A stretch of DNA of 64,000 nucleotides from Chloroflexota bacterium (GTDB lineage: Bacteria > Chloroflexota > Chloroflexia > Chloroflexales > Roseiflexaceae): the NCBI GenBank assembly GCA_041165505.1, contig JBEANH010000001.1:12021-76020 (forward strand). The letters are read 5' to 3'. The position numbers were made by a program, and so were the translations under genes. Every line of letters begins with the position of its first letter. Within the stretch, counting starts at the first letter, position 1. Shown here in pieces: positions 1 through 64,000 of this stretch. The notes under the pieces are model-generated. The model was not told where the DNA came from, did not search any database, and was given only the letters and a program-made list of their open reading frames with translations.

Positions 1-8
1 AGGAAACG

Positions 9-1226
9 ATGACTGATCTACGTGCGGAACTCAAAGCGGTGGTACGGCGTGAAATCGAACAGCATGTGGCCACATTGTACGGTATCAGTGATTGGATGTA
101 CCACAATCCCGAACTGGGCCGTGAGGAGCATCAGGCTGCAGATAAATTAACCGATGTGCTCGGTGAATATGGTGCTACCATTACGCGCAATATTGCGGGA
201 ATGCCTTCTGCATTTGTGGCAAACTTGCCTGCGGCAAAACCGGGACCCAAAATTGGCATTATTGCTGAATATGACGCTTTGCCCGAAGTTGGACACGGGT
301 GTGGCCATAATATCATCGCCACGGCGGCACTTGGTGCTGCCATGGGGCTAGCCCGTGTGAGCGAGCAATTGCCGGGAGCCATCATGGTTTTGGGTACTCC
401 TGCAGAAGAATCAGCAGTGCCCAATGCGGGCGGTAAAATCCACATGATTCGGGAAGGCTATTTTCGTGATTTGGCTGCTGCTATTATGATTCACCCGATG
501 ACCGAAGACCGGCTCGACTACGATTCATCACTCGTGGCACAAGGCTTGGAATTATCGTTTCACGGGAAATCAGCGCATGCGGCGGCTAATCCGCACGACG
601 GTCTTAATGCGCTCGATGCCTTAATTGTGATGTTTTCGAGTGTTGGTTTGCTACGCCAGCAAATACGCACGGATGCGCGCATTCACGGCATCATTACACA
701 TGGTGGTACGGCTCCCAACGTGATTCCCAGTTATACGGCAGCACGCTTCCGCATCCGTGCTGCAGATATCGCATACACCAAAGAATTGTTTGCCCGGGTG
801 ATTGCCTGTGCCGAGGCGGGTGCCAAAGCGACCGGTTGTCGGTTGGAATGGCACGAGTATATGCCTGCATATCTCAACATGCTGCCTAATCGCGCGCTCG
901 GTGAAACGTTCACGCAAAATCTGGAATTGATTGGCCGTCAGGCACGTAAACCAGCATCACGCACTGGTGCCGGATCGACAGATCTGGGGAACGTGAGTCA
1001 TCACGTGCCAGCCATCTGTGCCTACCTCGAAATTTGTGACACGAGTGCGGGGTGGCATTCCACTGCTGTTGCTGATGCCACAATAACACCAAAAGGGCAT
1101 AAGGCCATCCTGGATGGGGCAGTTTCAATGGCCTACACGGCCATTGATCTGCTCCTTGATGGCACCACACTCGATGCAGCTCGCCACGAATTTACCGCCA
1201 CTGCTCGATTTACAGGTGATGTATGA
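9..1226 (+). CDS. M20 family metallo-amidohydrolase (AbgB/HipO-like)
   Basis: 405-aa ORF. Has the HGCGHN metal-ligand motif and a typical M20D layout. AGGAAA lies upstream of the ATG. Its stop overlaps the next start (ATGA). Confidence 0.8.
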   Translation: MTDLRAELKAVVRREIEQHVATLYGISDWMYHNPELGREEHQAADKLTDVLGEYGATITRNIAGMPSAFVANLPAAKPGPKIGIIAEYDALPEVGHGCGHNIIATAALGAAMGLARVSEQLPGAIMVLGTPAEESAVPNAGGKIHMIREGYFRDLAAAIMIHPMTEDRLDYDSSLVAQGLELSFHGKSAHAAANPHDGLNALDALIVMFSSVGLLRQQIRTDARIHGIITHGGTAPNVIPSYTAARFRIRAADIAYTKELFARVIACAEAGAKATGCRLEWHEYMPAYLNMLPNRALGETFTQNLELIGRQARKPASRTGAGSTDLGNVSHHVPAICAYLEICDTSAGWHSTAVADATITPKGHKAILDGAVSMAYTAIDLLLDGTTLDAARHEFTATARFTGDV

Positions 1227-2629
1227 GTGATTCAGTCGTTTTTCAAAGTGCGCGTGCACAGCGTGCGTTGTTGGATGCCCATGCGATTTCTGCCCGCGAA
1301 CTCCTCGATGCTCATTTGGCCCAGATTCGCACACACAATCCTGCAGTGAACGCAATTATCACCATGGATGAAGCAGCTGCATATCGAACTGCTGATACCA
1401 TTGATTCACTGCGTGCGCACGGCGTGATGCCAGGTGTGCTCGCCGGCTTGCCCATGGTGCACAAAGATCTAACCGCAGTAAAGGGGATGCGGTTTACGAG
1501 TGGCTCACCCATCTATGCGGACCGAATCGCCGAGGAAGACTCACACATCGTGCGCCGCATGAAACAGGCTGGGTGCGTGAGCATCGGCAAGAGTAACGTG
1601 CCTGAATTTGGTGCTGGTTCACAGACGTTTAATCCGATTTTCGGTGCGACCACGAATCCGCATAATCTACAAAAGACCTGTGGTGGCAGTAGTGGTGGAG
1701 CCGCTGTGGCACTCGCATGTCGCATGGTCGCACTGGCTGATGGCAGTGATATGGGGGGGTCTCTGCGCAATCCGGCTGCATTTTGTGGTGTCGTCGGATT
1801 TCGTCCGTCGCCGGGTGTCGTGGCAAATAGCGACGATTGGTCGCCTCTTTCCACGGACGGACCGATGGGGCGTAATGTCCAAGATGTTGCATTGCTGTTG
1901 GCTGCGTTGGCGGGGTATGAGCCTGGTGCCAACATGACCATCCCGGTGGATACGCATGCGCTGGCCACGTTGGACGCATGTGCCCTGCGTGGCAAACGTG
2001 TGGCGTGGGCTCCACGCTGGGGAGGCTTGCCAATTGAGCCGGCGTTGGCAGAAGCGTTTGATGCGCAACGCGCCATGCTGGTTTCGCTGGGATGCATCGT
2101 TGAAGATGCATCACCCGACTTCTACGGTGCCGATGAAGCATTTCAAACCTTGCGCGCATTAGCCTTTGCCACGGGGCGTGAGCCACTATTGGCCACACAC
2201 CGTCACCTCATGAAAGATACGGTAGTGTGGAACACCGAGTTCGGATTGTCGTTGACTGGTGCCCAAATTGCCAATGCATATCGCTTGCAAGCACAAGTGA
2301 TTGCATCCATGCGTTCGTTCATGCAACGCTATGATGTGGTAATCGGACCTACCACGCAGGTACTGGCATTCGATGTGGACCAGCCGTATGTGCGTGAGAT
2401 AAACGGGCAAATATTGCCGACATATATTGACTGGATGAAATCGTGTTGGTATATCACGATGACCGCCCATCCTGCGATTTCGATTCCATGTAGCATGTCG
2501 CATACCGGACTGCCGGTCGGCATGCAAATTGTGGGACGGATGCACGATGATATCAATTTGTTGCGCATGGCTACGGCTATCGAATCGGCCATCGATCAAC
2601 GCCAATTTGTACCGGCGTTGATTACGTAG
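1223..2629 (+). CDS. Amidase-signature family amidase
   Basis: 468-aa ORF with the Gly/Ser-rich amidase signature (CGGSSGGAAVALA, GSDMGGSLRNPA). Translationally coupled to the upstream gene. Confidence 0.85.
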   Translation: MSDSVVFQSARAQRALLDAHAISARELLDAHLAQIRTHNPAVNAIITMDEAAAYRTADTIDSLRAHGVMPGVLAGLPMVHKDLTAVKGMRFTSGSPIYADRIAEEDSHIVRRMKQAGCVSIGKSNVPEFGAGSQTFNPIFGATTNPHNLQKTCGGSSGGAAVALACRMVALADGSDMGGSLRNPAAFCGVVGFRPSPGVVANSDDWSPLSTDGPMGRNVQDVALLLAALAGYEPGANMTIPVDTHALATLDACALRGKRVAWAPRWGGLPIEPALAEAFDAQRAMLVSLGCIVEDASPDFYGADEAFQTLRALAFATGREPLLATHRHLMKDTVVWNTEFGLSLTGAQIANAYRLQAQVIASMRSFMQRYDVVIGPTTQVLAFDVDQPYVREINGQILPTYIDWMKSCWYITMTAHPAISIPCSMSHTGLPVGMQIVGRMHDDINLLRMATAIESAIDQRQFVPALIT

Positions 2630-2638
2630 GAGTTTGTC

Positions 2639-3367
2639 ATGCAGTTTGTTTGGTGTGGGCATGCAACCGTGTACATGAAAAACTGTCATGGTACGCGGGT
2701 GATAATAGATGCCTGGGTGGATACGAATCCGGCTTGTGGTGCTGAGATTGCACAACGTGTACGCGAATGGGGCGTGGATGTCATCGTGCTTACCCATGGT
2801 CATAGTGACCACTGTGCGGATTTAGCTGCGCTCCAGCGTGATACGGGAGCCATTGTGTGCTGTCAGTATGACGCCCAGGAATGGGTGACGTATCAACACG
2901 TGCCCCAATCGGCTGTGCGCGCATTCAACAAGGGTGGTAGCGTGACAATCAACGATCTTCGCATCACCATGACGGCAGCACAACACAGCAACAGCTGGCC
3001 GACTGCTGCTGGCGCACGCATGCTTGGCAGTGAGGTTGGGTATGTGTTTCGCAGCACTGGTGACGCAACCGTGTATGCGGCGGGTGACACCACCGTGATG
3101 GCTGATATGGCGATTATTGGCGATCTATATCAGCCCCATGTGGCACTATTGCCAATTGGAGATCGCTATACGATGGGGCCGTACGAGGCCGCATACGCGA
3201 CCAAATTGATTCATCCGCAAGCCGTACTACCGATTCATTATGCGACGTTTCCCGATCTGACTGGTACTCCTGACCTGTTTCGTGCTGAACTAATGCAGCG
3301 TGGAGTAGACGTAGATGTACTTGCGCCGCCGGTCGGTGAATGGATTACTTGGAGTATTAATTCATGA
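2639..3367 (+). CDS. Metallo-beta-lactamase-fold hydrolase (UPF0173-like)
   Basis: 242 aa with an HGHSDH zinc motif. AGGAG RBS 7 nt upstream. Confidence 0.8.
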   Translation: MQFVWCGHATVYMKNCHGTRVIIDAWVDTNPACGAEIAQRVREWGVDVIVLTHGHSDHCADLAALQRDTGAIVCCQYDAQEWVTYQHVPQSAVRAFNKGGSVTINDLRITMTAAQHSNSWPTAAGARMLGSEVGYVFRSTGDATVYAAGDTTVMADMAIIGDLYQPHVALLPIGDRYTMGPYEAAYATKLIHPQAVLPIHYATFPDLTGTPDLFRAELMQRGVDVDVLAPPVGEWITWSINS

Positions 3368-4320
3368 AGATTATCTTGCCTGCTCAAGTCGTACATCACG
3401 CAGAAACCCGTATCCGGGCCAAATATCCCGATGTACAGATAGTGACAACCAACGACGATGGAATCCCAAATGGCGATGTTTCAGATGCCACCATCCTTGT
3501 ACGTTGGTGGTATACGCTCGAGGATTTCATGCGTATTATGCATATGGCCCCCAATATTAAATGGGTCTATACCCCTAGTGCGGGTATCGAGTACATGGAC
3601 CTCGACTATCTGCAAGCACGGAATATTGTGCTCACCAATGCGGCGGGAGTACATGCGATTCCTATTGCGGAATTCATCATGATGTTTATTCTGTATCATG
3701 CCAAACGTGGCCCGCTGTTGCGTGATTTTCCCCGTGAACAGTGGGAAGAGGTTGAGCGCACCAAACTCGATGAACTATACGGAAAAACGATGGCAATCAT
3801 CGGTCTTGGCGGGATTGGCCAAGAAACGGCGAAACGCGCTAAAGCATTTGGAATGCGTGTGGTGGGTAGTCGGCGGCGACCACAGGTCACCTCATTCGTG
3901 GATCACGTGGTGAGTGACGATGAATGGCGTTCCTTATTACCCGATGCGGACATCGTGGTGCTGTCTACTCCACTCACAGATCGAACCCGTGGCATGATTG
4001 ATGCGAGTGCGTTTGCACTAATGAAACCAACGGCATACATCGTGAATGTGGCACGTGGGAATGTCATCAACACGGACGATTTGATTGATGCGTTGACGCA
4101 CAACAAAATCGCGGGGGCGGGATTGGATGTACAGCCCGAAGAGCCGTTGCCCGTGTCGCATCCATTGTGGGATGCTCCTAATGTGTGGATAACACCGCAT
4201 ATCTCTGCATCGTCGCCCAAAACCCGGACACGGATGATGGAGCTTTTCCTGGAAAACTTGGACCGATTTGTGCATAATCAACCACTCCAGCAAGTGGTGA
4301 ATTACAGCGAAGGATACTAG
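3364..4320 (+). CDS. D-isomer-specific 2-hydroxyacid dehydrogenase, NAD-binding
   Basis: 318 aa with a GLGGIGQE Rossmann motif. The conserved ARG and C-terminal TPHIS segments are typical of the family. ATGA overlap with the upstream gene. Confidence 0.8.
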   Translation: MKIILPAQVVHHAETRIRAKYPDVQIVTTNDDGIPNGDVSDATILVRWWYTLEDFMRIMHMAPNIKWVYTPSAGIEYMDLDYLQARNIVLTNAAGVHAIPIAEFIMMFILYHAKRGPLLRDFPREQWEEVERTKLDELYGKTMAIIGLGGIGQETAKRAKAFGMRVVGSRRRPQVTSFVDHVVSDDEWRSLLPDADIVVLSTPLTDRTRGMIDASAFALMKPTAYIVNVARGNVINTDDLIDALTHNKIAGAGLDVQPEEPLPVSHPLWDAPNVWITPHISASSPKTRTRMMELFLENLDRFVHNQPLQQVVNYSEGY

Positions 4321-4321
4321 C

Positions 4322-5287
4322 GTGTTTGTGGGTGTAGATGTGGGTGGAACAAAAACCGAAGCAGTTGCAGTGGATGTACATGGTGTCGTCCATGCACGCG
4401 TTATTGCGGGTTCAGGAAATTGGGAAGGTATCGGGCTAGAGGCAGCGGCGCAGTTGTATGCGGATATCATCCAACGTCTGCTCAACACACTTCAGCTTTC
4501 TCCAGACGCAATTACTGCACATGCATGGGGATTGGCTGGGTTGGACTGGCCATCCGATGATGCACGACTGCGCCCGTTGATTGCACCACTGCTCCCTGCT
4601 GCACCGTGTACGCTCGTGAACGATGCCTTTTTGCCACTCCGTGCAGGGGCTCGTAATTCCTATGGGGTGGGAGTTATCGCTGGCACCGGGAGTACGGTCG
4701 CCGGGATTGGTCGGAGTGGCGCACGATACCGCACGTTTGGCTTGGGGAGCATGTGGGGCGACTTTGATGGTGCACAAGGGATCGCATATGCGGCATTACA
4801 ACAACTGACCCGGGCATATTACCGTAATCAGGCTCCGTCGCAACTGTTGCAGGCACTGCTCACGTGGTCCGGTTTTGCTTCATTGCCAGCACTTGCCGAA
4901 GCCGTATCACGTGATGAATTCACTCAGAATATTGCTACATTTGCTCCCATTGTCATGCAGGCTGCTCGTGCCGGAGACGCGATTGCAGGTGCAGTCATCG
5001 CTTCTGCTGCACGTCTCCTCGCAGAAAATGCGGGAATTGTTGCACAACAGCTCGATTTGACTGCACACGAGTTTGATGTGGTGCTGGCAGGAGGAGTTGC
5101 AACAGGGGCGGCTGATGTGTTTCATGACACCTTTGTGCAAACCCTTCACTCCTATGCACCGCACGCATCAGTGCAAATCTTGAGCTGTCGCCCTGTCGTG
5201 GGTGCGGTGCTATTGGCGGCAGATAGCGTTGATTCTCAATTCGCTCGCACCATGCAATTAGCCTTGGCATCAAAGGAAGCACAGTGA
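4322..5287 (+). CDS. BadF/BadG/BcrA/BcrD-type ATPase (N-acetylglucosamine-kinase-like)
   Basis: 321 aa with a GTG start. N-terminal VGVDVGGTKT phosphate-1 motif of the ASKHA fold. GAAGGA RBS. Confidence 0.7.
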   Translation: MFVGVDVGGTKTEAVAVDVHGVVHARVIAGSGNWEGIGLEAAAQLYADIIQRLLNTLQLSPDAITAHAWGLAGLDWPSDDARLRPLIAPLLPAAPCTLVNDAFLPLRAGARNSYGVGVIAGTGSTVAGIGRSGARYRTFGLGSMWGDFDGAQGIAYAALQQLTRAYYRNQAPSQLLQALLTWSGFASLPALAEAVSRDEFTQNIATFAPIVMQAARAGDAIAGAVIASAARLLAENAGIVAQQLDLTAHEFDVVLAGGVATGAADVFHDTFVQTLHSYAPHASVQILSCRPVVGAVLLAADSVDSQFARTMQLALASKEAQ

Positions 5288-6591
5288 TACAGTTCGGTCG
5301 TTTGGTTGTGTGGGGTTTGATTTTGGTGGTCGTCGCAGCTTGTGCAGTACCACCTGCTGCATCACCAACGGCAACGCTGGTGCCTACTGTTGTGCCCACA
5401 CAGACAGCTGTGCCCGTTGCCACTGCAACCGTTGCCGTGATTACACCGACTGCCGAGGTGGTGACCAACGCAGGACCGTTGCAAATACGCCTCATCCATG
5501 ACACGAACAATACCCCACAACCGATGGTAGATATCATTACTAGTACTGCCAAATTAGCTCAGCTCGATGTAGTCGTGGATGTGCGTAGCCCGGATGGAAG
5601 TTACGCTCTGGCAGCGCTAACTGAGCTTCAGACGACTCCCGATGTGTGGATTGGCAGTGAGTACGATTTGCAACAACTCATCCGATTGGGTGTAGTTGCT
5701 ACGGATACCACGGCGCTCCAAGTTGCACACTATTCCTATCTCGATGATGCCATGGTGCGAAACCAGGGGTATGCGGTGCACCCAATCGGATTGCGTAATT
5801 ATCTCGTGAGTATCGGTAATAGTCAGTTTCTCGATTCGTTGCCAGAGACTACTGCTGATCTCATGAGCATCGGTGCCAGTATCCGTGGTCGTGTACGATA
5901 CAAGATGGCGTATTCGTGGCCAGAAGGGCGCTGGTTTGCCATGATGCTCGATCAGCTCGGTGCACAAACGGTGCTGACCCAGACCAATTCACTCCTACCG
6001 GAATCCATGCTCGTCACGGCGCTGACGTCGCTCGACGAATTGCGCACGCTGGGACCTCGCGATGCAACCACGTACGTGGAAGCCACCAGCGATTTTATCA
6101 ACTGGTATGTACCCTACAGCATAGACGGGGATGCCGCAATCCGACGCTACGAAAAATATGCAGAGGATGTGCCATTGCGTTTTGCACCACCACCTACCTA
6201 TAGTGCGAGTGGCCAGCGACTGATGCCTGCCGTGGATGTGGTCTATGCCATCATTCCGAAGTCGTTGTCGCCTCAGCGACGCAGGGATGTGGAATCGTTG
6301 ATCCGTGGCTTGCAAACCAGTGACGCACAAGTCACACTGTTCACCAACATGCGCTGGATTCCAATCAATCGAGGGGTGATAGAATCAGGTGTCCTCGCGG
6401 GTGATCCATTGTACGTCGCGCTCGAGCCGTTGATTCCCACGCTGACAACACAAGCATATGATGAAGCTACCATTTGTCGCTGGGATGCATACGAGCAGAT
6501 ACTTCCGTTGGTGTTGCTTAACACGATACGAGTGCCAGCCGGGGCAACGGCCATCAACATGGCATTACAGGCATGTATCATCGAGCCGTAA
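5284..6591 (+). CDS. Lipoprotein, extracellular solute-binding-protein-like, function unknown
   Basis: 435 aa. Signal peptide with lipobox (VVAAC), followed by a Thr/Pro/Val-rich linker. GTGA overlap with the upstream gene. No adjacent permease. Confidence 0.5.
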   Translation: MIQFGRLVVWGLILVVVAACAVPPAASPTATLVPTVVPTQTAVPVATATVAVITPTAEVVTNAGPLQIRLIHDTNNTPQPMVDIITSTAKLAQLDVVVDVRSPDGSYALAALTELQTTPDVWIGSEYDLQQLIRLGVVATDTTALQVAHYSYLDDAMVRNQGYAVHPIGLRNYLVSIGNSQFLDSLPETTADLMSIGASIRGRVRYKMAYSWPEGRWFAMMLDQLGAQTVLTQTNSLLPESMLVTALTSLDELRTLGPRDATTYVEATSDFINWYVPYSIDGDAAIRRYEKYAEDVPLRFAPPPTYSASGQRLMPAVDVVYAIIPKSLSPQRRRDVESLIRGLQTSDAQVTLFTNMRWIPINRGVIESGVLAGDPLYVALEPLIPTLTTQAYDEATICRWDAYEQILPLVLLNTIRVPAGATAINMALQACIIEP

Positions 6592-6601
6592 TCTGTATCA
6601 G

Positions 6602-6630
6602 TTGTCAACTACACAGAGTAATGCTATAGT
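6602..6630 (+). promoter_or_regulatory. Sigma70-like promoter TTGTCA-17-TATAGT
   Basis: TTGTCA at 6602-6607, a 17-nt spacer ending in TGC, and TATAGT at 6625-6630. GGAG RBS and ATG at 6648 follow downstream. Confidence 0.5.
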
Positions 6631-6647
6631 CTGTAGTGGAGTAAGCG

Positions 6648-7610
6648 ATGACAAACACACTACAACAATTGCGCCAACAGAGTGGGCTTTCCATGGTGGA
6701 TGTGGCAGCACGTACAGGCATTCCGGTACGTGATATTGCTGCAGCCGAACATGGCATGCGTGCACTCGATCCATCACAACTCGCATTAGTGAGTGAGTTG
6801 TACCAGGTGACTAACACACGATTACTGCGCATCCCCAAAACGCGTGGTGCGTCGCCCTATGCGTGGATTCTCGGACTAGGAACGATATTCATAATTGCGT
6901 CAGCAATTGTTATGCTCGGTGGTTCGCTGCTGGTCATGAGTATCCCTGCAACACGCATGATGAGTGATACACGTATTATTTCGCAACACAGTGATAATCC
7001 CGACGGTGCAAGTGCCGTCTTGCGCCAGCGACTGGTACAGATGGCATTGAGTCCGGCCATGTCACAACAAATCATGCAACTTGATGCACAGGAAACAGGT
7101 GCAATAGCCGAACCTATCGTGCTGCCGGAAAGCCACCCGATGGCGGCAATTGCATCGAAACGAGGCTTGCCCGGCGCTCCCTTTGGATGTCCGGTGCGCC
7201 CAGAAGTGGGCAGTGTGGTGATGACACAAGGCTATGGTGTTGGAACACACGCACCGGCATCAATCTGGGGAGCCGTAGACTTAGCCGTGGACGGGAATGG
7301 TGACGGCTATGCTGATCCGGCGGCTACTACTGGAGCCCCCATTGTAGCGCTTCATTCGGGTATTGCCCGGGTGGTGCCCAACAACTGGTTGGCAGGCAAT
7401 TACGTACGAATCAGCGACGGTATTAACGGGTGGGCAACCGCATACGCCCATTTGAGCAAACTCAATATCGTTTCTGGACAGCAAGTGGAAACGGGTGATG
7501 TGATTGGTTGGGTAGGCACAACGGGGTATTCGAGTGGGCCGCATTTGCATTACGAAGTTTACCAGAATGAGGTAAACATTAATCCACTCTCCATTCTCGA
7601 GTGTTGGTGA
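6648..7610 (+). CDS. Membrane-anchored XRE-type HTH protein with extracytoplasmic M23 (LytM) peptidase domain
   Basis: 320 aa. The N-terminal Cro/C1-type HTH spans aa 1-55. A single TM helix lies at about aa 71-98. The C-terminal M23 domain has AYAHLS and GPHLHYEV motifs, and the first HxxxD motif reads WGAVD. Confidence 0.8.
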   Translation: MTNTLQQLRQQSGLSMVDVAARTGIPVRDIAAAEHGMRALDPSQLALVSELYQVTNTRLLRIPKTRGASPYAWILGLGTIFIIASAIVMLGGSLLVMSIPATRMMSDTRIISQHSDNPDGASAVLRQRLVQMALSPAMSQQIMQLDAQETGAIAEPIVLPESHPMAAIASKRGLPGAPFGCPVRPEVGSVVMTQGYGVGTHAPASIWGAVDLAVDGNGDGYADPAATTGAPIVALHSGIARVVPNNWLAGNYVRISDGINGWATAYAHLSKLNIVSGQQVETGDVIGWVGTTGYSSGPHLHYEVYQNEVNINPLSILECW

Positions 7611-7633
7611 TACAATACAGCTAGTACGCAATG

Positions 7634-7664
7634 GAGCGGAACCATATGGTTCCGCTCTTTTTTT
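7634..7664 (+). terminator. Rho-independent terminator
   Basis: GAGCGGAACC-ATAT-GGTTCCGCTC stem-loop followed by T7, 24 nt after the M23 gene stop. Confidence 0.8.
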
Positions 7665-7672
7665 AGGAGCAG

Positions 7673-9253
7673 ATGGCCATGAATCGCATTCTGGTGACTG
7701 AACCACTCGCCGAGGAAGGGCTTGCGCATCTGCGTGAGCACGCCCATGTAGATGTGCTCACGTCGTTGACTCGCGTCGAGCTCCTTGCAGCCATTCAGCA
7801 GTACGATGCGCTGGTGGTCCGGAGTGCCACCAAAGTAGATACAGAACTGTTGACTGCAGGGAGTAAATTACGTGTAGTAGGTCGCGCTGGTACGGGCGTG
7901 GACAACATTGACGTAGAAAGTGCCACCCGACGGGGCATCGTGGTGGTTAATGCACCAGCATCAAATAGCGTGGCGGTGGCAGAGCTTGCTATTGGATTAT
8001 TGTTGTCGTTGGCACGCCACCTTCCGCAGGCTCATGCCCATGTGGTGGCCGGTGGCTGGAGTCGCGCCAAGTACATGGGGCGCGAAGTGCGTGGTAAAAC
8101 GCTCGGGCTGGTGGGCTTTGGCCGGATTGGTGCCGAGGTCTCGCGCCGCGCTCGTGCGCTCGAGATGGACATTATCGCCTATGACCCGGTTGTTTCTACC
8201 GAGCGCGCATTACAGTTGGGGGTCACGCTGTGTACACTCGACGAAGTGTTGCAACAGAGCGATTTTATTTCGTTGCATGTGCCCCTCATCGATGCAACAC
8301 GCCACATGATAAATGCGCAACGCCTCGCCCTGATGAAACCAGGTGCATGTATTATCAATGCGGCACGTGGTGGTGTGATTGATGAATCCGCTCTATTCGA
8401 CGCTTTGCAACAGGGGCGCATCGCAGGCGCAGCCATTGATGCATTCGAAAAAGAACCGCCCACCGATTCTCCGTTGCTTGGCCACCCGAAAGTCATCGCC
8501 ATTCCGCATTTGGGTGCGTCCACTGTAGAGGCGCAAGCACTGACTGGTGTGGATGTGGCCGAAGGTGTGCTCGACGCACTGAATGGGCTGTCACCCCGCT
8601 ATGCGGTGAATGCTCCCTATATTGCACCAGAGGATATTGGGGTGCTTGCTCCATATGCGACATTGGCGCGCTGTTTGGGTAAATTGAGCATTGGCTTGGT
8701 CAATGAGCCCGTGCAACGCTACGAGTTTATTTATGCGGGTGAATTATCCAATGTAAACACGGCACCGTTGCGTACAGCGCTCCTTCAGGGTATCTTGTCG
8801 GATGTGAGTGAGCAGCGGATTACGGCAGTGAATGCACCGATTATTGCCAAGGAGCGCGGCGTGCGCTTCAACGAGCGCACGATGCCTGAGGTCGAGAATT
8901 ATGCAGGTATGCTGGCCTTACAAGCGCATACTGCGAGCGGTGTACGTACGTATAGTGGTACCGTTCTTCGCGACCGACCATATGTTGTCGAACTTGACGG
9001 CTATTGGGTGACGTTCGAGCCCACAGGCTCACTCTTGTTCACGTACCACCGTGACCGTCCTGGTATGATTGGCATGGTGGGTACGTTACTCGGTGAATAC
9101 GATGTAAATATCTCGAGTATGCAGGTCGGGCGATTGGCCCCACGTGAGCAATCATTGATGGTACTGACTCTGGATGACACCGTCCCCAACGATGTGGTGA
9201 TTCGACTCCAGACCGAAGCAGACATTGAACGTGCCGTGGCAATTGACGTGTAG
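7673..9253 (+). CDS. serA: D-3-phosphoglycerate dehydrogenase
   Basis: 526 aa with the GFGRIGAEV NAD motif, the 2-hydroxyacid DH catalytic region, and C-terminal ASB plus ACT domains. An alternative ATG at 7679 has better spacing to the AGGAG. Confidence 0.9.
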   Translation: MAMNRILVTEPLAEEGLAHLREHAHVDVLTSLTRVELLAAIQQYDALVVRSATKVDTELLTAGSKLRVVGRAGTGVDNIDVESATRRGIVVVNAPASNSVAVAELAIGLLLSLARHLPQAHAHVVAGGWSRAKYMGREVRGKTLGLVGFGRIGAEVSRRARALEMDIIAYDPVVSTERALQLGVTLCTLDEVLQQSDFISLHVPLIDATRHMINAQRLALMKPGACIINAARGGVIDESALFDALQQGRIAGAAIDAFEKEPPTDSPLLGHPKVIAIPHLGASTVEAQALTGVDVAEGVLDALNGLSPRYAVNAPYIAPEDIGVLAPYATLARCLGKLSIGLVNEPVQRYEFIYAGELSNVNTAPLRTALLQGILSDVSEQRITAVNAPIIAKERGVRFNERTMPEVENYAGMLALQAHTASGVRTYSGTVLRDRPYVVELDGYWVTFEPTGSLLFTYHRDRPGMIGMVGTLLGEYDVNISSMQVGRLAPREQSLMVLTLDDTVPNDVVIRLQTEADIERAVAIDV

Positions 9254-9271
9254 TACGCGAACATCACACAA

Positions 9272-9309
9272 CAACACCCCTGTGCGTCTACCGATGCACA
9301 GGGGTGTTG
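9272..9309. terminator. Bidirectional hairpin between convergent serA and clpC
   Basis: Perfect 14-bp stem (CAACACCCCTGTGC / GCACAGGGGTGTTG) with a 10-nt loop. There is no clear U-tract. Confidence 0.55.
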
Positions 9310-9335
9310 CGTGATATGTGGAGTGTGTCAGTGTC

Positions 9336-11804
9336 CTACACCGGGGTATTTTGCGACTGTGGTACTTCGAGTCGCTCGCTTTTGCTGAAGCGCAGTTGCT
9401 TGCCGTTTTCGTCAACTTCGGCAATCACCACATCTCCTGCCACAAAATTCCCCTTCAGGATTTCACGTGCCATCGGTGTTTCGATGGCGCGTTGGACGGT
9501 GCGGCGGAGTGGGCGTGCACCATAGGCCGGGTTGTAGCCTTCACGGACGAGCCACGCTTTGGCACTCGCATCGAGAGTGAGGGTGATTCCTTGTTCGAGC
9601 AGGCGCTTTTGTACGTCTGCGGCCACCAATTCGACGATGTGCGTTAATTCGACTTCGCTGAGTGGGTGGAAGACGATAATGTCGTCAATGCGGTTGAGAA
9701 ATTCGGGGCGGAATGCTTGTTTCATCGCTTCCATGACACGTGCCTGTGCTTGTGCCTGGTCATTGCGATCAGCGGTGCGGACCAGTCCGATGCCTTGCTG
9801 GCGGACATGCTCGGTGCCAATATTTGACGTCATAATCACAATCGTATTGCTGAAATCAACGGTACGACCCTGCCCGTCAGTAAGCCGACCGTCATCGAGC
9901 AACTGCAACAGCGTGTTGAAGACGTCAGGATGGGCTTTTTCGATTTCGTCGAAGAGTACAACCTGGTATGGTCGGCGCCGAATGCGTTCGGTGAGCTGAC
10001 CAGCATCATCGTAGCCGACATATCCGGGAGGCGCACCGATGAGGCGTGATACGGTGTGCCGCTCTTGGAATTCGGACATGTCAATGCGTGTCATCGCATC
10101 GTCGCTGTCGAACATGAATGCGGCCAAGGCCTTGGCCAACTCCGTTTTGCCAACACCTGTGGGCCCCACAAAAATGAAACTCCCAATCGGTCGGCGTGGA
10201 TCAGCCATGCCGCTCCGTGCCCGCCGAATAGCGTCAGAAATCGCAACAATCGCTTCGTGTTGACCGATTACGCGCTCTTGTAAGCGTGCTTCCATGTGGA
10301 CGAGTTTTTCACGTTCACGTTCGAGCATGCGTGCAACTGGTACACCTGTCCACGACGACACGATTTGGGCGATGTCTTCGGCGTCCACCGTCTCATCAAT
10401 GTTTGCCACGCGTTTCCAAGCATCTCGTTGTGTGGTGAATTCTTGCTCCAGTTTGAGGAACTCGGCACGAATCACTGCTGCCCGCTCGTAGTCACGCCGC
10501 TGGCTCGCATCTTCTTCGGATGTGCGCAATTCGGCGAGTTGTTGCTCCATGGTGCGCAGTTCTTTGGGCATGGAAAAGATGTCAATGCGAATTTTTGCGG
10601 CTGCTTCATCGAGCAGGTCAATGGCTTTGTCCGGCAAAAATCGATCCATGATGAACCGGCTCGACAAGCGCACTGCGGCCTCGATTGCGTCATCGTTGAT
10701 GACCAGTTGATGGTGCTCTTCGTAGCGATGTCGCAAGCCGCGCAACATTTCGATGGTGGTTGCCACATCAGGTTCTTCCACGAAGACGGGGCTGAAGCGA
10801 CGTTCGAGGGCAGGATCTTTTTCGATGTGTTTGCGATATTCGTCGAGTGTAGTTGCGCCGATTACCTGCATTTCACCACGTGCGAGCGCCGGTTTCAGCA
10901 TGTTGGACGCATCTATTGAGCCTTGTGCTGCACCTGCACCAACCACAGTGTGGAGCTCGTCAATAAACAAAATTATCTTGCCGTTGCTCGAACGGATTTC
11001 GTCCATCACTCCTTTGAGACGCTCTTCGAACTCGCCACGAAACTTTGAACCGGCGACCATTGCCCCTAAATCGAGGGACAACACCAATTTGTTGAGGAGT
11101 GTTTGTGGCACATCACCCGACTGGATGCGCTGTGCGAGACCTTCAGCAATCGCCGTTTTCCCTACGCCACTTTCACCAACAAGCACTGGGTTATTCTTGT
11201 TGCGCCGACTGAGAATGCGGATTACACGGATGATTTCCGCATCGCGACCGATCACCGGATCCAGCTTGCCTTCACTTGCAAGACGGGTCAAATCTACGCT
11301 GTACTTGGAGAGTACTTCGTATTTACTCTCTGCGTTCGGTGAATCTGAGCGCTGATTGCCGCGAATTTCCATCAGAGCCTGGTAGAGGCGTTCTTGGGTG
11401 ATATTGAAGCTTGTGAGAATGCGCTGTGACGCACCGTCACGCTCATTCAAAATTGCGATGAGCAAATGTTCGATGCCCGTAAACTGATCATTGAGCCGTT
11501 GGGTTTCTTCTTCGGCTCGTTTGACTAGCCGTTGTGTGCGTGGTGTGATATAGACTTGGTTGCCGTAGATGTTCTGCCCGTAGACCTTGGGTGATTTCTC
11601 GAGCTCGTATTCTACACGTTGAGCGATTTGCTCTACATCAACGCCCAGTTTAGCAAACGTCTTGCTGGCCAAGCCGTCGCGCTGGCGCAAAAGCGCCAAA
11701 AATATGTGCTCCACATCAAGTTGTGTGTGATGCAAGCTACTCATGATGTTCTGGGCTTCTTGGAATGCTTCCTGGGCCTTTTCGGTAAATCGTTCTAATC
11801 TCAT
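9336..11804 (-). CDS. clpC: ATP-dependent Clp protease ATP-binding subunit ClpC
   Basis: 822 aa. Has Clp_N repeats and two AAA+ modules ([18 protein letters not shown]). The middle region is short and UVR-like ([13 protein letters not shown]). An IGL ClpP-docking loop is present. Confidence 0.9.
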
Positions 11805-11971
11805 GGTTCACCTCGTGGTCACCTAAATTGTCGCTCTGACGATGACCTGCTGGTAGTATAGCATTAGGCGTTTGTTAAACCTATTTGAAGAATATTAGAA
11901 AATTTGTATGCGTTGCGGTCGTACAATCACAGCCGAATGCGCATGCACCCGACTGTGATTGTATGATGCAG

Positions 11972-12883
11972 TTACAGCATGTCATCCATTGACCAGTGGT
12001 TGTTCCAGCGTACGTCAATTTCGTCACGGACGCGCTGGAATCGGATATCCGTGGATAGCCGTAAGCGTCCTTCCTGTGACTCGTTGGTGGTAGCCGCATG
12101 AATCATGTAGGCGCTGTGTACCACCATGTCGCCTGCTTCGTAATCGGCTATCAACCAGCGTGTGTCGAGGCGATCAGCGAGATTGGGCAAGTCTTTGGTG
12201 AGCCACCCCGTGGAAGACATGTTTTTGTTGTAGGCGTTGATTTGCTCTTCACGCGACATGCCGTGATTCTGGGCACGGAACTCTTCCTCCATGCGCACAC
12301 CCCATGTATGTGATCCCTCGAGGTAGACAAGCCCACCCATGTGTACTGGGACATCTCCGATGGGAATCCAGCTCGTGGCCACTTGATCCGTCCCTGCGCG
12401 CAAATAGGTCAAATCGTAATGGGCACCGGTAGCCGCAGATTCGAATGGTTTGGTATGGCGGATGATTTTACGTTTGTGCAAATAGGGCGCCCCATCAAAC
12501 AACTGCTCATAAAACTCCCAGATGGGTTGTTGCAAGCAAAATGCTTCGTATGCGCACCAGCGGACAATTTCGTGATAGAGCTTGGCAATCTGCTTGTGGT
12601 CTTCGCCACCGCCACTGTATATGCCTTCAATTGGGTCAGTACCTGGCTTGAGCAAACCCGTTTCTGCAAATGCCGCAAAAAAACGTTTACGAAAGGCAAA
12701 AACAGCCTGACGATCGAGGATTCCTTTGAGCCACAAATATCCTTGTGCCTGAAATTGTTCACGCAACTGTGTAATTGGCGTATGTGGATTCGACGGTGTC
12801 AATCGTCCGAGTCGGCGCTCGTTGCCCTCGAGTATGAATCCGTTACTCTTGAGTGGCGTCGGATAGACAACTTCAGTCGTCAT
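11972..12883 (-). CDS. Phytanoyl-CoA dioxygenase (PhyH) family Fe(II)/2-oxoglutarate oxygenase
   Basis: 303 aa with an HxD facial-triad motif (GAHYD), a distal His (MIHAA) and a C-terminal Arg. AGGAGA RBS. Confidence 0.75.
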   Translation of the reverse strand: MTTEVVYPTPLKSNGFILEGNERRLGRLTPSNPHTPITQLREQFQAQGYLWLKGILDRQAVFAFRKRFFAAFAETGLLKPGTDPIEGIYSGGGEDHKQIAKLYHEIVRWCAYEAFCLQQPIWEFYEQLFDGAPYLHKRKIIRHTKPFESAATGAHYDLTYLRAGTDQVATSWIPIGDVPVHMGGLVYLEGSHTWGVRMEEEFRAQNHGMSREEQINAYNKNMSSTGWLTKDLPNLADRLDTRWLIADYEAGDMVVHSAYMIHAATTNESQEGRLRLSTDIRFQRVRDEIDVRWNNHWSMDDML

Positions 12884-12963
12884 CGTGTGTCTCCTGTGAT
12901 GAGTTGCTCTCTCCTAGTATATCAGAGCGTGTGTGGTGTGATTCACTCCCGGCATCTGATTCC

Positions 12964-14046
12964 TCATGGTGCAGACGGGTAGGTAACGTGCATATCAACT
13001 AATACGCCATCATCGCTAAACCCATGAGGCATCGGATACAAGGTAATCGAGATGGTAAATGCGTATCGTTGCTGTGTCTTGATTTCGTTGAGCACTTCTT
13101 GTATGTCGTGTTGTGCGGAAAACGTCGCTCCCCGGTAGCCAAATAGAATGCGTTTCTGTTGTTTGTGGAGTGCCTGGTATATGCGTGTGTTCAGTTGCGC
13201 CATTCCATGTACAGTGTACTCGGGCTCGAGATAGATGAGCCCCGTGTTGTGCATGATTGTGTGTACCATGCTGCGCTGTTGTGCTTTTGTCCGCCCGATG
13301 AGTGCGAGATGTGCGCGGTACTGCATGTGTGCATGCGGGAATGGTTTCTGTCCTGCGTGTACTGTTACTGTGTGGGTTCGTTGAATCTCTCGATCAGTCA
13401 ACAAGTAAAAGCGATACATGCTAAACGGCGTATTCGTATCGGCCACTGTGCTCCACGTGCTGTCAACGTGGTACCAGTGCTGGTCGAGCTGAACCATGTT
13501 CCACGCATGCGCTTCAAATTTCCCCGTTCCCGTGACGATGCGGCACGGTATCCCCACTGCATGACACAGATGCCAATATAGACTCGCATAGCCACTACAT
13601 ACCGTTGACTGTGTGGCGAGTGCGTCGTATGCCGTACGGCGCTGGAGCGTGTGGTCGTATCGTATGTGCGTGGTTATCCAGTCATGTATCGCTAGGAGTT
13701 TTTGTTGCTGGTGCATCGTCGGGTTAGTAATCTGCTGGATGATTTGTTGCACCTTTTGATTGACATAACTTAACTGTAAACTATCTTCGAGATACATAAT
13801 TTCAAATGCAAGCACGGTTTTGTTGGTGTAGACGGTGGTGCTAATTTGGTAGTGGGATACCGCATGGAAGTGTGGATCTGTTGCACCATGTAGAAATTGA
13901 CTTACTAATGCGGCGGGATTCACGATGCGCTTTTTTTCAAGATACGTAATTGTAAATGCGGAAACACGTTGCTGGAGCATGGTATCAATGCTCGTGCCAA
14001 TCGCAGCAAGTGTATGGGCTGTCAAGTCTGGTAGTGCATGTGTCAT
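12964..14046 (-). CDS. Transglutaminase-like cysteine protease-fold protein
   Basis: The Cys-His-Asp core is present (TVCSGYASLY, EAHAWNMV, HVDSTW). I placed the start at the ATG at 14046, because the longer ORF to 14355 would overlap the divergent AKR gene. Confidence 0.7.
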   Translation of the reverse strand: MTHALPDLTAHTLAAIGTSIDTMLQQRVSAFTITYLEKKRIVNPAALVSQFLHGATDPHFHAVSHYQISTTVYTNKTVLAFEIMYLEDSLQLSYVNQKVQQIIQQITNPTMHQQQKLLAIHDWITTHIRYDHTLQRRTAYDALATQSTVCSGYASLYWHLCHAVGIPCRIVTGTGKFEAHAWNMVQLDQHWYHVDSTWSTVADTNTPFSMYRFYLLTDREIQRTHTVTVHAGQKPFPHAHMQYRAHLALIGRTKAQQRSMVHTIMHNTGLIYLEPEYTVHGMAQLNTRIYQALHKQQKRILFGYRGATFSAQHDIQEVLNEIKTQQRYAFTISITLYPMPHGFSDDGVLVDMHVTYPSAP

Positions 14047-14106
14047 ACAGCATATTATAAATGGTATGATACGAGCGGATCGATTGCTGATGGAGGAAAT
14101 GCATTT

Positions 14107-15108
14107 ATGCCGTACAACGCAAACGCAGAGCGCTATGCCAGTATGCGTTACAACCGAACTGGGCGTAGTGGACTTAAGCTTCCTGCGATTTCCTTGGGGT
14201 TGTGGCACAACTTTGGTGGTGTTGATGTATACGAAAAATCGCGCGCCATGGTATTGGCGGCCTTTGACATGGGGATTACCCATTTCGATTTGGCCAACAA
14301 CTACGGGCCACCAGCTGGTTCTGCAGAAGAGACCTTTGGGCAGGTGATGCGCCACGATCTGCGTCCGTACCGCGATGAGATTATCGTTTCATCGAAGGCT
14401 GGCTACTACATGTGGCCAGGACCGTACGGCGAGTGGGGTTCACGAAAATACTTGGTGTCGAGTTGTGACCAGAGCCTCAAACGCATGGGGCTCGAGTACG
14501 TGGATATCTTTTATCATCATCGTCCCGATCCCGATACCCCCATCGAAGAGACCATGCAAGCCCTCGACTACATAGTACGCAGTGGTCGTGCACTGTACGT
14601 GGGTATTTCCAACTACCGACCTGCTCAAGCACGTGAAGCTTTTGCGATTTTGCGGCAGCTTGGGACGCCCTGTGTCATCCATCAGCCGTCGTACAACATG
14701 TTTGATCGCTGGATCGAAGAGACCGGTCTACTCGATGCCCTTGCCGAACACGGCGTCGGCTGTATCCCCTTTTCGCCGCTTGCCCAGGGTATGCTCACCG
14801 ACCGGTATTTGCAGGGTATCCCTGACGGGTCACGCGCCAGCAAGCCGCACGGTTTCTTGAAGCCGGATCGGGTCACCCCAGAAAAACTGGCGATAGTGAC
14901 CAAATTGCGCGATATGGCAAATGCACGTGGACAGAACACGGCTCAGCTTGCGCTTTCGTGGGTGTTACGTGATGCACGAATAACGTCTGCGTTGATTGGT
15001 GCCAGTTCCGTTGACCAGATCAAAGAGGCTGTGGGGGCACTTGCAGCTGCACCGCTCACTGCAGCTGAATCTGCGCGCATCGAGCAGATTTTACAAGGTC
15101 AGGATTAG
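14107..15108 (+). CDS. Aldo/keto reductase, YghZ (L-glyceraldehyde-3-phosphate reductase)-like
   Basis: RYNRTGRSGLKLPAISLGLWHNFG and GITHFDLANNYGPPAGSAEE closely resemble my memory of E. coli YghZ. I chose the ATG at 14107 as the start. Confidence 0.8.
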   Translation: MPYNANAERYASMRYNRTGRSGLKLPAISLGLWHNFGGVDVYEKSRAMVLAAFDMGITHFDLANNYGPPAGSAEETFGQVMRHDLRPYRDEIIVSSKAGYYMWPGPYGEWGSRKYLVSSCDQSLKRMGLEYVDIFYHHRPDPDTPIEETMQALDYIVRSGRALYVGISNYRPAQAREAFAILRQLGTPCVIHQPSYNMFDRWIEETGLLDALAEHGVGCIPFSPLAQGMLTDRYLQGIPDGSRASKPHGFLKPDRVTPEKLAIVTKLRDMANARGQNTAQLALSWVLRDARITSALIGASSVDQIKEAVGALAAAPLTAAESARIEQILQGQD

Positions 15109-15113
15109 TCATC

Positions 15114-15560
15114 ATGCTCGCGCGGTTGCTCATCTTTTTTGGCATACCGTTGACCTTGTTGCCGCTGGTCTTTCGTTGGGCCGTCGCACAAGCCACAGCT
15201 CAGGCCGAACAGAACGCCTTCGCACCGCACGTATCGCAGTACGCACACCAAAGTTCGCCGTATCTGCTTACCGCGGTTAATGTCGGGTTAGTGGTCGGAT
15301 TGGTGCCACTGGTGTTCGGGAACAAACCCCCACGGCAACAACGTTGCCGTGGGGGTTTGTTGTTATTGCAACGCACGAATGCGTGTCAACACGTCTGTTG
15401 TTTGGCTGACGTCGAGTGCACCCACAATGAAATCGCATTGCCATGTGTGTGCGGCTGCGATTTGTTGGAGGTTTCCTTTTGCTTTCTCGGCGCTGTATCC
15501 TTCGGGTTCGGCGGTGGCGGGCATGGCAAAGCCGAGACAATCTTGGTCGGGGGTGCGTGA
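15114..15560 (+). CDS. Possible small two-TM membrane protein; 3' end unresolved
   Basis: It starts 6 nt after the AKR stop, and the first ~70 codons encode two hydrophobic helices with coding-like codon usage. However, the frame runs through a 19-bp terminator hairpin and ~200 nt into the convergent gene. Confidence 0.25.
   Translation: MLARLLIFFGIPLTLLPLVFRWAVAQATAQAEQNAFAPHVSQYAHQSSPYLLTAVNVGLVVGLVPLVFGNKPPRQQRCRGGLLLLQRTNACQHVCCLADVECTHNEIALPCVCGCDLLEVSFCFLGAVSFGFGGGGHGKAETILVGGA
15321..15361. terminator. Bidirectional hairpin terminator
   Basis: Perfect 19-bp inverted repeat (AACAAACCCCCACGGCAAC / GTTGCCGTGGGGGTTTGTT) immediately after the stop of the minus-strand gene ending at 15363. 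Confidence 0.7.
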
Positions 15561-16442
15561 TATCCAGCGAATCGTAAAGGGGAGTTGGCTGGGCCGATGT
15601 GCCACGTAATCTGCACTGCCGTCGGGATGGACATGCACACTGTGTGCCCAGCCGTGGGCATCCGCGTTTGGGTTGATGGTAAACACCACTTCCGGGTTGA
15701 ATCCTAAATCAGGGCGTAACACATTGGCTTGCTCGGGGTGTTGTCCAAGTGATTCGATGAATTCTCGATACCCGGCGGGCGGAGAAATATGCGACGGGAT
15801 GCTCCGGCGTACGCGAATAGCATCGGCATGAGAAGGTGCACTGGTGTGTAACGCCCCCATATCAACGGGGCGGTAGTTGATGTGCGCCAGGTACATCAAA
15901 TCCATGGGCGTCTTTTTGTCGTTGTGGACGCGCATCGTCACCGTAAATATGGTTTGATTGGCGTAGAGTCGCACTTCTGGAGTTGCCACATAGTTATCGT
16001 TAAAGGCGACGGTGTGTCGAAATGCACCACTAATCGCAAGGTAATTGCCACGCTCATCGTTTCCCAACGTCAGCCATGCTTTTTGGTAGCGGGCGTTCGG
16101 TAATTCGCCATGCAACGGATGGTTGTCTTGTGGGCCGGGGACCCCCATGCGTGTGGCCCCGCAATGAATGAAGAAACCGCCATAGGTGTGCAGGTATGTG
16201 GACGTCGGTTGGGGTTCGCTGAACATGGATTTCATGCCGAGATCACGCCCGTCAAAATGTGCCGACCAAATCTGTTGCCCCTGGTATGGCAACATGACAA
16301 TGTGCCCACGTGCGTTGCTGATGTGTAGACCTGCTACGCCACTGTCAAACAAAAACGTATGCACGACAAAATCCGCAGTATCGAGTAAGAGATGGCGCTT
16401 GTCACGAAACATGTGCTCGCTGAGATGGATGACCGTACTCAT
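15363..16442 (-). CDS. Aldose-1-epimerase-fold protein (DUF4432-like)
   Basis: 359 aa. The overall sequence pattern (GGFFIHCGATRMG, HPLHGELPN) matches my recollection of the DUF4432/mutarotase-like family. A GAGGAG RBS lies inside the upstream gene's end. Confidence 0.6.
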   Translation of the reverse strand: MSTVIHLSEHMFRDKRHLLLDTADFVVHTFLFDSGVAGLHISNARGHIVMLPYQGQQIWSAHFDGRDLGMKSMFSEPQPTSTYLHTYGGFFIHCGATRMGVPGPQDNHPLHGELPNARYQKAWLTLGNDERGNYLAISGAFRHTVAFNDNYVATPEVRLYANQTIFTVTMRVHNDKKTPMDLMYLAHINYRPVDMGALHTSAPSHADAIRVRRSIPSHISPPAGYREFIESLGQHPEQANVLRPDLGFNPEVVFTINPNADAHGWAHSVHVHPDGSADYVAHRPSQLPFTIRWISRTPDQDCLGFAMPATAEPEGYSAEKAKGNLQQIAAAHTWQCDFIVGALDVSQTTDVLTRIRALQ

Positions 16443-16444
16443 AG

Positions 16445-17455
16445 TTACTCCTCATGTTCACTTTCATAGCGGATACCGGTATCACAGAGCTGGATTGGAA
16501 TAAACTGTAGCGTCGGGATGTGGTCACGAATCGCCGTACGATGATGGTTCGCAGATGTGCTATCTGGCCAGAGGACACAGACTGAGCCTCCATCTCCACC
16601 AGCACCATTGACTTTCCATCCCAGTGCACCTGCGCGTTGTGCATAGTCAATCAGGGCAGTGGCGTCAGCACAAATGAGTGCGGGGTGTAGTCTGTGTTGC
16701 GCTATCGTGTTCTGCTGTAATGCGATGCCGTAACGCCGCAGATCGCCCGCCAGTAATGCGGCACTGGCAGCGGCGGCCGCGTCACGTAGCGGTTGGAGTA
16801 GCTGTTGCGTTTCTGCTACGGTTTCGAGACGCCGAATGACCTCTTCGTGGACTTGCGACGACTGATGGGGGCGCCCCAAGTACCAGAGTTGCAGTTGCGC
16901 ATTCAGTTCGGCGCTGGTCTGGGGCGCAACGCGGCACGGGTTGACCTGACAATCCGGATAGTCGCTCATGATGATTTCATTGATACCACCAAATGCAGCT
17001 GCCATTTGATCCTGAATACCACTTTGCATGCCGAGTCGCGCGGTTTCCAGGATGTGTGCTGTGCGCGCCGCCTGATACGGTGTCAATCTGTCACCGTGCA
17101 GGTAGGAAAGTGCTGCCAGCAATGCCACAGATACTGCCGCAGATGTGCCGGTAGCGCATCCAGGAGGCATATCGGCACTGATGTGGATGTGCCATCCCGA
17201 CGTGGGTGGCGGAGGGATTTCGGCAAGCGCTGCAGCCAAAAGAGGATGCTGTTTCCGTAGCGCTTCGAGGTTGACATGCGGTGCATCGGCAACGCAAATC
17301 GTCAGCGTATCCGGGTGTGGGGTAATTGTGATTTGAACGCCCGGATTGACTGCAATACTGCAGACATGACCGTGGCCGGCAAACCAAGTGTCTGTCCAGC
17401 CACCCACATCACAGATGCGTACAGGTGCATATACGCTGAGCGTCGAACGTGTCAT
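16445..17455 (-). CDS. GHMP-family sugar kinase (fucokinase/heptose-kinase-like GGWTD type)
   Basis: 336 aa with the N-terminal CDVGGWTDT motif and the GHMP motif PPGCATGTSAA. Confidence 0.75.
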   Translation of the reverse strand: MTRSTLSVYAPVRICDVGGWTDTWFAGHGHVCSIAVNPGVQITITPHPDTLTICVADAPHVNLEALRKQHPLLAAALAEIPPPPTSGWHIHISADMPPGCATGTSAAVSVALLAALSYLHGDRLTPYQAARTAHILETARLGMQSGIQDQMAAAFGGINEIIMSDYPDCQVNPCRVAPQTSAELNAQLQLWYLGRPHQSSQVHEEVIRRLETVAETQQLLQPLRDAAAAASAALLAGDLRRYGIALQQNTIAQHRLHPALICADATALIDYAQRAGALGWKVNGAGGDGGSVCVLWPDSTSANHHRTAIRDHIPTLQFIPIQLCDTGIRYESEHEE

Positions 17456-17540
17456 ATCCCACTCAGATTCATCATGCGAATACCTCGGTCTATTATAGTC
17501 TGCTCATCCAGCACAGAAATTGGTACTGCAGCGCATGTGA

Positions 17541-19418
17541 CTACTCAGTCACTGGGGCTACATCGCGATTGCTCTTGCGCAATGGAATTTCATCGAGAAG
17601 GAACAAAATCAGTGTAAACGAGATGAGAACCAACCAGATTGCATCGAAGTAGATCTGTGTAATACTCGTCGTAAATGCGCGTTTCATGGCGCCCTCAATC
17701 TGTGTGCCAACCTGTGATGCTTGTATACGTGTTGCTTGATGCATTGTCTCAAGTTCTGTTTGGAGTGCTGGGAGCGTTTGTGGTGTGATGGTGCCACGTT
17801 CGATGACCGTGCGCAGGAGTACCGGTAACTGCGGATTGGCGAGTAGCTTGGTGCGCATCGCCTCATCGCCATTGGCCACCGCCACGATGTCGTCGTTGAG
17901 TGCCACAAACTGGCTGTCTACGGCCGCAAGGATTCGTTCTGTAGGTCCTTCACTATTTTCAGTGCCAGCTGTAACACTATTGCGTAGACTACTCCCCGTA
18001 AAATTGAGTTGTGCGTGGAGCGATGGTGGCAATTGGGCCATGATTGGTTGGAGTTCGCGGTTGATTTGTGCGGTGAGGGTGGTAGTAAGCACGACACCAA
18101 AAAGGGCCGCACCGATTGCCTGGCCTAGCTGTTGGAAAAATTGGCGATTGGCTACTGCCGTCCCCAAATATTGATACGGCACCGCATTTTGCATTGCCAA
18201 ATTGAGGAGCGGCAAGGTGGGGCCAAGCCCGATACCCAGAATAATCATGCGCCACACCACATCCGTGCTCGTGGAGGTTACGGACAGCTGTGTCATCAGA
18301 TAAAAGCCGATTAACATGACGGCGAACCCGACAAGAATGAACGGTTTATACCGGCCGGTACGACTCACGAGTTGTGACGAAACTACACTGCCAACCACGA
18401 AGCTCAGCATCAACGGTATCTGTGCACTACCGGCTTCAGTGGCGGTCACACCGAGGACATTGACCATGAAGAGTGACAAAAAGAGAAACGCACCAAAAAA
18501 CGCGGCACCGTTGAGGAGCGAAGAAAACATGGTGACACTGAATGTCTTCTCTTTGAACAGCGCTAACCGCAAAATGGGGGATTCTGCGCGTTGCTCTACC
18601 ATCAAAAAGAGGGTGATAAACAGGGCGGCCATTGCGAAAAAACCGATGACGAGTGGCGAATCCCATGGATGTAATTCTTTGTCAATGGTCAATCCCAACA
18701 ACAGTGGTACGACACCGAGCATCATGGTGATACTGCCAAGCCAGTCAATTTTGGCTTGTAGATGCCGACTCAGTGATGGCATATACCGCATAATGAAGGC
18801 AATTGCCACTACGCCAACTGGCAAATTGACATAAAACACCCAATGCCAACTCAACGTATCGGTAAGGTATCCACCCATTAATGGACCGATGATGCTCGAT
18901 ACACCAAAGACCGCACCAAAGATGCCCATGTACTTTGGGCGTTCAACTGGTGAAAAAAGATCCGCAGGAATGGCGAATGCTGTAGATGTCAAACCAGCGG
19001 CACCTATTCCCTGTACCACTCGGAATCCGATTAGTTGATAGATATCTGTGGCAAGACCGCACAATGCGGAACCGATGAGAAAGACTACAATTCCAAACAA
19101 GAGAATGATGCGCCGACCGTAATGGTCTGAAAGTTTGCCGTAGATTGGTACCATGGTGGTACTCGCCAATAGGTATGCCGTTGATGTCCAAGCCACAAAT
19201 TCGAGGCCGCGTAAATCGCGAATAATTGCGGGCATTGCTGTAGAAACAATGGTTTGGTCGAGTGATGAGAGAAAGAGTCCGAGCATAACGCTGGCCAAAA
19301 TGAACATTTTGGTGCGGTACGGCAAATCTTCGGCATGAAATTCCACTGGCGTTGCATGAGAAGTAGTCACGAATGTATTCCTTGTACTATTGGTGTCAGT
19401 GCATGGGAGTATAGACAC
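17541..19418 (-). CDS. MFS transporter, DHA2 (EmrB/QacA, 14-TMS) type with long C-terminal extension
   Basis: 625 aa with the LDQTIV motif in TM1 and many TM helices. A ~150-aa hydrophilic insert precedes a last TM. An alternative GTG start at 19370 has an AAGGA RBS. Confidence 0.8.
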   Translation of the reverse strand: MSILPCTDTNSTRNTFVTTSHATPVEFHAEDLPYRTKMFILASVMLGLFLSSLDQTIVSTAMPAIIRDLRGLEFVAWTSTAYLLASTTMVPIYGKLSDHYGRRIILLFGIVVFLIGSALCGLATDIYQLIGFRVVQGIGAAGLTSTAFAIPADLFSPVERPKYMGIFGAVFGVSSIIGPLMGGYLTDTLSWHWVFYVNLPVGVVAIAFIMRYMPSLSRHLQAKIDWLGSITMMLGVVPLLLGLTIDKELHPWDSPLVIGFFAMAALFITLFLMVEQRAESPILRLALFKEKTFSVTMFSSLLNGAAFFGAFLFLSLFMVNVLGVTATEAGSAQIPLMLSFVVGSVVSSQLVSRTGRYKPFILVGFAVMLIGFYLMTQLSVTSTSTDVVWRMIILGIGLGPTLPLLNLAMQNAVPYQYLGTAVANRQFFQQLGQAIGAALFGVVLTTTLTAQINRELQPIMAQLPPSLHAQLNFTGSSLRNSVTAGTENSEGPTERILAAVDSQFVALNDDIVAVANGDEAMRTKLLANPQLPVLLRTVIERGTITPQTLPALQTELETMHQATRIQASQVGTQIEGAMKRAFTTSITQIYFDAIWLVLISFTLILFLLDEIPLRKSNRDVAPVTE

Positions 19419-19462
19419 GTATCACTGGACACCGCAAGTGACTCGTGTGACTGAGAAACATA

Positions 19463-20770
19463 TCACGTTGTCGGGGCATCACTTGTGGTCGGTGTTCGTC
19501 CTATTTTCAACACGATAAAGAGGAGTGCACCCAAAAAGTGGAGCCCGGCGGCAACGATGAGTGCGATGGTCGTCCCGATGCTCCGAGCCATGCCGGTGGC
19601 CAGGAGAGGCGCAAGTAGGCTGACTGTGAACATGACCATCTGATAGGCAGGCATGACTGCGGTGACCTGACCGGGAGGGCAGCTGTCGAGGAGTAAATCA
19701 ATCAGGACCAACTCGATTCCCGCCGTTGCAATACCCCAGACTACCGCCACATATAGCAGGGGCGTCATGCTCCCGACTAGTGCGGTGATGAGAGGATACG
19801 TACCAAGTGCGATGCTACACACCCACAGGATGGCAACACGTCCTTTGAGTCGAGTTGCAATGTATGTGCCCAGTGTATAACCAAACAATAGCGTGACACT
19901 TTGGATCATCGAAATCAGTCCGATGGTGCTATCGTCGGCGTTGAGTGTGCGAATCCAGTGCAGTGGAAAGAGTGGTACCGACATGGCAATACCAGCTTGA
20001 TAGACGGCTTGGCAAATGATGAATAGTCGAAAACTACGATATGTTTTCAGAAAGTAGACGATTTGTGAAAATGCCTTGCGAATTGACACTGGAGCGGCAT
20101 GTGTATCTCTGCGTTCGGCGGGGACTTCGTAGTTGCGTGCTGGAAAGAATGCAAAGACGGTGAAGAGCGATGATACACAGATTACCAGGGCATATGCAGA
20201 AAGGGGTGCATTACTCCCCAAATAGAGTCCTGCAACGTATACGGATATACCATTACACACCCCCAAAATAGACCACCGTAGACTCATCAACTGATAGCGA
20301 CGCGAAATATCTATGATTGAGCCCATGACCACATTGAATACGAGGGTTAGGGCGATTTGCGGGAGCGTGGATATCGCAGCAACTGCCACCATGATGATAA
20401 TTGCTAACTGCGCATCAAAGAAGAGTGGGATAATGCCAATGATGGGGTAACTGAGGAACAGGAGCAGGCGACTCCACGCATACCACGGCACCACATTGTT
20501 TGTTTTGCTGATGTACATACCGAGTGGTACGGCGAGGAGCAGCCCAGCAATCGCAGGCATAGACGAAAGTAGCCCGACGCTCAGTGGATCAGCTCCAAGG
20601 CGCGTAAGAAGTACCGGGATAAAGATGCGTACACCTTCGACGATACCAACGCCAAATCCGTCTAACATGCCACGCGTCATATTTCGATCGTCGCCTGTTT
20701 GGGGAGCATAGAACCATGACGGGGTTCCGAGGCGACGTGCTAATTGCGTGAATCGTGATTCCATGTACAA
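19463..20770 (-). CDS. MFS transporter
   Basis: 435 aa and about 12 predicted TM helices by hydrophobicity. Confidence 0.7.
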   Translation of the reverse strand: MYMESRFTQLARRLGTPSWFYAPQTGDDRNMTRGMLDGFGVGIVEGVRIFIPVLLTRLGADPLSVGLLSSMPAIAGLLLAVPLGMYISKTNNVVPWYAWSRLLLFLSYPIIGIIPLFFDAQLAIIIMVAVAAISTLPQIALTLVFNVVMGSIIDISRRYQLMSLRWSILGVCNGISVYVAGLYLGSNAPLSAYALVICVSSLFTVFAFFPARNYEVPAERRDTHAAPVSIRKAFSQIVYFLKTYRSFRLFIICQAVYQAGIAMSVPLFPLHWIRTLNADDSTIGLISMIQSVTLLFGYTLGTYIATRLKGRVAILWVCSIALGTYPLITALVGSMTPLLYVAVVWGIATAGIELVLIDLLLDSCPPGQVTAVMPAYQMVMFTVSLLAPLLATGMARSIGTTIALIVAAGLHFLGALLFIVLKIGRTPTTSDAPTT

Positions 20771-20803
20771 TCCTTAGTGCAACGGGTATAGGCATTATAT
20801 CAG

Positions 20804-21625
20804 GTGAAAAACGTGTCGCACACAGTAGATGTTGCCCATTACTACGACCGACTCACATCGCTCTTTCAGCGCGCAGGGTTTACAAAGCGGACTGGTGCGA
20901 TTCATCGTGTTGTCAAACCACCCGTTGACCTGCATCTTGATGGAGCAACACAAGACACGATACATGCGCTGGTGATTCGTGAACTCAGCGCACTGCCAGC
21001 ATGCGATGCAGTGGCCGATTTGGGGTGTGGTGTAGGGGCGAGTATGCAGGCGGTTGTAATGGCCCTGACGCCATCCACCCACGTAAGCGGCATCACGATT
21101 AGTCCGGTGCAAGCCACATGCGTACAGTCCGGCAGTGCCTTTGTGGCATCGTTTGATGCGTTGCCGTATGCGGATGCGTCACTTGCGGCAGTCTGGGCCA
21201 TCGAATCATTTGCTCATTGCCATAATCCAGCGCGCTTTTTTGCTGAAGTCGCGCGTGTGCTTCGCCCTGGCGGGCTGTGCATGATTTGTGATGACATGTT
21301 GGCTCCGAACCATGTGTCACCGTTTATTGCAGCCTTTCAGAATGGCTGGATGGTGCCAAACATTGCCACCTACGACACACATCAACAGCAGGCGACGCTG
21401 GCCGGGTTGCGCCTCTCCAAGCGCATTGATTTGAGTGACGGGCTTACCATTCGGGCACTGCCAGACTTGCTTGCGCAGTGGATTGTGGATGCAGTGCTCC
21501 CACGAGTACGCACACACCTGTTTCTGCGTTCTATGATAGGGAGCATGGCATTGCAGCAGTGCTACAAGCATCGTGCAATGCGCTATGAATTCGTGGTATT
21601 CGAGAAGTCGTATGCGTCGAAGTAA
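20804..21625 (+). CDS. Class I SAM-dependent methyltransferase
   Basis: 273 aa with motif I VADLGCGVG and post-I/II motifs (LRPGGL). GTG start; an alternative GTG lies at 20813. Confidence 0.75.
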   Translation: MKNVSHTVDVAHYYDRLTSLFQRAGFTKRTGAIHRVVKPPVDLHLDGATQDTIHALVIRELSALPACDAVADLGCGVGASMQAVVMALTPSTHVSGITISPVQATCVQSGSAFVASFDALPYADASLAAVWAIESFAHCHNPARFFAEVARVLRPGGLCMICDDMLAPNHVSPFIAAFQNGWMVPNIATYDTHQQQATLAGLRLSKRIDLSDGLTIRALPDLLAQWIVDAVLPRVRTHLFLRSMIGSMALQQCYKHRAMRYEFVVFEKSYASK

Positions 21626-22838
21626 TGCCCATCCGGTACGAGTGGTCGTGGTAGTGGGGGGGACACGTGGCGACGTACAGCCATTTGTGGTGCTTGCGCA
21701 TGCCTTGCAACAACAACAGGTGCCTGTGATGATTGCCGCACATGAGCGCTGGCGGTCATTGCTCGAGGCACAGCACATTGCGTGGTATCCCCTCCCCGAA
21801 GATCCTACTCATCTGTTGCTCAAACCCGCCTACCGCGCTGCCTTGAGTCTGCAACATGGCGTGGTGCGTGGAGTCTGGCACACCATACGATACTTGTGGG
21901 ATAGTCGGCGCAAGATGACCGCACTACTTGCTGCCGCAGATGCGCTCGCTGATGCGGATACGCTAGTGGTGGCAAGTCTGGCCACTCAATGGGCCATGCC
22001 TGCGCAGCACGGCATCTGGGCTCTGTTGCAACCAATTGTGCCCACCCGTGCATTTGCCTCGCCATTATGGCCGTGGCCGGGTAAACTGCTCGCCGCACGC
22101 TATACACATCAACTCATGAATTGGTTGGTCTGGCAACCCTGGCGCCGGGCTGGTGGCAGGCGAAATGGTGGACTACAGCACATCCAAGCACAACGCGCAC
22201 TGGTCGCTGTCTCACCCGTGGTATTGCCAGCATGGCCAGACCGGAATGCACTACACGAGCTGACAGGTGTCTGGCACAACGAAGACACGCGCCCACTACC
22301 GGCCCACGTGAGTGTATTTCTGAGTCGGGGTACGCCATTTGTGGTTATTACCATGGGGTCGCCTGGGCACAACGAACCACAGGCGTGGTTTCAACTCCTG
22401 TGTGATGCGGCACATGCTGCTGGTGTGGATGTAGTTCTGCACGCTCCCAAGTCGAATACGATTGATGCGCGTGATGGCGTGTGTGTGGTTACCGGTGATG
22501 TCAATCATCAGTCTTTATTCCGCGGAGCACAGGCCGTTATTCATCATGGTGGCGCAGGGACCTTTCATACTGCATGTGCTGTGGGCGTGCCTTCGTTGAT
22601 CATAGCGCGAGGCGTTGATCAACAATTCTGGGGGCAGCGTGCTGTCGAGTTGGGGATTGCACCGCGTTGGATTACACGCAATCGTGCAAAATTGAGTACA
22701 ATAACGGAGGCAATTGCAGATATGGTTGCGGATCCATCGTATCGGTATCAGGCGCGTAAAATCGCGCAGCAGATGGCGTCCGAACAAGGAGCACACCGGG
22801 CAGCACAGATCATTGCACAATACGTTCGCCGTTCGTAA
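21612..22838 (+). CDS. GT1-family glycosyltransferase (MGT / sterol-glucosyltransferase-like)
   Basis: Has the N-terminal GGTRGDVQPF and the C-terminal HHGGAGT...GVPS...DQ nucleotide-sugar motif. I chose the ATG at 21612, which overlaps the methyltransferase stop by 14 nt. Confidence 0.8.
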   Translation: MRRSNAHPVRVVVVVGGTRGDVQPFVVLAHALQQQQVPVMIAAHERWRSLLEAQHIAWYPLPEDPTHLLLKPAYRAALSLQHGVVRGVWHTIRYLWDSRRKMTALLAAADALADADTLVVASLATQWAMPAQHGIWALLQPIVPTRAFASPLWPWPGKLLAARYTHQLMNWLVWQPWRRAGGRRNGGLQHIQAQRALVAVSPVVLPAWPDRNALHELTGVWHNEDTRPLPAHVSVFLSRGTPFVVITMGSPGHNEPQAWFQLLCDAAHAAGVDVVLHAPKSNTIDARDGVCVVTGDVNHQSLFRGAQAVIHHGGAGTFHTACAVGVPSLIIARGVDQQFWGQRAVELGIAPRWITRNRAKLSTITEAIADMVADPSYRYQARKIAQQMASEQGAHRAAQIIAQYVRRS

Positions 22839-22872
22839 GTTTTATCCGCAGGATTTGTGACAAAGGTGTGTC

Positions 22873-24633
22873 ATGACGCAACGTGTAGCATTCCAACAAT
22901 ATCGTGATTTGTTATATACCTATTTCTGGCCACAACGCCGGCAGGTTGCAGTGTTAGTGGTACTCATCTTACTGGACAATGGTCTACAGTTGCTCGGTCC
23001 CAATCTGCTCGGGCAATTCGTGGATTCTGCGATTAATTCTGACGATAGTAGCCTGTTGCAACGACTCGGCGTCTACTATCTTGTTGTGATGATTTGTCGG
23101 CAAGTGGCGCGCTTGTTTGCGACGTATATGGGAGAAACCATTGGCTGGCGAGCATCGAATGCGTTGCGCTTTGATTTAGCACAACATACGATGGCGCTCG
23201 ACATGTCGTATCACAAACAACAAAATCCAGGCATCATGATCGAGCGCATAGATGGAGACGTGACTAGTCTCAATCGCTTTTTCTCACAGATGGTGTTGCA
23301 AATCGGTGGCAGTGTGTTGCTGTTGGTATCAACGGTTGGTGTCCTCTTTGCGCAAAATTGGCAACTCGGCGTCATGATGTTGGCGTTCATCGTTGTGGCC
23401 GCTACGATTCTGTATCTGTTGCGCAATGTGGCTGTCCCCTACTGGGAAGGTGGTCGTGAAGCGTCAGCGCAACTGTTCGGTTTCCTCGAAGAACGCCTTG
23501 CTGGCATGGAAGACATCCGTGGGTTGGGGTCGCGTGGGCACACGATGGCGCGTTTTGATCAACTCATGAAGCGCAAAAACCATTTTGACGTGCTTGGACG
23601 CGTCTATGGTGGCGTGACATGGATTGTGCCTGTTGGACTCGCCGCAGTGCTCTCGATTTTGATTTTGGGAATCGGTACACACCTCTATCTGACCAATCAA
23701 ATCGGCATCGGCTTGATTGTGATGACGCTCCTCTACGGTGAAATGGTGGTATGGCCAATCCGCACCATTGCACAAGAAATTGACCAGCTTCAACAGGCGA
23801 CAGCCGGCATCGTGCGGGTGGCAGAAATCATGGCAATCAAGTCGCGCCTCGTGGATGGTACCCACCAAATGCCCGCACAGGCCCCATCTGTTGTGTTTGA
23901 CAACATCACGTTTGCCTACCCCGACGAAGAAGCTGACAAACATCCCGTCTTGCGCAATGTGTCGTTCACCATTCCACCCCAAAAAGTCGTCGGGCTATTA
24001 GGGCGCACCGGAAGTGGGAAGAGTACACTCATTCGCTTGCTCTTCCGCTTGTACGACGTGAATGCCGGTGAAATTCGCTTTGATCAGCACCCCATCCGTG
24101 AGTTTACGTTGGCGTCGTTGCGCCAGCATGTGGGATTGGTCACGCAAGACGTGCAACTTTTTTATGCAACAGTCCGTGACAATCTCACGTTTTTCAACAA
24201 GGACATCAGTGATGATCGACTTTACGACGCGTTGCGCACACTCGGGTTGCAGCGTTGGCTCGAACAACAACCCGAAGGACTCGATACGCTGTTGATGGCC
24301 AATGGCGCAGTATCTGCAGGAGAAGCGCAGTTGATCGCATTAGCGCGTGTCTACCTCAAGCAACCACATGTGGTGATACTCGATGAGGCATCGGCGCGCA
24401 TTGATCCAGAAACAGAAAAGCTGGTGGAACGCGCCCTCGACACGGTGCTGGCCGGTAAAACGGCGATTATCATCGCACATCGGCTCCAAACGGTACGTCG
24501 GTGTGATTACATTGCCATCCTCGGTGATGGGCAACTCGTAGAATATGGTGCCGAAGCGGCATTGCGGAGCGATGAGCACAGCCGCTATGCGACGCTCTTG
24601 CGCACAGGTTCAGTAGAGGAAGAATTAGCATGA
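22873..24633 (+). CDS. ABC exporter half-transporter (TMD-NBD), degenerate-signature subunit
   Basis: 586 aa with a six-TM exporter domain. NBD motifs are Walker A GRTGSGKST, Walker B VVILDEAS and an H-loop AHR. The ABC signature reads VSAGE instead of LSGGQ. Confidence 0.9.
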   Translation: MTQRVAFQQYRDLLYTYFWPQRRQVAVLVVLILLDNGLQLLGPNLLGQFVDSAINSDDSSLLQRLGVYYLVVMICRQVARLFATYMGETIGWRASNALRFDLAQHTMALDMSYHKQQNPGIMIERIDGDVTSLNRFFSQMVLQIGGSVLLLVSTVGVLFAQNWQLGVMMLAFIVVAATILYLLRNVAVPYWEGGREASAQLFGFLEERLAGMEDIRGLGSRGHTMARFDQLMKRKNHFDVLGRVYGGVTWIVPVGLAAVLSILILGIGTHLYLTNQIGIGLIVMTLLYGEMVVWPIRTIAQEIDQLQQATAGIVRVAEIMAIKSRLVDGTHQMPAQAPSVVFDNITFAYPDEEADKHPVLRNVSFTIPPQKVVGLLGRTGSGKSTLIRLLFRLYDVNAGEIRFDQHPIREFTLASLRQHVGLVTQDVQLFYATVRDNLTFFNKDISDDRLYDALRTLGLQRWLEQQPEGLDTLLMANGAVSAGEAQLIALARVYLKQPHVVILDEASARIDPETEKLVERALDTVLAGKTAIIIAHRLQTVRRCDYIAILGDGQLVEYGAEAALRSDEHSRYATLLRTGSVEEELA

Positions 24634-26351
24634 CCATACAACCCACAATCACCACGCCCAACCAGATGCTGTGGCAGATGCTCCGTAAAGGGGGCTGGTG
24701 GTATGTCATTAATTTGGCTACTATCGTGTTCGTGCTCTTGATAGAACTGTTACCTGGATTTATCAATCGGGCCGTGCTCAACGATTTACAAGGAAATTCA
24801 CTGACGAGTATTCCCTGGTTGTTGTTGGGTGCCCTCGTAGGCATCACTGCAATGCGCATGATGCTCTTTGTGCTACTCACCTACACCAACCCTAAAACGC
24901 GTATTGCTTCGGAAAATGCGATGCGTCGTTCACTCCTTGGCCGCATTTTCCAGCAACCGGCGGTGGCTGCACTCAAAGGCTCTCCTGGCGAAATCGTGTC
25001 ACGTTTCCGTGACGATATCGGTGAACTCCCGCATACCGTACTCCATCTCAACGACATTATTGCGCTTTCATTGTTCGCGGTAGTGGCTTTTTATACGATG
25101 TATCAAATCGCCCCTTCGGCTACGCTCGTAATCATGCTCCCACTCGTCTTCATTGTGGCGGCAGCACGATTCACCTATGACCGCATCTATGTTTACCGTC
25201 AGGAACGCCGGCGCGCAACTGGTCGTGTAGTCGGTTTCATTGCTGAAACATTTGGTGCCATTCAAGCGGTACAAGTGGCAGGAACCGAACGGCACGTGTT
25301 GCGTCATTTCGCAGAACTCAACAAGGTGCGTGAAGTCGCCACACTCCGGGAAGTGCTCTTCGATGGCCTGTTGTCGTCGTTGTTTCGCAATGCGGTAGAC
25401 ATTGGTATTGCAGTGATGATGTTGATGTTGCATCAACAGGCCATCGGTGGTGAGTTCCGCGCCGGTGACGTGGCGTTTTTTGTCTACTCACTTGGTGCCA
25501 TCAGCGAATTACTCGGAGAACTCGGTGTGTTTATTGGTCGCCAGCAACAGTTGCGCGTATCCGTGCAACGCCTCGAGACCATTGGACACGGACTCCCTGC
25601 CGCCAAACTCTTTGACGAGAAACCGTTCCCTGCGTTCAAAGAACTCCCCCCACTACAGACATTGGCGATTCGCGATTTGTCCGTGCACTGGAAAAACGAT
25701 CAGTACGGTGTGCGTAATATTTCGCTGGACCTCGCTCCAGGACGACTGGTAGTGGTCACTGGAGTTGTGGGAGCTGGCAAAACAACGCTCCTCCGCGGCA
25801 TTTTGGGCATGTTACCCCGCGTGACCGGTGACATCTCCTGGAATAATTCGCGCATTGATGATCCCGATTTGCAACTCGTGCCACCGGCGGTCGCCTATAC
25901 GAGTCAGGTGCCACGCCTGTTTTCTGATACCGTCGAAGATAACATTACCCAAGGTCGCCAACTCTCGAACGTTGAACTCGATGCAGCCATTCACGGTGCC
26001 GTGTTCGAGTACGATGTCGCCCAATTCGAACATGGGGTGGCTACGCTGGTTGGTTCACGAGGTGTGCGTCTCTCAGGTGGACAAATCCAACGTGCCGCGT
26101 TTGCACGCATGCTCTATGAGCGCCCGCAGGTGTGGTTGATTGACGACGTTTCAAGTGCCCTCGACATCGTCACAGAGCAATTGCTCTGGCAGCGCTTTGG
26201 TGAGATTCGTAGCCAGGTAGCCTGTCTCATCGTCACACATCGGCCACAGGTCATGGCAATGGCTGATGAAATCATCGTTCTAAAAGATGGCCAAGTACAG
26301 GCTCGTGGGAGTTACGCAGATCTAATTGCACGCGGGCAGCTGACGCACTAA
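24630..26351 (+). CDS. ABC exporter half-transporter (TMD-NBD), degenerate Walker B subunit
   Basis: 573 aa with Walker A GVVGAGKTT and a canonical LSGGQ signature. In Walker B (WLIDDVS) the catalytic Glu is replaced by Asp. ATGA overlap with the partner gene. Confidence 0.9.
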   Translation: MTIQPTITTPNQMLWQMLRKGGWWYVINLATIVFVLLIELLPGFINRAVLNDLQGNSLTSIPWLLLGALVGITAMRMMLFVLLTYTNPKTRIASENAMRRSLLGRIFQQPAVAALKGSPGEIVSRFRDDIGELPHTVLHLNDIIALSLFAVVAFYTMYQIAPSATLVIMLPLVFIVAAARFTYDRIYVYRQERRRATGRVVGFIAETFGAIQAVQVAGTERHVLRHFAELNKVREVATLREVLFDGLLSSLFRNAVDIGIAVMMLMLHQQAIGGEFRAGDVAFFVYSLGAISELLGELGVFIGRQQQLRVSVQRLETIGHGLPAAKLFDEKPFPAFKELPPLQTLAIRDLSVHWKNDQYGVRNISLDLAPGRLVVVTGVVGAGKTTLLRGILGMLPRVTGDISWNNSRIDDPDLQLVPPAVAYTSQVPRLFSDTVEDNITQGRQLSNVELDAAIHGAVFEYDVAQFEHGVATLVGSRGVRLSGGQIQRAAFARMLYERPQVWLIDDVSSALDIVTEQLLWQRFGEIRSQVACLIVTHRPQVMAMADEIIVLKDGQVQARGSYADLIARGQLTH

Positions 26352-26366
26352 AAAAGGAGGGGATGC

Positions 26367-27257
26367 ATGGCACATTATGGCGTAGTGGAAACTGGTGGCA
26401 CCAAAATGGTGTGTGCCATTGTCGGCGGGCCCGACGATGTGCGTGACGAAGTGCGCTTTCCTACGACTACACCCCAAGAAAACATTCCGCAGATTATCGA
26501 ATATCTGCGTACGCATCATGCGCAAACGCCGTTGACGGCTGTGGGGATTGGCTCGTTTGGCCCAATTGTGCTTGACCGCACTGATCCCAACTACGGATGT
26601 GTGGCGCCCACCACCAAGCCAGGTTGGAGTGGCGCGCCGGTGGTTGCGCCAATCCAGGCGGCACTGGGCATTCCGGTGGGTTTTGATTTGGATGTAACCA
26701 CCGCAGGCCTCGGTGAACTTGAGTGGGGCGCTGGTGTCGGTTTGGAACACATCGTTTACTACACCATCGGCACCGGCATAGGCGCAGGTGTAATTAGTCG
26801 TGGACAGCCGCTTGCCTGTATGGCGCATCCCGAAGCCGGGCATCAACGCATTTCACGCCACCCACAGGACGAATTCCCCGGTTTTTGTGTGTTCCACGAT
26901 GACTGTCTTGAAGGGCTCGCGTGTGGACCGTCCATCGAAAAACGTTGGAGCGTCAAAGCACACTTATTGCCGCCCGATCATCAGGCATGGGTGTTCGAGG
27001 CTGATTATGTGGCACAAGCCGTCATGAATACCATTTTGTTTGTGTCGCCACAACGTATCATTCTCGGTGGCGGCGTAATGGAGCAACTCCACCTCTTCCC
27101 CATGATTCGTCGCCGTGTCATCGAGCGCCTCAACGGCTACATCAATCTTGACGCAATCACCAAGCGTATTGACGAATATATTGTGCCACCGGCATTGGGC
27201 AACCGCGCCGGAATGTTGGGTGCGCTCGTGCTCGCCATGCGTGCTTCTGGGCAGTAA
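26367..27257 (+). CDS. ROK-family sugar kinase (fructokinase/Mak-like)
   Basis: 296 aa with the N-terminal ETGGTKM motif and an FHDDCLEGLACG zinc motif typical of Mak/fructokinase-type ROK kinases. AGGAGG RBS. Confidence 0.75.
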   Translation: MAHYGVVETGGTKMVCAIVGGPDDVRDEVRFPTTTPQENIPQIIEYLRTHHAQTPLTAVGIGSFGPIVLDRTDPNYGCVAPTTKPGWSGAPVVAPIQAALGIPVGFDLDVTTAGLGELEWGAGVGLEHIVYYTIGTGIGAGVISRGQPLACMAHPEAGHQRISRHPQDEFPGFCVFHDDCLEGLACGPSIEKRWSVKAHLLPPDHQAWVFEADYVAQAVMNTILFVSPQRIILGGGVMEQLHLFPMIRRRVIERLNGYINLDAITKRIDEYIVPPALGNRAGMLGALVLAMRASGQ

Positions 27258-27278
27258 TTTGACCAAAGGAGTCCACCG

Positions 27279-28400
27279 ATGTATTTCTGCAAAGACGATT
27301 TTATTGGAATCAACGCGGTGGCACACCTGGCCGCAGGTGGGGAAACTCCGCAACTGAAAAGCCACATGGCAGCCATGGCACAGTTTGCCAACGACAAAGC
27401 ATTGGGGATGCCAGGACGTGACCGTTTCTTTGCGGTGCGCCAGCGGGTTGCCACGCAGCTTGCCCACATGCTCAATGTGCCCGCAGCTGATATTGGATTT
27501 GTTGGGAGTAGTTCGGCAGGGATGATTCAGGTGGTCACTGCATTGCAGTGGCAAGATGCCGATGAAGTGGTGGTCGTTGACGACGAATACCCGAGCGGTC
27601 GCTATCTGTTTGCTTGGTTGGCACGCTTTGGCGTTCGGGTGCGCTTTCCCGCCTATCATCCCGATCCCGACGTTGAGGCAGCGAACATCGAGTCTGCACT
27701 GACTCCCCGTACACGGCTCGTGTATGTGAGTCATGTGAGTACACGGACAGGCCGCCGTATTGATATCCAACGTATCTGCGCCGCAGCTCATCGTGTGGGT
27801 GCCAAAGTGCTCGTAGATGCGACGCATTCGTTGGGGATTGTTCCCGTGGATGCATCGCACGTGGATTTTTTGGTGTGTAGTGGTTACAAGTGGCTGTTGG
27901 GTACGCATCTTGGAATTGTGGTGTGGAATCGTACGCTTGATGCTCATTTGCATCCACCGGTGGGGTGGCGTTCGGGGATTCCAGGGAAGACTCCAGATGC
28001 GTACCAGTTGCACGATGATGCGGCCCGGCTTGAAGTCGGTAACCCGAATTTTCTCGATCTCTATATCATGGAAAATGCACTCGCATACCATACGCGTGTT
28101 TCTATACACGACATCGCAGCGTATGCGCTATCTCAGGGTGACGTGTTGCTCGCTATGCTCCAGCATCATGCGGATGTGTTGACCCCTACTGCGCCGATGC
28201 ATCGTGCGGGGAATATTTGTATTGCAACCGCACATGCACCAATGATTGTGAAACGTGCAGCAGAACAAGGTGTCATTATCTGGGGTGATGCAGATTTACA
28301 TCGTGTACGCCTCTCGGTCCATGCATATGTCACTCCTGCTGACGTGATAAAAGCAGGTGAAGTTGTTGTAGATTCGTTACAATTCCTTAACAAAAAATAA
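27279..28400 (+). CDS. Class V PLP-dependent aminotransferase/desulfurase-like enzyme
   Basis: 373 aa with the PLP-lysine context SGYKWLLG and DATHSLG. AAGGAG RBS. Confidence 0.7.
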   Translation: MYFCKDDFIGINAVAHLAAGGETPQLKSHMAAMAQFANDKALGMPGRDRFFAVRQRVATQLAHMLNVPAADIGFVGSSSAGMIQVVTALQWQDADEVVVVDDEYPSGRYLFAWLARFGVRVRFPAYHPDPDVEAANIESALTPRTRLVYVSHVSTRTGRRIDIQRICAAAHRVGAKVLVDATHSLGIVPVDASHVDFLVCSGYKWLLGTHLGIVVWNRTLDAHLHPPVGWRSGIPGKTPDAYQLHDDAARLEVGNPNFLDLYIMENALAYHTRVSIHDIAAYALSQGDVLLAMLQHHADVLTPTAPMHRAGNICIATAHAPMIVKRAAEQGVIIWGDADLHRVRLSVHAYVTPADVIKAGEVVVDSLQFLNKK

Positions 28401-28524
28401 TGATATTCCTGTGTGAAAAGAGGCAAAAGTGCTGATGAATATCATTGATAACACATCCACGCCGGTGTGTCATGTGGTGTTTTGTGCGATAGTGCGCAAA
28501 AATATAGTACACAGAATTTCATAT

Positions 28525-28553
28525 TTGCATGGATTGCAGACAAGCGGTATAGT
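28525..28553 (+). promoter_or_regulatory. Sigma70-like promoter TTGCAT-17-TATAGT
   Basis: The hexamers have exact 17-nt spacing. A GAGGAGGAGG RBS and the ATG at 28571 follow. Confidence 0.45.
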
Positions 28554-28570
28554 TAGTATGAGGAGGAGGC

Positions 28571-29134
28571 ATGACACACCAACAAGACCAATCGCTTGAT
28601 CCATTCTCATCAGAGGGGATGCCCACGATACCCCTACGGCCTTTGAAATCTTCCACTCATATCAATCGTGTCTATGGCACGGTGATTGCGGTGCTTGTGC
28701 TCTGTGTTGCAATTGGTGCCGAGCAGTTAACCACGTTCACCGTGAATGTCGTTGTACCTCAACTCGTCATTCTCTTGGGCATCTGCTTACTGGCATTCGT
28801 TTTTGCTGTCGTTCGGCGAATTTACTGGCTCTCTGTTTTTTCACTTGCAGTTGCGGGAATTGGTATCGCGTTACCGTGGTTGCCTACGTTTGGGGGAGCC
28901 ATCGTCGGTCTCAGTATCGGTCTGAGTTTCTTATTCATCTATGCGGTCATTCGCATCTGGTTTGATCGTCACGAAAATTGGCCTTTTGCCATGTCTGCTA
29001 TCGCCACCTTCTACGCGTTGCTCGCGTTGCTATCACGTAATTTCGCATGGCCTTCGTTCTATGTGATGTCGTTGGTGCTTGTGGTTGTTACGTTGTTGTT
29101 CGCAGTACAATTACGTCGGCAGAGCGTTATTTAA
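28571..29134 (+). CDS. Integral membrane protein, unknown function
   Basis: 187 aa with 4-5 hydrophobic helices, a very strong RBS and a terminator immediately downstream. Confidence 0.6.
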   Translation: MTHQQDQSLDPFSSEGMPTIPLRPLKSSTHINRVYGTVIAVLVLCVAIGAEQLTTFTVNVVVPQLVILLGICLLAFVFAVVRRIYWLSVFSLAVAGIGIALPWLPTFGGAIVGLSIGLSFLFIYAVIRIWFDRHENWPFAMSAIATFYALLALLSRNFAWPSFYVMSLVLVVVTLLFAVQLRRQSVI

Positions 29135-29141
29135 ATCACAC

Positions 29142-29184
29142 AAAAAACCACCACGCGCAGTTTGTTGCGCGTGGTGGTTTTTTT
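29142..29184. terminator. Bidirectional rho-independent terminator
   Basis: A6-CCACCACGCGCA / TGCGCGTGGTGG-T7 hairpin between convergent genes. Confidence 0.85.
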
Positions 29185-29189
29185 GTGCG

Positions 29190-29585
29190 TTACTGCATCA
29201 GCTGTTGATGCACAACTTTGATGCACGAATCGGTGATTACGGTGATGCCGTGTTGTGAAGCGCGTGCCTCGGCTTCGGCATGATGAATATCAAGTTGGAG
29301 CCATAACACGGGTGCCGCAATTGCAATCGTATCGTCAACGATAGCAGGCACCGCATTTGACTCGCGGAACACGTTGACCACATCAATGTGGTCCTGCACG
29401 TCACGCAATGACGGGAGTGCCACTTCACCAAGCACACTCGTTTCCCGTGGGTTAATCGGGATAATCCGGTATCCGTGCGCTTGTAAGTAACTTGCCACCT
29501 GGAAGCTCGCCCGGTCAGGCTTGGCAGATAGTCCAACCACGGCGATAGTGCGACTGCGTGTCAAAACATCACGAATGTGGTTCAT
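29190..29585 (-). CDS. CoA-binding domain protein (YccU/YneT-like)
   Basis: 131 aa with the IAVVGLS...INP pattern of the CoA_binding_2 family. Its ATG directly abuts the upstream stop (TAAATG). Confidence 0.75.
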   Translation of the reverse strand: MNHIRDVLTRSRTIAVVGLSAKPDRASFQVASYLQAHGYRIIPINPRETSVLGEVALPSLRDVQDHIDVVNVFRESNAVPAIVDDTIAIAAPVLWLQLDIHHAEAEARASQHGITVITDSCIKVVHQQLMQ

Positions 29586-30662
29586 TTATTCACCTACCAC
29601 GTGGGTCATGAGTCGGTGAATTGGTTTGCTGTTGTCTGGGCCACAGGCGGCTTCATCTGGTTTGTCTGAGAGACCAAAAAGCAAGGCACCTTGTGCTTTC
29701 CAGCGTTGTGCTTGTTGCCACAGTTCACCGGTAATCACGATTTCACTGTTGAGGAGTGTTGTTACTGGCTCTGCATCTGATGCACAGCCAAAGCGTTTCG
29801 CTGTTTCCGTATATTCCAAATACCGGAACGACTTGAAGGGAGTCATGTCACCTGCACGGTAGAGTGTTGTAAATTGGTGATGGAACGGTGCGAGTGGCGA
29901 CTGAAATGCATTTACACGCGCTTCGGTAAGATCCACAAAATGGTCAAAATAGCGCATCATGCCTTGTGCAAACATGGCCTGCAGTGCTTCTGGAGTTATA
30001 ATATTCCCTCCAGCCATCACGCAGATAAACGCCAAAAAATCCTGATTATCGCCGGTAAACCGGTGGAAACGCGGTTGGTTAAAACAGTGGTACGTTTCGC
30101 TGAACCGCCCTTCGTCGTAGTCGTCGCCGAGTACATCAATGACAGCACTTTTGAGGGCAGTCAGGCGCGCAGTATCTATGAGATGATGATTACGACCACG
30201 TGCGCCAATCAACGTCTTGTCCAGATCTATGATAATTGCAGTCTGCGCATCGACGCTTTGTTGCGCAGCAAACGCATCTATTGCACTCCAGCGATTCGCA
30301 AGCATGATGCCTGCTTCGCTCGATGCCGAGTAGCTTGGTTGGTCGTTTGCTTTTTCATCACAGATAAATGCCGCTCCAGCCCACCCAGTTCGCTTGGCAA
30401 TGGTGGTATATGTGCCACCATCACTCTGGCGCGTATCACCGATCATACAAAATCGTTGGATGTGGCCAGCTTTTCGTAGTGCTTGAGCAGCGTTCAAGAT
30501 GGTGACCGCAACGTTCGCATATGCATCGTCGCCCTTGCGTGGTTGCGTGTTGGGGGCGATTTCTGCAAGTCCAGGCAAACGTCGGTCGGCGGGGCGGATG
30601 TTGCGATACGCCACGAAGTCGTCGAGTAGATCAGCGACGGCGTGACGGCCATAGATGTGCAT
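29586..30662 (-). CDS. HAD-superfamily-like protein of unknown function
   Basis: DLDKT (motif I-like) lies at 30213-30227 and a GDTRQSD motif at 30420-30440. I chose the ATG at 30662, which has a GGGAGG RBS. The longer ORF to 30791 overlaps asd. Confidence 0.55.
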   Translation of the reverse strand: MHIYGRHAVADLLDDFVAYRNIRPADRRLPGLAEIAPNTQPRKGDDAYANVAVTILNAAQALRKAGHIQRFCMIGDTRQSDGGTYTTIAKRTGWAGAAFICDEKANDQPSYSASSEAGIMLANRWSAIDAFAAQQSVDAQTAIIIDLDKTLIGARGRNHHLIDTARLTALKSAVIDVLGDDYDEGRFSETYHCFNQPRFHRFTGDNQDFLAFICVMAGGNIITPEALQAMFAQGMMRYFDHFVDLTEARVNAFQSPLAPFHHQFTTLYRAGDMTPFKSFRYLEYTETAKRFGCASDAEPVTTLLNSEIVITGELWQQAQRWKAQGALLFGLSDKPDEAACGPDNSKPIHRLMTHVVGE

Positions 30663-30673
30663 CGTAGCCTCCC

Positions 30674-31735
30674 TTATTTGCTGGTGTATCCAGCGGCAAC
30701 GAGTAGCTCTGCATTCAAGATGGCGCCCCCGGCAGCGCCGCGGATCGTGTTGTGAGACAAGACCACCATGCGCAGTTCGTTGATGGTGCAAGCGCGAATA
30801 CGTCCAACTGAGACTGACATTCCGTTGCCGAGGTCGCGATCTCGGCGCGGTTGAGGCCGTTCAGGGTGAGTGTGGAGCACGATGGCTTGGGCAGGTGCGC
30901 TCGGTAATGTACGTACCAAGGCTGGCGCTTGCCACGTTTCGTACAACCGTACGGCGTCTTCACTTGTGATGCCTTTGGCTGACTGAACAGAAAGGAGTGC
31001 GGTGTGCCCGTCAATGACGGGAACCCTGGTGACTTGGGCACTGATGCGTGTGGTGGCGTGATGGATGCTCCCTGCTTGGTAGGCTCCGAGAATTTTGCCG
31101 GGCTCTGTTTCGATTTTCTCTTCCTCGGTTCCATTTGCAATGTTGGGGACGATGTTGTCAATGATGTCGAGGGATGCTACACCCGGGTATCCTGCTCCTG
31201 ATACTGCTTGGAGTGTTGCTGCATGCACATGTGTCAACCCTACTGCGTCATAGAGTGGTTTAAGCGCCATTGCTATGCCAATCACCGAACAGTTCGGATT
31301 GGTGACGAGTGCACCACGCCAGCCACGCTGTTTACGCTGGTGGTCAATCATGTTGACGTGCTCCGGATTCACCTCTGGGATAACGAGCGGGATGTCGGCT
31401 GTCATGCGGTACGCCGATGCATTTGAACAGACGGCGGTGTGTGCCGCCCAAAGTGGTTCGAATTGCTTGGCTGCATCGGTGGGAAGTGCAGATAATGCAA
31501 TGGCAACATCGGCGACACGATCACTCGGTTGCACAATCATGTTGGCAATGTGTGCTGGTGGTGTACCATCTAAAATCCAGCGTACGAGCTCTCCATATGG
31601 GCGCCCGATGGTGCGATCTGAGCCTGTGAGTACGGCAATTTCAAACCAGGGGTGATTCGCCAGGAGTTGTATCATGCGCTGACCTACTGCTCCTGTAGCT
31701 CCGAGGATGGCAATAGGAATTCGCTTGATGGTCAT
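30674..31735 (-). CDS. asd: Aspartate-semialdehyde dehydrogenase
   Basis: 353 aa with the ILGATGAVGQ NAD(P) motif and the active-site NPNCS. Confidence 0.9.
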   Translation of the reverse strand: MTIKRIPIAILGATGAVGQRMIQLLANHPWFEIAVLTGSDRTIGRPYGELVRWILDGTPPAHIANMIVQPSDRVADVAIALSALPTDAAKQFEPLWAAHTAVCSNASAYRMTADIPLVIPEVNPEHVNMIDHQRKQRGWRGALVTNPNCSVIGIAMALKPLYDAVGLTHVHAATLQAVSGAGYPGVASLDIIDNIVPNIANGTEEEKIETEPGKILGAYQAGSIHHATTRISAQVTRVPVIDGHTALLSVQSAKGITSEDAVRLYETWQAPALVRTLPSAPAQAIVLHTHPERPQPRRDRDLGNGMSVSVGRIRACTINELRMVVLSHNTIRGAAGGAILNAELLVAAGYTSK

Positions 31736-32259
31736 TGAGTACCTCCATATGCATAACGATACACCATGTGTAGTGCATCTATTTCTTGATTATCGATGTA
31801 CAAGAGTGCCGGTTCCTGCGCGTATTCATGAAAACCATGCCGGTGATACAGCGCGATAGCCCGTTGCTGAGTCACTGTCACACTCAATTTTAACATCCGC
31901 AATTGCTGATGTTCGCCATGTGCAATCACTGCATGGATTAATTGAGCCCCGTAGCCACGACCAGTATACGACGGTGCGACAAACATACCCCATATGATAC
32001 CGCAGTGGGCCATCTTGTCAGAACTATCGACACGGCATCCAACCATCCCAACGAGCGTGTCGTCTCTGGCGATCACAAACAGGGCATCAGTGCCCGTCGC
32101 AGTGCGGCGACAAAGTTGTGTCCATGACTCGTCGTTCGCCTGCGCCAGCTGTGGCACACTCATTGCAAATGCATGTGGTTCACTACGGAGTGCTTCATGC
32201 CGCAGGTGTGCTAATGCATACCCGTCACTAGGTAAAATACGTCGCACCGATGGAGACAT
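31732..32259 (-). CDS. GNAT-family N-acetyltransferase
   Basis: 175 aa with acetyl-CoA motif A (VAPSYTGRGYGAQLI). Shows a 4-nt overlap with the asd start and lies 2 nt after the lysC stop. Confidence 0.8.
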   Translation of the reverse strand: MSPSVRRILPSDGYALAHLRHEALRSEPHAFAMSVPQLAQANDESWTQLCRRTATGTDALFVIARDDTLVGMVGCRVDSSDKMAHCGIIWGMFVAPSYTGRGYGAQLIHAVIAHGEHQQLRMLKLSVTVTQQRAIALYHRHGFHEYAQEPALLYIDNQEIDALHMVYRYAYGGTQ

Positions 32260-32261
32260 AA

Positions 32262-33659
32262 CTACGCCAACGCCAATTCGTGGAGTGCTTTGACGGCAAC
32301 ATCACCATCCGATGCAGCTACCACAATACTAATCGAACATTCCGATGAACCTTGTGCGATAACCAAAATATTGACTCCGGCATCTGCGATTGCAGCAAAG
32401 ACGCGTGCGGCCACCCCAGGTCGTTCGTGGATGCCCACGCCAACCACTGTCACGATAACTACATCATCGCGCGATTTGATTTGATCGATGTCGCCACGGG
32501 CGATTTCATGACGCATGGCTGCTTCGAGACTGGTGACCACGGCACGGGTCGAGGTATTGGGTACTACAAAGCAGATGCTCTGTTCGGATGATGCTTGCGA
32601 AATCATCAGCACGTTTGCCCCTGCCTGCGCAACTGCACTAAAGGTGCGTGCTGCCACTCCCTGTACGCCGATCATGCCGCGCCCTTCCACGGTAATCAGA
32701 TTCATGTTGCGGATAACGGTTACTGCCCGGATGGCGTGTGTGGTTGGCTCTGCAATGCGAGTGACCAACGTCCCGGGATGGCTCGGATTAAACGTATTGC
32801 GAATCCGAATGGGAATGCCGCGCTCAATCACAGGACGAATGGTTTTGGGGTGGAGTACTTTGGCACCAAAGTATGCGAGTTCGCTCATTTCGGCATATGA
32901 CAGATGATTGAGGACTTTGGCGTGACTGACGAGGCGCGGGTCAGTGGTCATCACACCATCGACGTCGGTGTAAATGTCTACTTCATCGGCGTCGAGTGCT
33001 TCACCAAAGATAGCTCCGCTATAGTCGCTCCCGCCACGGCCAAGCGTCGTTACTGCACCTTCGGCGGTTGCGCCGATAAAGCCAGTAATGACTGGGGTAA
33101 TCCCTTGGGCGAATAGTGGCACTATTTTGGTGCGGATCTGGTCGCGTGTGTGGGGGTAGATCGGTGCACCATTACCGAATTCCGCCGTCGTCAGTACAAC
33201 CGTGTGTGCATCAACCACTGCTGCACGAACACCGTTCGCATTGAGTGCAGCAGCAACCAAGCGTACACTCATACGCTCGCCGAGGCTTGCAATGGCGTCG
33301 AGCGCCCGTGGAGAAGCTTCACCGAGTACGCTTACCGCCTGCACCAGCAATTCGTATTCAGCAATCAGTGCATTGATTTCATCTGTAACCGCTGGATTGG
33401 GTGCACCACAAAGTTCAGTGAGTGTGGTCAAGTGGCGTTGCCGTAGCGATTCTGCGTTGGCCGTTGCTCCTGCTCTGTCCCCATGAGCTGCCGCATTGGC
33501 TCCATTGAGGAGTAAGTCGGTGACTCCGCTCATCGCAGACACAACAACCGCCACATGATCCCAAGATTGTTTCTGATCGTGGGTAATCTGGCAAAGCATG
33601 CGTATTGCATGCGTATTCCCTACCGATGTACCACCAAACTTCATTGCTAATATGCTCAT
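32262..33659 (-). CDS. lysC: Aspartate kinase (monofunctional, two ACT domains)
   Basis: 465 aa with N-terminal KFGGTSV, the amino-acid-kinase fold and C-terminal tandem ACT regions. Confidence 0.9.
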   Translation of the reverse strand: MSILAMKFGGTSVGNTHAIRMLCQITHDQKQSWDHVAVVVSAMSGVTDLLLNGANAAAHGDRAGATANAESLRQRHLTTLTELCGAPNPAVTDEINALIAEYELLVQAVSVLGEASPRALDAIASLGERMSVRLVAAALNANGVRAAVVDAHTVVLTTAEFGNGAPIYPHTRDQIRTKIVPLFAQGITPVITGFIGATAEGAVTTLGRGGSDYSGAIFGEALDADEVDIYTDVDGVMTTDPRLVSHAKVLNHLSYAEMSELAYFGAKVLHPKTIRPVIERGIPIRIRNTFNPSHPGTLVTRIAEPTTHAIRAVTVIRNMNLITVEGRGMIGVQGVAARTFSAVAQAGANVLMISQASSEQSICFVVPNTSTRAVVTSLEAAMRHEIARGDIDQIKSRDDVVIVTVVGVGIHERPGVAARVFAAIADAGVNILVIAQGSSECSISIVVAASDGDVAVKALHELALA

Positions 33660-33675
33660 CTGCGTCTCTTTCTCG

Positions 33676-34737
33676 TTATGCTAAGCCTAACCATTTCGTG
33701 ATTGCACGCATGTCGGCTGGGATGGGTTCGGGGGCTGCAAATTGGTCAACTGCAGTGTTCGGGTCTTTGAGTCCGTGACCAGTGAGAACTGCTACATACG
33801 TACCCTGTGGGTCAACACGTTTTTGCTCGACGAGCATGCGCAAGCCGGCGACGCCTGCTGCGGATGCCGGTTCGATAAACACCCCTTCGAGGCGTGCCAA
33901 ATCGCGCCACGAACTGAGAATCTGTGCATCGGTGACCGCATCAATGATGCCCTCGGATTCATCGCGTGCGCTTAATGCGTAGCACCAGCTTGCCGGATTG
34001 CCAATCCGAATTGCAGTGGCGATTGTTTCTGGATACGCAATCGGAGCACCCTGCACGATTGCTGCTGATCCTGCGGCTTCGAAGCCGAGCATGCGCGGTA
34101 ACGCGCTGATTTTGCCAGCACGGTAGTACTGCATGAAGCCGTGCCAGTAGGCAGTGATATTACCGGCATTCCCAACTGGCAGACAAAGCCCGTCCGGTGC
34201 CCGTCCAAGCACGTCACAGATTTCGTATGCGGCCGTTGCTTGTCCATCAATGCGATACGGATTGACCGAATTCACCAGGGTGAGCGGATGTGCATCGGAG
34301 ATTTCACGCACGATGCGTAGGGCGTCGTCGAAGTTGCCATCAATGACGAGCAGGCGCGCACCGTACATCAGTGCTTGAGCGAGTTTGCCGAGGGCGATTT
34401 TGCCTGAAGGCACCACAACCACGGCTTCGATACCTGCGCGGGCTGCATAGGCCGCTGCACTCGCTGACGTGTTGCCCGTAGACGCGCAAATGACACAGGT
34501 CGAGCCGGCTTCCACCGCTTTGGCAACCGCCATTACCATGCCACGGTCTTTGAATGAACCGGTAGGGTTCATGCTTTCTAATTTGACATAAAGTTCTTTT
34601 ACGCCTACCGCAGCTGCTAATTTGGGCACTGGCATGAGTGGCGTGTGCCCTTCGCTCAACGTCAGCAGCGGGGTGTTGGCTGTGATTGGCAAAAACGCAC
34701 GATAGTCTTCAAGTAGCATATGCACCCTTTCAATCAA
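33676..34737 (-). CDS. thrC: Threonine synthase
   Basis: 353 aa with the PLP-lysine motif [21 protein letters not shown]. Confidence 0.9.
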
Positions 34738-34766
34738 AAACCCCCCTCCCTGTTTGGGAGGGGGGC
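34736..34766 (-). terminator. Attenuator terminator directly upstream of the thrC RBS
   Basis: On the minus strand it reads GCCCCCCTCCC-AAACA-GGGAGGGGGG followed by TTTTT. It lies in a divergent intergenic region, so no upstream gene needs terminating. Confidence 0.75.
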
Positions 34767-34781
34767 GACCACATCGTCAGC

Positions 34782-34889
34782 CTACAAACAACCACCTCGC
34801 CAAACCAACCTTCCCACACTTGTGGTGCGGGTAGTCATAGTTGTAGTGGTAGTTGTGAGTGTCAAAAAAGACACGGGATGATTGTTCAT
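34782..34889 (-). CDS. Thr-rich leader peptide (35 aa) of the thrC operon
   Basis: My hand translation gives MNNHPVSFLTLTTTTTTMTTRTTSVGRLVWRGGCL*. Eleven of the 35 codons are Thr, including six consecutive. The ATG lies 6 nt after a -10 box, so the transcript is apparently leaderless. Confidence 0.65.
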   Translation of the reverse strand: MNNHPVSFLTLTTTTTTMTTRTTSVGRLVWRGGCL

Positions 34890-34895
34890 GCCTGT

Positions 34896-34924
34896 ATGAT
34901 ACGACGCTCACGCACGACTGTCAA
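34896..34924 (-). promoter_or_regulatory. Sigma70-like promoter TTGACA-17-TATCAT for the thr leader
   Basis: On the minus strand, TTGACA is at 34924-34919 and TATCAT at 34901-34896, with an exact 17-nt spacer. Confidence 0.55.
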
Positions 34925-34995
34925 CTTTGAAATGGTACTGTCACGATGAGGGTGAAGTGGCTATAATAAGGATATGTCGAAGTAAAGGTGCTGCT

Positions 34996-37827
34996 ATGAA
35001 CAGTTTGACCATGGTTGCGATTGATGTTGAAGCAACTGGATTAAGTGATATTGATGATGAAATCATTGAAATAGCGGCAATCCGCTTCCGTGGTAACGAG
35101 GTGCTTGATACATATACGCGCCTCGTGAAACCATCCATGCCCATCCCCCATAAAATCACACGCATCACGAATATCAGCGATGCCATGGTCGCAGATGCGC
35201 CGTCATTCGCCGATATTCGCAGCGAGTTGCGCACGTTTATTGGCGACGATCCTGTACTCGGACACAATGTCGAATACGATGTGCGGATGCTTGCAAGTTC
35301 CGGATTGCGGCTCAAACAACCCGCAGTGGATACCTTCGAATTGGCCATGCTGGTTGTACCACACGCCAAAAGCTTCCGACTCGGTGATTTGGTAGCGAGT
35401 ATCCAGGCACCGCTGACGCAGACCGGGAACGCCCATCGTGCCCTCTACGATGCACACATGACCCATGCGCTGTTTTGTCGGTTATATGAAATGCTGAGCG
35501 CATTCGAACCTGACACACTCATGGACGTGTTGCGCTTGACCCGTGGCAACGATAGCTGGCCACTCCGGCGCGTCTTCGAGGAAGCCGTGCGTGATGCTAC
35601 CCGTGGTGCCATGACGAATGCCAAGCCACGCGTGCTCCGATCCCTCGACGATTATCTGCCCCTTGAACCGACGAACTCATCGCAACCGGTACGCAGTTCC
35701 ACCGTCGAGCGCATCTTTTCACCGACAGGGCCACTTGGTCGGCTCTTTCCCGGCTATGAGCAGCGAGAACCGCAAGTGGTCATGTCACAGGCTGTTGCGA
35801 CTTCGCTCAATACGTCGGCACACCTGATTGTCGAAGCAGGCACGGGGACAGGTAAAGGCATGGCGTATTTGGTGCCTGCTGCGCTACATGCACTCGAGCG
35901 TGGCCAACGGGTCATCCTGACCACGCACACCATTAATTTGCAAGATCAACTCTTTTTCAAAGACATCCCTGCGCTTGTCGAAATCTTCGACGCCGAACGT
36001 GCCGCCGATAACAGCAACATACCCGACGTGCACCTGCAATCCGCCTTGCTCAAGGGGCGGAGCAATTATCTCTGTTTGCATCGTTTTGAACAACAAAAAA
36101 TGGTCGTTGGTGCAAGTAGTGAAGAGGTGCGGGCATTCCTCAAGGTTGCCATGTGGGCTAACGCCACAGATTCTGGTGATCGTAATGAAATATCGCTCTT
36201 CGACAAAGAATTACTGGTGTGGGATCGTGTGCACGCCGGATTTGATCTGTGTAATGGGCCAGGGTGTAGTTATTTCAATCAGTGTTGGTTCTTTCATGCA
36301 CGTCGTAAAGCCGAAGCTGCCCACCTAGTGGTCGTCAACCATGCCTTGTTGCTTGCAGACATGGTTACGGAATCTCCCATCTTACCGGCGTATGACCATG
36401 TCATCATCGACGAAGCGCACAATCTCGAGGATGTGGCCACCGACCAGTTTGGTTGGCGTATTTCGTATGACGACGTGGATGGATTCTTCCAGGCGATGAT
36501 GCACGAAGGTGGTCAGCAACAGGCCGAAGGGTTACTGTCGCGGCTCCCGAGTTTCCTCAAAGGCAGTATCGCAGGTCCTGATGTCGTCGAGCGCATGTCG
36601 CGTATTGTGCAACGCGTAACACCACATATCGAACGTGCCCGTGAGCATGCCAAAGAGTTGTTTGGCACGTTGTTGCAGGTGTGCCTCAGTGAAGCAGAGA
36701 CTAACAGTTACGACACGCGTTTGCGCATCGTGCCCGCATTGCGCCGCATCCCTCGTTGGGTGAATGTGGCGCAACAATGGGATTCGACGGCGGTTGCCTT
36801 CCAGAATATTGCGCTCCAGCTCGCAGATTTACAGCAAATCGTAGATGGGCTGGCAGGTGCCAATCTCGCCGATTATGAAGCACTCGCCACCCAGACTAAA
36901 TCGTTGAATCGCTTCGTGCTAGAGTTTCTCCATCAAATGGGCATATTCATCACGGGAAGTGACAACAACGCCATAACCTGGATGATTCATGATCGTAATC
37001 GAGAAGTGCTCAAACTTGCCACAGCCCCGCTCGAAGTCGCCACGCTGTTGCATGAACGGTTGTTTGATAAAAAAGCCAGTGTCGTGCTTACCTCGGCAAC
37101 CATGTCTGTCAATGGTCGCTTCGACTACCTTCAGCAACGGCTGGGCGTTGACAATGCACAGCACATTCAGCTTGATTCACCCTACAACTACGAAGACCAA
37201 GTGTTGCTCTATTTGCCACACGACATCCCCGAACCGCGTGACGACGCCTATCAGCCGCTGCTCGAACAAGCAATCATTGATGTAGCAACGGCGGCCGAGG
37301 GACGCACACTGGTGTTGTTTACGGCGACAAGTGCATTACGGGCAACCTACCACGCCCTCGCAGATACGTTGGCGGAGCTCGATATCAATGTGCTTGCCCA
37401 GGGGATTGATGGATCGCGTAAAAGTATCCTTGAGCGCTTCAAAGCCGAACCACGCTCTGTGCTGTTTGGGACGGCGAGTTTTTGGGAGGGGGTGGATGTG
37501 GTCGGTGACGCATTATCGGCACTTGTAATCACGAAGTTGCCCTTTGCGGTGCCGTCAGATCCTATTTATGCGGCACGTGCCGAACACTTCACCGACCCTT
37601 TCAACGAATACTCGTTGCCACAGTCCATACTCAAGTTTAAGCAGGGATTTGGGCGCTTGGTGCGTGCCAAAGAAGACCGTGGGGTGGTGGTGGTCCTTGA
37701 TCGTCGTTTGTCGAGCAAACGCTACGGGCAGCAATTCCTCGAATCGCTGCCCGCAACTCAGGTACGTACAGGGCCACTGCGGGCATTAACCACCGTGGTT
37801 AAACGGATGGTGCCGGCTCCGAAGTAG
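34996..37827 (+). CDS. dinG: DinG-family helicase fused to N-terminal DnaQ-like 3'-5' exonuclease
   Basis: Exo motifs are present (VAIDVEATG, HNVEYDVRML, HRALYDAH). Helicase motifs are Walker A AGTGTGKG and DEAH IIDEAHNL. There is a four-Cys cluster (YLC ... DLCNGPGCSYFNQC). I chose the ATG at 34996. Confidence 0.85.
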   Translation: MNSLTMVAIDVEATGLSDIDDEIIEIAAIRFRGNEVLDTYTRLVKPSMPIPHKITRITNISDAMVADAPSFADIRSELRTFIGDDPVLGHNVEYDVRMLASSGLRLKQPAVDTFELAMLVVPHAKSFRLGDLVASIQAPLTQTGNAHRALYDAHMTHALFCRLYEMLSAFEPDTLMDVLRLTRGNDSWPLRRVFEEAVRDATRGAMTNAKPRVLRSLDDYLPLEPTNSSQPVRSSTVERIFSPTGPLGRLFPGYEQREPQVVMSQAVATSLNTSAHLIVEAGTGTGKGMAYLVPAALHALERGQRVILTTHTINLQDQLFFKDIPALVEIFDAERAADNSNIPDVHLQSALLKGRSNYLCLHRFEQQKMVVGASSEEVRAFLKVAMWANATDSGDRNEISLFDKELLVWDRVHAGFDLCNGPGCSYFNQCWFFHARRKAEAAHLVVVNHALLLADMVTESPILPAYDHVIIDEAHNLEDVATDQFGWRISYDDVDGFFQAMMHEGGQQQAEGLLSRLPSFLKGSIAGPDVVERMSRIVQRVTPHIERAREHAKELFGTLLQVCLSEAETNSYDTRLRIVPALRRIPRWVNVAQQWDSTAVAFQNIALQLADLQQIVDGLAGANLADYEALATQTKSLNRFVLEFLHQMGIFITGSDNNAITWMIHDRNREVLKLATAPLEVATLLHERLFDKKASVVLTSATMSVNGRFDYLQQRLGVDNAQHIQLDSPYNYEDQVLLYLPHDIPEPRDDAYQPLLEQAIIDVATAAEGRTLVLFTATSALRATYHALADTLAELDINVLAQGIDGSRKSILERFKAEPRSVLFGTASFWEGVDVVGDALSALVITKLPFAVPSDPIYAARAEHFTDPFNEYSLPQSILKFKQGFGRLVRAKEDRGVVVVLDRRLSSKRYGQQFLESLPATQVRTGPLRALTTVVKRMVPAPK

Positions 37828-39631
37828 TGTGTAATGCGGCAAACTGGCGGTTGTAGAGGTCTGCATACATGCCACCGTGCGCAAGGAGCTCGTCATGTGT
37901 GCCGATTTCGATGATTTGTCCATGATCGAGCACCACGATGCGGTCTGCCCCGCGCACCGTGGAAAGGCGATGGGCAATCACGAAACTGGTGCGACCGCGG
38001 AGCAATCGTTCAAGCGCTTCTTGAATCAACATCTCTGTGCGCGTATCCACGCTACTCGTCGCCTCGTCGAGAATTAGTAGGCGTGGCGATGCCAAAATCG
38101 CCCGTGCGATGCCGATTAGTTGACGTTGCCCTTGGCTCAATGAAACACCCGATGTGCCGAGTATGGTGTCGTAGCCGTTGGGTAGCGCCATGATGAATTG
38201 ATGCGCATTCGCATTGCGGGCGGCGGCTTCGATGTCCGCATCACTCGCTGTTAACTTGCCATAACGGATATTATTGCGTACTGTATCCGAAAACAAGAAC
38301 GTCTCTTGCAAGACCATGCTCATCTGGTGGCGCAGCGATTGTGCGTGATAGTGCGTGAGTGCGATACCATCAATGAGTATCGTTCCTTCTGTGGCATCGT
38401 AGAGTCGGGGAATCAACGACACAAACGACGTTTTTCCTGACCCCGTGGGACCAACCACGGCAATCATTTCGCCTGGTTTTGCGGCAAACGAAATATCACG
38501 GAGTACCCAATCCCCGTCGCCCGTTTCTCCCTTGCGGGCACCATACCGGAACCAAACATGCTGAAATTCGACGGCACCGTGCAACGTGTCAATCTGGCGT
38601 TGATGCGCTTCAACGGGCATGTCAACGGGCATGTCAATCAACGTGAAGGTGCGCTCAGCGGCAGCAATCGCCGATTGTGCTGTGGTGAAAAACTGCGAAA
38701 TGGCTTGGATTGGTTGAAAAAAGAAGGCCACATATGTCAGAAATGCAACGACCGTGCCCGGCGTCACATTCTCGTTGATGACCAGATACCCACCATAGCC
38801 GGCCACAATTGCAATGCCAAGCGACGACAAGACGGCTACGAGTGGGCCGAAGGCTGCAGTAATTGCGGTTGCGGTCATGTTCGCATCACGATTTACCGCA
38901 TTGCGTTGGGCAAAACGTTCACGATTGACTTCGGTGCGGGTAAACGCCTGTGCCACTTTTACACCGGCGATTTCTTCTTGAATGTCCGAAGAGACGTCAC
39001 CAATGGATTCGCGGGTTTTGCGGTATGCGCGGCGTGCCATTGTGGCAAAGACCTGTGTCATAACGACTAGTACTGGCACCACGGACAGACTCGCAAGCGA
39101 TAACCGATAGTCGAGGACGAACATGGCGATAATAATGCCGATGAGTGTGAATAAACTCCCGATCATCATGTTGAGTCCTTGGCCGAGGAGTTGGGTGATG
39201 ACGTCAATGTCGTTGACAATGCGCGACATCAGATCACCTGCCGGGTTGCGGTCGAAAAAACGCAATGGCAATTTTTGGAGATGGGCAAAGAGTTCCGTCC
39301 GCATTTGGGCGATAGTGAGTTGGCCAACCTGACCCACATACTGAAACGCGAAGCGTGATGTGAGCGCACCAATCAGGTAACAGGCTAAGAGACCGAGCAT
39401 GTACTGTACGAGGAGTGCGCTATCCTTGGTGGTTATTGCGTCGTCTACGGCACGGCCGATGAGCACTGGACTGAGTGCTTGATTCACCGCACTAATCAAT
39501 GCAAACGTAATAATCCAGACAAAGGTCCAGGCATGTGGCCGCAGGTAGCGAGCGAGTCGTTTTGTAGTTGTACTGGTATCGTCGGCTTTGCCCTCTGGTA
39601 ACGATGCCATTCCGCGAATGCCATGCCACAT
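37799..39631 (-). CDS. ABC exporter half-transporter (TMD-NBD)
   Basis: 610 aa with Walker A GPTGSGKTS, signature LSQGQ, Walker B LILDEATS and H-loop AHR. Its start overlaps the partner's stop by 1 nt. Confidence 0.9.
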   Translation of the reverse strand: MWHGIRGMASLPEGKADDTSTTTKRLARYLRPHAWTFVWIITFALISAVNQALSPVLIGRAVDDAITTKDSALLVQYMLGLLACYLIGALTSRFAFQYVGQVGQLTIAQMRTELFAHLQKLPLRFFDRNPAGDLMSRIVNDIDVITQLLGQGLNMMIGSLFTLIGIIIAMFVLDYRLSLASLSVVPVLVVMTQVFATMARRAYRKTRESIGDVSSDIQEEIAGVKVAQAFTRTEVNRERFAQRNAVNRDANMTATAITAAFGPLVAVLSSLGIAIVAGYGGYLVINENVTPGTVVAFLTYVAFFFQPIQAISQFFTTAQSAIAAAERTFTLIDMPVDMPVEAHQRQIDTLHGAVEFQHVWFRYGARKGETGDGDWVLRDISFAAKPGEMIAVVGPTGSGKTSFVSLIPRLYDATEGTILIDGIALTHYHAQSLRHQMSMVLQETFLFSDTVRNNIRYGKLTASDADIEAAARNANAHQFIMALPNGYDTILGTSGVSLSQGQRQLIGIARAILASPRLLILDEATSSVDTRTEMLIQEALERLLRGRTSFVIAHRLSTVRGADRIVVLDHGQIIEIGTHDELLAHGGMYADLYNRQFAALHTTSEPAPSV

Positions 39632-41379
39632 CAGCGTACTCCTTCGAGGGCGATTTGTTGCCCGAATTGTGAATCAATAATCTCGCCGTAAACCGCATTG
39701 TCACGCAACAGGTCGTCGTGTTTCCCGTGGCCGACGATTTTTCCACCGTCGAGCAACAAAATGAGATCCGCATTACGTACCGTGCTAATGCGCTGGGCGA
39801 TGACGAACGATGTCCGGTTGTGCATCAATTCATCGAGTGCTTGCTGGATTTTGAACTCTGTTTCTGCGTCCACCGCAGACGTACTATCGTCGAGAATCAA
39901 AATTTTAGGGTTGAGCAATAATGCCCGTGCAATGGCAATGCGCTGTCGTTGTCCACCCGACAGCCCGACACCACGTTCCCCCACCATGGTGTGGTAGCCG
40001 TCGGGGAGCTCGTGGATGAATGCGTCAGCTTGGGCTTTTTCTGCTGCAGCAATGACTTCAGCGTCCGACGCATCGGGGCGCCCGTATGCGATGTTGTCTC
40101 GGATTGAACCGCTGAAGAGCATCGTTTCTTGGAGTACGATGCCGATCTGGCGACGCAGACTATCAATGGTGAGCGTTTTGACATCGTGTCCATCAATGGT
40201 AACGTGGCCGTCTGTCACATCGTAGAAACGCGGAATCAAGTTGACAATTGAACTCTTGCCGCTGCCCGTGGTACCCAATATGGCGACTGTTGTGCCCGCG
40301 GGGATTGTGAACGACACGTCATCGAGCACTTTGTTGGCCGATCCCGCATACCGCAATGACACATTGTGAAATGCCACATGCCCGACGATGGGAGGGAGCG
40401 TTGTGGCATCAGGTGCCTCGGCAACGTCGTTGTGTGTATCGAGCAGTTCGAGAATACGGTCGTTGCTGACCGTTGCACGAGAAATCTGTGCAGCGATCAT
40501 GCCGAGCATGAATATGGGTTGAAACAGCAGGGTGAGAAACGTGTTAAACGCAACGAGCTCGCCCACACTGAGTTGGTCGTTGATGACTTGGTACCCTCCC
40601 ACCCATAGAATCATCAATGTTCCTAGATTGCTGATGAGAAAAATCAATGGAAATGAACTGGCCATGGCTTTGACGGACTTGAGATTCATGTCAATCAGTG
40701 CGTCGTGTTTGTGGCCGAAACGCTCCTGTTCATATGCTTCACGCCCGAATGCTTTCACGAGGCGTACGCCACTGATGTTTTCTTGCAGAACCACGTTGAG
40801 CGCGCCGAGGCGTATCTGAATTTCTTCCCACATGGGACGTACGACACGCATGAAATAGCCCAGCACCACCACCGATGGTGGAATGAACAAGATGGCCACT
40901 ATTGCTAACTGCCAATTCATCGAGAAGAGCGCAATTAAGCTGCCGATAATCATGATGAGCGCACCGATGAACTGCATCAGCCCGCCGGCAATGAATGTGC
41001 GCACTTGTTCGACGTCGCTCGTCAAGCGGGTCATCAGCTGACCGGCCTGGGTGCGATCGTGGTAGGCGAAACTCAGCGTTTGGATTTTTTCAAACAACAC
41101 ATTGCGGATATCGAAGGCGTATGATTGTGAAACTTGTTCGACCCAGTAACTCTGGGTAAAGCTGGTAATACCACGGACCACAGCGAGCACTAGCAACCAC
41201 ACCACCCCGGTATAAATGGGTGCCCAGTTGCGTTCCATGATGCCGTTATCGAGGATGTCACGCAGAACGAGTGGTCCATACAGGTTGCCGAGACTCGCCA
41301 AAATCAAGCTGAGCCATGATCCGACAAACAGCACCCAATACGGTGCGAGTTGTGCCAACATCCGGCGTATGTTTTGCAT
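39631..41379 (-). CDS. ABC exporter half-transporter (TMD-NBD), degenerate catalytic site
   Basis: Motifs are Walker A GTTGSGKSS, LSGGQ, Walker B ILILDDSTS (Glu to Asp) and an H-loop His to Gln (IAQR). I chose the ATG at 41379, which has a GGAGGT RBS. Confidence 0.9.
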   Translation of the reverse strand: MQNIRRMLAQLAPYWVLFVGSWLSLILASLGNLYGPLVLRDILDNGIMERNWAPIYTGVVWLLVLAVVRGITSFTQSYWVEQVSQSYAFDIRNVLFEKIQTLSFAYHDRTQAGQLMTRLTSDVEQVRTFIAGGLMQFIGALIMIIGSLIALFSMNWQLAIVAILFIPPSVVVLGYFMRVVRPMWEEIQIRLGALNVVLQENISGVRLVKAFGREAYEQERFGHKHDALIDMNLKSVKAMASSFPLIFLISNLGTLMILWVGGYQVINDQLSVGELVAFNTFLTLLFQPIFMLGMIAAQISRATVSNDRILELLDTHNDVAEAPDATTLPPIVGHVAFHNVSLRYAGSANKVLDDVSFTIPAGTTVAILGTTGSGKSSIVNLIPRFYDVTDGHVTIDGHDVKTLTIDSLRRQIGIVLQETMLFSGSIRDNIAYGRPDASDAEVIAAAEKAQADAFIHELPDGYHTMVGERGVGLSGGQRQRIAIARALLLNPKILILDDSTSAVDAETEFKIQQALDELMHNRTSFVIAQRISTVRNADLILLLDGGKIVGHGKHDDLLRDNAVYGEIIDSQFGQQIALEGVR

Positions 41380-41453
41380 CAGTCTACCTCCATGGCTGCG
41401 CAATCAATGGCGCTACCCTGTATTGTACGGTGATTCGTGCGTATTTGTATCCA

Positions 41454-42188
41454 TCATTTGGGTGATTTTAGGCGATCATAACTCCCGGTAATCAGTAACT
41501 CAGTGAGCCGCGGACGACGCCATTGCATCGTCGTCGCATACCAACGGTCGTGGGCGTGCTGGCTCCGGAACACAGGCGCATAACAGCGTGTGGTGAAGAC
41601 GCGTAAAAATTCTTCGCGATTCAACGTGCGATTCCCGGGATAGTCTTCCGGCACACCATCGCCATCTCTGTCCACGTTATTGCTGTCCATACGGAAATCG
41701 CCCAACTCTGGCCATTGGCTGTCGAGGACGTAGTATTCCATGTGGTGCTTTCCAGACGCATCGGTGTACGGGTCACTGTATCCCACGAGCAGCACGGCAT
41801 GTTGGCCAAACACCCGTTGGCGTCCGAATTGTGCTGCTGTGTATATATCGAGAATCGTGGGAATGCCATAGTCAATTAGTTGACATAACACTTTTTCGCA
41901 ATCTGTATAACGCAAACAACCAAAATGACTGCCGTAGCCACGTCGTCGGAGTTGGTACGTCTTGAGGAACGGGAGCGTGCCTCCGAGCGCCGCTTGAAAG
42001 AACGGTCCGAGTTCGCGGCGAAACTCATGCGGATGGTAACGGTGCGATTGCGTGAGGAGATTGAGCGCGTTTGCCAGTGTAGTGACGCTACAGGCATTGA
42101 GGGTCTGTCCTGTGACTGGCCATGCAGTGGTGGGCGGGTCAAACACGCTATGCACATATGCGGGAAATGGCGCCATGCGGATGCTCAT
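41454..42188 (-). CDS. Stand-alone papain-fold cysteine peptidase (Peptidase_C39_2-like)
   Basis: 244 aa with no signal peptide. The Cys motif is QTLNACSVTTLANAL and the His motif is GQHAVLLVGYSD. Confidence 0.6.
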   Translation of the reverse strand: MSIRMAPFPAYVHSVFDPPTTAWPVTGQTLNACSVTTLANALNLLTQSHRYHPHEFRRELGPFFQAALGGTLPFLKTYQLRRRGYGSHFGCLRYTDCEKVLCQLIDYGIPTILDIYTAAQFGRQRVFGQHAVLLVGYSDPYTDASGKHHMEYYVLDSQWPELGDFRMDSNNVDRDGDGVPEDYPGNRTLNREEFLRVFTTRCYAPVFRSQHAHDRWYATTMQWRRPRLTELLITGSYDRLKSPK

Positions 42189-42189
42189 A

Positions 42190-42219
42190 TTGACAGTCTT
42201 GCTCTTTGCATATTATACT
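42190..42219 (+). promoter_or_regulatory. Sigma70-like promoter TTGACA-18-TATACT for the B12 riboswitch transcript
   Basis: TTGACA is at 42190-42195 and TATACT at 42214-42219. The riboswitch P1 begins about 35 nt downstream. Confidence 0.55.
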
Positions 42220-42254
42220 AGCGCTTGCAGCGTGAGCTGCCACAAGTACATAAC

Positions 42255-42375
42255 TGATGAGATGACCCGCTAGCCCGGATGCTAGGGCGTAAAGGTGGAA
42301 GACGGTGAAAGTCCGTCGCTGTGCCGCAACTGTAAGTATTGTGAAGCAATACAAGTCAGGAAACCTGTCTCATCA
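42255..42375 (+). promoter_or_regulatory. Cobalamin (B12) riboswitch aptamer
   Basis: The P1 helix pairs TGATGAGA with TCTCATCA. Conserved core GGTGAAAGTCC...GCCGCAACTGTAA and the B12 box AAGTCAGGAAACCTG are present. It sits upstream of btuFCD-like genes. Confidence 0.85.
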
Positions 42376-42454
42376 CGTACGTGGTTGTTGCCTTCTCGAG
42401 CAAGGGAGGGACCATGAAGAAGAACATACACGCCGTGTATCGTTTTTCGGATTG

Positions 42455-42484
42455 CCCTCGCGTTTCAGCGAGGGATTTTTATTT
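42455..42484 (+). terminator. Riboswitch expression-platform terminator
   Basis: CCCTCGC-GTTTCA-GCGAGGG followed by ATTTTTATTT, 20 nt before the btuF-like start. Confidence 0.7.
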
Positions 42485-42505
42485 ACTTGGTGAAAGGACA
42501 GTCTT

Positions 42506-43498
42506 GTGAAACAGTTGTGTATCCGTTTGTTGCTGAGTCTCGGTTTTGCGCTGGTTGCCTGTACGCCGGCCGCTACACCTGCAGCAACGAGTACTCCGGT
42601 TGTAGCAACCGTTCCCGCAGAGGCCACTGCGACTGCGGTAATGGAAATGGTCGCTCCTGCGGAATCCGTAACGATTACTGACGGTGCTGGTCGTAGCGTT
42701 GAGATCCCGGTTGCGGTGACACGGGTCGTCTCACTCGCCCCGAGTACCACGGAAATCGTTTATGCACTCGGTAAGGGTGATACGATGGTGGCAGTGGACA
42801 TGTTTAGTGATTATCCTGCCGCGACCGCAGATGTGCCCAAAATTTCAAACCCTGACATGACCTACAACTACGAGCAGATTGCTACACTCAAGCCCGATGT
42901 GGTGTTGGCTGCGGCAATCACCAGTCCCGATGCGATTACTGCTATCGAAAAACTGGGTATTCCGGTGGTTGTAGTGGGTACATTTACGACGACGATGGCG
43001 AGTGTGCAAGCAGATATTGCGCTGGTGGGTGCAGTGCTGGGTGTATCCGATGCAGCGAATGCGATGAATCAGCAAATGCAGGCCACCTGGGACATGATTG
43101 CTGCCAAAGTCGCTGGAGTCACCACCAAGCCCAAAGTCTTTTGGGAACTTGATGCCACCGATCCGAGTAAACCATATACCGTAGGCAAAGGAAGCTTCAT
43201 TTCCGACATTATCGCGACGGCTGGTGCGGTGAATGTTTTTGCAGATGTAGACAACCCGTACCCCCAAGTCAGCATCGAACAAGTCGTCATCGCGGCGCCC
43301 GACATCATCATTTTGTCTGATGCTGCCTACGGTGTTACCGCAGAGCAAGTGATTGCACGACCAGGCTGGGAGACAATCCCTGCCGTGAAATCACAGATGG
43401 TTTACCCGATTGACGATAACCTGGTTAGCCGGCCTGGTCCGCGCATCGTGGATGGTTTGGCCGCAGTGGTTGCCATCGTGCATCCTGAGGTCAAATAG
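42506..43498 (+). CDS. Cobalamin/corrinoid ABC transporter substrate-binding lipoprotein (BtuF-like)
   Basis: 330 aa with a GTG start and a lipobox (ALVAC). The family assignment rests on the class III periplasmic-binding pattern. The gene lies downstream of the B12 riboswitch. Confidence 0.8.
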   Translation: MKQLCIRLLLSLGFALVACTPAATPAATSTPVVATVPAEATATAVMEMVAPAESVTITDGAGRSVEIPVAVTRVVSLAPSTTEIVYALGKGDTMVAVDMFSDYPAATADVPKISNPDMTYNYEQIATLKPDVVLAAAITSPDAITAIEKLGIPVVVVGTFTTTMASVQADIALVGAVLGVSDAANAMNQQMQATWDMIAAKVAGVTTKPKVFWELDATDPSKPYTVGKGSFISDIIATAGAVNVFADVDNPYPQVSIEQVVIAAPDIIILSDAAYGVTAEQVIARPGWETIPAVKSQMVYPIDDNLVSRPGPRIVDGLAAVVAIVHPEVK

Positions 43499-43500
43499 TC

Positions 43501-44547
43501 ATGGCATATGACGAGATGCATCACAAGATCCGGCTTGCGAAGTACTCGGCATATGCAATCGCGCTTAGCGTATGTGGCGTATTGTTTGTGGTTGGAGTCA
43601 TGCTGGGAAGCGTGGTCATCCAACCACAAACCATTCTGGCCGTCTTGTGGGGATGGCTGTGGGGGGATATCGCACCAGAAATCCCATCGAGTGTGGTGAC
43701 CATTATTACCACTATCCGTTTGCCACGGGTATTGATGGTGGCGCTTGCAGGTGCCGCACTTGCGAGCTCGGGTGCCGCCTACCAAGGTCTCTTTCGAAAT
43801 CCACTCGCAGACCCGTACATCATCGGGGTTGCTGCGGGTGCCGGGTTGGGTGCAATTCTGGCAGTGGCACTGCTCGGTGGCGCCATATTGGCGTGGTATC
43901 AACTGCCACTTGGCGCGTTTGCTGGAGCGCTGTTGGTGGTGGTCATCGTCTACGTATTAGCACGACAGCACACTGGAAGTACGAGCAACGATTTGATTTT
44001 GGCTGGTGTTGCCCTCGGTGCATTGGCCAACGCACTCACCACATTCATCATGATGCGACTCGGTCGTCAGTTGTCGCAATTGTTGGGATTTCTGCTGGGG
44101 AGCACAGGGAGTATTGGTTGGAATGCAGTGGCAATCCTGGCCGTGAGTGTGAGTGTAGGGATGGCACTGTTACTGGTTGCAGCACGCGATTTAAATGTGC
44201 TGCTCCTCACCGAAGAGCATGCGTTATTTTTGGGAATTCATGTGAAATACATCCGTGCGCTGGTGATTACCGGTGCCACCCTGATGACGGCAACAGCCGT
44301 TGCATTTCACGGATTAATTGGTTTTGTGGGCATCATTGTGCCACATTCGATGCGGCTCGTCGTGGGTGGCGATCATCGTCGTCTCATTCCGCTCTCAGCG
44401 ATTGCGGGTGCCGCATTCCTCCTTTTCGCTGATATCATTGCACGTACCATCCAACCACCGCAAGAATTACCGGTGGGGATTATTACTGCTTGTTGTGGTG
44501 CGCCATTCTTCTTGTGGCAACTGCTATCACGCAGGCGTGAGGGATGA
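43501..44547 (+). CDS. FecCD-family ABC permease (BtuC-like)
   Basis: 348 aa and about 10 TM helices, with typical FecCD motifs (RLPRVLMVALAGAALA, NPLADPYIIG). Confidence 0.85.
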   Translation: MAYDEMHHKIRLAKYSAYAIALSVCGVLFVVGVMLGSVVIQPQTILAVLWGWLWGDIAPEIPSSVVTIITTIRLPRVLMVALAGAALASSGAAYQGLFRNPLADPYIIGVAAGAGLGAILAVALLGGAILAWYQLPLGAFAGALLVVVIVYVLARQHTGSTSNDLILAGVALGALANALTTFIMMRLGRQLSQLLGFLLGSTGSIGWNAVAILAVSVSVGMALLLVAARDLNVLLLTEEHALFLGIHVKYIRALVITGATLMTATAVAFHGLIGFVGIIVPHSMRLVVGGDHRRLIPLSAIAGAAFLLFADIIARTIQPPQELPVGIITACCGAPFFLWQLLSRRREG

Positions 44548-45335
44548 CGATGACACACGCGATTCAGATTGCTCATGTGCACGTAGCATATGGAACCAGC
44601 ACCGTATTGCACGACATCAATTGCTCGATTGCTCCAGGAGAAGTGGTTGTCTGTATCGGCCCAAACGGAGCAGGAAAGAGTTCGCTGTTACGTGCTATCG
44701 CTGGTGTTGTGCCACTCACCCACGGACAGATTCACATCCATGGAGACGCCATCCATGCCTTGACGCCCGCTCAGCGCGCCCAGCGTGTGGCCGTGGTTCC
44801 GCAACAGGTCCATATGCCAACCGGATTCAGCGTCTACGACGTCGTTGCCATGGCGCGGTATGTGCATCATCCCTGGTATGCACCGTTGCGAACGCACGAC
44901 CACGACATCATCGTAGATGCGTTGCAGCGTGCCGGTGTGAGTGAGTTTGCACATAAACTGGCAACACAACTCAGTGGTGGTGAACAACAACGGGTTGCAT
45001 TCGCACGGGCAATTGCTCAGCAACCAACCGTGTTGATTCTCGACGAATCCACTGCACATCTCGATTTGCGTCATCAGTACGGCATCGTCCAAACCGTTCA
45101 TCAGTTGGCGCGAGCGGGTGTCACCATCGTTGCCGCCATGCACGATATCAATCTGGCTGCAGTGACGGCGCAACGTATCTGTTTACTCGATGGTGGTCGT
45201 TTACTCATGTGTGGGACGCCCGCAGAGGTGCTACAAGCACACCATTTGTCTGCCGTGTATCAGACCCCACTCCAAGTGGTTGGGCGTCGTGATGGCCAGG
45301 TCCCCTATTTTCACATTGCAGTTGATGGTGCATAG
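44544..45335 (+). CDS. ABC transporter ATP-binding protein (BtuD/FepC-like)
   Basis: 263 aa with Walker A GPNGAGKSS, LSGGEQQR and Walker B LILDEST. ATGA overlap with the permease. Confidence 0.85.
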   Translation: MTMTHAIQIAHVHVAYGTSTVLHDINCSIAPGEVVVCIGPNGAGKSSLLRAIAGVVPLTHGQIHIHGDAIHALTPAQRAQRVAVVPQQVHMPTGFSVYDVVAMARYVHHPWYAPLRTHDHDIIVDALQRAGVSEFAHKLATQLSGGEQQRVAFARAIAQQPTVLILDESTAHLDLRHQYGIVQTVHQLARAGVTIVAAMHDINLAAVTAQRICLLDGGRLLMCGTPAEVLQAHHLSAVYQTPLQVVGRRDGQVPYFHIAVDGA

Positions 45336-45364
45336 ACCGCACAATGGGCGTGTAGGAGGGTGAC

Positions 45365-46027
45365 ATGGGATACGCAATACTCGTGATAATCGTGACTGGA
45401 ATAGGCATGCTTCTGTTGGGCGGTGTGATGTATCCCAGCTTGCCCGCACGTGTGCCGAGTCATTGGAATATTGTGGGAGAGGTGGATGCATGGCAGTCTC
45501 CACTTCAGACCGTCCTCGGCTTACCGTTGCTGAGCATCGCAATTGGTGTGGTGCTACTGTTTCTGACACGCCTTGATACCAGACCCGTCATCCAGCGCGC
45601 CATGGCGCACATGGTAATCATTTTGATGTGCTTTTTCAGTATCATCCACGTGTCCGTTGTGCTCAGCGCAGTTGGGTATACTGTCGCGGTGCCACGTGTG
45701 GTGATTGCTGCAGTCGGTCTCGTGTTTGGTGGGTTGAGCTTCATCATGCGTGATGTGATTCCGAATGATTTTATCGGAATCCGCGTAAAGTGGACGCTGG
45801 AAAATTCAATCGTGTGGCATGAAACGCATGCAATGGCCGCAGGCATGTTTGGTAGTGCCGCTGTGCTGTTGGTTGTTGGTGCATTCACCCCACTCTCGAC
45901 CACCATGCTCTTCCTGTGTCTATGTGCCGCAGTTGCAGTCGCAGTGGGGTGGCCCGTACGCTATGCGTATCGGCGTTATCACCAACTCATGACGGCCGAA
46001 ACGTCGAACGCAACCCGTGACGACTAA
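45365..46027 (+). CDS. DUF1648/SdpI-family membrane protein
   Basis: 220 aa. The N-terminal LPARVPSHWNIVGEVD motif is followed by 4-5 TM helices. Confidence 0.6.
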   Translation: MGYAILVIIVTGIGMLLLGGVMYPSLPARVPSHWNIVGEVDAWQSPLQTVLGLPLLSIAIGVVLLFLTRLDTRPVIQRAMAHMVIILMCFFSIIHVSVVLSAVGYTVAVPRVVIAAVGLVFGGLSFIMRDVIPNDFIGIRVKWTLENSIVWHETHAMAAGMFGSAAVLLVVGAFTPLSTTMLFLCLCAAVAVAVGWPVRYAYRRYHQLMTAETSNATRDD

Positions 46028-46928
46028 GGTGTCGTTTATTGATTTTGGCGACGACCGTGTAGGCAGGATCAAACACATTGCCGATTTGGTATTCAATGGC
46101 TTGTCCCATCAGCATGGCTGCTGTTGCACTATCTGCGCCACACTCAATCAGGAAACGATGCAGTTCGCTGGTGGCATGTTGGAGCGCCTGGTCGAGGGGG
46201 CGCGCATTGCCGACGGCGTAGAGGTGCGTGTCATCTTCGGCGCGTGGCCAGAGAATTCGACCCATGGGGGCTTTGTCGAGGTGGACGGTGACGGCAAGTG
46301 CTGATTCAACACCCGTGCCGCTGATTTCACCACACCCTTGGACCAAATGCCCATCTCCCGCAAAAAAGAGTGCATCAGCAACTGCCACGGGGAAATATAC
46401 GGTACAGCCTGTGGTGAACAAACGAAAATCCATGTTGCCACCATGCGGGCCCGATGTGGCCGTTGATACGGCTTCGCCGCGGCTTGGAGCCACCCCAAAG
46501 CAACCAACCATTGGTGCGTATTCCACGGTCACTGGAGCACTGTGCACCCCGCGACTTGTCAGCGTTCCCGTGTGTGCATCGTAGTCCCAGTACTCTTTGG
46601 GGAGCTTCGTGCCAGGCAAAAAGGGAAGCTGACCGACGTATTCGGGGTCTACCACATTCCCTGCCAGTGACGGGTAGCTCCACCCGTGACTACGCAAGGG
46701 TGTGAGTGAGATGAACGTGACTGCGAGCACGTCACCGGGAACGAGTGACGTGACGGCAATCGGGCCAGTCATCGGGTTGCCGGGAGTGGTGACTTGTGTA
46801 TCGGTGCCGTCAATGCCGTGGGCATCAACGCAGTACATAGTGACATAATCGCCACACGCCACAGAAAGTGCGACAGGGTGAGTCCCGATGGTGCGGTAGT
46901 AAGTGGTTGGCTGAATAACGTGCTGCAT
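45987..46928 (-). CDS. Acetamidase/formamidase (FmdA/AmdA) family protein
   Basis: The family assignment rests on the overall sequence pattern (PGNPMTGPI, GGNMD, HLVQGCGEISGTG). I chose the ATG at 46928, which has a GCGAGGA RBS. There is a 41-nt convergent overlap with the SdpI-like gene. Confidence 0.7.
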   Translation of the reverse strand: MQHVIQPTTYYRTIGTHPVALSVACGDYVTMYCVDAHGIDGTDTQVTTPGNPMTGPIAVTSLVPGDVLAVTFISLTPLRSHGWSYPSLAGNVVDPEYVGQLPFLPGTKLPKEYWDYDAHTGTLTSRGVHSAPVTVEYAPMVGCFGVAPSRGEAVSTATSGPHGGNMDFRLFTTGCTVYFPVAVADALFFAGDGHLVQGCGEISGTGVESALAVTVHLDKAPMGRILWPRAEDDTHLYAVGNARPLDQALQHATSELHRFLIECGADSATAAMLMGQAIEYQIGNVFDPAYTVVAKINKRHLSRHGLRSTFRPS

Positions 46929-46952
46929 ACGTCCTCGCTGTTCATGGCAGTT

Positions 46953-46981
46953 TTGACACATTTTCGTCGTGTGCATATACT
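46953..46981 (+). promoter_or_regulatory. Consensus-like promoter TTGACA-17-TATACT
   Basis: The hexamers and spacing are exact. The -10 lies within a perfect 12-bp palindrome TATACTAGTATA (46976-46987), which also presents TATACT on the minus strand. Confidence 0.55.
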
Positions 46982-47060
46982 AGTATACATGGACGAAGAC
47001 GCACATTTATGCCAGTTAAATAGCTGTTGACGACCACGTGCTCCTCGATGTTACTCGACG

Positions 47061-47072
47061 TGACACGTGTCA
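47061..47072. promoter_or_regulatory. Perfect 12-bp palindrome TGACACGTGTCA (candidate operator)
   Basis: Located about 30 nt upstream of the RBS of the PRC/MgtE-N/CBS gene, in a divergent intergenic region. Confidence 0.35.
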
Positions 47073-47102
47073 TTGTCAGTGTGCACACCGAGGAGGTGGG
47101 CG

Positions 47103-48359
47103 ATGCGTTTTGTATCACAGCTGATGCAGCTTCCCGTGCTTGCCAAAGATGGGAGCGAAATTGGACGTTTGCATGATGTAATTGTGCGGATTGACAATCG
47201 CCAGTACCCGCCAATCGCGGGGCTTGTGGTGATTGATCGTCGGCGTCCATTTTTTATCCCCGCCACACATCTCACCGACATTACCGAACGTACAATACAG
47301 CTCAATACGACCAATGTGAATGTGCAACGCTTTGAACGTCGCGACGGTGAAGTGTTGCTAAACAAAGATGTGCTCGATCATCAAATCATTGACATCAACG
47401 GTCGGCGTGTGGTGCGTGTCAACGACATTCAAATGGCGCAACTCGACCAAGAGTACTGCGTGGTTGGGGTAGACATCAGCCCGCAGGCGCTGATACGGCG
47501 CATTTTGCCCCGCTCGGCATCACCGCGTATTGGCGGGCGTCAAGTGATCAGTTGGGCAGATGCGCAATATCTGGCCAGTGCGGCTCCTGTGCAACTCAAA
47601 GTCTCCTACAACCGCCTTGCCGAGCTGGGTGCGGTGGATTTGGCACGTATCGTGGATGCCTTGTCGCTCCGAGAAAGTGCCGAGATTGTGGCGGCACTCG
47701 ACGACGAAACCGCGGCCGAAACACTCGAAGAAGTCTCCGATGAACGCCTCGTAGACCTACTCGAAGACATGGATCAGGAACGTGCGGCTGATATCCTCGA
47801 AGAGATGACGCCCAACGCTGCTGCAGACCTGCTCGAAGAGCTCGACGATGATGTGGCCCAACAAATTCTGGCACGCATGGAGCCCGAAGAAGCCGAAGAC
47901 GTGAAAGAACTCATGGCCTACGATGAAAATAGCGCTGGGCGGACGATGACCACCGACCTGATTGTGGCCTTCCCCGATGACACGGTGCAATGCGTGATAG
48001 ACGAGCTACGCGCCCGCGACGAACTCCCCGAACCATTCACCGAAATCTATGTCGTTGAACGCCGAGATACTGACACAAGCCAACATCTTGGTCTCCCACT
48101 CGTTGGCATTGTGCGCATCCCAAAGCTGCTCGTGAGTGATGCCACGGTGCAGTTACGTGACATCCTCGAAGCCGTTCCCACCATTGCAGCTGATGATCAT
48201 ACTGACGTTGCTGCACGAGTACTCGGTGAATACAATCTGACTGCTGTGCCTGTACTCGATGAACATGGTGCACTCATCGGCGCAGTGAGTGTGGATGACG
48301 CATTAGCGCAGCTGTTGCCTGATATTTGGCTCCGGCGCGGTTCACGTAATTTCGGTTAA
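47103..48359 (+). CDS. Soluble PRC-barrel + MgtE N-domain + CBS-pair protein (no membrane domain)
   Basis: GAGGAGG RBS. The N-terminal region is PRC-barrel-like. It is followed by acidic MgtE_N helical repeats (EDMDQERAADILEEM, AADLLEELDDD) and then a tandem CBS pair. There are no hydrophobic helices. Confidence 0.75.
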   Translation: MRFVSQLMQLPVLAKDGSEIGRLHDVIVRIDNRQYPPIAGLVVIDRRRPFFIPATHLTDITERTIQLNTTNVNVQRFERRDGEVLLNKDVLDHQIIDINGRRVVRVNDIQMAQLDQEYCVVGVDISPQALIRRILPRSASPRIGGRQVISWADAQYLASAAPVQLKVSYNRLAELGAVDLARIVDALSLRESAEIVAALDDETAAETLEEVSDERLVDLLEDMDQERAADILEEMTPNAAADLLEELDDDVAQQILARMEPEEAEDVKELMAYDENSAGRTMTTDLIVAFPDDTVQCVIDELRARDELPEPFTEIYVVERRDTDTSQHLGLPLVGIVRIPKLLVSDATVQLRDILEAVPTIAADDHTDVAARVLGEYNLTAVPVLDEHGALIGAVSVDDALAQLLPDIWLRRGSRNFG

Positions 48360-48374
48360 AACGAGGAAGAGTGC

Positions 48375-49667
48375 ATGACACACGAGCAAATTACATGGCA
48401 AACACGATGGGTACGTGCGCTGCGTCGTCGTTGGTGGCCGTATCTCGCGGCGATTGGTCCAGGAGTGCTTGCTGCAAGTGCCGGTAATGATGCAGGTGGA
48501 ATCGCCACCTATGCATCTGCAGGTGCACGCTACGGTTATTCACTCTTGTGGGTCATGGTGCTTATCACTGTGGCTGTGGCCGTCGTACAAGAAATGTCAG
48601 CCCGCCTAGGGGCGGTGACGGGTAAGGGATTTGCTGACTTGGTACGTGAAAATTTCCCTATTCGCGTCACTGCGTTTGTCATGCTCACGCTGCTTCTGGC
48701 CAATACGGGAATCATTGTGTCGGAATTCGTGGGTATCGCAGCAGCAGCCGAACTCTTTGGGGTCAGTAAATATATCGCTGTTCCCATGGCAGCGTTTACG
48801 ATGTGGTTCGTGATTACCCGGGGCAGTTATGCTCGTGCAGAACAATTTTTGCTCGTTCTGAGCGCCGTCTTTTTGTCATATGTGATTTCCGTGTTGTTGG
48901 TGCATCCTGCCCCCGCCGATATTTTGCAGGGATTGCGTCCCACATTCGTCGCTGAAAGCGAGTACATCAAACTCATTGTGGCGTTAGTTGGGACAACGAT
49001 TTCACCATATATGCAGCTCTACGTGCAATCGTCTGTCGTAGAAAAGGGTGTCACCGTCAACGAATTTCGCTATACACGCGTTGATGTAGTCGTTGGTACC
49101 ATCCTTGCTGGAATCGTAGCGGCATGTATCATTATCGCTACTGCCACCACGCTTTTTCCACAGGGGATTGTCATTGTTACTGCCGCAGATGCCGCTATTG
49201 CACTTACGCCAATTGCCGGTGAATATGCCACACTCCTGTTCGGTATCGGGTTGCTCGGGGCATCACTACTGGCAGCTGGTATTTTGCCGTTGTCAACCAC
49301 CTACATGTTAAGTGAGTCGTTGGGGTTCGAGCGTGGGGTGTCGCGGACGTGGAACGAAGCTCCGATTTTCATGGGCGTATTTACCGTTTTGATTGTGTTT
49401 GGTGCCGTTGTTGCGTTGATCCCCGGCTTGCCGCTAATTGATGTGCTTATCGGTGTCTATGTCCTCAACGGCGTGTTGCTTCCCATCGAGCTCATCGCCA
49501 TCGTGCTCTTAATCAATAATCCGGAGCTGATGGGGACACACGTGAATACGTGGTGGCATAATCTCATCGTGTGGGGGATTGTAGCCCTCGTTGGGATGCT
49601 TTCCCTGCTGTATATTGCTTGGCAACTCTACGACTGGATGGGGGGTGCCGGCATCGTCGGTGGTTGA
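48375..49667 (+). CDS. NRAMP-family transporter with non-canonical metal site
   Basis: 430 aa and about 11 TM helices with overall NRAMP similarity. The TM1 motif reads DAGG (48489-48500) instead of DPGN. The TM6 motif reads GTTISPYM (48990-49013) instead of GATVMPHN. Confidence 0.8.
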   Translation: MTHEQITWQTRWVRALRRRWWPYLAAIGPGVLAASAGNDAGGIATYASAGARYGYSLLWVMVLITVAVAVVQEMSARLGAVTGKGFADLVRENFPIRVTAFVMLTLLLANTGIIVSEFVGIAAAAELFGVSKYIAVPMAAFTMWFVITRGSYARAEQFLLVLSAVFLSYVISVLLVHPAPADILQGLRPTFVAESEYIKLIVALVGTTISPYMQLYVQSSVVEKGVTVNEFRYTRVDVVVGTILAGIVAACIIIATATTLFPQGIVIVTAADAAIALTPIAGEYATLLFGIGLLGASLLAAGILPLSTTYMLSESLGFERGVSRTWNEAPIFMGVFTVLIVFGAVVALIPGLPLIDVLIGVYVLNGVLLPIELIAIVLLINNPELMGTHVNTWWHNLIVWGIVALVGMLSLLYIAWQLYDWMGGAGIVGG

Positions 49668-49689
49668 TGCCGGCCCTGTCCAGGTGTCG

Positions 49690-50025
49690 TTAAAACTCGA
49701 TATCGTCAGCGCAGCGTGGACCTGTATCAGTCCAGTCGGGCATGCTCTGCAGGGTTACTTGCGGAATGACGTGCATATCAGTATCAACCGAAATCTGGCA
49801 ACTGAGGCGGTATTGTCCCAAATAACCCTTTTCAGTCAATTTGGCCGTTTCGGCGGCGTTCATGCTGGCTGGTTCACCGGCGACAAACTGCACACGACAC
49901 GTGGTACAGCGGGATTTGCCCCCACAACGATGACCAATCATTATTCCCGCGTCTTCGATGACATTCACCAGGCGTGTGCCTACAGGTACGTCAACAACCG
50001 TTGTGCCGATAGTTACTTTTGGCAT
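49690..50025 (-). CDS. 2Fe-2S ferredoxin
   Basis: 111 aa with cluster cysteines C-x5-C-x2-C...C (HRCGGKSRCTTCRV ... LSCQ). Confidence 0.8.
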   Translation of the reverse strand: MPKVTIGTTVVDVPVGTRLVNVIEDAGIMIGHRCGGKSRCTTCRVQFVAGEPASMNAAETAKLTEKGYLGQYRLSCQISVDTDMHVIPQVTLQSMPDWTDTGPRCADDIEF

Positions 50026-50029
50026 GGGA

Positions 50030-51241
50030 TTACCCTTTCTGCAGTGTGCGAATCAGTGGTATATAGATAATCAACGCTATACATCCTAACACAAATGGTA
50101 TGCTGAACGCCCATTGATAGCCACTCGCAATATAGTGACCAGATGGGGTGCGTCCCACATAATTAATGACTTGCCCCATCACCCATTGCAACACCCAGCC
50201 ACCAAAGAAGCCAAAGATGTTGAGCGCAGTGGCTGCGCGGCCACTCATCGTATCCGCAAAGAGGGTGCGTACTTGGGGGAGCATGATGACATTAAACGAT
50301 GAGCCGAAACCAAAAATGCCATAGACAGCAAAGAGCGTTGCTGGTGTGGCAGGAAACGGGATAAAGACGAAATATGCTAATGTAGTTAACATAACAATTT
50401 GTGCGCCTATTAGCACATTGACACCACCAAACCGATCAGACAAAATCCCACTGGCTGCATAGCCAAGCACTGCGCCGATACCAAGGACGAGGAGTAATAA
50501 GCCGACGTCGCTACTTGATACCCGTGCCACATCATACGCAAACGGTCCGGCCCACAACGTCTGTACCGCAAGCATGCTCCCGAGCATGGAAAAGTAGAGG
50601 GGAGCCATGCGCAGAAAGGTGCGATGTGTGTAGATTTCTGCATACCCATCTAGCACTGAGCCCCCCGGTTTGCCGAGTGACGGTGTATGCGGAGCGTCGT
50701 GTCCAATACGGCGAATGCCGTAGGCAATACAGGCGACAATGGGTGCACTCACCAAAAAGATGGTACGCCAGCCGTAGGTGTCGGCAAAATACGCCATCGG
50801 TGACGTGGATAACAAACCACCACACGCCCCGAGTGCAACCATGACACTGGTCATAGTTGCAAGTTGGTTTTTGGGCACCCAGTTACCGAACGTCTTTACT
50901 GCACCCATCAATCCACCCGCCGTGCCAAGTCCGATGAGTGTGCGCCCCAGCGCAAGTGGCCAGAAACTGGTAGCGGTCGCAAAGAGCACACACCCAATCA
51001 CGGTGGGAATCATGAGGAGTGGGATGACAATCCGTGACCCGTAGCGATCGAGGGCAGCGCCGAGGGGGAGTTGCATCAACGAGAACGAGATGTAGTAGAT
51101 ACTCGTCATGGTGCCTAACTGATCGGCGTTTAGTGCGAGTTCTTGCATCAAGTCGGCCGAAATTACTGCATTTGCAGCGCGTAAAAAAGAGGCAACCATG
51201 TAGCCAAACGCAAACGCCGCAAAGACTGAGCGAAAGCGCAT
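50030..51241 (-). CDS. MFS transporter
   Basis: About 12 TM helices. I chose the ATG at 51241, which is tightly coupled to the MmpS-like stop (TAACCATG). Confidence 0.8.
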   Translation of the reverse strand: MRFRSVFAAFAFGYMVASFLRAANAVISADLMQELALNADQLGTMTSIYYISFSLMQLPLGAALDRYGSRIVIPLLMIPTVIGCVLFATATSFWPLALGRTLIGLGTAGGLMGAVKTFGNWVPKNQLATMTSVMVALGACGGLLSTSPMAYFADTYGWRTIFLVSAPIVACIAYGIRRIGHDAPHTPSLGKPGGSVLDGYAEIYTHRTFLRMAPLYFSMLGSMLAVQTLWAGPFAYDVARVSSSDVGLLLLVLGIGAVLGYAASGILSDRFGGVNVLIGAQIVMLTTLAYFVFIPFPATPATLFAVYGIFGFGSSFNVIMLPQVRTLFADTMSGRAATALNIFGFFGGWVLQWVMGQVINYVGRTPSGHYIASGYQWAFSIPFVLGCIALIIYIPLIRTLQKG

Positions 51242-51243
51242 GG

Positions 51244-51675
51244 TTATTCCTTGGCTGCGGTTGGTACAACCGCCATGCACATGATGCTATCGGTAACTGT
51301 TTCGGGCTGCTGACTTATCACTTGACCGGCGGTCGAAATTTGGCAACCGATTGTGCCGGTTCCACGATTCGTGACTTGAATGAGTAAATCACGGCCATGT
51401 GGCGCACGGAAACTGAAGCGCCACGGTGGGGCTCCCACCCGTGAATCGTTGTATGCCAAATCGTTGAGATAACGAATCGCTACTTCACTGGTGTTACCGG
51501 TGACTTCGTACTCGATGCGTGCACTCCGTGGTGTCAGGTCAACTGTTTCTTGCTGTGCTTTATAGATATTGCCGAAAATCCCAACAGCCAATGCCAGTGA
51601 TACCAATACTACGGCCATTATCGTGGCACGGCGCTTACCGGTGGCAACGTGAGTCTGTTCATCAAATGGTTGCAT
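51244..51675 (-). CDS. MmpS-like small membrane protein
   Basis: A single N-terminal TM is followed by a domain matching the MmpS pattern (YEVTG...AIRYLND...PPW...GTIGCQISTAGQV...C). I chose the ATG at 51675, which has a GAGGA RBS. Confidence 0.65.
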   Translation of the reverse strand: MQPFDEQTHVATGKRRATIMAVVLVSLALAVGIFGNIYKAQQETVDLTPRSARIEYEVTGNTSEVAIRYLNDLAYNDSRVGAPPWRFSFRAPHGRDLLIQVTNRGTGTIGCQISTAGQVISQQPETVTDSIMCMAVVPTAAKE

Positions 51676-51740
51676 ATGTCCTCGAATACTAGAATATGGT
51701 GGCGCGATGCACGCATGCATCACTTCAGTATAATAGCACT

Positions 51741-52253
51741 ATGAGTCCACGCCAAAAAACACCACTCACATACGAACTCGCACTGCTTGGTTTTGTGGCA
51801 TCGTCTCCACTCCACGCATATGCACTCCACCTGGCGTTGATGCGCTCACCGCTTGGCAACGTGTGGCACCTCAAACAGAGTGCCTGCTATGCCATGATTT
51901 CGCGTTTGGTGGATGATGCGCTCCTCGATACCCGTGATGACGATACTACGGCACGCGGTAAACGCTTTTTGCATATCACGGCAGCGGGTCAAGCGGCATT
52001 TTTACAGTGGATGGTGGCTCCGGTGCATCATCCGCGTGATATGCGCATCGAGTTCCTCGCCAAACTCTATTTTGCAACTGCACAATCGCCATCACATCGT
52101 GCCACATTGATTGCCGCACAGCAAGAAAAAATACCACAGTGGTACGGTGATGCTCCCGTAGCAGATCGTTTTACCCACGACGTGTACGCATACCGCCGTG
52201 GCCATATTGACGCAATTGCGCTGTGGCTTGCGCAACTTACCTGTCCCCCATAA
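51741..52253 (+). CDS. PadR-family transcriptional regulator
   Basis: Has a winged-helix PadR pattern (LLGFV...PLHAYAL...YAMISRLVDDALL). The ATG at 51741 lies 7 nt after a TATAAT box, so the transcript may be leaderless. Confidence 0.75.
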   Translation: MSPRQKTPLTYELALLGFVASSPLHAYALHLALMRSPLGNVWHLKQSACYAMISRLVDDALLDTRDDDTTARGKRFLHITAAGQAAFLQWMVAPVHHPRDMRIEFLAKLYFATAQSPSHRATLIAAQQEKIPQWYGDAPVADRFTHDVYAYRRGHIDAIALWLAQLTCPP

Positions 52254-52293
52254 CTGCTTTATAATGGCAGTGGTATCTTCTAGAGGAATCACG

Positions 52294-53511
52294 ATGAACG
52301 TACATCTCCCCACTGACGATCGCTTTGTCTTTTCCAAACGCGTGCAGTACATGGAATCGTTTGCAGAAGCAGTGCTTGATTTACCCGACGAACGTGAAGA
52401 CACGATTAGTTTGGCGTATGGTGACGCCGACCCCGATCTTTTTCCTGTGGCTGATCTAATCACGTCGGTGTCACAGATGATGCAGTCGCGAGTTGATGAA
52501 ACACTCAACTACGCCCCCCCGGATGCCGCACTCCTCACGTTGATTCAGCAACGTATGCGCAACCAGAATGTTGATTTACCGTTGTCACAGTACATTACCG
52601 TGAATGGCTCGAGTCAAGTCATCGGGCTTCTTCCGCACGTCTTGTGTGACCCGGGTGATGCGGTCATTGTAGAAGGACCCACGTTTCTTGGTGCCGTCGA
52701 AACGTTCCACAACATGGGTGTGCGTGTTGAAATGGTACCAGTGCGTGATGATGGACTCGATCTTGATATGCTTGAAGCGCGTCTCCAACAATTGCGCAAT
52801 CAAGGCGTGCCAGTTAAGTTCATCTACACCATTCCCACGTTCCAGAATCCAACGGGGACGACGATGCCGCTCGCCAATCGCCTGCGCTTACTCGCCATTG
52901 CGGCGCGTTTTGGTGTGCTGATTGTCGAAGATGATGCATACGGTGATTTGCACTTCAATAACCCGACACCGCCGAAGCTGATTGCCCTCGACACGCACGA
53001 GAGCGTGTTGTACGTGGGGACGTTTTCCAAAATCTTGGCTCCCGGTGTGCGCATGGCGTGGGCGTGTGGCCCCAAACCACTCATCCAGCGCCTCCACAAA
53101 TGGAAGTCAGAGGGGAGCAATGGGCCATTCATGACACGATTGGTTGCACAAATTTCTGCCAATGGTTGGTTGGATCAGCACATTGACCGTCTGAATGCCT
53201 TGTATGCGGCCAAATGTGAAGTCCTGTTGGCAGGTATCCGGGCGCATTTCCCCGCAGATATCCGCTATGTGGTGCCACAAGGTGGGTTTTTTGTCTATGT
53301 GCATCTCCCTGCCGATTTACCCGTTGCCCGCCTGATGCCTGCCGCCCTTCGGCGCAATGTGTCGTTTCTGCCTGGGACCACGTGCTATGCGCACGGCGAA
53401 GGTACCCACGAAATGCGTTTGGCCTATAGTTATCAATCAGCGGAACGGATTGCAATCGGTATCCGACAGCTCGGTGACGCCATGGCAGCGGTACGCGCTG
53501 GGCAACCCTGA
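52294..53511 (+). CDS. ARO8/LysN-type class I PLP aminotransferase (paralog 1)
   Basis: Motifs are FQNPTGT, EDDAYGDL and the PLP-lysine context GTFSKILAPGVRMAW. AGAGGA RBS. Confidence 0.8.
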   Translation: MNVHLPTDDRFVFSKRVQYMESFAEAVLDLPDEREDTISLAYGDADPDLFPVADLITSVSQMMQSRVDETLNYAPPDAALLTLIQQRMRNQNVDLPLSQYITVNGSSQVIGLLPHVLCDPGDAVIVEGPTFLGAVETFHNMGVRVEMVPVRDDGLDLDMLEARLQQLRNQGVPVKFIYTIPTFQNPTGTTMPLANRLRLLAIAARFGVLIVEDDAYGDLHFNNPTPPKLIALDTHESVLYVGTFSKILAPGVRMAWACGPKPLIQRLHKWKSEGSNGPFMTRLVAQISANGWLDQHIDRLNALYAAKCEVLLAGIRAHFPADIRYVVPQGGFFVYVHLPADLPVARLMPAALRRNVSFLPGTTCYAHGEGTHEMRLAYSYQSAERIAIGIRQLGDAMAAVRAGQP

Positions 53512-53562
53512 GAGCGGTTTTCTGTTACAATAGCAGCGTTATTCACACTAGAGGAGTGTACG

Positions 53563-54765
53563 ATGAGCAGTGGAGCTGGGTTGTCACTCGACGCGTTGTT
53601 TTCAACACGTGCCAAGTCGTTTCGTGAAGGTCCTGATTGGGCACCAGAACCCGAAGGCACCATCAGTTTGTCCTATGGATTTGCGGATCCCGCACACTTT
53701 CCTGTGGCATCAATTATAGACGCCACTTCGGAAGTGCTGGCTGAAGATGTCAACGGTGCACTTAATTATGGGCCCACGTACCCCGGTTTGGTGCGATTGG
53801 TCGTTGATCGGCTCCAGGCACGCGGCGTGGCACATGCCGCACCATCCAACGTGATGATTTCATATGGTTCGAGTCAGATTTTGGCGCTACTGCCACAAAT
53901 CATGGTTGATCCCGGTGATGTAGTCATCGTCGAGGGTCCGTGTTTCATGGGTGCTGTCCGTTCCTTCCAAGAAGCGGGTGCCAAAATCGAAACCGTGCCC
54001 GTGCGTGCCGATGGGATGGATATTGACGCGCTGGCCAGCATGCTTGCGTCACTGACGGCGCAGGGGATTCGGCCAAAATTCATCTACACGACACCCACCT
54101 ATCAAAATCCCACCGGCACACTCATGCCACTCGCCAATCGCAAACGCCTTGTGGCACTTGCCGAGCAGTACGGCGTGTTAATCCTCGAAGATGACGCCTA
54201 CGGCGATTTGCGCTTCGAGGGCGAGCCATTACCCAAGCTGATTGCCCTGGACACAAAGGGATGGGTGCTCAACTGCGGTACGTTCTCCAAGATTCTCGCC
54301 CCGGGGGTGCGTATGGCATGGGCGTGTGGCCCCGAAGCCATCATCAAGCGGTTGCAGAAATTCAAGATCGAAGGATCAAGTGGCCCATTTTTGACGCGCA
54401 TGGTTGAACGCTTTTCTGCGGACGGCAAACTCGATGCGCATATTGCCGAATTAAACGAGAACTATCGCCACAAGCGTGATGTGATGCTCGATGCCATTCG
54501 CCGTGAATTTCCTGCCGATGTGCGCTATACCGTTCCTGAGGGTGGGTTTTTCATCTATCTCTACTTGCCCGATGATATGCCAGCTGCCACGGTCCTCGCC
54601 AAGGGGCGTGAGCTGGGGGTTACTGCGTTGTCTGGTGTGGGTTGTTATGCCAATGGTCAGGGCGCTCACGAGATGCGTTTGGCGTTCAGCTATCAACCGG
54701 AAGCGAAATTAGTTGAGGGGATACGCAGACTCGGTGCTGCCATGAAAGCGGTACGTACACAATAA
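53563..54765 (+). CDS. ARO8/LysN-type class I PLP aminotransferase (paralog 2)
   Basis: 400 aa and colinear with the preceding gene, with the same motif set (YQNPTGT, EDDAYGDL, GTFSKILAPGVRMAW). Confidence 0.8.
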   Translation: MSSGAGLSLDALFSTRAKSFREGPDWAPEPEGTISLSYGFADPAHFPVASIIDATSEVLAEDVNGALNYGPTYPGLVRLVVDRLQARGVAHAAPSNVMISYGSSQILALLPQIMVDPGDVVIVEGPCFMGAVRSFQEAGAKIETVPVRADGMDIDALASMLASLTAQGIRPKFIYTTPTYQNPTGTLMPLANRKRLVALAEQYGVLILEDDAYGDLRFEGEPLPKLIALDTKGWVLNCGTFSKILAPGVRMAWACGPEAIIKRLQKFKIEGSSGPFLTRMVERFSADGKLDAHIAELNENYRHKRDVMLDAIRREFPADVRYTVPEGGFFIYLYLPDDMPAATVLAKGRELGVTALSGVGCYANGQGAHEMRLAFSYQPEAKLVEGIRRLGAAMKAVRTQ

Positions 54766-56063
54766 TGGCGTCACATACATCCTCACAATCACCGATGAGT
54801 GCAATGGTGCATCGGGTCGAGCGCGTTATGCTCGGCCCGATGCGTGGTGATGTCCGCTACAACGTGTGGGTGGAAACCATCGCCGCACTCTTGTTCGGAA
54901 TATTCTGGGCTGTCGTTGTGGGGTTTATGCCGGTCATATTGCGTAAAATGGGCGCCACTGAGTCGCATCTCGCCATTTACGTGGTCTTCATGTCACTCGG
55001 CTTACTATTTACCCCAATCACCGCATATGTGTTTCAGCGCTACAACATTATCAAAGTCTCAACGTGGATATGGGTTTTTGGGCGTAGTGTGTTCGTGTTG
55101 ACTCCGTTTGTGGCAGACAACGTCACGTTGTTCATGGTCTGTCTGGGTATTTTTTGGATTTGTGAAACGGTGCCATCACCCGGGTATGTGCGCTTGCTCG
55201 AGCAACTCTACCCCGACGAGCTGCGTGGCCGCATCATGAGTTTTGTACGCATCGGCATGACGTTGATGATTCTCATCATGACTCCTGTTGCTGGCTGGTT
55301 GCTCGATCAGGTCAGTTTTGTCTACATTTTGCCCGCCATGAGTGTCGTTGGGTGGCTGGCGGCAGCCGTGTTTGCCAAACTGCGTACCGTGGTCCCGCCA
55401 TCGAGTGACCCGTCGGCGGTGTCAGTCTTGCCGGCTACGCCTGTACGGCCGCCATTTTGGCAGATGCTACGTGAGGTGGGCAAAAACCGCCCCTTCATGA
55501 TTTTTCTTGCCCTCAACGTGCTTTTCGGATGTGGCACCTTGATTGGCTCACCACTCTACGCCGTGGTACAGGTAAACCGTCTCGAAATGAACTACACGGA
55601 AGTCGGTTATCTGAATCTCGTGCAGTCTATCACCTGGTTGTTGGGCTTCTTTTTTTGGGGGCGTATCACTGACCGCCGTGGGCCAATCTGGGTGCTGGTG
55701 ATTAGCATGCTGTGTGGTGCTATGTTGCCCTTCGGCTTTATGGTGGCACAGTCCATGTGGTGGCTCATTCCCGCTTTCATCGGCCAAGGGCTTCTCCTCG
55801 GTGGCTTTGATTTGGGCTTCACCAATACGGCAATCGCTGTTGCGGATCGGAAGCGCCTCGAGATATATTTTGCAGCGGTGCATATGGTGTCGGGTGCCCG
55901 TGGCATCTTGGTGCCCTTGTTGACACCCGTCCTGATTGCCGCACAGGTTAGCGAAACGGCGATATTTGCCGTTGGAGGCATACTGATTGTTATTTCCGCA
56001 GGAATGGCCTACTGGATTCGTATTCCTGCACACAAAGAACCGCATACACAGGGAACAGAGTGA
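54765..56063 (+). CDS. MFS transporter
   Basis: 432 aa and about 12 TM helices. The start overlaps the upstream stop (TAATG). Confidence 0.8.
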   Translation: MASHTSSQSPMSAMVHRVERVMLGPMRGDVRYNVWVETIAALLFGIFWAVVVGFMPVILRKMGATESHLAIYVVFMSLGLLFTPITAYVFQRYNIIKVSTWIWVFGRSVFVLTPFVADNVTLFMVCLGIFWICETVPSPGYVRLLEQLYPDELRGRIMSFVRIGMTLMILIMTPVAGWLLDQVSFVYILPAMSVVGWLAAAVFAKLRTVVPPSSDPSAVSVLPATPVRPPFWQMLREVGKNRPFMIFLALNVLFGCGTLIGSPLYAVVQVNRLEMNYTEVGYLNLVQSITWLLGFFFWGRITDRRGPIWVLVISMLCGAMLPFGFMVAQSMWWLIPAFIGQGLLLGGFDLGFTNTAIAVADRKRLEIYFAAVHMVSGARGILVPLLTPVLIAAQVSETAIFAVGGILIVISAGMAYWIRIPAHKEPHTQGTE

Positions 56064-56072
56064 GGTGTTGTT

Positions 56073-57122
56073 GTGAGTCTTGTTGACGACGTGCGTGTCC
56101 GCGAAATGGGAGCTATGCCATCCCCACGGGAATTAAAACAGAAATACCCGCTCACGGCGCAGATGATGACCACCGTCTACGAATCACGCCAGTTGATTCG
56201 GCGCATTATCACTGGGAGTGATCCGCGCTTGCTGGTGGTGGTTGGGCCGTGTTCAGTACACGATATTGCCGAAGCCCACGACTATGCACGCCGTTTGGCC
56301 GATGTGTCAGCGCGTATGCGTGATCGCATGCTCATCGTGATGCGCGTGTATCTTGAAAAACCACGCACCACGGTCGGTTGGCGTGGTCTCATCAACGATC
56401 CACATCTCGATGGCTCCTTTGATATGGGTGCCGGTCTAGAAATTGCCCGTCAACTCTTGTGTGATATTACTGCACTCGGGCTTCCTACCGCCACGGAAAT
56501 GCTTGACCCAATTAGTGCGCAATACACGTCCGATCTCGTGGTGCTGGCAGCGATCGGTGCCCGTACCACCGAATCGCAGATGCACCGCGCGCTGGCAAGT
56601 GGTCTGTCGATGCCGGTTGGCTTTAAAAACGGCACGGACGGTTCCATTGATGTGGCCGTGCACGCCTGTATTTCGGCGGCTGCGCCGCACAGCTTTTTGG
56701 GCATCAGCCAAGATGGTCAAGGTGCCGTAGTCAAGACCACCGGTAATCCAGATGGCTTTGTGATTCTGCGTGGAAGCCGGCAAGGCCCGAATTTCGATGA
56801 TGCTAGTGTACGCAAGAGCATTGATTTAATGAATGCGGCCAAAATAGCGCCGGCAGTCATGATCGACTGTAGCCACGCTAATTCGGGCTCCGATTTTCGT
56901 CGTCAACGGTCTGTCTGGCAGGCCGGTTTGGCACTCCGGGCACGTGGGATGCGCGAAGTCATCGGTATGATGGTTGAAAGTAATTTGGTGGAAGGGAAAC
57001 AGGCGATTTCCAACGACCGCGCACAGCTACAGTACGGAGTCTCTGTTACCGATGCGTGTGTGGGCTGGGATGAAACTGTGGCCATGTTAGAGGAGGTCTA
57101 TCACGATGTACAACCTACCTGA
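56073..57122 (+). CDS. 3-deoxy-7-phosphoheptulonate (DAHP) synthase, class I (AroG/F/H type)
   Basis: 349 aa with a GTG start and a GAGGTG RBS. Has the signature KPRTTVGWRGLINDPH and GPCSVHD. Confidence 0.85.
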   Translation: MSLVDDVRVREMGAMPSPRELKQKYPLTAQMMTTVYESRQLIRRIITGSDPRLLVVVGPCSVHDIAEAHDYARRLADVSARMRDRMLIVMRVYLEKPRTTVGWRGLINDPHLDGSFDMGAGLEIARQLLCDITALGLPTATEMLDPISAQYTSDLVVLAAIGARTTESQMHRALASGLSMPVGFKNGTDGSIDVAVHACISAAAPHSFLGISQDGQGAVVKTTGNPDGFVILRGSRQGPNFDDASVRKSIDLMNAAKIAPAVMIDCSHANSGSDFRRQRSVWQAGLALRARGMREVIGMMVESNLVEGKQAISNDRAQLQYGVSVTDACVGWDETVAMLEEVYHDVQPT

Positions 57123-58389
57123 TGTGCATGCAGGCAGAACCGCCGCCGTCCAGGCTGACGCCCATGACCCACTAGCCCGCTATCGCAATCAATTCGTGAT
57201 AAGTGATGATCGCATCGTCTACTTTGACGGCAACTCGCTCGGGCGTATGCCCATCCAGACAGCTGCGCATTTGCACCACGTCATTCACCAGGAATGGGGT
57301 GATGGGCTGATTCGTGGCTGGGGACGCGGCTGGTACGAGGCGCCTGCACGCGTGGGTGACAAAATTGGTCAGCTTATTGGTGCCGCACCAGGGCAAGTCA
57401 TTGCCTGTGATTCTACGTCAGTGAATCTGTATAAAGTGCTCATGGCTGCACTCGGTGCCCGCGCAGACCGTCGTGAGATTGTCAGCGATGCCTTGAACTT
57501 TCCTTCCGATTTGTACATCATTCAAGGGGCAATCGCGCAATATGGTCACCGACATGTGCTGAAACTGGTGACGTCCACAGACAATGAAATCACGGTGACG
57601 CCCGATGATCTCTATGCGCTGATTACGCCCAATACGGCGGTCGTCGTCTTGTCGCATGTGACGTTTAAAAGTGGGTTCATCTACGACATGCAGGCGATTA
57701 CCGCGCGTGCACATGCCGTCGGTGCACTCGTCATTTGGGATTTGAGCCATTCTGCTGGGGCAGTTCCCATGCAGCTCGATGCGTGGCAGGTGGATTTTGC
57801 CGTTGGGTGTTGCTACAAGTTTCTCAATGGGGGACCAGGTGCCCCCGCGTTTCTCTATGTGAATGCGGCCATTCAGCATCAGGTGGTCTCGCCGATTTGG
57901 GGATGGTTCGGCCAAAACGCACCGTTTGCATTCGATTTGTCCTATACGCCAGCCCCTGGGTTAGCGCGCTTTTTGGCGGGTACGCCCCCCATGTTGTCCC
58001 TCTCTGCCGTAGAAGCATCCGTTGAAATGCTAGTGGCGGTGGGTATGGATGCCATTCGCGCGAAATCCGTTGCGCTTACGCGCTACATGATTGCCCTCTA
58101 CGACCACGTGTTGGCACAACATGGTTTCACTTTGGGGAGTCCGCGTGACACGGCAATGCGCGGGTCACACGTGAGCATTCGTCATCCGCACGGCTACCAG
58201 ATTAATCAATGCTTGATTGCTGAAATGCACGTGATTCCCGACTTCCGTGAGCCAGATAACTTGCGCCTCGGCTTAAGTCCCCTGACGACATCGTTTTGTG
58301 AAGTCTATGACGGCGTGATGCGTATCCACGACGTGATGGTCTCTCAGCGCTATCAACAGTATGATACCGCACGTAAAGCGGTCACTTAA
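57106..58389 (+). CDS. kynU: Kynureninase
   Basis: 427 aa with FDGNSLGRMP and the PLP-lysine context CCYKFLNGGPG. Shows a 17-nt overlap with the DAHP synthase gene. GAGGAGG RBS. Confidence 0.85.
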   Translation: MYNLPDVHAGRTAAVQADAHDPLARYRNQFVISDDRIVYFDGNSLGRMPIQTAAHLHHVIHQEWGDGLIRGWGRGWYEAPARVGDKIGQLIGAAPGQVIACDSTSVNLYKVLMAALGARADRREIVSDALNFPSDLYIIQGAIAQYGHRHVLKLVTSTDNEITVTPDDLYALITPNTAVVVLSHVTFKSGFIYDMQAITARAHAVGALVIWDLSHSAGAVPMQLDAWQVDFAVGCCYKFLNGGPGAPAFLYVNAAIQHQVVSPIWGWFGQNAPFAFDLSYTPAPGLARFLAGTPPMLSLSAVEASVEMLVAVGMDAIRAKSVALTRYMIALYDHVLAQHGFTLGSPRDTAMRGSHVSIRHPHGYQINQCLIAEMHVIPDFREPDNLRLGLSPLTTSFCEVYDGVMRIHDVMVSQRYQQYDTARKAVT

Positions 58390-58392
58390 GCA

Positions 58393-59478
58393 CTAGCGCT
58401 TTTGCACGACGCAAATTTGCGCTCTACGTCCGAGCACCACCACCTGATACTGCTGTGCCATGTACATGCCACTCGTGCGTTCGAGTGCGCGTGTCATGGC
58501 ACGCATGTCACTTGTCAGAAAAACAGCACGTGCGCCAATCTGCATCACCCGTCGTAGTTCTTTCATTACTGCCGGGTAGAGACGCCGGTTTTCTTCGGCA
58601 CTACTAATCTGGACACCAAAGGGTAAATTACAGGTCACTGCGTGTATGCTGGCGTCGTCGAGCGGCAGATTGCGCGCATCCCATTGCGTCACTTCAATTG
58701 GTTTGTAGCGGGTACCGATATTCGCTTTGGCCTGAGCAACTGCCTCTGCGCTGAGATCGCCTCCGTGCAGGTGCGTGTAGCGACTATGCAGGGCCCGCTC
58801 AATGAGTGTGGTGCCTGCTCCACACATTGGGTCGAGAAAAACGTCGTGGGCCTTCGGTTTGGTCAACAAGACGAGTGCGGCTGCAGCGGTGGGGCGTAGT
58901 GATGCCGCAATATGATTAATTTTGTAGCTCCGGTGGCGCATCTGCTCATCACTCACACGCAAAGCCACAAACGCATCGCCGTCAATCTGTGTTACCCAGA
59001 ACTCTAGTCCGTCATCGGCTTCGCGCCAGCGGAAGTCGGTGCGTTGCCCAATCGCTTTCGCCACCGTTTCCTGTAAATCAATGCGCCGATACGGCATTTC
59101 GCCTTGCTGACGCGCAATCACACGAAAGCGCAACTTGCCTTCGCCACCCCGTTTGGGTGCGTAGTTGCGGACGGTGCGCGTCGCACTGCCAATCACTGGT
59201 GTGCCGAGGATGCGGTCACGGATGCTCTTGAGTGCCTGATATTTGGGTGGTAACTGGGTAAAGTGGTGAATAAGAATGAAGACATCATCCACGGTCCGGA
59301 GCGCAAGTAAATCACTCAAATCACCGTCGTAGGTCACCATGGTCATCCCGTTGCGACCAGCGTGGGTGATATGGTCACTAATTGTTGCGGTGCCAGGGAG
59401 TGACTGCAACTCTTCCTTGACTACGACGTCAAATCCGGGCAGAGTATGCAGAATATATGCGGTGCCCTGTTGTTTCAT
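58393..59478 (-). CDS. THUMP-domain class I SAM-dependent RNA methyltransferase (UPF0020 type)
   Basis: The N-terminal region is THUMP-like. SAM motif DPMCGAGT and catalytic NLPFG are present. I chose the ATG at 59478. Confidence 0.75.
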   Translation of the reverse strand: MKQQGTAYILHTLPGFDVVVKEELQSLPGTATISDHITHAGRNGMTMVTYDGDLSDLLALRTVDDVFILIHHFTQLPPKYQALKSIRDRILGTPVIGSATRTVRNYAPKRGGEGKLRFRVIARQQGEMPYRRIDLQETVAKAIGQRTDFRWREADDGLEFWVTQIDGDAFVALRVSDEQMRHRSYKINHIAASLRPTAAAALVLLTKPKAHDVFLDPMCGAGTTLIERALHSRYTHLHGGDLSAEAVAQAKANIGTRYKPIEVTQWDARNLPLDDASIHAVTCNLPFGVQISSAEENRRLYPAVMKELRRVMQIGARAVFLTSDMRAMTRALERTSGMYMAQQYQVVVLGRRAQICVVQKR

Positions 59479-59497
59479 GCCAATCCTACAGTTCTGC

Positions 59498-59532
59498 AAA
59501 AAAACGCCCAGTGACACACTGCCACTGGGCGT
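59498..59532 (-). terminator. Rho-independent terminator after the AKR gene
   Basis: On the minus strand it reads ACGCCCAGTG-(9 nt)-CACTGGGCGT followed by T7. Confidence 0.8.
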
Positions 59533-59539
59533 ACACGGA

Positions 59540-60502
59540 TTATTCGGCTGGTTGCAAAATTTGCGCTATGCGCTGCATGACATCATCGCTCAACAATGCA
59601 ACGACGTCGAGTGCGGCCATGTTTTCGTGTACCTGCGATGCTTTGCTTGCACCCGTAATCACGCTACTCACATGCTGGTTTTTGAGACACCAGGCAAGTG
59701 CCATCTGTGCCAGAGAACAGCCGAGATCAGCGGCGACCGCAGCGAGTTGTACGACCATTGCCGCTTTATGCCGGTCGGTGAGACTTTTTTGGAGCCATTC
59801 GTACCCGCTCACGGCTCCACGACTGTCGGTGGGAATCCCGTCTCGGTATTTCCCTGTCAACAGTCCAGACGCAAGTGGACTCCAAATGGTGGTGCCAAGC
59901 CCGATATCCCGGTACAGCAGTGCGTATTCTTTTTCCACGCGGTCACGATGGAACATGTTGTACTGTGGTTGCTCCATGCTGGGTGGCGTGAGGTGATATT
60001 CACGGGCAATACCGTAGGCGGCGCGGATTTCATCGGCCGACCATTCAGACGTGCCCCAATAAAAGGCTTTGCCTTGTTTAATTACAATGTCCATGGCGCG
60101 CACGGTTTCTTCGATGGGAGTGTTGGCATCGGGACGATGGCAGTACACCAAATCGACATAGTCCATCTGCAAGCGTTTGAGGGCATTGTGTACGCCTTCG
60201 ATGACGTGTTTATGCGACAAACCGGTATCATTTGGACCCTTGCCACCCCAGAATATTTTCGTCGAGACGACTAAATCTTCACGGCGCCAGCCAGCCTTTT
60301 TTATCACGTTGCCCATTACGATTTCGGCCTGACCACCCGCATACCCCTCGGCGTTATCGAAAAAGTTGACCCCGTGCTCGACGGCAGCAGTCATACAGGC
60401 CTGGGCAACTTCTTCACCAACTTGCCCCCCGTAGGTGACCCATGCGCCAAGTGACAATGCGCTGACTTTGAGTCCTGCGCGTCCGAGTCGTCGGTATTCC
60501 AT
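59540..60502 (-). CDS. Aldo/keto reductase, Kv-beta-subunit-like
   Basis: Begins [25 protein letters not shown] and has the AKR catalytic pattern. I chose the ATG at 60502, which lies 7 nt from a GAGGAG. Confidence 0.8.
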
Positions 60503-60548
60503 GAACATGCTCCTCTTTATACTCGTGTCATTGTACCATTACTGCGGG

Positions 60549-61778
60549 TTACGTGGCGGACTGGTCGTGCGTGTCACCCCGAATTGGATAGACATAAAAC
60601 AACATTGCACCACCAAAACGAAGCACCCCAAGTACAATCACCACAACCTGGGCGCCAAACCAATCAATCATCGGTGCCACGGCAAGGCTGCTTACCAGCA
60701 AACCGGCATTCATCACTGTCACAAAAAGTCCCATTGCAAGGGCACGTCGTTGTGGCGAACAGACTTGGAGCAAAATGTTGAAATGACTGATGTCAATCCC
60801 CGGGTTGATCATGCCAATGAGCAACGAAAAGACCAAAATCGCCGTCAGGTTGGGAACGAGTCCAATGGCAAAAAAGTAGAGACAACTACACAGGGCAGCG
60901 ATGGTGAGAATACGCCGAAAACCGTAGCGTTCCATCAATTTGGGCCAGAATAAGTTGCCTAAAATCGCTCCTCCATTGGTGATTGCAAACCAAATCCCCA
61001 ACCAGGCGTCGTCGGCACCGAGGGTGCGTACGAAATAGATCGGCTGGAACGGAATTGCGGCCCACGCAGCCAAATTGAATATGAGTGTGTTTATCGTGAT
61101 GGCACGGTAGGGTTGACTTTCACGGAGGAGCGACCAGATTCCACGCCATGACCGATCGACAGATGCACTGGTATCAATGTCGGTATCTGGGATGTCCATT
61201 TGCATGACATAATATGTAGATGCCATACTCGTGATAATCGCAATGCCAAACAAGAGCTGATAGTTGAAATATCCGGTATCGGTGTGCAGATAATCAAGCA
61301 GATACCCAAATGCGTAGGTGAAGACCATCATTGTGGCACCTAATGTCACGTTACGCAACGAAAAAAGGCGAGCCCGCCGATGAATCGGAATAATATCTGC
61401 AAACATTGGCAGCCAACCAGCATTAAAGAGCGCCACTGGCACATTGGCCACCAACAATATTATGACCACTGCTTCGGCACGATATGCTGGTAACCACGGA
61501 ACAAACAATAGCAGTGCATTGAGCATCCGGAAGGCAAACAAACTGGCAAACATCCACGGTTTGCGTTTCGATGTTCGTTCCATCAAAGCGGCAAATGGAA
61601 TCGTAGTGACGGCGTTGACCACGGCTGCCGCCGATGTAATCAGACTGACAATGAAGTTGGAGCCACCGAGCCGAATCACAAAGGCCGCTGCGAACGAGTA
61701 GGCGGCAGCCGCAATTGCTGCCCAAAAGAGCTCGATGACGAGGAGACGTATGTTGCGGTCAACGGCACTTTGTTGCAT
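60549..61778 (-). CDS. MFS transporter
   Basis: About 12 TM helices. I chose the ATG at 61778, which has a GAGGAG RBS. Lies divergent to the TetR gene. Confidence 0.8.
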   Translation of the reverse strand: MQQSAVDRNIRLLVIELFWAAIAAAAYSFAAAFVIRLGGSNFIVSLITSAAAVVNAVTTIPFAALMERTSKRKPWMFASLFAFRMLNALLLFVPWLPAYRAEAVVIILLVANVPVALFNAGWLPMFADIIPIHRRARLFSLRNVTLGATMMVFTYAFGYLLDYLHTDTGYFNYQLLFGIAIITSMASTYYVMQMDIPDTDIDTSASVDRSWRGIWSLLRESQPYRAITINTLIFNLAAWAAIPFQPIYFVRTLGADDAWLGIWFAITNGGAILGNLFWPKLMERYGFRRILTIAALCSCLYFFAIGLVPNLTAILVFSLLIGMINPGIDISHFNILLQVCSPQRRALAMGLFVTVMNAGLLVSSLAVAPMIDWFGAQVVVIVLGVLRFGGAMLFYVYPIRGDTHDQSAT

Positions 61779-61856
61779 TTCGGCTCCTCTGCATTCTTCC
61801 CTTCTATCATACTGCATCTTCATACGCCGTGATTCGCAGAGTACGGTATACTAGAG

Positions 61857-61872
61857 ATGACTTGTCAGTCAT
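61857..61872. promoter_or_regulatory. Inverted repeat ATGACT-N4-AGTCAT (candidate TetR operator)
   Basis: The 6-bp arms are perfect and abut the TetR start codon. A TATACT box lies at 61847-61852. Confidence 0.4.
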
Positions 61873-62496
61873 ATGGAAGATGCTATGCCAACCGATACCT
61901 GGTGGAATCTTGATCAACACAAGCGTGATGAGATCCTCGCTGTAGCGCTGACGGAATTTGCAGCCCATCATTACGATGATGCGTCAATATCCGCACTCGT
62001 CAAGCGGGTGGGTATTGCCAAAGGGAGCATCTACCAATATTTTGGCGACAAACAGGATCTCTACAATTACCTGCTCCATTATGCCCACGACACCATGCAC
62101 CGTACCGTGGTGGCATTGATGCCCCAATACCTCTCTCCCCAGGCTGACATGTTTGCCATTGTCCGAGCATATTTGCATGCAGTGGTCCATGTGTCTGCCC
62201 TTCATCGCCCACTCGCCCAGCTCATTGACCGTTCATTAAGCGAAGCAACCGATCGAACGCATATCGCACATGTGCTCTACGATCGGTTTGTTACGGCCTA
62301 TGCCACTGAGCTTGTCGAAAGCGCCGTGCAAGATCGCTCCGTCCGCCATGATATTGCCCCATCAGCTATCGTCTTACTCGTCTTGCATGTGATGCGTGGC
62401 GTGCTGACGCATTCGGCACAGCGTGACGATGACCCGATGATTGATGACCTCATTGTGCTCCTTGACCAGGGTCTTCGCTATCGGATACGTCAGTAG
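61873..62496 (+). CDS. TetR/AcrR-family transcriptional regulator
   Basis: 207 aa with an N-terminal HTH (ASISALVKRVGIAKGSIYQYF). An alternative ATG lies at 61885. Confidence 0.8.
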   Translation: MEDAMPTDTWWNLDQHKRDEILAVALTEFAAHHYDDASISALVKRVGIAKGSIYQYFGDKQDLYNYLLHYAHDTMHRTVVALMPQYLSPQADMFAIVRAYLHAVVHVSALHRPLAQLIDRSLSEATDRTHIAHVLYDRFVTAYATELVESAVQDRSVRHDIAPSAIVLLVLHVMRGVLTHSAQRDDDPMIDDLIVLLDQGLRYRIRQ

Positions 62497-62503
62497 GAAG
62501 CTT

Positions 62504-63148
62504 ATGCCAAATACGCCAACCCACGATTTTCTTACCGTGGCAAGCAGTGTGGTGATGACACCCGCGTTGTTTTCGATGATGCGGGTGTCTGAGGTGGCAC
62601 AACCGTCTGCGGTGATTGTGGCGAGCGTTGTATGCGTGGCACACAACGTCTCCGGCTTACTTTTTTCCCCCGATCTCGATCTTGATTCACGTATTCATCA
62701 GCGGTGGGGTATTTTGCTCTTCATCTGGAAGCCATATAAATGGGTGATTCCGCATCGGCATTTCTGGAGTCACGGATTAGTGTTGCCCCCTATCCTGCGC
62801 TTAGTCTACTTCTTTATGATGATGCTAGGTTTTCTGTTTGTCATCGAGTCAATAGTGCGCTATGCCGGTTTGCCACTTCCCACATGGCACGCCACCATTG
62901 CCAAACAGTGTATGGACTGGTTTGTGGCCCACCCCATTATCACACTCAGCATGGTCGTTGGGTTTATTACCGGTGGAGCCGTTCATTCCATTGCGGATTG
63001 GATCGTGTCAGGTGGAAAAAAGTTACTCCGTGTCCTCTTTTCGCCGCGTACACGTCCTGCCTATGCCCGCAAGAGTAATCCATGGAGTGGCGTTCATACG
63101 CGCTGGCTTATTGATCCCTTTAGCGATGATCACCCGCGTCACTACTAA
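62504..63148 (+). CDS. DUF2227-like putative metal-binding membrane protein
   Basis: I recall the pattern SPDLDLDSRIHQRWG...WKPY...PHRHFWSH from COG2389-type proteins. Has an AGGAAG RBS and several hydrophobic helices. Confidence 0.45.
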   Translation: MPNTPTHDFLTVASSVVMTPALFSMMRVSEVAQPSAVIVASVVCVAHNVSGLLFSPDLDLDSRIHQRWGILLFIWKPYKWVIPHRHFWSHGLVLPPILRLVYFFMMMLGFLFVIESIVRYAGLPLPTWHATIAKQCMDWFVAHPIITLSMVVGFITGGAVHSIADWIVSGGKKLLRVLFSPRTRPAYARKSNPWSGVHTRWLIDPFSDDHPRHY

Positions 63149-63150
63149 AG

Positions 63151-63184
63151 AGCCCACCCCACGCGTATATGCGTGGGGTGGGCT
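63151..63184. terminator. Bidirectional hairpin between convergent genes
   Basis: Perfect 14-bp stem (AGCCCACCCCACGC / GCGTGGGGTGGGCT) with a 6-nt loop and no U-tract. Confidence 0.55.
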
Positions 63185-63203
63185 GCACTGGCGCGATACC
63201 CTG

Positions 63204-63986
63204 CTACATGTCTAAGGAAATCGCATAGATATGGCTGATATCGTGGATGGCGTGTTGCATTGCGAAGCCGAACTGCGTATTGATGTGAAGCATGCTCTTG
63301 TTACGTGACTCTACCCAGGTGCGTACTTCCCGCATGCCGAGCTGTGCAGCAATTTCAAGCGATGCGTATTTGACGTGTTGGGCAATCCCTTGACCACGAT
63401 ATGCGGGGAGAACGCCGGTTGCGTGTTGCCATGCGACCGGTTCGTCGTCTTCAACATACAGAATAGATTCGGCCACATATTCGTCATCAATCATGGCAAT
63501 GACATAATGTTCAGGTCGCAAATATTCACCAACCATGCGGCGAAATTTGGTCATCGTCACAATTGGCTCATCGGGAAGTGGGACGTCAAGCGAAATAGCC
63601 GCATGTAAGGTGCATGCACGTTCAAGCGCATCGGCATCATGGTGCATGCGTTCTGCAAGCGTGTGAATGCTGAGTGCTGCAGGGCGTGCGGGTAACTCGA
63701 TGTGTCCGAGCGGCATGGACCGTTGATACACTTGTTCAGTACCAATATGCTGCACCGTACGGTCAATGGGTAACGTGCTGATGTCACCAGGATGGGCCAT
63801 GGTTTGGAGCGTCCGCGCCCCAGCACTCTTCGCCCAGCGCATGACTTCGCTCCAGAGTGCATGTGTGGCTTGCGGTGATGCATGAGGAAGCATTCTGACA
63901 TGCACCCATAATGTATAGTCAGGGACTCTCCATGTTGGACGGAAGCAGAGTGCAATGCCTTCCGGTGCATGCAAATCGCCCACCAC
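63204..63986 (-). CDS. GNAT-family N-acetyltransferase (possibly 5'-incomplete in this window)
   Basis: The C-terminal GNAT motif is VLPAYRGQGIAQHV. The N-terminal half resembles a second, degenerate GNAT domain. The true start may lie beyond position 64000. Confidence 0.6.
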   Translation of the reverse strand: MVGDLHAPEGIALCFRPTWRVPDYTLWVHVRMLPHASPQATHALWSEVMRWAKSAGARTLQTMAHPGDISTLPIDRTVQHIGTEQVYQRSMPLGHIELPARPAALSIHTLAERMHHDADALERACTLHAAISLDVPLPDEPIVTMTKFRRMVGEYLRPEHYVIAMIDDEYVAESILYVEDDEPVAWQHATGVLPAYRGQGIAQHVKYASLEIAAQLGMREVRTWVESRNKSMLHINTQFGFAMQHAIHDISHIYAISLDM

Positions 63987-64000
63987 CCAGCGGCGGAGGG

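Follow-up and report, generated by a model that had tools for sequence, protein, structure and literature searches.

The thrC-ask-GNAT-asd operon of a bacterium of the phylum Chloroflexota (family Roseiflexaceae) is preceded by an element that is most likely a ribosome-mediated leader-peptide transcription attenuator sensing charged tRNA-Thr. Such an anatomy fits the locus, since the downstream genes encode threonine and aspartate-pathway enzymes. The element lies within the window, by which we mean the whole 64,000-nucleotide stretch of contig JBEANH010000001.1 that was analyzed. It consists of a promoter, a short open reading frame (sORF) packed with Thr codons, a G-rich segment and an intrinsic terminator directly before thrC, and it belongs to a homologous family of 40 loci. 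A preliminary description of this DNA, made from the letters alone, proposed attenuation of the enterobacterial thrL type in a lineage that looked non-proteobacterial. The lineage is as it supposed, and the sORF, the terminator, their conservation and the competing folds support the thrL-type reading. The mode of action is most likely that of the textbook E. coli threonine attenuator, and mechanistically ordinary.

The thrC leader and its operon

The operon is read from the minus strand in the order thrC, aspartate kinase (ask), GNAT acetyltransferase and asd (Table 1). Wherever the DNA of a leader-bearing locus continues beyond thrC, the next gene is nearly always aspartate kinase, and the full thrC-ask-GNAT-asd order is kept among relatives. 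Counting from ATG 34719 of thrC and ATG 34996 of the divergent gene dinG, the gap that holds the leader is 276 nt. A gap of 258 nt had been given earlier; that figure assumes a thrC start at TTG 34737, inside the T-tract of the terminator.

Table 1. Features of the thrC leader and operon, in window coordinates
Feature	Position	Strand	Details
-35 hexamer, leader promoter	34919..34924	-	TTGACA; 17-nt spacer to -10
-10 hexamer, leader promoter	34896..34901	-	TATCAT; in relatives TATCAT, TATTAT, TATGAT or TATAGT at the same spacing
Leader sORF	34782..34889	-	35 codons + TAG; start ATG 34889
Thr-codon cluster	34821..34862	-	11 Thr in 14 codons; proposed sensing codons, largely region 1
Inner hairpin within sORF	34810..34834	-	CCCGCAC/GUGUGGG plus flanking pairs; MFE fold
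Region 2, G-rich segment	34788..34807	-	Folds and conserved motif
Region 3, terminator left arm	34756..34766	-	GCCCCCCUCCC; with loop bases, common to the predicted antiterminator
Region 4, terminator right arm and U-tract	34736..34750	-	GGGAGGGGGG(U); U-tract 34740-34736
thrC Shine-Dalgarno (SD) sequence	34731-34725	-	GAAAGGG; thrC start ATG 34719
thrC (threonine synthase)	33676..34719	-	First regulated gene; TIGR00260, E=5.7e-96
Aspartate kinase	32262..33659	-	Second operon gene; TIGR00657, E=1.5e-124
GNAT acetyltransferase	31732-32259	-	Distal operon gene
Aspartate-semialdehyde dehydrogenase (asd)	30674-31735	-	Distal operon gene

The leader promoter matches the consensus at 11 of 12 positions. 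It is one of just two promoter-like sites in 900 nt; the other site in the divergent region faces dinG. The sORF begins six bases (ACAGGC) after the -10 box with its A at the canonical +1, and a start codon at the predicted +1 leaves no room for an SD sequence. Everything the preliminary description had listed here (a TTGACA-17-TATCAT promoter, an ATG 6 nt past the -10 box, no SD sequence) is present on the minus strand. The arrangement TTGACA-17-TAnnnT recurs in 18 of 18 genome-derived leaders. In the window's own subgroup (group A), counting the members whose promoter is on the contig (WIN, L001-L007, L081, L082, L084-L086), the start codon lies 6-9 nt past the -10 box. Members of a distant subgroup carry the homologous element with a 5' UTR of 28-40 nt that has no clear SD sequence. 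Promoter geometry, the only evidence used for this point, suggests that the window's transcript starts at the sORF AUG and is hence a leaderless message. One further leaderless sORF with a consensus promoter occurs in the window, at 46989; it contains no amino-acid run.

The product of the sORF, presumably translated, is MNNHPVSFLTLTTTTTTMTTRTTSVGRLVWRGGCL. Its 35 codons include 11 for Thr with six in a row, as first noted; the run proper spans 34856-34839, and the pairing of region 1 begins at 34856. Under a binomial model with the base composition found here, 35 codons would include 11 or more for Thr with a probability of 5.6e-6. Among stop-free windows of 14 codons in all six frames of the 64 kb, 11 of 14 is the most extreme content of any single residue, equaled only by the run's own Val-rich mirror on the plus strand. 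Chance is excluded as the origin of the run. It is true that plus-strand ORFs at 34720-34881 and 34686-34949 contain VVRVVIVVVVVV, which might make the opposite-strand, Val-rich ORF the real feature, or the whole a low-complexity ACN repeat. The probability of such an artefact is negligible: besides the binomial value, conservation of the element across 40 loci and the covariance-model results (below) refute it. ACN codons yield a Val run, arithmetically, when mirrored on the plus strand, where the hairpin precedes the run with no U-tract after it, hence no attenuator geometry.

The terminator (stem 34766-34740 followed by T5 at 34740-34736, -23.4 kcal/mol) begins 16 nt past the stop codon of the sORF, and 21 nt lie between its end and the thrC start codon. 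A hairpin with T5 before thrC had been reported and is there; its description as an all-G/C stem was wrong, as the stem has nine G-C pairs, one U-A and a closing G-U. Every relative has a terminator, at -14 to -23 kcal/mol, built from a GC-rich stem of 9-10 bp and a tract of T3-T6.

The terminator bears on how the signal is put out. In mycobacteria, leaderless polycysteine sORFs (the "Cys ribulon") resemble the leader described here in joining leaderless initiation to a run of codons for a single amino acid; there, ribosome stalling remodels the downstream RNA, unmasks a ribosome-binding site (RBS) and activates the cognate-pathway genes of the operon (bioRxiv 10.1101/834739). With the thrC SD sequence of the window directly after the hairpin, Thr-tRNA might likewise be sensed with a mainly translational, or Rho-dependent, output rather than intrinsic termination. 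A stalled ribosome would then reshape the RNA near the thrC RBS, or break the coupling of transcription to translation. We consider this unlikely. The mycobacterial output is translational, whereas here all relatives keep a canonical intrinsic terminator, and a conserved terminator with a U-tract points to transcriptional attenuation. The SD sequence itself is outside the hairpin, and in the distant subgroup the terminator stands 45-89 nt from thrC, where it cannot mask the RBS.

Conservation of the leader family

The preliminary description made its reading depend on whether the Thr run is conserved in relatives. A Thr-rich sORF plus terminator precedes thrC in 38 of 38 loci that encode a ThrC 72-95% identical and have enough upstream DNA, with Thr-rich windows of 6 to 11 Thr in 14 codons. 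Among about 116 more distant thrC loci there is no genuine Thr-rich sORF element; the Thr-rich windows upstream of thrC in L115 and L116 are out-of-frame artefacts within an upstream gene. When a covariance model is trained only on the distant subgroup, the window element is its sole match in 64 kb, scoring 39.2 bits (E=2.6e-10). The same model recovers every locus of the close subgroup and finds nothing significant in loci L018-L080 or L105-L160. When a cultured host was sought by protein search and cluster look-up, only MAG or metagenome proteins were returned. The carriers include MAGs labelled Roseiflexus and Kouleothrix.

The promoter, ORF and terminator together make a complete unit, and other bacteria offer cases in which attenuator-derived RNAs and peptides can work in trans (PMC6614838, PMC7298713). 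The unit could on these grounds be an independent small gene for a Thr-rich micropeptide, or an sRNA with its own terminator, while thrC is expressed from elsewhere. This is highly improbable. All 38 loci have the unit right in front of thrC, the short interval between U-tract and thrC ATG in the window already includes the SD sequence, and a consensus scan finds no promoter-like site between terminator and thrC. The leader peptides, moreover, have only the Thr run in common; they range from 23 to 38 aa, and the C-terminus alternates between WRGG... and a stop codon.

Conservation of the reading frame favors instead an attenuator whose sORF is translated. Each of the 18 genome-derived leaders has an ATG or GTG upstream of its Thr codons and in the same frame, which then stays open to a stop codon located before the terminator. 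All four synonymous codons are used across the family (ACT 65, ACC 61, ACA 22, ACG 22), so that the third positions vary freely, and gaps and indels in the sORF region come in multiples of three. Some relatives also have Ile codons, as in L007 (TTITTTTIT). The stop codon may fall before region 2 (L002, L005, L007), inside it (L004, L006) or, as in the window, after it.

These observations also weigh on the possibility that the sORF is untranslated and the leader is an RNA-only switch, its ACN repeats and G-rich segment being bound by a metabolite, a protein or, as in a T-box, a tRNA. Region 2 and the terminator arms are indeed constrained at the RNA level, and the distant subgroup has no obvious SD sequence before the sORF. 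The Thr T-box of Bacillota (RF00230) is likewise a device in which tRNA-Thr charging decides between terminator and antiterminator ahead of Thr-related genes. A switch of this kind is nevertheless very unlikely here, given the in-frame Thr codons with start and stop in every genome-derived leader, the free third positions, the indels in threes and a start codon that, in the window's subgroup, keeps to the predicted +1. Up to E=10 the window region matches none of the riboswitch or T-box models of Rfam, RF00230 included, and no Rfam family matches at its gathering score in 17 related loci. The leader of about 150 nt, with its conserved ORF, is too short for a T-box, and its fold lacks Stem I, the specifier loop and the T-box sequence.

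Predicted competing structures in the leader RNA

The 181-nt leader folds more stably than dinucleotide shuffles (z = -4.2), and its folding follows the classical four-region scheme, in which the G-rich segment pairs either with the Thr codons or with the terminator left arm. In the first arrangement, the anti-antiterminator (region 1:2), positions 34807-34800 and 34796-34788 of region 2 pair with Thr codons; this helix appears in the MFE folds and includes the regulatory codons. In the second, the antiterminator (region 2:3), the strand GUUUGGCGAGGUGG (34805-34792) pairs with 34763-34752. Folding for mutually exclusive structures was a check proposed with the original observation. Once the Thr codons are masked, region 2 is predicted to pair with region 3, in competition with the terminator, in all of the 15 leaders listed (of 18). 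Antiterminator and terminator are closely matched in the window, at -23.0 vs -23.4 kcal/mol.

The terminator state is borne out by comparison among relatives. Its pairs form in 88.8% of cases, vs about 50% in slid controls, with nine pairs changed on both sides; in the window's own subgroup the value is 82.6%. The covariation score of the terminator-state helices is reached by none of 500 shuffles. Helices 1 and 2 of the anti-antiterminator are 83-85% paired, with both sides changed in 7 of 15 pairs. The best-covarying helix is the inner hairpin within the sORF, whose group-B counterpart (helix 2) shows double changes in 5 of 8 pairs; this hairpin is a candidate pause hairpin. In L087, region 2 has an A in place of a G; region 1 compensates by a synonymous change of ACC to ACU, and the new A still pairs with a U of region 3.

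For the antiterminator the evidence is of another kind, and we treat the pairing as a prediction of the folding model. It is paired in 92-95% of cells, vs 50-69% in slid controls (92% in group A). Both strands are nearly invariant, and the helix has no compensatory covariation. In most leaders the energy of the region 2:3 duplex does not improve on mononucleotide shuffles of that G-rich segment (z from about -0.3 to -1.8), which leaves the specific pairing register tentative. Region 2 carries the motif TTGG[C/T]GAGGTGG, conserved in group A, whose sole variable base is the predicted bulge. The same base turns an Arg codon into a stop codon (WRGG vs W*), a pattern of variation that points to constraint at the RNA level rather than at the peptide level.

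A different antiterminator strand, GGGAAGG just after the Thr run, had originally been proposed to pair with CCTCCC of the terminator left arm, and this part of the preliminary description does not hold. The segment (34815-34809) varies freely among close relatives, group A having GGAAAGG, GGCATAG, GGGAGAT and GAGTACA in its place, and GGGAAGG:CCUCCC as the main antiterminator is also unsupported by the folds, which use 34805-34792.

In the mechanism that we propose, transcription would begin at the AUG of the 35-codon sORF, or within 1-2 bases of it, and translation would be leaderless. With Thr-tRNA plentiful, the ribosome would pass the 11 Thr codons and reach the stop codon, where it would cover region 2; or region 2 would re-pair with region 1 after its release. 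The GC-rich 3:4 hairpin with its U-tract could then form, and RNA polymerase would terminate before reaching thrC. With Thr-tRNA scarce, the ribosome would stall on the Thr run and occupy region 1, and the freed region 2 could pair with the terminator's left arm and loop (CCCCUCCCAAAC). That pairing would block the terminator and let transcription read through into thrC, so that read-through would be expected to respond to threonine.

Relation to known leader elements

Among the closest known systems is the enterobacterial thrL (Thr_leader, RF00506). Both have a short sORF packed with Thr codons, and the Ile codons of some relatives are found in E. coli also. In both, a G-rich segment further downstream pairs with the Thr codons and (here by prediction) competes for the terminator left arm, and both lie directly upstream of a threonine-biosynthesis operon that includes aspartate kinase. 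The program cmscan aligns the window element end to end with RF00506 (positions 1-118), with the same order of elements. The score, however, is 15.3 bits (E=4.2) vs a gathering score of 55, at which RF00506 also has no match in the 17 related loci. This sub-threshold match is the only one that Rfam gives for the window at permissive E-values. By the Rfam criterion the window element is not a member of RF00506, and it is probably of independent origin. The two also differ in host (Chloroflexota here), in operon (thrC-ask-GNAT-asd vs thrABC), in sORF length (23-38 codons vs 21) and in initiation, the sORF of the window's subgroup being predicted to be leaderless whereas that of thrL is led by an SD sequence.

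Combining a Thr attenuator with a leaderless leader peptide outside the Proteobacteria had at first been called unusual. The lineage is indeed non-proteobacterial, but leaderless initiation is less of a surprise. Transcriptome studies have reported leaderless leader peptides for Deinococcus deserti (PMC4007540) and for Streptomyces lividans (PMC8079986); mycobacterial ones have been shown experimentally (bioRxiv 10.1101/834739). In D. deserti and the Actinobacteria (S. lividans trpL, leuL, ilvL and thrL-thrS), the sORF start is the transcript start, as predicted for the window element. Those sORFs, like ours, abound in codons for the cognate amino acid, have a hairpin after them (with or without a U-tract) and lie before amino-acid biosynthesis or tRNA-synthetase genes (PMC4007540; PMC8079986). 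Those transcription start sites are mapped, whereas ours is deduced; the leaders belong to other phyla and have no sequence relationship to the window element. Threonine is represented in those reports by a single leader, the thrL that precedes S. lividans thrS, with two Thr codons and without a clear terminator. For the threonine operons of Actinobacteria, an earlier survey detected no upstream RNA element (PMC1262725).

The searchable literature, in which subscription journals are little covered, holds no attenuator or leader peptide for Chloroflexi, Roseiflexus or Kouleothrix, and an earlier description is possible. We put at about even the chance that this is an independently evolved, Chloroflexales-specific family of threonine attenuators outside Rfam, with a leaderless sORF in one subgroup and a 5' UTR of 28-40 nt in another.

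Biological significance

To our knowledge, experiments have so far revealed almost nothing of how genes are regulated in Chloroflexota. To judge from comparative sequence evidence the regulatory element appears to be real, and it would extend classical leader-peptide attenuation of threonine biosynthesis to this phylum. Because the mechanism is a textbook one, the gain is in breadth, and no new principle is involved. The 40-locus family, together with a working covariance model, can be used to annotate such sORFs and to mend thrC starts that overlap the terminator. A homologous family with apparently leaderless as well as leadered members offers a modest but useful natural experiment on ribosome loading in attenuation and, if the proposed attenuation is correct, would be a natural paired system for studying how leaderless (70S) initiation is coupled to RNA polymerase in attenuation. 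Such attenuation would also mean that, in this Chloroflexales lineage, threonine alone gates the common enzymes of the aspartate pathway, aspartate kinase and aspartate-semialdehyde dehydrogenase.

Anatomy of the leader

With ATG starts for both genes, the gap between thrC and the divergent dinG on the opposite strand measures 276 nt (previously given as 258), and the promoter, ATG, Thr-rich sORF and terminator reported there are all present on its minus strand (table below). The leader promoter is one of two promoter-like sites found in 900 nt by a consensus scan; the second, facing dinG, stands back to back with it. The sORF ATG lies six bases downstream of the -10 box, its A being exactly the canonical +1. 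We infer the transcription start site, translation of the sORF and a response to threonine. The terminator hairpin, 16 nt past the sORF stop codon, was described as all G/C; its stem includes one U-A and one G-U pair. The 21 nt from terminator to thrC ATG contain the SD GAAAGGG.

Features of the leader, its surroundings and related loci
Feature	Position	Strand	Remark
Leader promoter -35, TTGACA	34924-34919	-	17-nt spacer to -10
Leader promoter -10, TATCAT	34901-34896	-	with TTGACA, 11/12 consensus positions matched
Leader sORF, 35 codons, MNNHPVSFLTLTTTTTTMTTRTTSVGRLVWRGGCL	ATG 34889 to TAG 34784-34782	-	reading-frame analysis
Thr cluster, 11 Thr in 14 codons	34862-34821	-	all Thr codons of the sORF
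Uninterrupted run of six Thr codons	34856-34839	-	within the Thr cluster
Inner hairpin	34834-34810	-	MFE fold; enclosed by region 1:2 pairing
Region 2 strands paired with region 1	GGUGGUUGU 34796-34788; UGGUUUGG 34807-34800	-	MFE fold
Terminator GCCCCCCUCCC-AAACA-GGGAGGGGGGU, then U-tract	34766-34740	-	-23.4 kcal/mol
thrC, threonine synthase	33676-34719	-	first gene downstream of leader
Aspartate kinase	32262-33659	-	downstream of thrC
GNAT acetyltransferase	31732-32259	-	downstream of aspartate kinase
asd, aspartate-semialdehyde dehydrogenase	30674-31735	-	distal gene
Promoter-like site facing dinG, CTGTCA-18-TATAAT	34938-34967	+	consensus scan
Promoter TTGACA-17-TATACT and sORF	46953-47030	+	consensus match
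Second hairpin, related loci	L008:3923-3987; L012:3931-3990; L017:3921-3982; L093:1441-1491; L097:1414-1490

Chance does not explain these elements, since 35 codons of this base composition would hold 11 or more Thr with a probability of 5.6e-6, no single-residue window in the six frames of the 64 kb equals the Thr cluster apart from its own Val-rich mirror, and the leader folds better than dinucleotide shuffles by 4.2 standard deviations. The Val run VVRVVIVVVVVV in plus-strand ORFs at 34720-34881 and 34686-34949 arises from the ACN codons read as their reverse complement, and annotation could mistake it for a gene.

The closest public ThrC cluster, of 353 aa, corresponds to a start at TTG 34737, which falls within the U-tract of the terminator. 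The likelier start is ATG 34719, which has an SD and gives 347 aa, and ThrC relatives recorded as 351 aa may be over-extended likewise. The dinG start is likely ATG 34996, which has AAAGGTG ahead of it. Elsewhere in the window, ATG 46989, 7 nt past a -10 box, opens a 13-codon ORF (MDEDAHLCQLNSC) about 75 nt upstream of a gene of about 420 aa starting near 47104 behind GAGGAGG. This is a candidate for another upstream leaderless sORF; no amino-acid run was found in its 13 codons.

Conservation among thrC loci

The closest genomes are Roseiflexaceae MAGs of the Chloroflexota (best ThrC identity 95%), so the lineage is non-proteobacterial, as had been suspected. We compared 160 thrC loci from species-representative genomes and metagenomes. 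The order thrC-ask-(GNAT)-asd is kept wherever there is enough DNA, except at one locus (L015), where asd was looked for and not found. A Thr-rich sORF and a GC-rich terminator stand directly ahead of thrC in 38/38 loci having ThrC at least 72% identical and sufficient upstream DNA, and the Thr run of the preliminary description is thus retained in relatives. These sORFs have 23-38 codons, and their richest 14-codon stretch contains 6-11 Thr; the MAGs are labeled Roseiflexaceae, Roseiflexus, Kouleothrix, Ca. Ribeiella and others. The promoter TTGACA-17-TAnnnT was confirmed in all 18 genome-derived leaders. None of about 116 more distant thrC loci, including Herpetosiphonaceae, Ardenticatenales, Dehalococcoidia and Bacillota, has the leader element; a Thr-rich stretch at two of them (L115/L116), a seeming exception, is an out-of-frame artefact within a gene.

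The Thr run is the sole feature common to the leader peptides. All four synonymous codons occur (ACT 65, ACC 61, ACA 22, ACG 22), ACT being commoner than in neighbouring genes, and alignment gaps in the sORF region are multiples of three. This pattern is what one expects if the sORF is a sensor that must be translated but makes a peptide of no importance. Ile codons are mixed into several of the runs (L007 TTITTTTIT, L017 TTTITTTT, L095 TTITAT), as they are in E. coli thrL.

Two subgroups can be distinguished. Group A (the window, L001-L006 and L081-L086) has dinG divergent, a neighbour retained in this subgroup only, and a terminator-thrC spacer of 20-21 nt; the start codon is 6-9 nt past the -10 box in all members with the promoter on the contig. 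Most members of group B (L007-L017 and L087-L103) have a 5' UTR of 28-40 nt and a spacer of 25-89 nt; L007 has its start codon 6 nt past the -10 box, yet its sequence clusters with B. Trained on group B alone, a covariance model finds a sole match in the window, at 34736-34865 on the minus strand (39.2 bits, E=2.6e-10), and matches all group A loci (31-50 bits), with no significant match among distant thrC loci; the two groups are therefore homologous and the family clade-restricted. In Kouleothrix/Ribeiella-like relatives, the stretch separating the thrC SD from the attenuator terminator holds a second long hairpin (the 103-nt spacer containing it folds at -28 to -46 kcal/mol), in which 7-nt units and their complements are arrayed in tandem (CAGATTG/CAATCTG, GAAAATT/AATTCTC or TTTTGGA/TCCAAAA); genomes differ in the unit but share the architecture.

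Predicted alternative folds of the leader

When the full leader is folded to its MFE, region 1, the segment of Thr codons (e.g. ACAACUACC, 34856-34848), pairs with the G-rich segment (region 2), and the terminator, formed by its left and right arms (regions 3 and 4), folds 3' of this helix. The group B terminator state (20 sequences) has 88.8% of cells paired, against 46-51% in slid controls, with 9 pairs changed on both sides and a covariation score reached by 0/500 shuffles; covariation is strongest in the inner hairpin, which might have a pausing role. For group A (13 sequences) the value is 82.6%, against at most 54%. This family-wide pairing, with the conserved Thr sORF and terminator, supports the attenuator interpretation first put forward. 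Some leaders have a Met codon within the Thr run; in group B it may be structural rather than regulatory, since it sits in the covarying inner hairpin stem (CGCGAUG/CAUCGCG).

A ribosome stalled on the Thr codons was mimicked by masking the sORF as far as 12 nt beyond a Thr codon; region 4 was omitted because it would still be untranscribed. Region 2 is then predicted to pair, as GUUUGG-C-GAGG-U-GG (34805-34792), with CC-CCUC-CCAAAC (34763-34752; terminator left arm and loop), a different strand from the GGGAAGG originally proposed. At -23.0 kcal/mol this antiterminator is comparable with the terminator (-23.4), and its equivalent is the predicted fold in each of 15 leaders inspected (of 18); in group B, GUGGGAGGG pairs with CCCUCCUG(C). 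Antiterminator pairing is kept in 95% of group B cells and 92% of group A cells. Mutually exclusive folds are thus predicted, as anticipated, but the antiterminator shows no statistical covariation in either group, because the helix is almost invariant, and its region 2:3 duplex is not energetically superior to duplexes formed by shuffled versions of this G-rich segment. Two group B loci carry single events that fit a three-way constraint: in L087 a region 2 G-to-A change and a synonymous region 1 ACC-to-ACU change keep pairing with a region 3 U, and in L091 region 3 U-to-C and region 4 A-to-G changes keep pairing with a region 2 G. In group A (TTGG[C/T]GAGGTGG) the single variable base is the predicted bulge; region 2 appears to be conserved at the RNA level and not the peptide level, since a change at this base replaces an Arg codon by a stop (WRGG... 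vs W*).

Classical attenuation is the most likely mechanism. With ample Thr-tRNA the ribosome would reach the sORF stop codon and mask region 2, or region 2 would re-pair with region 1 after release; the terminator would form and transcription would stop ahead of thrC. With Thr-tRNA scarce, the ribosome would stall on the Thr run and region 2 would capture region 3, giving read-through into thrC. Leader anatomy, conservation, homology of the family and the terminator-state helices are established by the comparison; the register of the antiterminator is a prediction, and its pairing is where the model is least secure.

Relation to known systems

Each element of the enterobacterial thrL attenuator, as in E. 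coli, is matched in the same layout. The Rfam family Thr_leader (RF00506) aligns by cmscan over its full model, but at 15.3 bits (gathering score 55; E=4.2), and no Rfam family reaches its threshold in any of 17 relatives; by analogy the leader would work like thrL, yet it is not an RF00506 member. The Rfam search gave no T-box or riboswitch match in the window leader. Leaderless leader peptides, thought unusual in the preliminary description, have precedents: TSS maps led to fourteen being proposed in Deinococcus deserti (PMC4007540), several were proposed in Streptomyces lividans, among them a weak thrL with two Thr ahead of thrS (PMC8079986), and operon attenuation by leaderless polycysteine sORFs, which act via RBS unmasking, was shown experimentally in mycobacteria (bioRxiv 10.1101/834739). 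Ahead of actinobacterial threonine operons, a comparative study detected no RNA element (PMC1262725). Literature searches on Chloroflexi, Roseiflexus, Chloroflexus and Kouleothrix turned up no described attenuator or leader peptide; because our literature coverage is incomplete, earlier comparative-genomics surveys may list such candidates.

On strong comparative evidence, the leader probably adds a new clade-specific example to a well-known class of regulators. Its mechanism is of moderate-to-low interest; somewhat more attaches to the phylum and to the split between leaderless and leadered forms in one homologous family.

Follow-up and report, generated by a model that had tools for sequence, protein, structure and literature searches.

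The locus at 47103-49667 of the window (the whole 64,000-nucleotide stretch of Chloroflexota DNA analysed here) is an nrmT operon, that is, a Chloroflexota representative of a gene pair that entered the literature in 2014, and this pair is both real and widely conserved. Gene A (47103-48359, forward strand; 418 aa) and gene B (48375-49667, forward strand; 430 aa), the latter encoding an NRAMP of the NRMT type, are intact open reading frames separated by a forward-strand spacer of 15 nt (48360-48374), just as a preliminary description of this DNA had placed them. Each has a Shine-Dalgarno (SD) sequence of its own (CGAGGAG at 47089-47095 ahead of the gene A ATG at 47103; GAGGAAG inside the spacer for gene B), and the two genes would be co-transcribed, which forms part of what we consider to be the best explanation of the locus: gene B would be an uncoupled carrier of Mg2+ (and Mn2+), and gene A its dedicated soluble feedback partner. 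We favour this explanation with slightly better than even confidence. The preliminary description took the arrangement to be uncharacterised, a view that has to be abandoned since the pairing as well as the idea of feedback had already been set out by Shin, Wakeman et al. 2014 (PLoS Genet 10:e1004429, PMC4072509), according to whom most nrmT genes are adjoined by a gene for an MgtE cytoplasmic domain, the MgtE-like partner being proposed to exert feedback regulation or, alternatively, to serve as a cytoplasmic metal chaperone or buffer. Gene order and content of the operons described there (C. acetobutylicum Ca_c0685; A. capsulatum Acp2976/Acp2977) are identical to those found here. Hence, the locus brings no new principle; what it offers is a clean, intact pair in a genome devoid of an MgtE channel, a second Nramp and a second MgtE_N. 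NRMTs constitute the fourth known bacterial route of Mg2+ uptake, and their uncoupled mode of transport raises the question of how overload is controlled; the conserved partner readily suggests itself as the candidate controller, and has done so since 2014.

Judged by its sequence, gene B is a clear, NRMT-type orthologue of EleNRMT, the characterised Mg2+ transporter of Eggerthella lenta and its best match among solved structures, and is predicted to transport Mg2+. The Pfam Nramp profile (PF01566) is matched at positions 1-356 of 357 (E 3.9e-89), ten hydrophobic segments are detected, and the protein aligns over its whole length with EleNRMT (PDB 7qia) at 369 bits (E 3e-109), as compared with 96 bits for DraNramp, 57 bits for NRAT (8ont) and an E-value of 1e-26 for Mn2+ NRAMPs. 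In a FastTree phylogeny gene B nests, as does EleNRMT, inside the NRMT clade, and the clade carrying the NRMT motif is set apart from canonical and other Nramps with a support of 0.965. The likeness to NRMTs noted in the preliminary description is thus borne out, and so is the reading of a non-canonical metal site, in that alignment to DraNramp and EleNRMT yields D39-A-G-G42 in TM1 (48489-48500) where DraNramp has D-P-G-N, and T207-T-I-S210-P-Y212 in TM6 (48993-49010) where DraNramp has A-T-V-M-P-H. NRMTs are marked at the ion site by DxxG in α1 and by TxxA/T in α6 (Ramanadane et al. 2022, eLife 11:e74589, PMC8806188); gene B agrees with this signature at D39xxG42 and T207 and has Ser210 in the last place. 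Since Ser occupies this place in 39 of 135 close NRMT relatives, S210 would count as one of the frequent variants and not as a mismatch.

EleNRMT transports Mg2+ and Mn2+, is not coupled to H+, requires T224 for Mg2+, and has W and N at the two histidine positions of α6b (PMC8806188). Gene B retains the equivalents of the key residues seen in EleNRMT (7qia/7qic), namely D39, G42, T207 (Ele T224) and E117 (Ele E133), and differs from it by Ser210 for Ala227, Tyr362 for Gln379 and Tyr212 for Trp229. The histidines of the α6b H+ pathway are likewise absent, with Y212 at the first position and, by hand alignment, V219 at the second; because the first position is not protonatable, H+ coupling is expected to be absent as well. 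Excerpts of the EleNRMT paper contain no reference to an operon, an accessory protein or CBS domains, and refer to MgtE only as an unrelated transporter (PMC8806188).

A further deviation is Y362 (49458-49460) at the α10 Gln position, where Gln is present in 119 of the 135 relatives and Tyr in 13. The combination of Ser at the Met position with Tyr for the α10 Gln is specific to the clade of gene B (13/135 in the first set of relatives, 17 among roughly 150 in the set used for the tree), and mutation of Q379 strongly impaired transport by EleNRMT (PMC8806188). One may thus ask whether the transporter of this sub-clade is primarily a Mg2+ importer at all, or whether the changed site has shifted its selectivity, Mn2+ and other hard cations being conceivable substrates. 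The A. capsulatum relative, which behaved mainly as a Mn2+ transporter and rescued a Mn2+ transport defect (PMC4072509), would fit such a shift, as would the fact that no canonical MntH-type Nramp was found in the genome. We nevertheless regard a shifted selectivity as unlikely, considering that D39, G42, E117 and T207, the equivalent of the threonine required for Mg2+, are all kept, and that the tree places several independent origins of the Gln-to-Tyr change inside otherwise uniform-looking NRMT clades. The α10 Gln belongs to the general SLC11 mechanism and does not define NRMTs.

Gene A is predicted, from its structural model, to be the entire cytoplasmic portion of a PRC-extended MgtE-type channel from which the pore is absent. 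The preliminary reading of the gene as PRC repeats joined to the full, poreless cytoplasmic part of MgtE is upheld by Pfam, AlphaFold2, Foldseek and hydrophobicity alike. Pfam locates PRC (PF05239) at residues 3-70 (E 4.8e-5; 23.7 bits, cut-off 21.2), MgtE_N at 177-276 (E 2.4e-23) and CBS at 356-403 (E 1e-8), while the AlphaFold2 model (mean pLDDT 83.8) comprises β-barrels at 1-70 and 83-156, a helical N domain at 169-271, a CBS pair at 275-396 and a C-terminal helix. We accordingly divide the gene, all on the forward strand, into PRC barrel 1 (47103-47342; residues 1-80, basic with pI 11, modelled as β-barrel with pLDDT ~90), a PRC-like barrel 2 with a helical insert (47343-47597; residues 81-165, harbouring the family-invariant D92, D108, R132 and W151), the helical MgtE_N domain (PF03448; 47598-47918; residues 166-272), the CBS pair (47919-48302; residues 273-400, supported by Pfam, model and Foldseek), and a C-terminal helix with basic tail, LLPDIWLRRGSRNFG (48303-48359; residues 401-418 and stop, pI 11.7). 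Mean hydrophobicity does not exceed 1.36 in any 19-residue window, so that the protein has no transmembrane segment; together with a profile search that found no MgtE pore domain (PF01769) in the genome, this shows that gene A is not an MgtE channel.

In Foldseek, the C-terminal 240 residues match 8gpv (E 2.5e-19, TM 0.85, r.m.s.d. 1.9 Å) and also superpose on the MgtE cytoplasmic domains 2yvy (~2 Å) and 2oux, so that N domain and CBS pair share the fold known from T. thermophilus MgtE (2yvy/2yvx) and from 8gpv and 8gps. The N-terminal 160 residues, when modelled separately (pLDDT 85.5), match the tandem PRC barrels of the archaeal cell division proteins CdpB1/CdpB2 (8qzo; E 7e-6 to 4e-5, 161-167 alignment columns), and further resemble the single PRC barrels of the RC H subunit and of RimM; 8onw and 1pm3 are also among the Foldseek matches. 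Identity to CdpB1/CdpB2 is only 14-16%, no functional relation exists, and in gene A the barrels are fused to an MgtE-type sensor; in CdpB1/CdpB2 they act as protein-protein interaction modules (PMC10120694). Excerpts of the 2014 paper speak of the partner as a small protein and leave PRC unmentioned (PMC4072509), whereas here it has 418 residues and a tandem PRC-barrel N-extension. In contrast to MgtE, whose cytoplasmic domain senses Mg2+ and shuts the channel (PMC10200709), gene A thus lacks a pore, carries an added tandem PRC module, and forms a polypeptide of its own, its gene lying next to that of a carrier with an unrelated fold. Where MgtE has its acidic plug helix, gene A has, as found by extending the PDB alignments, a basic W-x-R-R-G-x-R-x-F tail (family consensus LLPExWxRRGxRxF).

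The regulatory ligand positions differ as well. N238, A239 and A402 of gene A align with the acidic D72, D73 and D228 of ChMgtE, ligands of the conserved regulatory sites Mg4/5/7/8, two of which we take to correspond to D91 and D250 of TtMgtE; including E201 and D204, the five ChMgtE residues D72, D73, D228, E201 and D204 read N, A, A, G and N. Among the seven Mg4/5/7 ligands of ChMgtE, the equivalents of E144 and D225 stay acidic (E310 and D399), and acidic MgtE ligand positions retained overall are E206, D242, D368, D399, E263, D266 and D285. The loss of the three acidic ligands is a feature of gene A's own clade. With these three neutral, the partner resembles MgtE by fold and is probably not a faithful copy of its Mg2+ sensor.

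This could mean that the partner regulates the NRMT in response to some other signal, be it Mn2+ or the adenylate or energy state sensed via the CBS pair. In its favour, the lost ligands remain conserved in a distant NRMT-linked clade and in a DUF1003-linked clade, and the CBS pairs of MgtE and of CorB/CorC bind ATP (5x9g and 7m1t are among the fold matches). In addition, the A. capsulatum pair acted as a Mn2+ system (PMC4072509). On the other hand, the N domain is still extremely acidic (33 of 107 residues). The Mg10-site residues E263, D266 and D285 are conserved too, and so are the positions that correspond to Tt E59, D95 and D247. We assign a signal other than Mg2+ only a minor share of the probability.

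The survey of synteny bears out a strong linkage of the two genes. The partner adjoins an NRMT in all 20 non-actinobacterial partner loci with room downstream; in 17 of 17 non-actinobacterial genome loci with such room the NRMT lies beside the partner, directly downstream on the same strand in 16 and convergent in one. Three of three further close-clade lineages (Acidobacteriota, Nitrospira, Chloroflexi) also keep the pair in contexts that are otherwise unrelated, the two genes overlapping by 1 nt at one extreme and lying 29 nt apart at the other. Within Chloroflexota (151 genomes), the partner adjoins 49 of 71 NRMT-like genes, the remaining 22 having no partner on the same contig. All partner-linked Nramp relatives that were examined, down to 33% identity, carry NDAGG and GTT(I/V)(A/T/S)P(W/Y), motifs that are lacking in the unlinked canonical Nramps. 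A different neighbour is seen in Actinomycetota, where relatives of the partner lie upstream of a gene for a DUF1003 membrane protein in 59 of 59 cases, and some partner relatives in Chloroflexota are likewise paired with a DUF1003 protein.

These neighbours bear on the alternative of Shin et al. that the partner acts in the cytoplasm as a chaperone or buffer of metal, taking over the ion from the NRMT and not gating the latter. The high acidity of gene A (pI 4.4) would suit a chaperone, as would the outcome of the sole published test, in which B. subtilis expressing both A. capsulatum genes together was no better rescued with respect to Mg2+ (PMC4072509). Free Mg2+ is millimolar, however, so that a chaperone is unneeded, and a module that also occurs upstream of genes for DUF1003, a small and unrelated membrane protein, or fused to MgtE-type membrane domains is better explained as a regulatory domain; we thus consider a chaperone role very improbable. 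Weakest of all is the notion, to which we give hardly any credence, that the two genes lie together only because they are co-regulated or share an origin in a PRC-MgtE gene beside nrmT, with no physical or functional coupling of their products: it would account for genomes such as G026, with three NRMT genes and an orphan partner gene beside yceD/fabD, and for lineages such as L096, where the partner's place is taken by a complete PRC-MgtE-type gene whose product has 5 TM segments, but it is at odds with the tight same-strand linkage across phyla in otherwise unrelated neighbourhoods and with the co-variation of sub-types, in that in Chloroflexota, Acidobacteriota and Nitrospira alike the ligand-losing partner clade is accompanied by NRMTs of the Ser/Tyr clade.

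True fusions of the two genes are essentially absent: a search with the concatenated A and B query, in which candidates were restricted to long proteins, yielded one doubtful case among 220 long homologues. Two candidates were rejected, P0121 (853 aa) as a wrong-frame artefact with an R/P/G-rich N-terminus, and a 947-aa open frame (G104:C112) since it is made of two different frames. The doubtful case is P0177 (634 aa, encoded on a metagenome contig of 3.9 kb), the only one in which a CBS pair is fused to an NRMT, possibly as a result of read-through or an assembly error.

Returning to the explanation that we favour, a feedback partner acting on an uncoupled carrier, gene B would, by analogy with EleNRMT, be an importer of Mg2+ (and Mn2+) that is not coupled to H+ and whose enlarged site would admit the ion in largely hydrated form. 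The product of gene A would form CBS-mediated dimers, as MgtE does, and might dock on the cytoplasmic face of the NRMT via its tandem PRC barrels, its basic C-terminal tail, or both. At a high level of the cytoplasmic signal (a divalent cation, possibly along with an adenine nucleotide at the CBS pair), gene A would then restrain transport, and an uncoupled, potential-driven importer would thereby be given a feedback brake, which in MgtE and CorA is present in cis. Such a brake would be expected to show itself only at cation overload, in which case the null result of the co-expression would be accounted for. According to profile searches, gene A is the sole MgtE_N protein and gene B the sole Nramp of the genome; given one CorA and no MgtE channel, the pair is probably one of two entry routes for Mg2+. 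We count against this explanation the null result of the A. capsulatum co-expression, the occurrence of partner-free NRMTs (function without a partner has been shown for CabNRMT and EleNRMT) and the virtual absence of fusions, as well as the ligand loss and basic tail in gene A and S210 and Y362 in gene B.

A wider reading, which we put forward tentatively and deem rather unlikely as a whole, joins a portable, trans-acting sensor subunit with a system of transporter, sensor and leader that is re-tuned in this sub-clade. The protein composed of tandem PRC, MgtE_N and CBS modules would dock on unrelated membrane proteins, namely an NRMT in most phyla, a DUF1003 protein in Actinomycetota and some Chloroflexota, or an MgtE-type membrane domain of its own, and the re-tuned sub-clade may be characterised by the Ser210 and Tyr362 site, a sensor devoid of three Mg2+ ligands, and a small open reading frame (sORF) replacing an M-box. 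If the sensor is indeed portable, DUF1003 would have an overlooked role in cation transport or signalling; a search of the available literature brought up no later work on the partner and none linking DUF1003 to magnesium.

As for the leader, an M-box riboswitch upstream of nrmT operons is frequent yet not obligatory, and the A. capsulatum operon is devoid of one, too (PMC4072509). Here, neither an M-box nor any other Rfam family is matched at E ≤ 1 within 44000-52000; a conserved acidic sORF and a hairpin are present instead. A promoter-like site, TTGACA-17 nt-TATACT (46953-46981, forward strand), agrees with the consensus at 11 of 12 positions and may serve as the promoter; its TATACT box is invariant in this locus and 11 close relatives. 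The candidate sORF, of leaderless type (46989-47030, forward strand; encoding MDEDAHLCQLNSC and a stop), has its ATG 7 nt past the -10 box. An sORF of 8-14 codons starting M-D-(D/E)-(D; R in L009) is found at the corresponding position in all 12 of the 12 close relatives, the acidic residues are preserved through changes at third codon positions, and the MDED-type motif has a single match in the whole genome. No acidic sORF is present upstream of corA in this genome or at the more distant nrmT loci. E. coli MgtL senses Mg2+ through intrinsic destabilisation of the ribosome, and by analogy the sORF could sense Mg2+ in this manner and so govern a terminator, or a hairpin that sequesters the SD, further downstream; if so, the MgtL-type mechanism would extend beyond enterobacteria. 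In the hairpin region (47041-47095, forward strand), CTCCTCG (47041-47047) can pair with the SD of gene A (CGAGGAG) around an inner hairpin, a pairing that appears in the MFE fold, with a z-score of only -1.0, that is, no better than shuffles. A thermodynamic attenuator switch was rejected, since the MFE folds of the 12 leaders retain their terminator or hairpin whether naked or with the sORF and 12 nt masked, and yield no alternative antiterminator. The inner hairpin itself is kept in the relatives, with compensatory changes in four of its six pairs, and a T-run following it in L002-L006 and L009-L011 lends it a terminator-like look.

It is nearly certain that the locus represents an operon of an NRAMP-related Mg2+ transporter (NRMT) together with its known partner. 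The downstream gene, here gene B (48375-49667, plus strand), encodes a 430-residue protein of the Nramp family (Pfam E-value 3.9e-89), and its alignment with DraNramp, the canonical Mn2+-type reference, places D39-A-G-G42 opposite DPGN and T207-T-I-S210-P-Y212 opposite ATVMPH, just as the preliminary description had read TM1 (DAGG) and TM6 (T-x-x-S-P-Y). The closest solved relative is EleNRMT, the characterised member from Eggerthella lenta (PDB 7qia; 369 bits, E 3e-109), compared with at most 96 bits for Mn2+ NRAMPs and 57 bits for an aluminium transporter. When the tree is rooted with Nramps of Chloroflexota, canonical or other, gene B lies deep within the NRMT-motif clade (support 0.965), in which EleNRMT is likewise nested. 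The alignment and phylogeny yield a non-canonical site and a position inside the NRMT clade, and, with EleNRMT as best solved match, the assignment to NRMTs first made from sequence is borne out.

Ramanadane et al. (2022) define NRMTs by DxxG-TxxA/T and describe EleNRMT as transporting Mg2+ and Mn2+ without H+ coupling, as requiring T224 for Mg2+, and as strongly impaired by mutation of Gln379. Among 135 aligned relatives, the Asp, Gly and Thr as well as the α3 Glu are nearly invariant, and the fourth site position is occupied by Thr (90), Ser (39) or Ala (6). Two residues of gene B depart from EleNRMT: this fourth position is Ser210, and in α10 Tyr362 stands in place of Gln379. The Ser/Tyr combination marks its immediate clade of nine Chloroflexota sequences, the sister group of which (support 1.0 too) includes sequences from Acidobacteriota, Nitrospira and Chloroflexi SZAS-1; the exchange of Gln for Tyr at α10 also arose elsewhere in the NRMT tree.

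The upstream gene, here gene A (47103-48359, plus strand), encodes the 418-residue partner, starts with an ATG preceded by a strong SD sequence (CGAGGAG, 47089-47095) and, like gene B, is intact and on the plus strand, with 15 nt between the two. Pfam identifies PRC (residues 3-70), MgtE_N (residues 177-276, E 2.4e-23) and CBS, and of the NCBIfam mgtE model only the N-terminal half aligns (to residues 171-401); no TM segment was found in the protein, which has a pI of 4.4 and an N domain with 33 acidic residues out of 107. An AlphaFold2 model (44 homologues in the alignment, pLDDT 83.8) has two β-barrels ahead of the helical N domain of MgtE, followed by the CBS pair and a final C-terminal helix, and its C-terminal 240 residues fit MgtE cytoplasmic domains (8gpv, TM 0.85, r.m.s.d. 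1.9 Å; also 2yvy and 2oux). A separate model of the first 160 residues (pLDDT 85.5) resembles the tandem-PRC proteins CdpB1/CdpB2 over its full length (8qzo, E 7e-6) and also matches single-barrel PRC domains, namely those of RimM and of the H subunits of reaction centres. The predicted structures thus show an MgtE-cytoplasmic fold joined to a tandem PRC module, and the earlier account of gene A as PRC repeats plus the full cytoplasmic part of MgtE, devoid of a pore, agrees with Pfam and models alike. Where the acidic plug helix of MgtE leads into TM1, the gene A family has a conserved basic C-terminal tail (LLPExWxRRGxRxF).

The preliminary description knew of no characterised case of this arrangement, but the pairing has been in print since 2014 (Shin et al., PMC4072509, who reported a gene for the MgtE cytoplasmic domain beside most nrmT genes); the operon type is already known, and what the preliminary description reported is real and rightly assigned to NRMTs. 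Those authors speculated that the MgtE-like partner provides cytoplasmic feedback regulation or chaperone activity. In their hands Mg2+ rescue became no better still when both A. capsulatum genes were co-expressed, and the A. capsulatum transporter mainly rescued a Mn2+ defect. We found no later papers on the partner in the literature searched.

Our own survey of partner loci agrees with Shin et al. Gene A has thousands of full-length relatives (at least 2374 among the candidates scored, at E ≤ 1e-5). Of 80 genome loci, 76 had downstream room: an NRMT adjoins the partner gene at 17 of these (16 on the same strand, one convergent), a DUF1003 membrane protein stands in its stead at 59, all from Actinomycetota, and none of the 76 has neither. 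At three further close-clade loci, from Acidobacteriota, Nitrospira and Chloroflexi, an Nramp follows the partner directly (1-nt overlap to 29-nt gap) in neighbourhoods that are otherwise unrelated. Conversely, 151 Chloroflexota genomes yielded 71 NRMT-like genes, of which 49 adjoin a partner, and even distant partner-adjacent Nramp relatives (33-37% identity), some of them with 13-14 TM segments, carry NDAGG and GTT(I/V)(A/T)PW; a canonical DPGN/AxxM Nramp had no partner gene. The linkage of TM-less MgtE_N-CBS genes with the NRMT clade, proposed earlier as a check, is conserved at the operon level. A distant NRMT-motif clade (L109, L110, L112, L113, L116; 35-37% identical to gene B) is extended at the C-terminus by ~100 residues and has 12-14 predicted TM segments, with the partner gene either upstream or downstream. 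Another Nramp clade (L118, L119; G040:C1, G127:C383), lacking a partner, reads D-P-T-T in TM1 and G-T-T-L-T-(G/S)-Y in TM6, with Ser at the α10 Gln position, a motif fitting no published NRAMP, NRAT or NRMT signature.

We give even odds to the partner being a cation- or nucleotide-responsive negative regulator that acts by direct binding. An uncoupled, potential-driven Mg2+ carrier would need a brake, which for NRMTs would be supplied in trans, as opposed to the brakes in cis of MgtE and CorA. The PRC barrels and the conserved basic tail would be the likely docking elements on the transporter, since PRC is a protein-protein module elsewhere (8qzo) and the tail replaces the plug helix. The assembly (3.1 Mb, 93% complete) contains one CorA, gene B as its one Nramp and gene A as its one MgtE_N protein, and no MgtE pore was found in it; the operon's neighbours (B12-type ABC importer, formamidase, ferredoxin, MFS transporter) are unrelated.

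The Ser/Tyr site, the loss of sensor ligands and an acidic leader sORF are peculiarities of the clade, to be regarded as leads rather than findings. CbMgtE and ChMgtE ligands (PMC10200709) were transferred via HMMER alignments onto the gene A family alignment. The equivalents of ChMgtE D72, D73 and D228, which are part of the Mg4/5/7/8 interface sites gating MgtE, are neutral in 25/25 sequences of the window's clade (S/G/N/A, then A, then A). In a distant NRMT-linked group they are D (9/9), E/D (9/9) and D/E (7/9, with Asn in 2/9), and in 10/10 DUF1003-linked sequences all three are Asp. The Mg10-site residues E263, D266 and D285 are kept across the whole gene A family. Equivalents of what we take to be Tt E59, D95 and D247 are also conserved, the TtMgtE numbering having been checked only for chain-index consistency. 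Given the lost gating-site ligands, the sensor of the window's clade may respond differently, or to another ligand. The sub-types co-vary: across three phyla, the ligand-loss partner clade is found together with the Ser/Tyr clade of NRMTs.

Upstream of the operon no M-box was found. A near-consensus promoter (46953-46981, plus strand) is followed after 7 nt by the ATG of a leaderless-type sORF (46989-47030, plus strand; MDEDAHLCQLNSC, then stop), and this TATACT-N7-ATG arrangement is present in 11/11 close relatives (L001-L011), the sORFs of which span 8-14 codons and start M-D-(D/E)-D (MDER in L009). Wobble changes keep the acidic residues, and the sORF motif occurs once in the genome and was not found at more distant nrmT loci. 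The sORF is separated from gene A by a hairpin that compensatory changes in 4/6 pairs maintain. In L002-L006 and L009-L011 this hairpin forms a strong stem resembling a terminator, with a T-run behind it; the window has an anti-SD (47041-47047) that may pair with the gene A SD instead. Ribosomes drop off in a Mg2+-sensitive manner when the nascent chain has an acidic N-terminus, an effect that E. coli exploits in MgtL (Chadani et al.). By analogy, sORF and hairpin might form a comparable Mg2+ sensor, an attractive reading that we nevertheless deem improbable: MFE modelling gave no alternative leader structure, and the window's leader folds no better than shuffled sequences.

DUF1003-type loci comprise L016-L080 (59 Actinomycetota) and L091, L092, L093 and L102 (Chloroflexota). 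Their partners are full-length, 29-37% identical to gene A and of the same tandem-PRC/MgtE_N/CBS layout; the DUF1003 (PF06210) start often overlaps the partner stop by 4-11 nt, and Mrp/NBP35 is usually next. Gene A-like proteins preceding DUF1003 instead of an NRMT suggest that DUF1003 has a cation-related function, and we found no papers tying it to magnesium. At L096 (G025:C118; also G049, G037, G061, G012), a 598-residue PRC/MgtE_N/CBS protein with five TM segments takes the partner's place 13 nt upstream of the NRMT, and L097 and L098 encode PRC-MgtE-type proteins of 649-736 residues, also with five TM segments, away from any NRMT; all are predicted to be membrane proteins of the MgtE type that share the N-terminal PRC extension. 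Some families possess both partner and NRMT genes without linkage: in G026 (L084) and in G013, G038, G050 and G062 of the same family the partner is orphaned, adjoining yceD/fabD/fabG-like genes in L084, and NRMT-like genes, three in G026, lie on other contigs without a partner. True partner-NRMT fusions were essentially absent among the long homologues searched; the only candidate MgtE_N/CBS-NRMT fusion, P0177 (634 residues, linker of ~70 residues, 3.9 kb JGI metagenome contig), could reflect read-through or an assembly error. Finally, the MAG contigs of L001 and L008, labelled 'uncultured Klebsiella sp.', carry a Chloroflexota-type operon (65-82% protein identity), and these labels are probably taxonomic mis-assignments.
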